A stretch of DNA of 26,741 bases, from positions 1-26,741 of the IMG/VR virus record IMGVR_UViG_3300043388_000009. One strand, given 5' to 3'. How positions within the stretch are numbered: position 1 is the first letter of the stretch; each line of letters opens with the position of its first letter. Origin of the DNA: a virus (lineage: Duplodnaviria; Caudoviricetes). The translations under genes and the position numbers were made by a program. The notes beneath the pieces were generated by a model that ran no database searches, had not been told where the DNA came from, and saw nothing but the letters and a program-made list of their open reading frames with translations. Shown here in pieces: positions 1 through 26,741 of this stretch.

Positions 1-1
1 C

Positions 2-2647
2 AGGCACCACCGACCACAGCGATCCCGACTCGTCGCTGATGAGAACGTTAGGGTTCTGCGTGGTCCCAGCCCGACCGATGGTGTGGATGCAGAGCAGCGT
101 CGAGGACGGTGACGGCGTGTAGTGGTAGCTGGTCAGCGTCTGGCTGGCACCGAACTGCTGGCCGGTGCTGGGACCAGCGAGGTTGGTCGGCTGACCAGGG
201 ACCTGCACGGTGTCGGCACCACCGAAGATCGGCTCCCCGGTGATGAGTGTGTTACCACTGATCTTGGACCAGTACTGGTTGTCGCCGCCGAGACCCTTCT
301 CCATCTTGTTACCGGTGAACTCTCGGGTGTAGCCAGCCAGCAGCGGCGACCAACCGGTGCCACGCAACGGGAAGTTGACCTCCTGGGAGGCGTGCGTGGG
401 CAGCACCCACATCACGTTGTCGGTGACCCAGAAGTCGGTGTACGGGTTGGTGTCGGCGTAGAGCGACACGTCCGACGAGGTGCCGTCACAGAACAGGTTG
501 CGGTTGAACCGGCACTGCGCTCCACGGATCGAGCCTGACGTGTTGTGCGGGTCGGCGCCGAACAGGTTGAGGTCGTGGACCCAGCAGTAGTTGGCGGTGA
601 CACCGAAGTACGACAGGAAGCCCGCCCGCCACATCGTCACTTCACAGTTGTTGCACACGAAGTCGTTGGCATGGGCCGACACCGGGGAGAACGTGATGGC
701 GTCACCGAACGACGAATCGCTGGACGTACCATCGGTGGTGATCGTGCAGAAGTTGAAGACCAGGTTGCCGTGCGACGTGTGGTTGGTGTCCACATCGTTG
801 AGCACATCGAGACCGCCACCCCAAATGTGCTCGTAGTCGGCCCGGTAGATGTAGCAGTGGTTGAAGGTGAGGTTGGGCAGACCGATGTGGATGCAGGAAG
901 TCTTGAGACCGGTGATCGTCCAGTGGCCGCCGCCGTCGTCAACGACGTTGGGACCCTCGTTGGCAGTGAGCCAACCGGAGTTGACCGTCACGTCAGCGAT
1001 GCTGCTTCCACCAGCCGGGTTCCAAAGGTCGGCCAGGTCGAAGCCCTCGGCCAGGACACCCGTGTTGTAGTGGTACCAGTTGGTGATCGTGGTCAGAGAG
1101 CCGGAGTTGAACGCATCGACCCACGCCGAGGGCGTCGGTGCAGCAAGCGTCGTTACCACCGTTTGGGAGACCGAGGTCACGTCGTCTTCGTAGGTGGGCG
1201 AGCCGCTGTACTCGGCGGTGATGGTGTGAGAGCCGACCGTCAGGTCATCAGTCGTGTACGTGGACTCACCGAAGAGGTTGAGGGCCACGCCAGGCCCGAG
1301 TGTCACACCGTTGTCCTTGAAGACGATCGAGCCGAACGTCACCGGGACGGTGCCGCTCTTGACCGTCGTGCGGAAGGTGATGATCGCACCAACCTGTGCG
1401 GTCGGCTTCGATGAGGTCAGCACCTGCGAGATCGGAGAGCTACCACCAGAGGCGGCGACCACCTGGTTGACGACGTTGCTGGTCGAGTTCTCGTAGAACG
1501 GGGCGCCGCTGTAGACAGCCGTGATCGGGTGGGTGGCCTCGGTCAGCGAGGATGTGGTGTAGGTGGCGACACCTGTGGTGGCGTTGACGGCGAGCGTGGT
1601 GGAGATGGTGGTGGCACCATCCTTGAACAGCACGGTGCCCGAGGTCACCGGCAGGCCATCTACGGTCCTGGTGACAGTCACGGTGAAGGTGACCGGCTGG
1701 CCGATGGCCGAGGACGAGTCGTCGGAGACGAGGGTGGCCGTTGTGGCGGCCGGACCGCCAGCGAAGTTCATCACCTGGGTGATGACGTTGCTGGTGCTGC
1801 CGAGGAAGTTCGTCTCACCGTCGTAGACGGCGGTGATGTCCCAGGTGCCGACCGGGATGGACGACGTGGTGTAGGTGGCCACACCGGAGCCATTGACCTG
1901 GACACCAGCGACCATCGAGTTGGCGCCACGCTTGAAGGTGACAGTGCCGGTGGTCACCGGGCTGCCGCCACTCGTCACGGTGGCCGTGAACGTCACCGGA
2001 GACCCAGCGTCGGCTGACTCGTCGGACGAGACGAGTACGGTGGCCGAGGTCGTCACTGGGGTGGCGCTGATGACCAAGCTCCAGGGACTGTCGCCCATGG
2101 CGTTGGTGGCCTTCACCCGGAAGTAGTACGGCGTGCCGTTGGTGAGGCTGGTCGAGGTGACGGTGTGGGTGGCCGCCGACACGGAGGCGATGTCGTTGAA
2201 TCCGGTCGTGGCGTTGGTCGAGCGCTGGACCACATACCCGGTTATCGCCAGCCCACCGTTGGACGACGGCGTGCCCCACGTGACCGCCACCTGGGTGTCA
2301 CCAGGCAGCACCGACAGGTTGATCGGCGCCGAAGGAACCGACAGAGCGACACCCACCAGCAGTGTGTTACCGAGGTACAGAGAGCCAGCCTGGCCGCCAC
2401 CTGGAGGCATCACCACGTAGAACGTGTTGGGGTCCTTGGTGGCCAGAGCGGCGAAGGCAGCCCCGCTGTAGACGGCAGCGGCCTGATACTGCGGGCCATC
2501 ACCGAGCGTGGAGGAGACGACCAGCCCAGGGTGCGTGTGCACGCCGAGAGCCAGGTCGGTGACATTCTGACCTCCGGTGCCATCGATCACACCCTGGGGC
2601 AGCCGCTTCAAGTCGCTGTCTACGCCGGGAACACGAACAGTACCCAT
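2..2647 (-). CDS. Large virion adhesin/tailspike-like protein (FN3 + ~3 Ig-like Big_3 repeats + probable right-handed beta-helix); runs off the left edge
   Basis: Missing from the ORF track because it has no stop in the window. Manual translation from ATG 2647: MGTVRVPGVDSD...AAFAALATKDPNTFYVV (tail-fibre-type motif); FN3 (PSAPINLSVLPGDTQVAVTWGTPSSNGGLAITGYVVQ...LTNGTPYYFRVKATNAMG); repeated Ig units (PVTFTATVTS...TGTVTFK...ITAVYxG); then beta-helix-like strands (LTFNHCYI, LVFNFCTI, VTANYCWVHD). Confidence 0.85.
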   Translation of the reverse strand, partial: MGTVRVPGVDSDLKRLPQGVIDGTGGQNVTDLALGVHTHPGLVVSSTLGDGPQYQAAAVYSGAAFAALATKDPNTFYVVMPPGGGQAGSLYLGNTLLVGVALSVPSAPINLSVLPGDTQVAVTWGTPSSNGGLAITGYVVQRSTNATTGFNDIASVSAATHTVTSTSLTNGTPYYFRVKATNAMGDSPWSLVISATPVTTSATVLVSSDESADAGSPVTFTATVTSGGSPVTTGTVTFKRGANSMVAGVQVNGSGVATYTTSSIPVGTWDITAVYDGETNFLGSTSNVITQVMNFAGGPAATTATLVSDDSSSAIGQPVTFTVTVTRTVDGLPVTSGTVLFKDGATTISTTLAVNATTGVATYTTSSLTEATHPITAVYSGAPFYENSTSNVVNQVVAASGGSSPISQVLTSSKPTAQVGAIITFRTTVKSGTVPVTFGSIVFKDNGVTLGPGVALNLFGESTYTTDDLTVGSHTITAEYSGSPTYEDDVTSVSQTVVTTLAAPTPSAWVDAFNSGSLTTITNWYHYNTGVLAEGFDLADLWNPAGGSSIADVTVNSGWLTANEGPNVVDDGGGHWTITGLKTSCIHIGLPNLTFNHCYIYRADYEHIWGGGLDVLNDVDTNHTSHGNLVFNFCTITTDGTSSDSSFGDAITFSPVSAHANDFVCNNCEVTMWRAGFLSYFGVTANYCWVHDLNLFGADPHNTSGSIRGAQCRFNRNLFCDGTSSDVSLYADTNPYTDFWVTDNVMWVLPTHASQEVNFPLRGTGWSPLLAGYTREFTGNKMEKGLGGDNQYWSKISGNTLITGEPIFGGADTVQVPGQPTNLAGPSTGQQFGASQTLTSYHYTPSPSSTLLCIHTIGRAGTTQNPNVLISDESGSLWSVVP

Positions 2648-2649
2648 GG

Positions 2650-4650
2650 TCAGAATCCTCCGGGGAAGGTGTAGAGGCCGCTGCCAGGCGGGTCCTCGAT
2701 CATGCCGAGCGGCAGCAGGTACAGCCCACTGCCAGGTGGGTCCTCAACGAGCGGAGGATTGAACTCATACAGGCCGGAGCCGGGCGGGTTCTCGATGACG
2801 GTGACCGGCAGGTCGGTGTAGCTGAAATTGCCGTGGGCGACCCACAGGTTGCCGTAACGGTCGTATGAGGGGTTCGATGTGACATCGCCCCGCATCAGGC
2901 CCACCTCGGTGCCGCCGACGTAGGGAGCGAGATCCCGGTCCGCAACTCCCTGGCGCAAGCTGACCCAGCGGTAGTACCCGGCCAGGTTGCCAGTGGCCTG
3001 GGCATAGGCACCTATCTCGACCTCGGTGGTGGAGGCGAAGATGTCCAAGTTGCTGGGGTTGGGCTGGGTGACGGTTGTTCCAACCGCTTCCCAGGTGATC
3101 AGGTCGAAGCTCGGGCAGAGCCAGTAGTTCACGAAGTCGATGCTGTCGATGGTGGTCGTGTAACTCACTGCCATCGCCATCGTGGTGCCGTCCGGTACGT
3201 CGAAGGCAGGACCGTCCGTCAGGTTGAGCGGGAACTCCACTATCGACCCGTCCGTGCCATCCTGTGAGATACCGAGGACCATGCCGCCACCTGGTTCCAA
3301 GGCCCAGAAGAACGAGCACTGGTCAGGCGGCGCCCACTTGGAGACGATGTACTTGCGCTCGGTCGGATGCCAGAAGTCGAACGACGCCACAACCACGATG
3401 GTGAAGGCGTCCGGGTTGTCGAAGTAGTTGGCGTCGTCGGTCGAGATGTAGGTGCCCGGAGTGCCGTCGAGACGCAGGGCCAGCCTCGATGGCAGCGGCA
3501 GAGTCAGCCGCCCTGAGTAGGTGCCCTTGTCAGGCCACTCGTCGGGATTGAACGAAGGCGCCCATACCTGGTTCTGAGCGTCCCATACCAGGGGAACGTT
3601 GCCGCTGACACCATGCTCGTACCACAGGCCGTCCCGCAGGTTGAGGCGCATCACAGTGTCATACAGCGGCACCCTGATACCCGAGGTATCGGCATGGGCC
3701 AAAGTGTGACCGGACTCCTCGACCGTGGAGGCCAGAGTGGGGTCCGAGCTAGACGTTGTGTCAACACACCAGGGGCCAGGCAACGACGCCGGGTCGGTGG
3801 ACTGGCTCTGCCAAGGTGTTCCAAAGGGCACGCTGGGAGCCGGTCGGACCCTGGAGATCAGGTTGCGCATGCGGTAGCCGTCGTCGTTGGATTCTTCCAA
3901 CGCTGGCACCCTCGTCTGGCCGGGTGGAATGTCCTGAATGTTCCAATGGGCGTAGCCGTAGCTGATGATCTGGAGCTTGACGTTGGGGTCGGGGGCATCG
4001 ACAGGCTGGTCGAGCGAAGCCCAGTCGAACGACGGATCACGAAGCGCCGATACCTTGATCAGACGGGGCAAAGCCTGGTAAGGGAGATACCAGGGCACGC
4101 TGATCGCCTGCTGCACGGGAGGTATCCCGAGTGCCTGACCACCGACATCGGCCTGCGTGGCGTAGGTGATGTTCTGGAGATCTGAGTACTTGAGGTAGAC
4201 GAAGAACGGCAGGTAGGCGATCTCGGAACTGGCGAGCAGCGCCCGCTGCACCTCCCGGTAGATGAAGCTCTTGAACGGTGCCGCCACGTAGTCATCGGGC
4301 AGCGAGCGGTTGTCCACACTGAGGCCTTCGTGGGCATCCACGATGAGCACCCAGTCCTCGTCGCCATAGTGGAACTGACGATCACCAGCGGCGAACTGTT
4401 CCTGGCGCCACTCGGCCGGTGTGACGAAGAAGTTGCGGCCGGTGACGATGTGCTCGGCGGTGGGGAACGACTGCGCCCAGTTGACGACCCAGTAGCGCTG
4501 CTCCCCGGTGTTGATGTCCACGATGTAGGTGTCGTCGTGGAAGAACATCGACCAACGCACGCTCTTACCAACGTCGAACTCCAGGTCACCGAACTGAGCG
4601 CCGACGAGGCCGTGGAGCTTCGGCTCCGTGCTGGTGAAGACCAGAGTCAC
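2650..4650 (-). CDS. Fusion protein: N-terminal degenerate GT2 (GT-A) glycosyltransferase-like domain + LamG/concanavalin-like domain + C-terminal repeats
   Basis: 666 aa. DDTYIVD, DWVLIVDAHE and LQIISYGY resemble the GT2 motifs DEIIVVD, DWILxLDADE and IxHYGY. ALRLDGTPGTYIST...YIVSKW...VEIGAY is LamG-like. Start overlaps the upstream stop (GTGA). Confidence 0.7.
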   Translation of the reverse strand: MTLVFTSTEPKLHGLVGAQFGDLEFDVGKSVRWSMFFHDDTYIVDINTGEQRYWVVNWAQSFPTAEHIVTGRNFFVTPAEWRQEQFAAGDRQFHYGDEDWVLIVDAHEGLSVDNRSLPDDYVAAPFKSFIYREVQRALLASSEIAYLPFFVYLKYSDLQNITYATQADVGGQALGIPPVQQAISVPWYLPYQALPRLIKVSALRDPSFDWASLDQPVDAPDPNVKLQIISYGYAHWNIQDIPPGQTRVPALEESNDDGYRMRNLISRVRPAPSVPFGTPWQSQSTDPASLPGPWCVDTTSSSDPTLASTVEESGHTLAHADTSGIRVPLYDTVMRLNLRDGLWYEHGVSGNVPLVWDAQNQVWAPSFNPDEWPDKGTYSGRLTLPLPSRLALRLDGTPGTYISTDDANYFDNPDAFTIVVVASFDFWHPTERKYIVSKWAPPDQCSFFWALEPGGGMVLGISQDGTDGSIVEFPLNLTDGPAFDVPDGTTMAMAVSYTTTIDSIDFVNYWLCPSFDLITWEAVGTTVTQPNPSNLDIFASTTEVEIGAYAQATGNLAGYYRWVSLRQGVADRDLAPYVGGTEVGLMRGDVTSNPSYDRYGNLWVAHGNFSYTDLPVTVIENPPGSGLYEFNPPLVEDPPGSGLYLLPLGMIEDPPGSGLYTFPGGF
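2662..2800 (-). repeat. Three tandem 16-aa (48-nt) repeats (I/V)E(D/N)PPGSGLY at the protein C-terminus
   Basis: IENPPGSGLYEF-NPPL-VEDPPGSGLYLL-PLGM-IEDPPGSGLYTF in the 2650..4650 translation; boundaries approximate. Confidence 0.85.
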
Positions 4651-5273
4651 CGACGAGCCTTCTTTCGTGCCTTGGCCCGATGATCGTAGGTCTTGTTGAT
4701 GTCATACAGGCCCCGGCGACGGCGAAGCTCCACCTGGATCACGCTCTGCTGGTAGGGGCAGAGGTAGCAGAGGTACTGGCGGAACTGCGGCGGGATCGTG
4801 ATGACGTGGCCGTCGTCGTTGTACTCAGCGGGACCGATCCGCTTGGAGTCATCGAGGTAGTCCGGGCACCCGCTCTCCATGGTGGGGTTGCCGTGGTTGT
4901 TGTAGCAGGCGACGGCGCCGGAACGGTATGTGTCCTGGTCCTCGTAGTGACGGTTGGTCTGGTCCTGCAACTCGCCCTTGATCTTGGTCACCACGTCCAT
5001 CGAGTCCCAGGTCTTCTGGTCGATGGTCCACACGTTGATGATCTCGCCAGCGAGCACCTGGGACTCCTGGGCGTTGTGCTCGTGCTTGAGCATGAAGTCT
5101 TCGAGCACCGGGTCATAGGCAGGCACCATCACGGCCAGGCCCTTGTCGTCCTTGTAGACGTAGGACTCCCCGGAGGACCACTCCAGGCGTGCAGGGACCA
5201 GTGGCGTCTTCGGGTGGACATCGGGAAGTCGTTGCAGGATTCCGCAACGGTGGCAAGCAGCCAGGCGAGGCAT
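4647..5273 (-). CDS. Hypothetical phage protein with Cys motifs (possible Zn binding)
   Basis: Start revised to ATG 5273 (MPRLAACHRC) with SD GGAG upstream. CxxC at the N-terminus, CYLCP near the C-terminus, basic tail. Confidence 0.7.
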   Translation of the reverse strand: MPRLAACHRCGILQRLPDVHPKTPLVPARLEWSSGESYVYKDDKGLAVMVPAYDPVLEDFMLKHEHNAQESQVLAGEIINVWTIDQKTWDSMDVVTKIKGELQDQTNRHYEDQDTYRSGAVACYNNHGNPTMESGCPDYLDDSKRIGPAEYNDDGHVITIPPQFRQYLCYLCPYQQSVIQVELRRRRGLYDINKTYDHRAKARKKARR

Positions 5274-5286
5274 TGTGATACTCCGG

Positions 5287-5961
5287 TTACGTGTACTTCT
5301 GGTGAGGGTCGTGCTTGGCGTAGTCGATGCTCTTGGCGTGCACCACGGGTACGTAGTCGTTGGGGCGGGTGTCGAGGGCCGAAGCCAGACGGTGGTGGCC
5401 ACCAGCGATCTGCTGCTTGCCCATGGAGCCGATCGACTCGGTGGAGAGGGTGATCGGGGACTGCACGCCCTCTAGACGCACCGAGTCCCAGATGTTCCGC
5501 CTGACGCCTTGAGCCTGGTAGTGCTCGCTCTCCTTGCGCCCCATGTAGCTGTCGTGCTTCATCTCGTAGGAGTCCCAGCGAGACGTGCTCTCGGTGTCGG
5601 GCGCCTGCGGAGCGCTCGATCGGTTCATCGCTCGGGAGGCATGGAACTCGCCCAAGGATTCACCACGGTGCTCGGCGTACTCATCGGGGTCCAACTGAGC
5701 CTCCATCGACTTGCGGCTCAGCACCTGCTCATCGGTCTCGGTCTGGTAGTTCCGCCGATAGCTCGGAGTGGCGGTGCCCCCCATCCAGCGCTGGTTGGAG
5801 CGCCCACCAGTGGTGCGAGGACGAGCGGTGACCGATCCGGGCCGAGCCGATTCACTCCAGTCGTCCTCACGGTCGCCGTCGAGAACCTGGTAGTTGTTGA
5901 CGATCTCCTTGGGCGTCATGAACATCTTCAACTGGTTGGGATCGCTGCGGTTGGTGCGCAT
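5287..5961 (-). CDS. ParB/Sulfiredoxin-like domain protein
   Basis: Start revised to ATG 5961 (TGATG coupling). C-terminal SVRLEGVQSPITL...IAGGHHRLASA...VPVV matches the ParB/Srx GxHR signature. Confidence 0.75.
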   Translation of the reverse strand: MRTNRSDPNQLKMFMTPKEIVNNYQVLDGDREDDWSESARPGSVTARPRTTGGRSNQRWMGGTATPSYRRNYQTETDEQVLSRKSMEAQLDPDEYAEHRGESLGEFHASRAMNRSSAPQAPDTESTSRWDSYEMKHDSYMGRKESEHYQAQGVRRNIWDSVRLEGVQSPITLSTESIGSMGKQQIAGGHHRLASALDTRPNDYVPVVHAKSIDYAKHDPHQKYT

Positions 5962-6188
5962 CACCCGCCCCTGGCGTAGGGGTTCCGTGCCCGCTTGGGG
6001 CCAGAGCCGTCCTTGGCCTCGTAGTGGCCGGTCGAGCACGTCTTGGTGCCTTCTCCCGCACTACGGAAATGACGACGGTTGCTTGAGGAGTAGCCGCAGT
6101 CTGCGCAGCAGTAGGACGGCGCCTCTGGTGCTGTGCCCGCACCTTCCTGGAAGGAGGTGAAGTTTCGTCCCTTGACCATGACCGTCAC
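5961..6188 (-). CDS. Small Cys/His-containing hypothetical protein
   Basis: CCADCG...CSTGH; overlapping start/stop with both neighbours. Confidence 0.65.
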   Translation of the reverse strand: MTVMVKGRNFTSFQEGAGTAPEAPSYCCADCGYSSSNRRHFRSAGEGTKTCSTGHYEAKDGSGPKRARNPYARGG

Positions 6189-6427
6189 CGATTGGCGACG
6201 ATGCGGCCGCTCACCTTGCGCTCGACCGGCATCCCGACACGACGCAGGTGAGCTTCGAGGAACGGCGGGTCGATATGCCGTTCAGCCTGGGCGTAGGTCG
6301 GCCAGGTCAGTCGATCGACGGGCGGGTTCTCCACGTTCTTGCGATCGGGTGCGATCGCCATGTAGGTGGAATCGACGGTGCCCTGGGCGAACGCCACGTT
6401 CATCGACTCGGTTTCATTGGCAGCCAT
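6185..6427 (-). CDS. Hypothetical protein
   Basis: Strong SD GGAGG before ATG 6427; coupled to the next gene. Confidence 0.75.
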   Translation of the reverse strand: MAANETESMNVAFAQGTVDSTYMAIAPDRKNVENPPVDRLTWPTYAQAERHIDPPFLEAHLRRVGMPVERKVSGRIVANR

Positions 6428-6442
6428 TGTGTTACCTCCGTA

Positions 6443-6856
6443 TCAAACGGCGTTGGGGTTCGACGTGTTGACACCTCGGAACGACCCCTCCCACATCGAC
6501 TCGGCATCACGTTCCAACCTGAGCGGACCGGTTGACGTGGGTGCCACGAAGGAGCGCCGCTTGGGCGCCCACCGATCCGTGTTGAGCACGTCCTCGATCG
6601 TCAGGGGAGTGGTGTCGTAGCCGAACTGGGGAGGGAAGAGGCCTCCAGCGGGGGGCGGCGGTGTGATCTGACGGATCGCATCAGCCGGAACAGCCATCAG
6701 GCGCAGAGTGTTCGAGACGATGGTCTCGGTACTCGATGCGAACGGTGCCGGTTGCCAGGGGGCATTCCGGGTGCCGTCCTCATAGACACGAAGGCCGCCA
6801 GAGGTAGATCCAGCGCCAATGGCGTCGAAGACCTCCCTATCGACCCTGATAGCCAC
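6443..6856 (-). CDS. Hypothetical protein
   Basis: 137 aa; GTG start 6 nt after a TAGCCT -10-like box (leaderless configuration). Confidence 0.7.
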   Translation of the reverse strand: MAIRVDREVFDAIGAGSTSGGLRVYEDGTRNAPWQPAPFASSTETIVSNTLRLMAVPADAIRQITPPPPAGGLFPPQFGYDTTPLTIEDVLNTDRWAPKRRSFVAPTSTGPLRLERDAESMWEGSFRGVNTSNPNAV

Positions 6857-6897
6857 GTATGGAGGCTATCTCACCCAGGCATCACTGGGAGGTACTT

Positions 6898-6922
6898 GGG
6901 CCTGACTTGGAGGTCAAGGCCC
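6898..6922 (-). terminator. Hairpin (possible terminator) built from a GACTTGGAGGTC duplication
   Basis: Minus strand GGGCC(T)TGAC-CTCCAA-GTCAGGCCC right after the stop at 6936; GACTTGGAGGTC occurs at 6904 and 6925. Confidence 0.4.
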
Positions 6923-6935
6923 TCGACTTGGAGGT

Positions 6936-7157
6936 CTAGTAGCTGCGCTCCATCTTCTCCGGGTCCTGGTAGAGGTTGGGGTCCCCTGGGTAGAAGCCCT
7001 GTTCCAAGCCAGGCTTGGTGAAGTCAGCAGGGTCACGCTGCGGCGGAACGAAGGAGCGCACAACTTGACGTGAAGGGGTATCGATGTTGGTCGGGACCTC
7101 TTCTTCGGCTGGGGGGGCGGCCTCCGTCGAGGCCGCCTCACCCTTGCTTGCCGCCAT
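6936..7157 (-). CDS. Small acidic hypothetical protein
   Basis: 73 aa; TGATG coupling with the upstream mini-ORF. Confidence 0.65.
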   Translation of the reverse strand: MAASKGEAASTEAAPPAEEEVPTNIDTPSRQVVRSFVPPQRDPADFTKPGLEQGFYPGDPNLYQDPEKMERSY

Positions 7158-7261
7158 CAGTCGTCGTCCTCGGCTACGCCGGGATCGGACCTGTTCGCCT
7201 CTTCATCTCCGTACGGAGGACCGGGATCGGTCGGAGGCGTGGGTTCGGCGGTGTCGGTCAC
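7157..7261 (-). CDS. 34-aa acidic Pro-rich peptide
   Basis: MTDTAEPTPPTDPGPPYGDEEANRSDPGVAEDDD*; GTGA overlap upstream and TGATG overlap downstream fill the gap exactly. Confidence 0.65.
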   Translation of the reverse strand: MTDTAEPTPPTDPGPPYGDEEANRSDPGVAEDDD

Positions 7262-7473
7262 TCGGGGGCAGCCTCACCGACGCCGTACTCGGTGGACATC
7301 TGGTCCACCTTCTCCTTCTCCTCATCGGTGAGGTTGGCGGTGGCCCCGGCCATGGCCGCCTCGGGGGCGCTCATCCCGGACGGGAAGAACGGTCCGACAT
7401 CACGGTCGGGAGGCAGGCGCTTGATCGTCTGCTTCGGACCTTCGGTCTCGGTGGTATCGACTTCATCGGCCAT
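7258..7473 (-). CDS. Small acidic hypothetical protein
   Basis: Start revised to ATG 7473 (MADEVDTTE) with SD AAGGAG. Confidence 0.7.
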   Translation of the reverse strand: MADEVDTTETEGPKQTIKRLPPDRDVGPFFPSGMSAPEAAMAGATANLTDEEKEKVDQMSTEYGVGEAAPE

Positions 7474-7523
7474 GGTGTATCTCCTTGAGGTTGTCATTCG
7501 ACGGTATCACTGGTACCCCGTCG

Positions 7524-7730
7524 CTAGGCACTTCCACCCGTGGGTAGGGCCAGAAGCCCGAGGGCGACGCAGGCCAGGCCAGCGACGACCAGAATCCAGT
7601 GGAAGTCCCAGGCGGGTCCCCTGACGAAGGCCAGGCGCACCACCTCGATGGTGAACAGGATGAACGCCACCAGGAACATGATCTCGGCAAAGTCCGGGCT
7701 GCTCATGATCTCGGCCAGCATGATTGTCAT
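7524..7730 (-). CDS. Small membrane protein (2 TM)
   Basis: Start ATG 7730 with GGAGG; hydrophobic segments IMFLVAFILFTIEVV and WILVVAGLACVALGLLAL. Confidence 0.7.
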   Translation of the reverse strand: MTIMLAEIMSSPDFAEIMFLVAFILFTIEVVRLAFVRGPAWDFHWILVVAGLACVALGLLALPTGGSA

Positions 7731-7746
7731 TGTGATACCTCCGTAT

Positions 7747-7923
7747 CTAATGATTGGGATGGAGAGAGGTAGCCACTGAGAGGGCCTCGTCAACCCCGCT
7801 CTGCTCCTTGGACTCCTCGACACCGAGCTTGCGGGCCGTCCACTTGAGCAGGATGTTCCCCAGCCGCAACGACAACATGACCAGGCCACCGAAGGCCAGA
7901 GCGACGAAACTACCCACGTCCAT
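7747..7923 (-). CDS. 58-aa single-TM membrane protein
   Basis: Below the ORF-track cutoff. MDVGSFVALAFGGLVMLSLRLGNILLKWTARKLGVEESK...; SD GGAGG upstream. Confidence 0.65.
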   Translation of the reverse strand: MDVGSFVALAFGGLVMLSLRLGNILLKWTARKLGVEESKEQSGVDEALSVATSLHPNH

Positions 7924-8506
7924 TCTGGTGACCTCCGTTTCCGTTCTCGTTGCTGATCAGTATGTCGCTCTCTTCGACCACGGCATCGGCAACCATCTGG
8001 GCATCGATGCCGTGCACCACGCTGACCACCTGATCAGGGGTTCCAACCTGATCCACCACGTAGTCCACGATCTCCACCGCCTTCGTCACCGGAGCGGGGT
8101 CAGTGTGATACCCGACCCGCTCAGCCAGGTAGAACAGGCCAGAGAGGAAGGCATAGCCAGCGTAGAACCCACCGTTGCGAAGTTTGCCCTCGGTACGCAC
8201 GCCCTCCGCTAGAGCGATCTCCATGGTGTTGGCCGCCCACATTCCTGCCGCTATGAGCGCTCCGTACCCGGCGAGGAAGGTCTGACGGCCGTAGAACGCC
8301 CGAAGGAACAGCAGGGTGGCGGCGATCAGGGCCATCGCTGAGATGGTCCACTGGAAGTAGCCCTTGTCGAACGCCACCCTGATCAGCAGCATGTTGGCGA
8401 GACAGGGCAACGCCAGCAGCAGGGCCGCCACACGTGTGATCCACGCCCCCGATTGAGCCGGGTTGCGCCAGACCCACTTGGTCGATCCCCTGCCGCTGAC
8501 CATCAT
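7910..8506 (-). CDS. Multi-pass (about 4 TM) membrane protein, lysis region
   Basis: Four hydrophobic stretches and an acidic soluble C-terminus; ATGA coupling. Confidence 0.7.
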   Translation of the reverse strand: MMVSGRGSTKWVWRNPAQSGAWITRVAALLLALPCLANMLLIRVAFDKGYFQWTISAMALIAATLLFLRAFYGRQTFLAGYGALIAAGMWAANTMEIALAEGVRTEGKLRNGGFYAGYAFLSGLFYLAERVGYHTDPAPVTKAVEIVDYVVDQVGTPDQVVSVVHGIDAQMVADAVVEESDILISNENGNGGHQNGRG

Positions 8507-8820
8507 GTCGTCTCCGTCACGTCCGCATCATCGATGGCCGCCTGGATCGTCGGATCGCTGATCGTTACGTCACAGACATCCTCGACCTCGGCCACAGCAA
8601 CCTGGATGGCGTTGCCGATGTCGTCCTTGAACTGCTCAGGTGAGACAGCCTTCAAGGCGATGGCCTGGACGCCCATGAGTAGCAACTCGGCTTTGGCCAG
8701 CGAGCACCGTTCGTCCTTGGCGTCATCGAACTGGTCTTGCGCCCACCAACCACCACCCACCGCCAGGGTGATGAGAAGGAGATACGACAGGGCCAGCATG
8801 AACCGATCGAAGCGACTCAT
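8503..8820 (-). CDS. Single-TM membrane protein, lysis region
   Basis: N-terminal TM FMLALSYLLLITLAVGGGWW, then a helical domain with two Cys. Confidence 0.7.
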   Translation of the reverse strand: MSRFDRFMLALSYLLLITLAVGGGWWAQDQFDDAKDERCSLAKAELLLMGVQAIALKAVSPEQFKDDIGNAIQVAVAEVEDVCDVTISDPTIQAAIDDADVTETT

Positions 8821-9023
8821 GGTGCTGACTCAGGTTCTGGTGCAGGAGACGACGCTGCCGACGACACCGCCTTGATGACACTCGGGGCACCGATCAGCCC
8901 TGCCCCGAATGCCATGGTCCCTAGGTCCCCATTGAACAAGCCGAGGCCGAACGCCACCAGCCCCAGCCCGATGGGAAGGATGAGGCGAGCCGTGTAAGCG
9001 ATTCGCTCGGCAGATGTCGCCAA
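8817..9023 (-). CDS. Putative holin-like small 2-TM protein
   Basis: 68 aa with two hydrophobic segments, immediately downstream of the endolysin. Confidence 0.55.
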   Translation of the reverse strand: MATSAERIAYTARLILPIGLGLVAFGLGLFNGDLGTMAFGAGLIGAPSVIKAVSSAASSPAPEPESAP

Positions 9024-9028
9024 GGCAC

Positions 9029-10090
9029 CTACTTGCCTCGGACCGTCGTCATCTTGGCCGAGGTCTGCGGGCCGAACTGCCCATCGGAAGTCAGTCCGTT
9101 CTTGCTCTGCCAGTACTTGAGGGCCGGGTCGCTGGCGTCACCGAACAGGTTGTCGGTGGGCTTGCCGCTGCCGATCTTGTCCTTGTCCACCCACTCGGGG
9201 TTGTAGATCGGCTTGCCACCATCGGCAGGCAGCGTCGGCATCGAGCAGAGGATCGCCTGCAACTCCTGCACGTTGTGGTGCACGACCCCCTTGATCAACT
9301 GCGGGTTGCCGGGCGGCGTCTTGGCGTTGGTCCCGTAGGTCACCCACTCGGCGCCCGTCGTCGGGGGCTTGGGTCCGGGCGGCGGCGTGGTGGAGCCAGT
9401 CGGCAGCTTGAGCACGTCGCCGGGATGCAGCATCGTGTTCATCGTGGAAGGAGGGTTGGCGGCGACGAGCGCCGAAGGCGTGCACTTCGACTTGGCGGCG
9501 ATGCTGTGCCAGGAATCACCCGACACGACGGTGTAGGTGTTGGGCTGCTCAGGGGGATGAGGCTGCGTCGGCGGCGCACCGGGGATCTTCCAGTTCTGCG
9601 GGCCGGGCGACCCGGCCTTCTGCCACTGCGCCACGCTGTGCGGGAACTCGGTGAACTGGAAGTGCCAGATCTCGCCACCCCAGGTGGCCTGCTCCAGGCC
9701 ATAGCGCTCGCAGTTGAGCGCCGCCCACTTGAGGTCACCGATGGCATCGACGGCGGCGGAAGAACCCTGCACGACCGTCTCGTGGAACGAGCGCCCAGGC
9801 GGGGCGGCGTGAGCCATGCCCTTGTTGAGGGCGTAGCGCTTGCCGTTGTACTGGCAGCAGCCACCGCTCGACACGACGTGGTGACGCTCCAGGAACACAC
9901 GCTCCTGCTGAGCCGTGGTGCGCCCGGCGCCGCCGATGCCGAGCTTGCCACCACCAGCAACCATCAGCCCGGAGAAGCGCTTCCAGTACTCACTGTGGAG
10001 CAGAGCCACCGGGGTCTTGGCTCGCATCTGATCGAGCGTGAGCATGCTCGGTGGGCTGGCGTAGCCGTAGGGGTACTTGACCTCAGCCAT
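9029..10090 (-). CDS. Endolysin: M15 (VanY/D-Ala-D-Ala-type) Zn peptidase + LysM + peptidoglycan-binding domain
   Basis: GRT..Q, APPGRSFHE, AVD and EIWHFQ are the M15 Zn-ligand motifs. YTVVSGDSWHSIAAK...LVAAN...LHPGDVLKLP is LysM. VQELQAIL...FGDASDPALKYWQSKNGLTSDGQFGPQT is PG_binding_1. Confidence 0.9.
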   Translation of the reverse strand: MAEVKYPYGYASPPSMLTLDQMRAKTPVALLHSEYWKRFSGLMVAGGGKLGIGGAGRTTAQQERVFLERHHVVSSGGCCQYNGKRYALNKGMAHAAPPGRSFHETVVQGSSAAVDAIGDLKWAALNCERYGLEQATWGGEIWHFQFTEFPHSVAQWQKAGSPGPQNWKIPGAPPTQPHPPEQPNTYTVVSGDSWHSIAAKSKCTPSALVAANPPSTMNTMLHPGDVLKLPTGSTTPPPGPKPPTTGAEWVTYGTNAKTPPGNPQLIKGVVHHNVQELQAILCSMPTLPADGGKPIYNPEWVDKDKIGSGKPTDNLFGDASDPALKYWQSKNGLTSDGQFGPQTSAKMTTVRGK

Positions 10091-10191
10091 CAGTCGTCGT
10101 CCTCATCGTCGTCGTCGTCGGCCTCGGGGTCGAGCGGGTCGGAGATGAAGTCGTCATCAACTTCGTCGTCGGTGGTGGGATCGTCACTCAT
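10090..10191 (-). CDS. 33-aa extremely acidic peptide
   Basis: MSDDPTTDDEVDDDFISDPLDPEADDDDDEDDD*; TGATG coupling at both ends. Confidence 0.65.
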   Translation of the reverse strand: MSDDPTTDDEVDDDFISDPLDPEADDDDDEDDD

Positions 10192-10472
10192 CAGTGCCTC
10201 AGTTCGTCTACTTGTGCGAGGGTGTCGGTGCTCGGCATGACCATGCTGGTGATGCCGTTGAGGAGGGTGCCCGCCAGGCTGCGCTTCTTCTGAGGTGGCC
10301 CATCGGAGTGCGCTGACCGGGTGGACTTGGGTGCGTACGAGCCACCGAGGGATTCCATCGGGGCAGCAGCGGTGGCGCCTTCGAGAGCGGCACCTTCCCC
10401 GGCTGCGACAGCAGCCCCTTCTCCCGTGGCAGCGATCGCTTCACCGGCTCCAGCCAAGAATGCGAAGGCCAT
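10191..10472 (-). CDS. Ala/Gly-rich small protein
   Basis: Repeated (G)EGAA units in the N-terminal half; SD-like GGAGG/AGGA upstream. Confidence 0.65.
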   Translation of the reverse strand: MAFAFLAGAGEAIAATGEGAAVAAGEGAALEGATAAAPMESLGGSYAPKSTRSAHSDGPPQKKRSLAGTLLNGITSMVMPSTDTLAQVDELRH

Positions 10473-10477
10473 GGTTC

Positions 10478-11044
10478 CTACCTCCCTGGGTAAGGCACTG
10501 TCATACCGGGGTTTGCACGACCCATGCTCCAGGGTGGCGCCTGTGCTGCCAGAGCCGAGCGTCGCTCAGCAGAGGGAGCAGCGGCTGGTCCACCACCATC
10601 GAGGTATCGGGCGCCAACAGGAACCGAGCGCATGCCCACACGACCATCGGTCGGGAGCCTGTCGTCCGGCAGGGATTCTCCGATGCCGGGAGAGACGAAT
10701 CTCACACCGGCTGCCTCAGCTTCGAGTCCAGACCAAAGGTTGAACTCCGGGGGCCAATAGTAGTCCCTCGGCTCGATCCGCTCACCCTTATGGACACCAC
10801 GGGTGTACGGACGGTTGTTCGCTCGGGCCTTCAAGCCATCGAGGAGACGGTCCTGACGCCGTGAGTTGATGGTACCCAGGTATCCATCGGGGTACGTGGC
10901 CTCGGGCGTCGAGCGCCACGACATGCGCAGCGTGTCGAGGTAGTCGTGACCCTGGGGCTGCGGCCCGTAGGTCTGGGCGGGGTTGAACGGTGGCTCAGAG
11001 CCGGGGTACTGGTTCTGCTGCCACTGAGTGAACGATGGAGCCAT
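10478..11044 (-). CDS. Hypothetical phage protein (virion region)
   Basis: 188 aa; TGATG coupling to the tail fibre gene. Confidence 0.75.
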   Translation of the reverse strand: MAPSFTQWQQNQYPGSEPPFNPAQTYGPQPQGHDYLDTLRMSWRSTPEATYPDGYLGTINSRRQDRLLDGLKARANNRPYTRGVHKGERIEPRDYYWPPEFNLWSGLEAEAAGVRFVSPGIGESLPDDRLPTDGRVGMRSVPVGARYLDGGGPAAAPSAERRSALAAQAPPWSMGRANPGMTVPYPGR

Positions 11045-13275
11045 CAGGCGGCCTCCTCCAACTTGCGAACTCGACGGACCAGGGCTTGCATCGATGCTGA
11101 GAGATCCGGCACCAGCTTCGACCAGTCACCACCTGCCGGGGAGAACGGCTCTGGCTCGGTGAACTCTTCGCCCGCCGCCTCGGCCGCATCCTTGCGCTGC
11201 TGCCATGGCACCATGTCGGACTGGACACCGTGGCCCATGGTGACGGCGTTCGGGTTGACAGCAGCCATCTCCTGGGCGATGAAGCCGTGCTCGATCGGGC
11301 CACTCGGGGTGCCCTCCTCGGACTGGTTGCCGTGCTCATCAAACTTCCACTGGAAGGCGACCGGACGCCACAGCATCAGACGTTCCAAGGCCTCGTCGTC
11401 ATCGATGTCGGTGACGTTGCCCTTCCACGGACCATGGCTGGTCTGGTTGAAGTTCACGCCGGTCGTGGCGACTTGGGTGATCGAACCGATCTGAGTCGGC
11501 GTACCTGAGCCACGGCGGAACGTGTGGAACGGCACCGAAGCAGCGTCGGCGGCGCTGATGTGGACACCCCAGCAATAGGCATTGGCGGTGTCGGTGGTCG
11601 AGATGTAGCGACCGTCGTTACGAATGTCGAAGCCAGCCTGGGTGTTGTAGTTGGCGGTGGTACGACCCCACGCCTGGCTGGCACCTTCGAGGCGGGTCGT
11701 CTCGGCGCCCCCGGTGTAATACACGATGACGCCAGGCGTACGGATGTGCATGTCCCCGGCGATCTCGTTGTTGATCCAGAAGTTGCCAGTGTTCATACCC
11801 ATGTACGCCTGGCGGGTGCCGATGGTGTCGGCGTCGGTAGCCGCTGAGTACAACCCGAAGTAGGCCGCCGATGCTCCCCAGACCACCGGGCCGTTGGGCA
11901 TGCGAATGTTGCCATCGGCGTGCACACGGGTGGCGAACTCGTTCACTGCATCGGTGCGGATCGTGTAGCGAACCGACCCAGCAGTGAGGAACTGCAACGG
12001 GATACCAGTGCCACCAGACATACGGAGCCACGACGGGCCGCCCTGCACGTAGCCGTAGCGAGTAGCGAAGGTGGAATCGTAGAACCCGATGTCGGGAGCG
12101 TTGGACCCATCGGTGCGAGCAAGCTGGATCTGCTCGATGGCGGCACTGACTCGCAGCACGCCGCTCATGGAATCGCCAGCCTTGAGCACAGCCAGAGCAT
12201 CGGCCGCTGCCTGAGCGGTGGACACCGGCTTGTTGGCATCACTGGTGTTGTCAACATTCCCAAGTCCGACATCACCCTTGGCCAAGGCGAGGTCGGTCTT
12301 CACCGTGGCCGGTGTGCTGGCGACCCACGCTCCAGCCTTGCGCTGGATCACGGTGTCGTTGGCGGGAGCCAGAGCAGCGATCGCCGTTAGGTCGGAGTCG
12401 AGAGGCTGGCCACCAAGGGTGGTGAGCATGGCCGCCACCGTTGTGTCATCCAACACGGTCTTGGCCGCCGTTGTGACAACACCCGAGTCGAGCATCCACG
12501 TGGCACCACTGCCGCTGACCACAATGTCGCCCTTGTCACCATCGGTGACCGGTGTACGTGCATCTACGTACTGCTTGTTCGCCGCCTCGTTCGAGTTGGT
12601 GGGGTCAGCAGGCAGGGTGAGCGGGAGGTTGGCATTGATCACAGTGCTGCCGATGTACAGCTTCGTGCTACCTGCGATCATCAGCCGCACCGAGTCAGCA
12701 CTGGCATCGATGCGCAGCTTCTGACCGGCCTTCGAGGTGACGCTGGCGGTGTCGTCATCGATCACCACAGCGCCGGTCATGACGCCGCCAGCCTTCGGCA
12801 ACGCTGCGTTGGCGGTGGCGTCGGTGATAGCCAGAGCAGCGATGGTGGCCGCTCCGATGTCGGCTGGCGTGATGGTGTGCCAAGCGGTGGCGAAGTCGGT
12901 GTCCGACGACTTCATCGGGAACTGCCCTATGGAGCCACCAACAGGCAGACCAGGCCCGGTGGCGCCAGTAGGTCCTTGAGGACCAGGCACCGTCGAGTCA
13001 GCACCTGCGGGGCCGGTTGGCCCAGCGGGGCCGGTGCTACCGGTCGCACCAGTCGCTCCCGCTGGCCCCGGCACCGTCGAATCTGCACCCGGTACCCCGG
13101 TATCACCCTTCGGTCCTGTTGGCCCGGCTGGACCTGTCGCTCCCGTCGCACCTGGTGGACCCTGCGGACCGGTCGGACCAGGGGGTTGATTGTCCACGTA
13201 CTGCTTGGTGGCCGCCTCCATCGGGTTGACGGGATCAGCCAAGAGCCGCAGAGTGCTCATCACCTTGATGCTCAC
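11044..13275 (-). CDS. Tail fibre with collagen-like repeats and C-terminal intramolecular chaperone (peptidase S74-like)
   Basis: GXY repeats; two EAAxKQYVD units; [20 protein letters not shown] tail repeat; C-terminal [10 protein letters not shown]...RPVAFQWK...HGFIAQE...DWSKLVPDL...LVRRVRKLE. Confidence 0.9.
12949..13179 (-). repeat. Collagen-like Gly-X-Y repeat region with two ADSTVP interruptions
   Basis: [19 protein letters not shown]...GADSTVPGP (twice); boundaries approximate. Confidence 0.85.
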
Positions 13276-13703
13276 TTGATCACCACCACTCGATAGGTGC
13301 CAACAGGAACACTGCCGAAGCGCACGGTCACGGTGTTGACCGTGGTGCGCTCGATCTCACACGTCACCGTGTCGTAGGGCGTCGTCACCCGATACACCTG
13401 GACTTGTACGTCACGTGTGTTGAGGTTGTGGGTCAGGACGTACACCGCCGAGCCACTGACGTTGGCGGCGTAGGAATGCGTGGCGGTATCTCCTCCACCG
13501 CCAGCAGCGCCGACCTCACCCAGCCACACCGGGAAGTCGGCCTTGCCAGCCTGGAAGAAGACCCACCCCATACCCCGGTCTGGTGTGCCGATGAAGTCGA
13601 TGACGTTGATCGGCACATCCCCGAAGACCTGCGGCACGAGCACGGTCAGCGCCGTCGTGCTGGCCGAGACCGCCTTGGCTCGATAGATCGAGGGGTAGAG
13701 CAC
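13272..13703 (-). CDS. Baseplate gp5/gpV-like N-terminal OB domain fused to a small beta-sandwich
   Basis: IYRAKAV...VLVPQVFGD...[17 protein letters not shown] resembles the gp5/VgrG N-terminal 'VwV.F..GD...PVW.G' motif; C-terminal [14 protein letters not shown]. Confidence 0.6.
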
Positions 13704-13706
13704 CAG

Positions 13707-13997
13707 CTACCTCAGGAAGAGGTGGAAGGTCTGAGCGCTGATCTCGTTGCCGCTGTCGCCAGTGATGGTGTCGAAGCCGATGGTGGTGGCGAGGTCACGG
13801 CCACGTGTGGCGACGAGACCACGGGCGATGGCGATGCCCTTGCACGCCTGACAGATCGCACCGGCTCCGATCGCTCGGACGACTGGCATCTGGTTCTGCT
13901 CGAAGATCGCCTTGTTGATGGACGATGCGACCGCTTGAGGGGGAGTCGTAGCCGACACCCGCATGACCTCGGTGGCGTCTGCTGCCGTTGCTCCCAC
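13707..13997 (-). CDS. spoVS: Stage V sporulation protein S (SpoVS, Alba-like fold)
   Basis: MRVSATTPPQAVASSI...RAIGAGAICQACKGIAIARG...GFDTI aligns with the SpoVS consensus (LKVSAKS.PNSVAGA...AIGAGALNQAVKAVAIARG). Confidence 0.9.
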   Translation of the reverse strand: MGATAADATEVMRVSATTPPQAVASSINKAIFEQNQMPVVRAIGAGAICQACKGIAIARGLVATRGRDLATTIGFDTITGDSGNEISAQTFHLFLR

Positions 13998-14039
13998 GTG
14001 ATGTGCTCCCTAAGCGACTGATATCGCCATAGGACCATA

Positions 14040-14462
14040 TCAGGGTGGGTCTGACCGGGGTATGACCCTCTTGCGCTTCGGAGATAACTGGGAGGTTACC
14101 TCGCTCGATCCATAAGCCCTGGTCAGAAGCACGTTCAGGTACTTGAGCGGCATGATGACGATGGACTCGCCCACGTCGGTCGTGCCCCTGCGCTTGTGGA
14201 TAACTGCGCCCGCCTCGTCTCCGACGTTGGTGACCTCGGCCTCAAGCTCCTTCAACCACGTGCCGATGGCGGCTCGGTCGGTGGTCTTGCGGGAGTTCTT
14301 GGCCTCGATGGTGAAGGGGATGCGCTCGGACAGACAGAGGTCACCCTCGTCGGCGCCGCCCTGCTGGGTACGGCGGTGGGCGAACGGCCAACCGTGCTCC
14401 CGGAGCCAGTTCTTGATTGCCGTCTCCAGCATGGTGCCGAGAGACTTGGCGCTGTTAGCCAC
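14040..14462 (-). CDS. Holliday junction resolvase-like PD-(D/E)XK nuclease
   Basis: NSAKSLGTMLE...DEGDL...IEAKN...VIHKRRG. Start revised to GTG 14462. Confidence 0.8.
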   Translation of the reverse strand: MANSAKSLGTMLETAIKNWLREHGWPFAHRRTQQGGADEGDLCLSERIPFTIEAKNSRKTTDRAAIGTWLKELEAEVTNVGDEAGAVIHKRRGTTDVGESIVIMPLKYLNVLLTRAYGSSEVTSQLSPKRKRVIPRSDPP

Positions 14463-14727
14463 TGGGTTCCACGAAGACCTCGCCACACTTGCGACAGGAC
14501 GACAGGTCGTCAGCGATGGTGAACACGTCGTCGTGGGGGCACGTCTCCTTGCGGCCAGCGTTGCGGCCGGTCTCGATGGCGTTGGCGAACCAGGAGATCA
14601 TCGTGCCCTCGTTGACGATCGGCCTGCCATCGTCGGGACCGTCACCCCACACCAGCAGGTTGTTGAAGATGCGACAGAACTCCTCGGCCCAGATCCTGGC
14701 GTCAGTGGTGTCGTTCAAGGTGCTCAT
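14455..14727 (-). CDS. Hypothetical phage protein
   Basis: DARIWAEEF...MISWFANAIETG; C-terminal CPH...CRKCG. Confidence 0.7.
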   Translation of the reverse strand: MSTLNDTTDARIWAEEFCRIFNNLLVWGDGPDDGRPIVNEGTMISWFANAIETGRNAGRKETCPHDDVFTIADDLSSCRKCGEVFVEPSG

Positions 14728-14942
14728 TCCTCTGTCCCCTCTGTCTCTTGCACTGCCGAGAAGCCACCGACGATCAGGTCGGCCGCCACCAGCAGCGTGG
14801 CGAGCTTGGCTTCACCGACCACGATCAGCCCAGTGACCACGCTGATGAAGGTGATGAGGCCGCCAATGAGCAGACCCCACGCCGCAGGTCGTTCGATGAT
14901 GGCGAAGACACGCAGCACCCGACGACGCAGCAGCCTGAACAC
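14724..14942 (-). CDS. Small 2-TM membrane protein
   Basis: Basic N-terminus, two hydrophobic segments; ATGA coupling downstream. Confidence 0.6.
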   Translation of the reverse strand: MFRLLRRRVLRVFAIIERPAAWGLLIGGLITFISVVTGLIVVGEAKLATLLVAADLIVGGFSAVQETEGTEE

Positions 14943-14951
14943 ACGGTGTAC

Positions 14952-15302
14952 TCAATCAGGAAGTTTCCAGCCCTCCTCGGCGGCCAACTCCGACTGCTGC
15001 TGGAAGTAGTCGGCCACCGCCAGCAGACGATCCTTGACCTCTCCGGTGGTGAGATGCGTAGCCAGGCCGATGACCGAGGCGTACGTGGCGAGGGCAGGAG
15101 CAGCGAGGTAGTCCTGGCGTCGTATCACAACGGCGTCACGGAGATAGACCTTCTCCACCTCGTCCAGCGCCGAGGGCAACACGTACTGAGCGCCCGCCAG
15201 TGATGCCTCGCTGAGCACGTAGCCCAGAAACTGGTAGAAGTCAGAGCGTTTGAACACGATGTACCGGGTGTCCATCGGATCTTCTGGGGTCATGGGTTCC
15301 AT
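14952..15302 (-). CDS. Hypothetical protein
   Basis: YIVFKRSD...DAVVIRRQDYLAAPALATYA...KLPD; the start may be 15293. Confidence 0.7.
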   Translation of the reverse strand: MEPMTPEDPMDTRYIVFKRSDFYQFLGYVLSEASLAGAQYVLPSALDEVEKVYLRDAVVIRRQDYLAAPALATYASVIGLATHLTTGEVKDRLLAVADYFQQQSELAAEEGWKLPD

Positions 15303-15790
15303 CTCTGGTTCCTTCGTTCGGTAGGTGATGTTGAGATACGCCGGGATAGCTCCCGACTAATCAGGTTGACGACTCGCTCGCAGTTGGCGAAGACCACGGA
15401 GGTTGTCTTACGCAACGCATAGGCCTGTATCGCACGGTTGCGTGCGTCCTCGACCTGCTTGTCTTGGGAGAGCGTGTGTCGTGTGCGCTGTATCTCACCC
15501 TTCACGGCCCCCATCATCACCAGATCCTCGGCGTAGCGCAGCGCAGCCTCGGCCCTCGTCTCCTCGATCTCGTACTCGCCCAGCTTGGTGGCGGCGTAGT
15601 TCTGCCAGGCCACGAACTCCGAGAACAGCGTCATCAACCTCGGGTCATTGAGGGCGGTCAGGTCACGGGGGAGGTCAGGTAGCTCGAACTCCGGGGGCTG
15701 ACCCAAGGCGACGCTTTCGGTCTCCGGGTTTGGCCCGGCGTACTCGGACGATGGCGTCCGAGGGATCACTCGCTTGCGTTGCTGCCCCAC
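15290..15790 (-). CDS. Coiled-coil protein, probable UvsY-like recombination mediator
   Basis: Helical, with LISRELSRR at the C-terminus; adjacent to the Cas4-like and RecA genes; SD GGAG before GTG 15790. Function inferred from context. Confidence 0.55.
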   Translation of the reverse strand: MGQQRKRVIPRTPSSEYAGPNPETESVALGQPPEFELPDLPRDLTALNDPRLMTLFSEFVAWQNYAATKLGEYEIEETRAEAALRYAEDLVMMGAVKGEIQRTRHTLSQDKQVEDARNRAIQAYALRKTTSVVFANCERVVNLISRELSRRISTSPTERRNQRWNP

Positions 15791-16685
15791 TGGTCAAGCT
15801 CCAACATGTACTCCGGTACGTGCACGAATGGCAGACAGTACTCTCCGGGGTCTCGGCCCACAACGGTCGGCCAGGAGGTGTACCGATGCGCAGGGCCTCG
15901 GTCACCTCACGTGCCACCTCCAGCACCGGCTCGATCAGGCTCTTGTTGTAGCCGACCACGAACTCCTTGGTCTGCTGGTGGAACTTCGACTCGTAGATGA
16001 ACACGATCTGCTCGTACACCGGCCACGCCATCCACAGGTACAACTGGCCCTGGCGCATGTGCGAGGGGAAGGGGCGGTTGATCTCGAACCAGATCTCCTC
16101 GGCCGTCTTGCCGTCGAGGTACTGGTTGTAGAGCCGGGGCGCCTCGAAGGCCAGGGTCCTGATGCCGATGGACTTGATCTCGATCAGGGTCTGGAGATCG
16201 CCGTCGTCTATGGCACCGTCAGCATGGCCCTCGATCTGCACCGTCTTGCGGCGCAGGGGGTACTCCTTGTAGCCGATGCGGTCGCTCTTGCAGAACTGGC
16301 ACTCGGTCGGTGACTTGGCGAACCACTGGTGGCTGCACTCCCGGCAGCGCCACATGCCGACGAGCACACCCATCTCCCAGAGCCAGGTCTGGTACTTGGC
16401 GTGGATGGTGTGGCCCTCTGCGAACACGTTCTGCATGCGGAAGCTGGGGTTGGCCTTCGACGCCTTCTCCGGGGCGGTGCCGGTGATGCGGTAGAAGTCG
16501 TGGCGTCCGCACCAGTCCTTGTGCGACATGTCGCTGGGGTGCATGTAGTCGGTCGAACGCTCGGGGTCGTCCACGATCGAGCGCATGACGTGGCGCTCGA
16601 TCTTGGGCAGTAAGATACCGCTGGAACCCTTGTATGAATCCTTGAGCCGCTTGAGGGCGCTGTCCTTGAACTCTCGGGCGCTCAC
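15675..16685 (-). CDS. Cas4-family (PD-(D/E)XK, Fe-S) exonuclease
   Basis: HPSD...WCGR, GHTIH, IEGHADG, IEIKS, QGQLY and CxxCxYxxxC (CHSCTYRSTC); extra CxxC...CxxC insert. Confidence 0.9.
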   Translation of the reverse strand: MSAREFKDSALKRLKDSYKGSSGILLPKIERHVMRSIVDDPERSTDYMHPSDMSHKDWCGRHDFYRITGTAPEKASKANPSFRMQNVFAEGHTIHAKYQTWLWEMGVLVGMWRCRECSHQWFAKSPTECQFCKSDRIGYKEYPLRRKTVQIEGHADGAIDDGDLQTLIEIKSIGIRTLAFEAPRLYNQYLDGKTAEEIWFEINRPFPSHMRQGQLYLWMAWPVYEQIVFIYESKFHQQTKEFVVGYNKSLIEPVLEVAREVTEALRIGTPPGRPLWAETPESTVCHSCTYRSTCWSLTSGAATQASDPSDAIVRVRRAKPGDRKRRLGSAPGVRAT

Positions 16686-16966
16686 TGGAGCCGCTCGTCT
16701 CCCTCATCGAGCACGACGAGGCGACGCTTGCCGATCTGGAGGTGCATAGCAGGCTTTCGGCCGCTGGTGATGGCGTTGGTGCGGACCTTCTCCCAGTCCT
16801 CCAGCTTGACGATGATGCTCTTGCGGCCCTCGGTGCCCTTCATCTCCCACAGGTACTCGTCGTCCTTCACGTCGTTCTGATGGAGCCAACCGGAACCTGA
16901 GCCAGGCTGACGCCTACCGCCCCTCAGCTTGGCGACCCGGCGTTCCTGCTGCTCCCATGGCTTCAC
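16682..16966 (-). CDS. Small PD-(D/E)XK Holliday junction resolvase-like nuclease
   Basis: Start revised to GTG 16966 (GTGA overlap with the recA stop); QERRVAK..GG...PGSGSG....DV.....WEMKGT. Confidence 0.75.
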   Translation of the reverse strand: MKPWEQQERRVAKLRGGRRQPGSGSGWLHQNDVKDDEYLWEMKGTEGRKSIIVKLEDWEKVRTNAITSGRKPAMHLQIGKRRLVVLDEGDERLQ

Positions 16967-18030
16967 TTGGTCCTGGCCACACGGCGCTTCGGCTTGGGGT
17001 CCTCGGGCAAAGGTTCGTGGAGCAGAACGTGGCGCACATGACCATCGACCGCCGCCGCCAACTCGGGGTCGGCATCGATGGCGTCCATGACCTTGGCCAC
17101 ACCGTTCCAACGGCGCCCTGCGAAGTAGTACCAGGCACCACGCTGCTCGACCACACCACAGGCCAGGGCCACCGTCGAGATCTGCTTCACCAAGTCGTAG
17201 CTGCCCGCCGTGAACTCCTTGTGGTCATCGAAGTAGAAGTCCACGTTGGCGATGCGCCGAGGTGGTGCCGTCTTGTTCTTGATCGTCTGGCACTTGATGT
17301 TCTGGCCGACCTTGAGCTTGGCCCCGCTGTTGATCCACTCCTCCCGTGCCACCTCCACTCGGGTGAGGAAGGAGTAGTTCTTACCCTTGCCTCCAGGTGT
17401 GATACGGGGGTCAGCGTGGCCGATGACACCGATGCGATCCCGCCACTGGTTGACGAACAGACCGAGGACCGGACGGTCGTACTCGACCAGGCTGCGGCGC
17501 TGGGCGGCGCTCGACTTGCGCATGAACTTGTTGGTCAGCAGGGCACCACGACCGACCGTGAACTCCATCATGCTCTTGTCGTCCTCGTCGGAGGGGATCA
17601 GCGCCGGGAAGGAGTCGATCACCACGGCATCGACGGCCCGCTCATCCATCACGGCGAGCACGGCGTCGTAGGCATCCTCCATCACGTTGGTCATCACGAA
17701 GGTGCAGCGGTCCACGTCCATGCCCAACGCCTCGGCCCAGTCGGGGAAGAAGTCTTCGGAGGCCACCCACAGCGTGTGATAGTCGGGGTTGGTGGCCTGG
17801 TTGGCGGCGATGGTCTTCATGACGAGGGCCGACTTGCCACTCGACTCCATGCCGATGATCTCGTTCCAACAGTTCAGCGGCCAGCCACCACCGAGCATCA
17901 GATCCAGCGCCAGGGCGCCGGTCGTCGCTCTCTGGTAGGTGATGTTGCGCAGATCCGAGCCACGGACCAGGACCTGGGCCTTGGCCTTGGCGTTGATCGA
18001 CTTGATCAGGGCATCGATGACTTCTGGCAC
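16963..18030 (-). CDS. recA: RecA-like recombinase
   Basis: TGALALDLMLGGGWP, Walker A GMESSGKS, Walker B VVIDS, NQWR...TPGG, KNKTAPP, GAWY. Start revised to GTG 18030 with GGAGG. Confidence 0.95.
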   Translation of the reverse strand: MPEVIDALIKSINAKAKAQVLVRGSDLRNITYQRATTGALALDLMLGGGWPLNCWNEIIGMESSGKSALVMKTIAANQATNPDYHTLWVASEDFFPDWAEALGMDVDRCTFVMTNVMEDAYDAVLAVMDERAVDAVVIDSFPALIPSDEDDKSMMEFTVGRGALLTNKFMRKSSAAQRRSLVEYDRPVLGLFVNQWRDRIGVIGHADPRITPGGKGKNYSFLTRVEVAREEWINSGAKLKVGQNIKCQTIKNKTAPPRRIANVDFYFDDHKEFTAGSYDLVKQISTVALACGVVEQRGAWYYFAGRRWNGVAKVMDAIDADPELAAAVDGHVRHVLLHEPLPEDPKPKRRVARTK

Positions 18031-18061
18031 GGCAGCCTCCCAGAGGAGAGACGAGCCTACA

Positions 18062-18454
18062 TCAGGCTCCCCAGGAGGAAGCCATGCCCTGGGTGAACAT
18101 GCCGTCGTTGAAGCCGCAGTTGTAGCAGTGACCAGCAGGCTGCGGCCCACGCTTCGAGACCTGGAGGTTGGCGAAGTACTGGTTGCTCCCGCACTGCGGG
18201 CAGGGGTCGGGGTTGGACTTGGCTCCCGGACCTTGGCGCCAGTTGGCCGCCTGCTGGTAGATGTTCTCGATCGTGACCTTCTCGGTCTGCTGACCGACCT
18301 GCTGGCCGCCGCCGTACTGCGGGACCGGCACGAACTGGGGCGAGAAAGCTGCACCTGCTGGCGCCTGAGGTGCAGGTGTGCCACGAAAGGCTGGTACTTG
18401 GGTATGCCCTCGAACAGCAGCCAGCTTGCGTTGATACCAACCCGTGTCACTCAT
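18062..18454 (-). CDS. Zinc-ribbon hypothetical protein
   Basis: MSDTGWYQRKL...CPQCGSNQYF...CYNCG; start revised to ATG 18454. Confidence 0.75.
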   Translation of the reverse strand: MSDTGWYQRKLAAVRGHTQVPAFRGTPAPQAPAGAAFSPQFVPVPQYGGGQQVGQQTEKVTIENIYQQAANWRQGPGAKSNPDPCPQCGSNQYFANLQVSKRGPQPAGHCYNCGFNDGMFTQGMASSWGA

Positions 18455-18620
18455 GAGCTTGCACCATCCGTACGGCGTCCAACAGGAAGGACAGCAGCGT
18501 ACCGGAGAGCGCAGAGGTGAGGGAGTCCGGGAGACCAAGCTCGTGGACGAGGGTCTCGGCGTAGTCGTCAGCGAGATCAGCCACGTGAGTCATCGGTCGG
18601 TCGCAGAGTGCGGCACCCAT
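18447..18620 (-). CDS. Small hypothetical protein
   Basis: ATG 18620 lies 8 nt after an extended -10 TGTTACCAT; fills the gap between polA and the zinc-ribbon gene. Confidence 0.55.
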   Translation of the reverse strand: MGAALCDRPMTHVADLADDYAETLVHELGLPDSLTSALSGTLLSFLLDAVRMVQAHE

Positions 18621-18628
18621 GTGAACTG

Positions 18629-18650
18629 ATGGTAACACAGCATGTGATAC
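18629..18650 (-). promoter_or_regulatory. Extended -10 promoter overlapped by the inverted repeat GTAACACA-GCA-TGTGATAC (putative operator of the recA/cas4 operon)
   Basis: Minus strand TGTG-T-TACCAT at 18639-18629; the palindrome spans 18632-18650. Confidence 0.55.
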
Positions 18651-18660
18651 TGCGCACCCA

Positions 18661-20841
18661 TCACTTACCCTTTGCTTCCGCCCAACTGTGACCCGACGAT
18701 GCCGAGACGAGGAGAGGTATGTCTCCGAGGATGGGTGTCCCATTGAATGGCTCACATACCCCACTCATCACCCGCTCAACCAGCGGCTTGACCTCTTCGG
18801 CAGCGTCCTCGTCCACTCGGACCACGATCTCGTCGTGCACCTGAGCCAACATGTTGGCGGGGTATGGCCGTAGCTCTTCGAGCAGGTCCCGCATCGCCAG
18901 CTTGGTGATGGAGGAGGCGAACCCTTGAATCCTGGCGTTGACCGCCTGACGCTCGGCTCGGCGCACGAGTCCGTACTTGTCATGGTAGAGCAGGGGAAGG
19001 CGGCGCTTGCGTCCGAACGGGGGTATCAGGACGTAGGGAGGGTGAACGCCTGGCGCACGCTTGTCGCCGGAGTACCTCGCCTCCTTCAACAGCTTGCGCT
19101 TCCACGGTTCCAGCGCTCTGAACTCGTCGTAGTAGCGGTCGAGGAACTGCTGGCCTCGACGCACGCTCACGCCAGCCACGAAGGCGATGCGCTCGGGTCC
19201 TGCACCGTAGCCAGTGGCGAAGTTGAGAGTCTTGCCGACCTGGCGCATGTCGGAGGTGACCTGTTCCAGAAGGATCTGCATCGCCACCGCCGTCGCCTCG
19301 GCGTGAATGTCACGGTGCTGGCGGAAGATCTCGATCATCGCTGGCTCCTGGGCCTCGTAGGCCAAGCAACGCAACTCGATCTGGTCATAGTCGGCCACGA
19401 TCAGTACCGAGCCGGGCGGGGCCACGAACAGCTTGCGGATGGTGGAGCCTCGGGGTAGCTGCTGGAGGTTGGGCTGCTCGGCCGACAGGCGCCCCGTCTT
19501 CGTACCGTGCTGCTTGAAGCTGGAGTGCACCGTGGGCAGCGGGCCGAGGCCGGTGACCATGCGGCTGTAGATGCCAGAGGAGGCCACCGGCTCTACCTGG
19601 TCCACCCACACCCAGTCGTCGTTCTCGTCCTTGACCTTGACCCTCTTCGTGATCTCATGGTCAGGCATCCCGATGAAGGTGCCCCGCAACTTCTCCAGGC
19701 TGGACCACTCCAGCAGAACCACCGCCATCGGGTTGCCCTTCTCGACGTAGACCTCCAGCACCTCTTGTGTTACCTGGGCGACACCGGTCTTCTCGGTGCG
19801 GCTGATCGGCTCCAGGTTCTGAGGCTTGAGTGGCTTGCGTTGAGAGAGGCTGAACATCGGCCGCCCCTCACGCTCGCCGGTCTTCTTGTTCAAGACCCAG
19901 CCGTTCTCACCGAACAGCACCCAGCGCTTGGCTTCGGGCTGGCTGAGGTTGAAGCGACCATCGGCCAGCTTCCACGCCTGCTGCTCGGCCACATGGATGT
20001 CTCGCTCCAGGTCGGCACGCACGCTGTCGATCTGGGTCAGGTCCACCGGGAACCCGGCGTACTCCATGGCCATGATCGAGGGGTACACCGACATCTCGAA
20101 GTCGTAGGTGTCGAGCACGCCGTCCTGCCGGAGCTTGGAGAACAGCTTGCGAAAGCGGAGCCAGCAGTATCTCACGTCCTTAGCCAGGTATCGGGCGACC
20201 TGATCGAGGCCGAACTTCTCGATGCCTGCCTTGCCCATGTTGGGGTACCACGCTGGCCGCTGCTTGTACGGGATCTCGAACCAGTCGCCGGTCAAGTCTT
20301 TGATGCCGTAGCTCTGGAGATCCTCGTCCAGGCAGTGGGTGAGGATGAGCGTGTCGTGGTACGGACCGGGCGGTATCTCATCGTCGTAGTACTTGGCCAT
20401 CGACATCAGGTCGAACTTGAGGTTGTGCCCGATCTTGGCCTGGCCTCCGTAGAGCAGCGGCCGGATGATCTCGCACGCCTGGTCGGGGTACATCTGTCTT
20501 GGCGGCGGTGCATACACGGCCGGTTCGATGTACTCCGTCATCCGGTGCGACGGCTTGCCCAGCTTGGTCTGGCCTCGGGGGTCAGGGTGCGGCCAGCGTT
20601 GGCAGGCCTCCTTCTGCACCTTGCGCTCTGGCGTAATGGTCACACCGTGAGGGTGGCCGATGGGGATGAGGAACGGTGTGCCGCTCGCCCCGAGTCCGAT
20701 CCAGGTGACGGCATTCTCCCTGACCCGGAGCGATGTGGTCTCCACGTCGATGACGAACTCAGGCTGTCGCTCCAAGTGAGCGACAGCCTCCTTCAACTCC
20801 TTGGGATCGAGGATGACGTGAGGCGAGCGGTGCACGCTCAC
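18661..20841 (-). CDS. polA: DNA polymerase family A (3'-5' exonuclease + polymerase)
   Basis: ExoI VIDVETT, ExoII GHNLKFD, ExoIII YLAKD; TGRLSAEQPNLQQLP; motif A ADYDQIELR; motif B RQVGKTLNFATGYG; motif C QVHDEI. Confidence 0.97.
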   Translation of the reverse strand: MSVHRSPHVILDPKELKEAVAHLERQPEFVIDVETTSLRVRENAVTWIGLGASGTPFLIPIGHPHGVTITPERKVQKEACQRWPHPDPRGQTKLGKPSHRMTEYIEPAVYAPPPRQMYPDQACEIIRPLLYGGQAKIGHNLKFDLMSMAKYYDDEIPPGPYHDTLILTHCLDEDLQSYGIKDLTGDWFEIPYKQRPAWYPNMGKAGIEKFGLDQVARYLAKDVRYCWLRFRKLFSKLRQDGVLDTYDFEMSVYPSIMAMEYAGFPVDLTQIDSVRADLERDIHVAEQQAWKLADGRFNLSQPEAKRWVLFGENGWVLNKKTGEREGRPMFSLSQRKPLKPQNLEPISRTEKTGVAQVTQEVLEVYVEKGNPMAVVLLEWSSLEKLRGTFIGMPDHEITKRVKVKDENDDWVWVDQVEPVASSGIYSRMVTGLGPLPTVHSSFKQHGTKTGRLSAEQPNLQQLPRGSTIRKLFVAPPGSVLIVADYDQIELRCLAYEAQEPAMIEIFRQHRDIHAEATAVAMQILLEQVTSDMRQVGKTLNFATGYGAGPERIAFVAGVSVRRGQQFLDRYYDEFRALEPWKRKLLKEARYSGDKRAPGVHPPYVLIPPFGRKRRLPLLYHDKYGLVRRAERQAVNARIQGFASSITKLAMRDLLEELRPYPANMLAQVHDEIVVRVDEDAAEEVKPLVERVMSGVCEPFNGTPILGDIPLLVSASSGHSWAEAKGK

Positions 20842-20844
20842 GTT

Positions 20845-21657
20845 CTAGTCGTCGTACTCGGCGGCCAGTTCCTCGGCCAACTCCCGGATGTCCTTCGGCA
20901 GCGGGATCTCCACGATCTCCGGGGTGTACTTGGTCAGGGCATCCAACTCGTACTGCTCGGGCGGCTCGATGTCGTAGTCGTCACGCAGCGCCGTGCGGCT
21001 GACCGAGGACACGTTGTGCTGCACCGTGCCCTTCTTGCCGGTCTTGCTGACCAGGAAGTAACCCCTGGAGAGCGGCCCGATCTTGGGGTCGTTGGCGTAC
21101 CCCTTCAACACGTTGTAGAGCCGAGGACCAACGTCCCAGGACTTGATCAGGACCTGGCCGTCGTCACCGATGAGGGCCACGTTGAAGGCCGCCACCGCCT
21201 GGGCACGGTCACCGATCTCGCAGAGCGGGCAGTTCTTGCCCACGGTCTGGAGGCAGGTGTAGGCCCTCGTCGTCTTGCCGTCCTTGGTGGTGCGGTCCAC
21301 CCAGTGGCGCCGGAAGTTGGCGTAGCTGGTGTCTTCCAGGAACTTGATGACGACAGCCTTCTCTTCCAGCTTCAACGACTGGGCGAAGCTGGACGTGGAG
21401 TCCATCTGCCGCTGGGCATCGGTCCAGCCGCCACGGATCTGGTCGGCACCGGAGGACGGAGCCTTGGCTCCCGTCTTCTTCGGGGTGGGAGGCTCATCAC
21501 CGTCGTCGTCTTCGGCGGGGGCGGCATCACGCAGACGCTGGCGGGCCTTCTTCACACCGGGGTCATCCTCGACGCTGCGACGGGCGGGCACCTCCCCATC
21601 GTCATCGGAGTCATCCCGAGGGATGCGTCGGACAGGGCGCTTCGATGGAGCGGCCAT
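20845..21657 (-). CDS. Single-stranded DNA-binding protein (gp32-like)
   Basis: IKFLED...FRRHWV...YTCL....NCPLC; acidic C-terminus; directly upstream of polA. Confidence 0.75.
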   Translation of the reverse strand: MAAPSKRPVRRIPRDDSDDDGEVPARRSVEDDPGVKKARQRLRDAAPAEDDDGDEPPTPKKTGAKAPSSGADQIRGGWTDAQRQMDSTSSFAQSLKLEEKAVVIKFLEDTSYANFRRHWVDRTTKDGKTTRAYTCLQTVGKNCPLCEIGDRAQAVAAFNVALIGDDGQVLIKSWDVGPRLYNVLKGYANDPKIGPLSRGYFLVSKTGKKGTVQHNVSSVSRTALRDDYDIEPPEQYELDALTKYTPEIVEIPLPKDIRELAEELAAEYDD

Positions 21658-21690
21658 TATGTTACCTCGCAGTGTGCAGTGTGCAGTGTG

Positions 21691-22167
21691 TTACTGAGTT
21701 GTGAGACCTGCAAACAGTAAGCCGACCTCACGTGCAAAGGCTGGCGTCGGGGGGTGCTTCTCACCGTGACGGTCAGGGAAGATCACCCGATGCTCCTTGG
21801 CGATGCGGACGATACCTTCCACCTGCTCACGTGTCCAGAGACGCTTGCCCTTGTTGGAGCGCCCCCCTGCGACGGGGGCCTTGGTCCGTGGCGATCGATA
21901 GGGAGTGCGTGCAAGCAGGCCCTGCGCCTCCCAGGCACGTATCGACTGCACGCTGTAGTCGAGGGCCTTGGCCAGGTGAGAGATGGTGAAGAACTCCCGC
22001 TTCTCACCGTCCACCAGGTAATACGCAGGTTTGGCGTCCCAATCGTTGGTATCAGACGCTTCCTGTCCCTTGGTCTTGGAAGTTCCGTCCCGGTTCACCG
22101 GCTTCTTGCGGCCGGGGTAGTCCAGGTCGGAGAACCCAGCGAGGGGGTCACCAAGATCAGCCGCCAT
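21691..22167 (-). CDS. MerR-like helix-turn-helix DNA-binding protein
   Basis: FTISHLAKALDYSVQSIRAWEAQGLL...KRLWTREQV. Confidence 0.8.
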   Translation of the reverse strand: MAADLGDPLAGFSDLDYPGRKKPVNRDGTSKTKGQEASDTNDWDAKPAYYLVDGEKREFFTISHLAKALDYSVQSIRAWEAQGLLARTPYRSPRTKAPVAGGRSNKGKRLWTREQVEGIVRIAKEHRVIFPDRHGEKHPPTPAFAREVGLLFAGLTTQ

Positions 22168-22651
22168 TGATCACACTCTCCAGGAACTCGGCGGTGTGGC
22201 GATGCCACTCCAGCAGGGCACCCACCTTGTCATGAGGGATGCTGCTCGGCCAAAGGGACAGGGCCGCTGCACGAGTGATCTCTTCGGCAGTGAGCACCGA
22301 ACGTGTGATACGGGGCTTTGGTGAGGCCGTCGCAACTTCCATCCGGTTCTTGCTGCCCGGTGGGCGACCACGCCTGCCAGTCCGCTGGTACTGGTTGTGC
22401 ACCACCCGCATGTGCTTGTTGACGCTGGACGGGCTGAGGCTCCTGTCGCACAGAGTGCACTTGATTCGCTGAGCGCTGGCGCCGTAGTCGAGACCGTGGG
22501 TGGCCTTGAGATGCCGAGCCATGCCGGGGCCAGGGAAGTAGCGCTCGCCGCACTCCGAGCAAGGGGCCTTGCCGTCGTTCGGCTCATCCTCGCCCGGTGG
22601 TAAGTCACTCAACGGGAGGGTGTCGGTGACGATGGTCTCATTCATCGTCAT
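22157..22651 (-). CDS. Protein with two C2H2 zinc fingers and an AT-hook
   Basis: CSEC...HLKATH; CTLC...HMRVVH; RRGRPPGSKN. Confidence 0.75.
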   Translation of the reverse strand: MTMNETIVTDTLPLSDLPPGEDEPNDGKAPCSECGERYFPGPGMARHLKATHGLDYGASAQRIKCTLCDRSLSPSSVNKHMRVVHNQYQRTGRRGRPPGSKNRMEVATASPKPRITRSVLTAEEITRAAALSLWPSSIPHDKVGALLEWHRHTAEFLESVINGG

Positions 22652-23001
22652 CCTGCGACCTTCCTCTTGCCGCCAGGCTTCGCTTCCTTGGCACGGAGGG
22701 ACATCAAGAGGACACGGAAGTCGGAGCGGGTCAGAGCCTGCTCGCCCTTCTTGCGGTCGTAGTTCTCCGGTTTGGTGTAGTGCCGAGCAAGCAGGTCGCC
22801 CCAGGTGTTCACCGTGTCACGGCGCTCCGTACCGCAGCGCTCGCAGCGCAGGGTCAGGGGCGTGCCGAACTGCGGTGTCCAGTTGGAGTCGTAGTCGAAC
22901 CAGGAGTGACCGATGGTGCGACACCTGATGTAGGCACGTCGTTCCCCGAGCCAGAGTCCGGTGTCGAACTCCAGAGCTTCGTGGGATACTTCGAGGCTCA
23001 C
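22648..23001 (-). CDS. Zn-binding hypothetical phage protein
   Basis: CRTIGHSW...LRCERCGTERRD. Confidence 0.7.
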   Translation of the reverse strand: MSLEVSHEALEFDTGLWLGERRAYIRCRTIGHSWFDYDSNWTPQFGTPLTLRCERCGTERRDTVNTWGDLLARHYTKPENYDRKKGEQALTRSDFRVLLMSLRAKEAKPGGKRKVAG

Positions 23002-23228
23002 AGGCCGATGCGCCCTGAGGACGCAAACAGCAGGCGATCCTCGACATGATCCTCGGGCAGGCCGAGAGCACGGAGGATGGCCTTGGCAGTGTCATCGGAA
23101 TCGACGTAGGCCGTATGGCCAAGCTCGATCCAGTCCACCGCCTGTGACACCTCATCAGCCGTGAACATCATCGGCCAGTCGTCATCCATCACCACCGCCA
23201 GAGACGGGGTGATCCACTTGAACTGCAT
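22998..23228 (-). CDS. Hypothetical protein
   Basis: 76 aa; SD GAGGA; GTGA coupling downstream. Confidence 0.65.
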   Translation of the reverse strand: MQFKWITPSLAVVMDDDWPMMFTADEVSQAVDWIELGHTAYVDSDDTAKAILRALGLPEDHVEDRLLFASSGRIGL

Positions 23229-23234
23229 GTTGTG

Positions 23235-23711
23235 TTATTCCTCGATGTGGATTGCACGAAGCTGTCTCCCGTTGAGGAGGTCAGCGGTTGCTCGGTGATG
23301 CCCAGAGATGATCTGATTCCGGCCCTGGGTATCGGTGTACACCACGGGGAAACGGTTCCCCGGTTGGTCCATGTTCCTAAACGTCTGGCCTGTCTTGCGA
23401 TAGGTGTCGCCCATGTAGTAGCTGGTCCCCTCCTGCGTCACCCATGGCTGGGAGGCGTGGAGGTTGCGTGGGTCCAGGTCTCGCATGTGCTCGGAGGGGT
23501 TGCGTAATGCAGCGTCCACCCGACCCTGGTCGTACCCACGTGGGTTGTCCTTGGTCCTACCGGCTGACGGCCACGGAGCCATGGTCTTCGGCGCACCCTT
23601 GAACAGAGCGTGCGTATCTCCGGCGCCGTACAGACGGTGTGCAAGCTCCCAACGAGATCCCTGAACCTCATCATCCGACTTGGGATAGGGAGAGCGCTGT
23701 GGACCTTGCAC
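23235..23711 (-). CDS. ParB/Sulfiredoxin-like domain protein
   Basis: LHASQPWV...PVVY......IISGHHRATA; GTG start 6 nt after a TACACT box. Confidence 0.75.
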   Translation of the reverse strand: MQGPQRSPYPKSDDEVQGSRWELAHRLYGAGDTHALFKGAPKTMAPWPSAGRTKDNPRGYDQGRVDAALRNPSEHMRDLDPRNLHASQPWVTQEGTSYYMGDTYRKTGQTFRNMDQPGNRFPVVYTDTQGRNQIISGHHRATADLLNGRQLRAIHIEE

Positions 23712-23741
23712 ACCGCCAGTGTAGTTGCTAGCAGGAGGGAA

Positions 23742-24440
23742 TCAAGTAGTGGACTGCGCCTTGATCTTGCCGGTCTGCGGGTCGATCTCGTTGCCGTCGT
23801 TGTCGTAGACCTTGCCCATGGCATTGACGTGCATGCCCCGCATGCCGCCCATGGTCTGAGCGGCACCGCTGCGGTAGGCCGTGGTGTTGGCCGAGAGCAC
23901 CGAGTAGGTGCTGTCGTGAGTGGCGGCGTTGTTGGCGACGGTCGAGACCGTGTTCTGGATGCCGAGAGCGTCGCCCTGCTTGAAGGTGTCGAGGCCCATG
24001 CCGAGGAAGATGAACTGCCAGGCGTAGGTGTCGGTCTGCTCCTTGATCAAGTCCCGCACACCCTCCCAGGTGAACTCCCGGCTGGCGTTCTCCAAGCCGT
24101 CCGTCTGGATGACGAAGATCACCTTGGCGGGACGATCGGCCTCGGGCATGGCGTCGAGGCGCTTGCCGGTCTGGATGATGGTCCAGCCGATGGCGTCGAG
24201 CAGCGGCGTCATCCCCCTGGGGTCGAGCATGTACTCGGAGGCGTCCTGGATGGCGCCGTCGTAGACCACCCGGTGCGGCGCCTCGGTGTCGAAGTCGATG
24301 AAGAACAAGGTGCACTCGCCGGGCTGGTTCTTCTGGTCCACGATGAAGTGGTTGATGGCGTTCTCGGCTTCCTTGGCGACGGAAGCCATGGACCCCGAGC
24401 GGTCCATGACGATGCTGATGTGGGTGAGTGTGTCCTTCAT
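23742..24440 (-). CDS. von Willebrand factor A (vWA) domain protein
   Basis: MIDAS DRSGSM, GMTPLLDAIG, IQTDGLENAS, WQFIFLG; SD AGGAG. Confidence 0.9.
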   Translation of the reverse strand: MKDTLTHISIVMDRSGSMASVAKEAENAINHFIVDQKNQPGECTLFFIDFDTEAPHRVVYDGAIQDASEYMLDPRGMTPLLDAIGWTIIQTGKRLDAMPEADRPAKVIFVIQTDGLENASREFTWEGVRDLIKEQTDTYAWQFIFLGMGLDTFKQGDALGIQNTVSTVANNAATHDSTYSVLSANTTAYRSGAAQTMGGMRGMHVNAMGKVYDNDGNEIDPQTGKIKAQSTT

Positions 24441-24474
24441 GGTTCTCCTGTGATGTCTTCCTGATAGTGAGATA

Positions 24475-24684
24475 TCAGAGCTTCTGCTTCTCCCAGCGGT
24501 CGAGGTGATCCTCGACGGCTCGCTCGATGAGCAGACTGGCCGAGACGGCTCGACGGCGGGCTTCGGCGTAGATGCGCTCCCGAAGCTGGGTGCGCAGGCG
24601 GAACTGGATCTGGGCGTAGTCGGCCTTGATGCCTCCCGGTGAGTCGCTGCTGCGGTAGCTGGACTGGTGGTTGGCGGCCCTCAC
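24475..24684 (-). CDS. Ribbon-helix-helix-like small DNA-binding protein
   Basis: QIQFRLRTQLRERIYAEARRRAVSASLLIERAVEDHL. Confidence 0.7.
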   Translation of the reverse strand: MRAANHQSSYRSSDSPGGIKADYAQIQFRLRTQLRERIYAEARRRAVSASLLIERAVEDHLDRWEKQKL

Positions 24685-25157
24685 GCTTCACCCTCCACCA
24701 GGTAGAAGGCGAAGGTCTCGGACTCGTCGTAGAGGGCTTTGAGTTCCTCGTCGCTGATCTCGCCAGAGAAGTTGGCGGCGAGCACTGCGTCTTCGTTGAG
24801 CACCACCACGACCTCGGTGCACTGGCTCACCAGATCCCGCTGTTTGAGCAGGGCCAGGGTGCGCTCTTCGTTGAGGGACTGGCTGCCCCGGCGCTTGCGC
24901 TCGATGCCGGTGATCGTCTTGGCCTTGGGCTTACCGTCCTTGTAGGACGTGAAGGGCATCGGCGTCTCCAGGTCCAGTTGCCGGTGCCCACCTTCCAGCA
25001 ACTCCCCGTTGTCGGCCAGCGTCTCCATCAACGTCTTCTTGAGGGCGTCCTCGATGTGGGCTGACTTCTCCCGCATGGACCGGTTGAGCAGGTACTCCTG
25101 CACGGTGGGATCGATATCGACCCTCGTCTTGCGCTTGATGGTTCGCTTGGCGGGCAT
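24681..25157 (-). CDS. Phage protein, possibly Mu Gam-like DNA end-protection
   Basis: Start revised to ATG 25157 (leaderless, after TGCTAGAGT). N-terminal coiled coil then LNEERTLALLK...VLNEDAV. Family assignment is tentative. Confidence 0.55.
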   Translation of the reverse strand: MPAKRTIKRKTRVDIDPTVQEYLLNRSMREKSAHIEDALKKTLMETLADNGELLEGGHRQLDLETPMPFTSYKDGKPKAKTITGIERKRRGSQSLNEERTLALLKQRDLVSQCTEVVVVLNEDAVLAANFSGEISDEELKALYDESETFAFYLVEGEA

Positions 25158-25164
25158 GCAGCAC

Positions 25165-25200
25165 ACTCTAGCACACGTCCCCACATCTGCCTGCTACAGT
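25165..25200. promoter_or_regulatory. Back-to-back divergent extended -10 promoters
   Basis: Minus strand: TGTG-C-TAGAGT (box 25170-25165), 7 nt before ATG 25157. Plus strand: TG-C-TACAGT (box 25195-25200), facing the structured non-coding region. Confidence 0.6.
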
Positions 25201-25439
25201 AGGCCCGCTCGCTCAGCAGTGGTCCTCTGATGCACACTGCCATGGTCGCTGCGAAGCGGGCTAGAACTCACCCAGGCGCAGGGAAAGGTCACTTATCCCC
25301 GCACTAAGGCGAACAGGCCCGGAACCTCTCGGGGGACCGGAACCACTCGACCGAATGACCGGCTGTGGCCAGGCGGTCAGCCTGGGTGGGTTCTCCGAAA
25401 CCCCCTTGTGTTCCTAGCAACGACTCGGTACCTTTGACT

Positions 25440-25504
25440 GAGAGCCGCACGGTTGGGTGGAGGGGCTTCGGCCCCTGCGGGTTCGACTCCCGAGGCTCTT
25501 CTCA
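25440..25504 (+). ncRNA. tRNA-like element lacking an anticodon loop
   Basis: Acceptor GAGAGCC/GGCTCTT; D-like arm CAC-GGTTGG-GTG; AGGGGC-TTCG-GCCCCT in the anticodon position; T-arm CGGG-TTCGACT-CCCG. Confidence 0.65.
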
Positions 25505-25771
25505 GGACGACGACAGAAGGACACCCCCACCACATGGCATTCCACTCGCCATATCTCACAAACAGTTTGCGGTCTGCGGACCGTTGACTTCTCGGCCGGT
25601 CGATCGGGCGATGCCCTGGCGCTAGCCGGGCTACCCCTATCCGACCGACCTACCAAGGCCCCTGGCTGGTGAGTTAGCCTCCCCACCAACGTGGTCGTAG
25701 TGGCATCGCCTACCCAGGGGACCCTCTCAGTGTCCTACACTGGCAGCCGCCTCACAAGGGCGTGTTGAGTC

Positions 25772-25805
25772 CGTAGAAGGCCTCCCTTCGGGGGGGCCTT
25801 CTGCG
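25772..25805 (+). terminator. Strong hairpin, likely terminator (possibly bidirectional)
   Basis: CGTAGAAGGCCTCCC-TTCG-GGGGGGCCTTCTGCG, 15 bp with 2 G-U pairs. Confidence 0.75.
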
Positions 25806-25818
25806 TTACTGTGAGCCG

Positions 25819-25920
25819 ATGCTTGCAGCACTCTTGGCAGACGGTCTCTACATCGGTGGCGGCGTCCTCGTCCTCATCCTCATCATTCTGCTGGTCCTGA
25901 TCCTGCTGCGCCGGGCCTAG
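25819..25920 (+). CDS. 33-aa single-TM membrane peptide
   Basis: MLAALLADGLYIGGGVLVLILIILLVLILLRRA*; ATG 6 nt after TACTGT; GC3-rich codons; its TAG overlaps the helicase TAG. Confidence 0.7.
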   Translation: MLAALLADGLYIGGGVLVLILIILLVLILLRRA

Positions 25921-26741
25921 CTGTCGAGGAACTCACGCAGCGACTGCAAGTCGAGTGTGATACGCCCTGACTTGGAGTCGAACTCACCGTCGAGGAAGGC
26001 CTTGGCCACCTTGCGCTTCTGCTGGAGCATGCGGAACATACGCTCCTCGATGGTGTTCAGCCCATACATGTAGCCGATGTTGATCTGGTCGAAGGCCGAG
26101 TTGGTGCGGTCGATACGGCTGATGCGTTGAGCCAGGGCACCAGCCGACCACGGCAGGTCGTAGCAGATCAGGTGTGAACCCTGGTTGAGATCCACACCGT
26201 AGGCCCCGGCGTCGGAGGACAGGAACATGCGCAGGCCGGGGTCGGTGTTGAACCTGACGATGCGGTCGTCACGGTCCTTGCCTGCCACGTCCCCGGTGAT
26301 GGTGACGTAGGGGACCTTGAGCTTGCGCAACTCCTGACCGATCATGCGTAGCATCGGCTTGAAGTAGCTGAACACCACGACCTTGTGGCGGGGGTCCTCG
26401 TCCAGTATCTCAACCACCGTGTCGAGCAGGTTCTCCAGTTTGTTGTGCTCGGGGGGCATGTTGTCGAGGGCGCCCGAGGCACGAAGCTCGCTGGCGTACT
26501 CACTGCCACGCTTCGATAGCTCACTATCGAAGTCATCGGCACTGCACAGAAGGAGACCTGGGTGGCTGCTGAGCATCCTCATCGCCAGCAGTCGGGACAT
26601 GACCTGGCCCATCAGCGAGATGTTGCCGCCGGACTGGGTGCGGCCGTAGTGCGCCAGAACGTCAAACCCCCCTCTGACCCCCGCTGATAGGGCGGCATCG
26701 ATGGCCGCCGATAGGTCGTCCTTGATGCGATCATGGAGTGA
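25917..26741 (-). CDS. SNF2-family (SF2) helicase, C-terminal part; runs off the right edge
   Basis: HPGLL, KLENL, KVVVFSYF, ITG, FLSSDAGAYGVDL, YDLPW, QRISRIDR, TIEERM...KR; the frame is open to the window end. Confidence 0.95.
   Translation of the reverse strand, partial: SLHDRIKDDLSAAIDAALSAGVRGGFDVLAHYGRTQSGGNISLMGQVMSRLLAMRMLSSHPGLLLCSADDFDSELSKRGSEYASELRASGALDNMPPEHNKLENLLDTVVEILDEDPRHKVVVFSYFKPMLRMIGQELRKLKVPYVTITGDVAGKDRDDRIVRFNTDPGLRMFLSSDAGAYGVDLNQGSHLICYDLPWSAGALAQRISRIDRTNSAFDQINIGYMYGLNTIEERMFRMLQQKRKVAKAFLDGEFDSKSGRITLDLQSLREFLDS

Follow-up and report, generated by a model that had tools for sequence, protein, structure and literature searches.

Bacterial and phage Y RNAs, among them YrlA (RF02553), Yrn1 of D. 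radiodurans and Yrl1/Yrl2 of phage phiLo, carry a tRNA-like domain with a canonical T loop. In Yrn1 this domain runs in the order D-loop, five-pair short-loop stem, T arm (PMC4201824, in part), and in YrlA in the order T-AS-D. Ro60 of the Thermus phage phiLo together with the Yrl RNAs binds host PNPase, as do the Yrl RNAs alone, and the phiLo Ro60/Yrl RNAs lower PNPase activity in vitro (PMC12135203, in part). Large, multi-domain, pseudoknotted RNAs of unknown role (GOLLD, ROOL, OLE and raiA) form another group of described systems. GOLLD and ROOL are phage-borne and are homo-oligomers by cryo-EM, and GOLLD can embed tRNAs (PMC12286853, in part).

Here we describe a locus of about 600 nt in a 26.7-kb phage fragment (26,741 nt, the whole stretch of DNA analysed, hereafter the window; its record is 23% complete). 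Its RNA shares with Y RNAs the tRNA-like domain with a canonical T loop, in the D-hairpin-T order of Yrn1 instead of that of YrlA. Unlike Y RNAs, it has no terminal Ro60 stem and no GNCGAAN0-1G motif (0 matches in the window and in its homolog L033), is five times longer and carries a kissing-loop junction, homologs of which sit in or near Y arrays and Ro60 genes. It is large, multi-domain and pseudoknotted as GOLLD, ROOL, OLE and raiA are, but its conserved core is just ~130 nt, moves as a separate gene and has no Rfam match. The locus is very probably a functional structured RNA, apparently an uncatalogued, phage-borne one; the feature is real, yet composite and not one indivisible fold.

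Setting, ends and strand of the locus

The tail, lysin, RecA, DNA polymerase I and helicase genes of the window all lie on the minus strand. Its closest annotated relatives are Streptomyces phages (~40% helicase identity), so an actinobacterial host is likely. The RNA lies in a non-coding gap bounded by the helicase stop (25917) and a 158-aa gene (ATG 25157), and inspection of the ORF list by eye agreed with the first-pass annotation that this is the only large gap in the window. The label 'Gam-like', which that annotation gave to the 158-aa gene, had to be dropped: the gene matched no Pfam or PHROG family, and its Atlas clusters are hypothetical only. Across relatives the length of the gap between these two genes ranges from 15 to 763 nt, with G018 and G051 reaching several kb; it is empty or contains small ORFs or RNA-like elements, and judged from this comparison it is a cargo site. 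The features of the locus, in window coordinates, are as follows.

25165..25173, minus: extended -10 box lying 7 nt ahead of the ATG of the divergent 158-aa gene
25192..25200, plus: extended -10 box of the RNA, TGCTACAGT, identical in L033
25205..25262, plus: domain I, an irregular 5' hairpin (z -2.55; 2/54 bases differ in L033)
25263..25394, plus: four-way junction module P1-P4 (P1 is 25263-77/25380-94; covariation in 10 versions)
25287-92/25365-70, plus: kissing helix of loop 2 with loop 4 (6/6 pairs in the window and in L033)
25306..25353, plus: arm P3, with a Y-like 3' strand and, in its 5' strand, GNCGAA without the rest of the Y motif
25422-31/25762-71, plus: possible long-range helix (two-sequence consensus fold)
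25440..25500, plus: tRNA-elbow unit (tRNA-Sec model, E 0.14; core identical in L033)
25534-52, 25564-89, 25598-646, 25659-720, 25728-42 and 25748-62, plus: 3' hairpins of the region 25534..25771 (two-sequence consensus fold)
25772..25805, plus: 15-pair end hairpin, a likely terminator with a short U tail (z -5.55)
25819-25920, plus: 33-aa hydrophobic ORF (element 25807..25920; TAnnnT box 6 nt before its ATG)

Both predicted ends of the RNA lie where they had been proposed, with the extended -10 box on one side and the 15-bp UUCG hairpin on the other, and the RNA is predicted to start near 25207. The pattern TGnTAnnnT occurs just five times in 53 kb (both strands of the window), and two of the five sites stand back to back, at 25173 (minus) and 25192 (plus). 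The same box lies upstream of the junction module in all four versions with a long P3, and TAnnnT stands 7-8 nt ahead of P1 in four of the six other versions (background 0.0009 per site). The mRNA of the 158-aa gene is likely leaderless, because its -10 box ends 7 nt before the ATG. All 12 tested pairs of the end hairpin are kept in L033; a terminator scan made no call at 25772-25805. The 5' hairpin, which had been drawn from 25202 to 25262, stands from 25205 onwards, whereas its first pairs (25202-04) precede the likely start and are not conserved. As a separate observation, a few minus-strand extended -10 boxes (25165-25173, 18637, 14042, 7509) may mark phage transcription units.

The whole region folded better than its shuffles on either strand (20 each; z -3.65 on plus, -2.87 on minus), the minus-strand minimum free energy (MFE) is the lower (-289.5 vs -283.1 on plus), and 120-nt windows gave weak z-scores that favour minus. 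Since these local windows are weak and point to the minus strand, folding energy alone is no proof of strand or function. The earlier assignment to the plus strand thus does not follow from energy, but it is upheld by the promoter, the T loop, conserved G-U pairs and the UNCG loop of the end hairpin (UUCG in the window, UACG in L033).

A search of Rfam with the RNA region returned zero matches at the gathering score and chance-level matches alone at E up to 10, none of them to a riboswitch or ribozyme family. ARAGORN called 0 genes in the region, and the covariance models of GOLLD, ROOL, OLE and raiA gave no match. The first-pass annotation had likewise found no match to tmRNA, RNase P or a riboswitch, and its description of a structured plus-strand RNA of no Rfam family is borne out by these negatives together with strong covariation in the 5' module. 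No match to the RNA was found by blastn among annotated phages and plasmids, nor to the homolog L277 among phages. Several identities were discarded: raiA (0 covariance-model matches at E up to 10), an HDV-like ribozyme (the required helix order is absent by eye) and a protein-coding reading, as 10 of the 11 indels within the RNA between the window and L033 are not multiples of three and break the frame.

Two other occupants of the same slot were seen in relatives. A conserved ~130-aa basic protein, encoded on the helicase strand, fills it in one clade (L021, L023, L024, L025, L288, L294). In L012 (3850-3960, minus) and L014 (3870-3965, minus; both approximate) the slot holds a different RNA of ~100 nt with two hairpins, the loops of which are complementary and appear to covary between both phages; neither the module models nor Rfam matched it.

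The junction module, the tRNA-like unit and the 3' half

The multiloop closed by a 15-bp helix is present as first proposed, P1 being kept 15/15 in L033; the pairing of loop 2 with loop 4 and the modularity of this domain had been overlooked. An alignment of ten versions of the module showed 97% of cells paired and double changes in 18 of 27 pairs, a value reached by 0 of 500 shuffles, with slid controls at 40-55%; the 27 pairs were picked from the alignment itself, which favours these counts, and P3 was omitted as too variable. The four core kissing pairs are kept in 10/10 sequences, three of them with double changes, and the alignment contains conserved G-U pairs and invariant junction bases. 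P4 has three consecutive double changes between the window and L033. The ten versions include two subgroups of the same layout. In the first (window, L033, L009, L273) 92% of cells are paired and double changes are seen in 10 of 42 pairs, two of them among the six pairs of the loop 2/loop 4 helix; in the second (L015, L045, L277, L281) the values are 97% and 15 of 38, with four of the 15 double changes in the loop-loop helix.

The subgroups also detected one another. A covariance model of the second, short subgroup ranked window positions 25260-25394 first (26.4 bits, E 8e-4; next 12.4), gave E 0.02 for L033 and E 0.9 for L009, and did not detect L273; an HMM built from sequence alone on the same subgroup missed the window module. 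Conversely, with the model of the long subgroup E was 3e-7 for L277 and 0.07 for L045, and L015 and L281 scored near chance. Both models recovered two further members, L022 and G022. Together, covariation and cross-detection show the secondary structure of the module and its loop-loop pairing. At 110-150 nt it is a compact, strongly covarying fold without an Rfam family, small enough for immediate probing and structure work.

The module occurs without the 3' half in 8/10 versions; in L009 and L273 it is the counterpart of 25263-25394 that recurs in this way. It runs into the convergent helicase stop in three of the ten (L015, L045, L273) and into an end hairpin in two (L009, L277). The earlier comparison with one large ornate RNA of the GOLLD/ROOL kind is not borne out, given this distribution and a 3' half known from one informative homolog. 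A combined model matched 8 of 54 virus records, every one in this phage clade, and gave no match in the near-complete relatives G001, G002 and G027. Mapped onto a helicase tree (33 rows), the module requires nine changes, not fewer than with shuffled labels, although 'absent' labels on fragmentary records may be wrong. Descriptor searches added little: among 90 stretches of viral contigs fitting the junction pattern the homologs were just the four already known, and the P1 pattern found four known viral loci and one chance genome match. The short-subgroup pattern gave 12 viral matches, six of them true and one of these a new record nearly identical to L281, and four matches in genomes, none true. 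In 151 genomes of the class to which G042 belongs, model R3 had no match among the 22 candidates scored per genome. By these searches the module is shown to stand alone, patchily spread, within one phage clade. Among the titles and abstract openings searched, most subscription papers lying outside that search, none describes the module; the searched part of the supplements of PMC10690425 makes no mention of it, and their remainder may bear on its novelty.

The tRNA-like unit that had been noted was found at 25440-25500. It has an acceptor-like stem (7 pairs in the window), an open D-like loop, a five-pair UUCG hairpin in place of the anticodon arm, and a T arm, and it has no CCA. Its core shows 0 differences in 57 bases in L033 (p 3e-4), which shows purifying selection on the unit; L033 and contig X1 both lack pairing at the second position of the acceptor stem, and the elbow is invariant. 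The tRNA-like fold differs from the MFE fold. With a 4-nt UUCG loop, no D stem and 21.4 bits in the tRNA-Sec model against a cut-off of 47, the unit falls outside tRNAs.

The tRNA-like domain of tmRNA comprises an acceptor stem, a stemless D loop, a helix replacing the anticodon arm and a T arm, and tmRNA is identified by a G3-U70 pair, a CCA end and a message domain. The window unit has the same layout, but its helix is capped by UUCG, its third pair is G-C and not G-U, and CCA and message domain are absent; with 0 matches from ARAGORN and Rfam, tmRNA was rejected. The 4-pair T stem is shared with 8/4 allo-tRNAs, and an 8/4 reading is possible if a G-A pair is counted, whereas the unit lacks their D stem and anticodon loop (PMC5389517, in part). 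A T-arm pattern fitted 119 stretches from 35 of the 64 parts of the collection, the only homologous one being the window's own copy, and a D-loop pattern had one chance match in genomes.

Comparable units were noticed elsewhere. The unrelated phages L237 (285-360, minus) and L246 (270-350, plus) each have a small unit of D-loop, hairpin and T arm; as in the window, its 4-pair T stem has a G-A at the base, and neither record has TROVE. In L162, L176 and L252 (match near 901 or 301) there are tRNA-like genes within tRNA arrays in which a long insert replaces the anticodon arm and which ARAGORN missed.

The long form of the RNA is known from one narrow lineage only: two near-identical contigs, contig X1 (over 661 bases, 20 differences and 6 gap positions) and L033. 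The window and L033 differ at 78 of 595 positions in the RNA and, for comparison, at 34 of 120 four-fold sites of the helicase gene (p 9e-5); in the 3' hairpin region they differ at 43 of 271, set against the same 34 of 120. The hairpin at 25564-89 contains one double change, C-G to U-A at 25570/25583, and one change in X1 that breaks a pair at 25572. That at 25728-42 keeps one of five pairs in L033 as aligned, and a shorter stem remains by eye. A domain closed by a helix of 25606-15 with 25702-11 had been proposed; 7/10 pairs are kept in L033, forcing the helix costs 14.5 kcal/mol relative to two hairpins, and the two separate hairpins form in both homologs, so the closing helix was rejected as not conserved and energetically worse. 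The evidence for the 3' half is thin, coming from one informative homolog, L033.

Ro60 and Y-RNA arrays in related phages

A Ro60/Y-RNA context had gone unconsidered in the first-pass annotation. G022 has a Ro60 gene, with TROVE and vWA_Ro60 matches, immediately preceded by an array of six Y-RNA units, and the module sits within this array, flanked by units 4 and 5. One Y unit of the array has tRNA-like cargo in the D-hairpin-T order seen in the window. Module, Y array and Ro60 all occupy the helicase/158-aa slot in G018 and G051, on the same strand. Of 38 distinct records searched, five had TROVE, each time preceded by 4-6 canonical Y stems (26 in all), and four of these five records also carry the module. 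These comparisons show that the module moves as accessory cargo and sometimes joins Y arrays. Its location in such an array ties an orphan fold to the question of how phage Ro60/Y systems function.

The link to Ro60 is suggestive and loose. Among 18 close relatives of at least 25 kb, hand-picked with shorter and more distant records dropped, Ro60 is present in 4/7 module-positive vs 1/11 module-negative records (p 0.047). The link is loose because the co-occurrence falls to 3/6 vs 1/9 (p 0.24) with near-copies collapsed, because G004 and G005 have the module and no Ro60, both known Ro60 slots being covered, and because G020 has Ro60 and no module match. Y RNAs are marked by a same-strand Ro60 gene no more than about 4 kb away. 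No Ro60 was found among the 27 window ORFs or in the near-identical G015 and G052; the sequence ends ~1.9 kb rightward.

We compared the RNA itself with Y RNAs. A matrix of the Y 3' strand, built from 26 units, has its top match in the window within P3, at 17.1 bits (next 11.6; median of true units 15.0). The matrix of the 5' strand reaches at best -0.4 in the RNA vs at least 18.9 for the 26 true units. Predicted folds contain no end-to-end stem with a bulged Ro60 helix, P3 is without the bulged C, and YrlA (RF02553) had 0 matches in the RNA at E up to 10, the same model scoring 31.7 bits on the G022 array. With the 5' Ro60-binding strand and the terminal stem absent and no YrlA match, a canonical Y RNA was rejected; most plausibly, by analogy, the RNA works like the effector half of a Y RNA, yet fails Y-RNA membership.

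The Y arrays upstream of TROVE (L382-L386; 4-6 canonical Y stems per array, 26 units) differ in their tRNA-like cargo, some of which is permuted and some not. Those scored with the YrlA model stay under its cut-off, and the ceN72 model from nematodes gives partial matches to the arrays.

Possible workings of the locus

We give a probability of about 40% to the reading that the locus produces a trans-acting decoy or scaffold RNA for host RNA-decay or tRNA-binding proteins, alongside the Ro60/Y systems of its relatives. Transcription of the plus-strand cassette would begin at the extended -10 box, stop at the end hairpin and give a non-coding RNA in which a kissing-loop four-way junction is joined to a mimic of the tRNA elbow. 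Closure of P1 and the kissing loops may yield, through tertiary folding, a compact nuclease-resistant body, and the D-loop/T-loop elbow could then occupy an elbow-reading host protein or PNPase. With its anticodon loop and CCA end missing, such an elbow could be neither cut nor charged at these places, and with PNPase or the elbow reader occupied, decay of phage RNA would be damped; the in vitro findings reported for phiLo Ro60 and its Yrl RNAs are the precedent. Covariation, cross-detection, promoter boxes, selection, the Y-array context and the Y-like strand of P3 speak for a decoy or scaffold; weak Ro60 co-occurrence, the missing 5' Ro60 strand, a tRNA fold that is not the MFE, the D-hairpin-T units of L237 and L246 without TROVE, the pair-breaking change in X1 and the single informative 3' homolog speak against it. 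The long form would be well suited for testing whether an anti-host decoy can be made of a tRNA elbow that has neither anticodon nor CCA. More tentatively, and on balance doubtful, the locus may belong to a new mobile class of phage RNA, in which the kissing-loop junction travels alone, inserts into Y-RNA arrays and has here absorbed a tRNA elbow and a Y-stem remnant to become a protein-free decoy that needs no Ro60 and neutralises either host RNA decay or a defence aimed at tRNAs, perhaps as an oligomer linked through its loops.

Some of the same observations can be read in other ways. The 600 nt might be a precursor cut into small RNAs, the tRNA-like unit being an RNase P/Z mark that frees the module from the 3' domain. 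The module does stand alone in 8/10 versions, the linkers (72% A+C) resemble Y-array spacers (67%), and a stem of this kind, acceptor-like and of 7 pairs, is associated with cutting of M. smegmatis YrlA by RNase P (PMC4201824, in part); but the second acceptor pair is disrupted in L033 and X1, in contrast to the invariant elbow, and CCA is lacking, so we consider processing of this kind rather unlikely. As regards its products it is compatible with the decoy or scaffold explanation. Still less likely, the complementary loops could pair between molecules to build a ring or cage, by analogy with the homo-oligomers of GOLLD and ROOL seen by cryo-EM (PMC12286853, in part). Loop complementarity in 10/10 versions would suit such an assembly, covariation being blind to intra- vs intermolecular pairing, whereas the position of both loops on one junction at fixed spacing fits an intramolecular contact, and the lack of the module in the near-complete G001, G002 and G027 means that it is no essential packaging RNA.

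That the RNA is a divergent Y RNA, bound through P3 by a Ro60 encoded beyond the contig end or in the host, seems improbable: P3 has the Y-like 3' strand and GNCGAA, and in three relatives Ro60 lies on the helicase side at a distance of ~6-12 kb, a position beyond the end of this contig, but the 5' matrix stays at -0.4 against at least 18.9, the bulged C and a YrlA match are missing, P3 is the most variable arm, and short members are without the motif. An equally poor candidate is a role in cis, as the ligand-sensing leader of the 33-aa membrane peptide or as a self-cleaving ribozyme trimming arrays. A hairpin does lie upstream of the small ORF, an ATG directly follows the module in G018 and G051, and the junction with its invariant bases is riboswitch-like; against this, a separate -10 box precedes the small ORF in both homologs, at a spacing of 6 nt, neither riboswitch nor ribozyme families matched, and no same-strand gene lies consistently downstream of the module, which meets the convergent helicase stop in 3/10 versions and an end hairpin in 2/10 and sits inside a Y array in one. 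Weak local folding z-scores and the patchy spread would be expected of a silent or decaying relic or of a DNA-level element, an explanation that the double changes, conserved G-U pairs, UNCG loops, T loop, promoter boxes and divergence below that of four-fold sites render very improbable.

The 33-aa ORF next to the end hairpin had been overlooked. It is likely leaderless and separate from the RNA, judging by its upstream sequence, and it belongs to no Pfam or PHROG family. Its C-terminus is basic and its frame is kept in L033, and the slots of L273 and L024 hold similar small hydrophobic ORFs.

Follow-up and report, generated by a model that had tools for sequence, protein, structure and literature searches.

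Plant mitochondrial t-elements are described as setting mRNA ends through RNase P and RNase Z (PMC1920247), and the same two enzymes cut mascRNA from the MALAT1 transcript, in an account that also covers phage RNAs cut by RNase P (PMC4919922). In Mycobacterium smegmatis, the RNA YrlA is reported to have a 7-bp acceptor stem, to be cut by RNase P and to receive CCA (PMC4201824). Fremin et al. (2023; PMC10690425) give five tRNA-like candidates, all overlapping ARAGORN calls; the alignment archives of that study may hold elements of the kind described below. We found no description of mascRNA-shaped elements in phages in the full-text literature, which did not cover most subscription papers.

Here we report a non-decoding, mascRNA-shaped RNA element in an uncultured soil phage, known from a virus record of 26,741 nt, which is estimated to be about 23% complete and was analysed over its whole length (hereafter the window). 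From the precedents of YrlA, the t-elements and mascRNA, we infer that the element marks a cut in a phage transcript, and we give about an even chance to the reading that it is an RNase P/RNase Z processing mark, that is, a phage t-element, within a longer phage RNA.

Genes in the window include tail genes and those for an endolysin, RecA, a family A polymerase and a helicase. The best cultured matches of the helicase are in Streptomyces phages (about 40% identity), which suggests an actinobacterial host. Actinobacteria possess RNase P, RNase Z and a CCA-adding enzyme. At least half of the window's sampled words were present in eleven soil runs (24 runs in all, none of them listed as an RNA run). 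The element occupies a slot flanked by two minus-strand genes, that of the helicase and a conserved one of 160 aa. Across 24 helicase loci (two duplicates left out), this slot was short or held other genes in 22, and a T-loop was found in it only in a near-identical copy, L005. None of the 21 non-identical helicase relatives examined has the tRNA-like element, including L008 and L028, both of which share the RNA upstream of it. Two near-complete genomes related to the window's phage have no match to the element. Searches with T-loop words detected none in five partial close relatives; in five others they gave eight matches, confined to two of the five, three being ARAGORN tRNAs and none having the element's shape. 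Elsewhere in the window, a standalone protein encoded at 23742-24440 on the minus strand falls in PHROG 7371, with no Pfam match and no TROVE domain; by eye, a DxSxS motif near its start suggests a VWA domain.

Table 1. Coordinates of the element, its surroundings and the four elements of phage G007 (window positions unless a locus is named).
Feature	Position	Strand	Remarks
Extended -10 promoter-like site	25192..25200	+	Predicted start near 25207; sole TGnTAnnnT on the window's + strand
Module A, upstream structured RNA	25259..25394	+	Long closing helix, internal hairpins, kissing loops; common to L008/L020 and L028
Decayed acceptor/T minihelix counterpart	25409..25436	+	By eye; 25421, 25423 and 25424 differ, breaking two T-stem pairs and the first loop U
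67-nt indel	25437..25503	+	Carried by the window, L001, L002 and X18; missing in contigs of X22, X24 and X12
tRNA-like element	25440..25501	+	From sequence, descriptor and shuffles; top window match of two models built without it, same boundaries, weak scores
SD-like site and 17-codon ORF	25516..25587	+	SD 25516-21; ATG 25534
Hairpin-rich downstream stretch	25590..25763	+	Kept in strains with and without the cassette
Long GC-rich hairpin	25772..25805	+	Likely terminator of the + strand transcript
G007 elements	L638, L643, L646 and L649, each 1490-1542	minus	T-loop word

The element is 62 nt long and has no codon-reading loop. Its acceptor stem (25440-25446 with 25494-25500) is paired at all seven positions, with one G·U at 1:72, and its D-like arm (25447-60) consists of a 3-bp stem (25448-50/25457-59) and a 6-nt loop with GG at its end; the 7-bp acceptor and the GG of the D-like loop had been proposed in the initial annotation of this DNA. 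The T arm (25477-25493) has the canonical loop named there, UUCGACU, and a stem of four pairs plus a G·A at 49:65. Position 8 is a G and not U8, and 3-70 is G-C. The discriminator is C25501 (C73), followed by UCA, and CCA is absent. A G stands at +1 and a U at -1 of the element; RNase P cleavage sites prefer G at +1 and U at -1.

Between the D-like arm and the T arm is a stem of 6 bp (25461-66/25471-76) with a UUCG loop. This 4-nt loop in place of a 7-nt anticodon loop leaves the element incapable of decoding, as had been proposed. The stem directly abuts the T stem, with no variable loop or linker, and it can therefore be read either as an anticodon arm, in the manner of mascRNA, or as the variable arm of a class II tRNA. 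The statement that the anticodon arm has been replaced by a UUCG stem is ambiguous: of 120 sequences that fit a UUCG-plus-T-arm pattern, 33 overlap genes called by ARAGORN, and 29 of these 33 are tRNA-Leu variable arms.

Standard searches do not call a tRNA gene here. The element has the 7-bp acceptor and a TTCRANY T-loop, but no 7-nt anticodon loop on a 5-bp stem, and it lacks U8, a 5-bp T stem and a variable region (G8, G49·A65, no linker). ARAGORN called no gene at the element, where a pseudo or undetermined call had been expected, and there was no match to RF00005; relaxed ARAGORN (-ps80) gave noise everywhere and was not used. Rfam gave no match at E up to 1 in the whole window. A narrow Rfam scan aligned the element to tRNA-Sec at 21.4 bits (E 0.12, threshold 47), with the UUCG stem as variable arm. 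An extended acceptor, 25438-43 with 25500-05, was rejected, being broken by the changes in run X18 described below.

A cloverleaf descriptor, written after the element had been seen, matched the window once and 10 of 1,500 dinucleotide-shuffled windows, a single one of which had a 7/7 acceptor. Folded in isolation, the cloverleaf has -30.9 kcal/mol against a minimum free energy of -31.2 kcal/mol, and the stability of the stretch is not unusual (z -1.30). In local context, ViennaRNA assigns the acceptor a probability of about 0.02 or less and prefers other folds, forcing the acceptor costing 2.7-4.2 kcal/mol. This preference weighs little, because the same is true of 29 of 120 real tRNA genes, whose in-context probability is likewise under 0.05; among those with at least 58% GC it is four of six. 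The z-score and the post hoc descriptor would allow a chance fold of GC-rich intergenic DNA, a reading that is barely credible given the small number of matching shuffles and a natural indel that coincides with the ends of the fold. The element is confirmed as a real tRNA-like feature.

Judging from sequence signals, the element is probably part of one phage transcript of about 600 nt that runs from the promoter-like site to the long GC-rich hairpin (Table 1). Similar promoter-like sites are found in the same slot of L006, L008 and L028. In the hairpin, the X18 change G25794A turns U·G into U-A; behind it, at 25818-25919 on the + strand, is a small hydrophobic ORF of about 33 aa, in a stretch that is matched by many unrelated contigs. 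Module A, the structured RNA upstream of the element, is about 140 nt long with a closing helix of 13-15 bp, 13/13 pairs of which form in all three phages. Its kissing loops are complementary with different letters in each phage, at 6/6, 6/6 and, by script, 5/6 in L028, where 6/6 are paired by eye if the next GTGG is used. The L008 and L028 copies are located just downstream of the helicase gene. Downstream of module A are a terminator-like hairpin in L008 and the helicase stop in L028, and the tRNA-like element in neither. Module A has no Rfam match, and pattern scans for it identified no new family member, three of the eight viral loci being chance coding matches. A metagenome scan (59 of 64 parts) recovered a copy of L008 as the only member among the best-paired 45 of 119 loci, the 120 loci from a loose scan were tested by the cloverleaf descriptor only, and the L028 copy had no match in the phage collection.

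The predicted fold of a 641-nt region is more stable than that of each of its 20 shuffled versions (z -4.35), and within the region 25400-25410 can pair with 25753-25763, spanning the element. Both findings would fit an optional subdomain of one long unprocessed non-coding RNA, with the T-loop used for tertiary docking, and a preprint on GOLLD RNA mentions tRNAs that sometimes sit in the linker of that RNA. Module A, however, stands alone in L008 and L028, the window has no Rfam match to GOLLD, ROOL or manA, and searches found no distant homolog of the downstream part, so that we regard a single long RNA as very improbable. BLASTN of a 771-nt region and the element against 50,697 phage records gave short, chance-level matches only; a match in Stella was rejected as a plain long hairpin.

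The element is followed by an SD-like site and an ORF of 17 codons whose coding status is doubtful: three of five listed strain changes, read by hand, alter an amino acid. An uncut 5' leader structure could account for this arrangement; its role would be to make the downstream message more stable or to govern translation from the SD that follows. SD and ATG follow the element in the window as they do in two phages discussed below, G006 and G007 (4/4 copies in the latter), and the D-like strand can pair with the spacer ahead of ATG 25534 in a competing fold. A plain hairpin would suffice for such a role, yet the T-loop and the 12-bp geometry are kept. In X18, moreover, the spacer pairing is lost, its C-rich partner being changed at 25525 and 25531 with the D-like strand unchanged among the differences listed. 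Together with the amino-acid changes in the ORF, these points make an uncut leader rather unlikely.

Comparison of strains, which covered 4 of the 24 runs, revealed that the element is optional and dispensable, which the initial annotation had not foreseen. The 67-nt indel (Table 1) consists of the element plus 3 and 2 flanking bases, its ends match those of the fold to within 3 nt, and both neighbours are kept. Contigs from X22 and X24 join 25396 to 25504 via 32 letters that are a diverged copy of 25405-25436. In X12, loose ends agree with this cassette-free join, and another contig is identical to the window across the element. The comparison is unrooted and fits a gain in one line as well as a loss in the other. 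A second indel between strains, of 8 nt at 25397-25404, gives rise to a weak terminator-like hairpin (25388-25403) that only the window has.

In the cassette-free strains, the flanks (their own letters plus 25504-25509) would form, as read by eye, a 7-bp stem joined by a 3-nt linker to one of 5 bp, which closes a 7-nt loop. This minihelix is paired at 7/7 and 5/5 positions and starts with U, and its loop begins UUCG and has G at 58. By a descriptor written after the fact, such a minihelix is expected about 2e-5 times per 40 nt of shuffled window sequence. The cassette-free contigs have a depth of 4-9 and are described here from the differences listed; a further 47 lie beyond these, and changes at 25504-25509 are possible. 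The window itself has a decayed counterpart of the minihelix just upstream of the cassette. As one allele carries the mascRNA-shaped element and the other the predicted minihelix, both offer the top half of a tRNA at one place, and this is the best local argument for a processing mark.

Run X18 contributes one contig of 7,964 nt with 43 differences from the window over 1,301 nt. In the acceptor, G25440A keeps pair 1 and A25441C breaks pair 2, with no partner change among the differences listed (about 5 of the 43 lie beyond them). The D, UUCG and T arms are unchanged among the same differences, which is non-significant at this divergence. The broken pair and the clean loss in close strains are what one might expect if a class II tRNA gene (Leu, Ser or Tyr) had lost its anticodon arm and its function, leaving a remnant in which the former variable arm survives as the UUCG stem. 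The tRNA-Leu pattern matches and the tRNA-Sec alignment point the same way, tRNA genes are present in related phages, and the indel can be placed so as to end at position 76. On the other hand, no parent tRNA was found by tRNA match and 20-nt word searches, all stems are still paired, the cassette-free allele shows an intact minihelix, and the same reduced shape is under selection in G007. We therefore hold a mere remnant to be rather unlikely, and note that a tRNA origin and a present function are mutually compatible. A tRNA remnant at an attP site was also considered and rejected. The 5' acceptor strand is present and there is no integrase among the window's 35 ORFs scanned; the best tRNA match covers 33 nt at 85% (E 7), and a 20-nt T-arm/acceptor word occurs in five loci, with no ARAGORN tRNA among the three that are non-self.

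Elements of the same shape were detected between genes in other phages. When 1.36 Mb of fetched loci were scanned with the descriptor, 21 distinct matches were returned, 6 of which overlap ARAGORN tRNAs. A T-arm scan (33 of 64 parts) returned 95 distinct matches, comprising 35 tRNAs, 7 tmRNA-like ends and 53 others, and the descriptor fits 14 of the 53, where shuffling of the upstream 50 nt predicts 1.25. One of these 14 is the window's copy, and six are variants from a single Bifidobacterium phage group (host named through L496); with the remaining seven this makes eight independent cases besides the window. One of the seven parses better as acceptor, D and T only. A GTDB scan gave 15 loci, which were 13 tmRNA-like 3' ends (by eye) and two elements known from the other scans.

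The elements of phage G007 are a stronger example of the class than that of the window. Four T-loop word matches (0 control matches) correspond to four copies of 53 nt, each with a 6-bp acceptor, a 2-bp D stem round YGG, a 5-bp stem capped by a tetraloop of variable sequence, and a T arm. Pairing is complete (72 of 72 cells), and 8 of 18 pairs are changed on both sides, across all four helices. This compensatory count, which describes four related sequences and is not a probability, was reached by 2 of 500 shuffles, and slid structures gave 0-1. Covariation was counted within G007 only, MAFFT having failed to align unrelated elements by structure. The copies are placed one per gene boundary, all four with SD and ATG behind them, and three of the four begin just after a stop. 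In phage G006, two such elements were found at successive gene boundaries. Models built from other phages ranked 25440-25501 first in the window, at 18.9 bits (E 0.004) and 17.9 bits (E 0.046), scores that are no better than those of bare T-arm matches or of the next background match; the class evidence thus reaches the window by analogy only. We regard the elements of other phages as look-alikes, with a shape in common and homology not demonstrated.

Several other tRNA-like forms were noted during these scans. In a Bifidobacterium phage operon (L287, 997-1244, minus strand; also L496 and L514), a mascRNA-shaped element is followed by a manA-like RNA (31.7 bits, E 1.3e-6, below threshold) and then by tRNA genes. 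The cultured Mycobacterium phage Oaker has a perfect 12-bp acceptor/T minihelix directly behind a stop codon (L633, 1201-1232, gp52-gp53), which other H-type phages match, and a second T arm at L633 1-20. In Mycobacterium phage Chaser (L634, 1150-1290), an unannotated YrlA-like RNA, with no Rfam call, is located downstream of a Ro-like gene. Near 1180-1250, L308 encodes a tmRNA-like tRNA domain with G3·U70 and A73, a short hairpin replacing the coding loop, and SD and ATG downstream. Reduced tRNA forms consisting of acceptor, D and T only lie between phage genes in L281, L516 and L610, another reduced form lies between phage genes in L279, and L285 has 14 copies of tRNA-like genes with a hairpin at the anticodon-loop position.

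If the element is a processing mark, transcription would proceed from the promoter-like site to the long GC-rich hairpin, the acceptor would stack on the T arm, and the GG of the D-loop would dock on the T-loop. The 5' cut would then be made by host RNase P, ahead of G25440, and the 3' cut, behind C25501, by RNase Z or a 3' trimming pathway. The upstream kissing-loop RNA would gain a free 3' end, a role that falls to a terminator-like hairpin in L008. The 62-nt RNA would be released and could be given CCA, and the downstream part would gain a new 5' end about 32 nt before ATG 25534. Cassette-free strains would use the simpler minihelix at the same place. The layout supports this scheme, as SD and ATG lie close behind the element, as in G007 and G006, and the changes that X18 has in the C-rich partner of the competing fold speak for it too. 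The processing signal suggested in the initial annotation agrees with where the element lies and with how elements of its shape behave in other phages, the cleavage itself being a prediction. The best arguments against a processing mark are the dispensability of the element and the broken pair 2 in X18, to which G49·A65, the missing U8 and CCA, and the in-context folds can be added, as well as the initial U, the G at 58 and the shallow contigs of the minihelix, and the weak model scores.

The initial annotation had proposed, as an alternative role, a decoy for tRNA-targeting toxins. Anticodon nucleases need an anticodon loop; the element has none, so it would be no decoy for them, and the proposal is weak in that respect. 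The released small RNA could instead be the functional product, a stable tRNA mimic occupying enzymes or defence proteins that read the elbow or the acceptor end. The compact, stable fold with its UUCG cap would suit such a product, as would the precise cassette behaviour, which befits an accessory gene; mascRNA is bound by tRNA enzymes, and tRNA tails are described as a substrate cut by Cas12a3 (PMC12851939). We nevertheless think a functional product unlikely, because the copies in G007 and G006 stand one per gene boundary and are not arrayed, and the element has no promoter-like site of its own.

Returning to the processing mark, we tentatively extend it, with less confidence than the reading of the locus itself, to the proposal that tRNA mimics of the mascRNA and minihelix shapes are in wide use among phages, as cassettes that can be exchanged and that recruit host RNase P and RNase Z to split early transcripts; this locus would then show one cassette replacing another in one population. 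Such wide use would be the bacterial-virus counterpart of mitochondrial tRNA punctuation and of MALAT1 processing. If the element is cut as predicted, RNA processing in phages would include a layer that has escaped annotation, being overlooked by standard tRNA and Rfam scans, and bacterial viruses would have come by the mascRNA fold independently. If it is not cut, it is still a tRNA-derived fold that moves as a clean cassette.

Compared with known systems, the element resembles the tRNA-like domain of tmRNA in that an anticodon is absent and a short stem-loop lies immediately 5' of the T arm. tmRNA requires G3·U70, A73 and CCA. The element has G3-C70, C73 and UCA, there is no coding region between its D and T parts but a 16-nt hairpin where the tag frame would be expected, and ARAGORN finds no tmRNA; the likeness to tmRNA that had been drawn at the outset is therefore not supported. 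YrlA, which is described in actinobacteria and their phages as an RNA that mimics tRNA and has D and T loops (PMC4201824), is similar in these respects, but the copy beside the Ro gene in phage Chaser has, by eye, the T arm first and a loop-closed acceptor, whereas the order in the element is acceptor, D, stem and T. No Ro60, TROVE or Rsr match was found among the 35 ORFs scanned of this approximately 23% complete record. The C4 antisense RNA of phages P1/P7, as cited in PMC4919922, is likewise of phage origin, and host RNase P releases it from an early transcript. The window has no Rfam match to it, and the complementarity noticed by eye is partial and GC-rich.

The closest likenesses are to t-elements and mascRNA. 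Plant mitochondrial t-elements are described as non-canonical cloverleaves with a GGTTCRANYCC motif beside transcript boundaries (Forner et al., 2007, PMC1920247), and the element carries this T-arm motif at 25480-25490 in a non-canonical cloverleaf. In the same account the ends of t-elements are mapped to mRNA termini, whereas the element is known from sequence alone and would depend on bacterial host enzymes. With mascRNA and menRNA (RF01684; MALAT1 3' end) it shares the reduced cloverleaf, about 60 nt long, with a 7-bp acceptor, a 3-bp D stem with a GG loop, and a 6-bp middle stem abutting the T stem (Rfam consensus; probe sequences in 10.64898/2026.01.19.700226), as well as a location 3' of a structured RNA. 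The architectural likeness to mascRNA noted initially is thus borne out by the geometry. The element did not match RF01684 at E up to 10, leaving the gathering threshold unreached; mascRNA is mammalian and not from phage, the element has G49·A65, and no homology is implied. Cleavage by RNase P and RNase Z is shown for mascRNA and predicted from sequence for the element. We place the element outside tRNA, tmRNA, YrlA and RF01684 and suggest, by analogy, that it would work most like a t-element or mascRNA.
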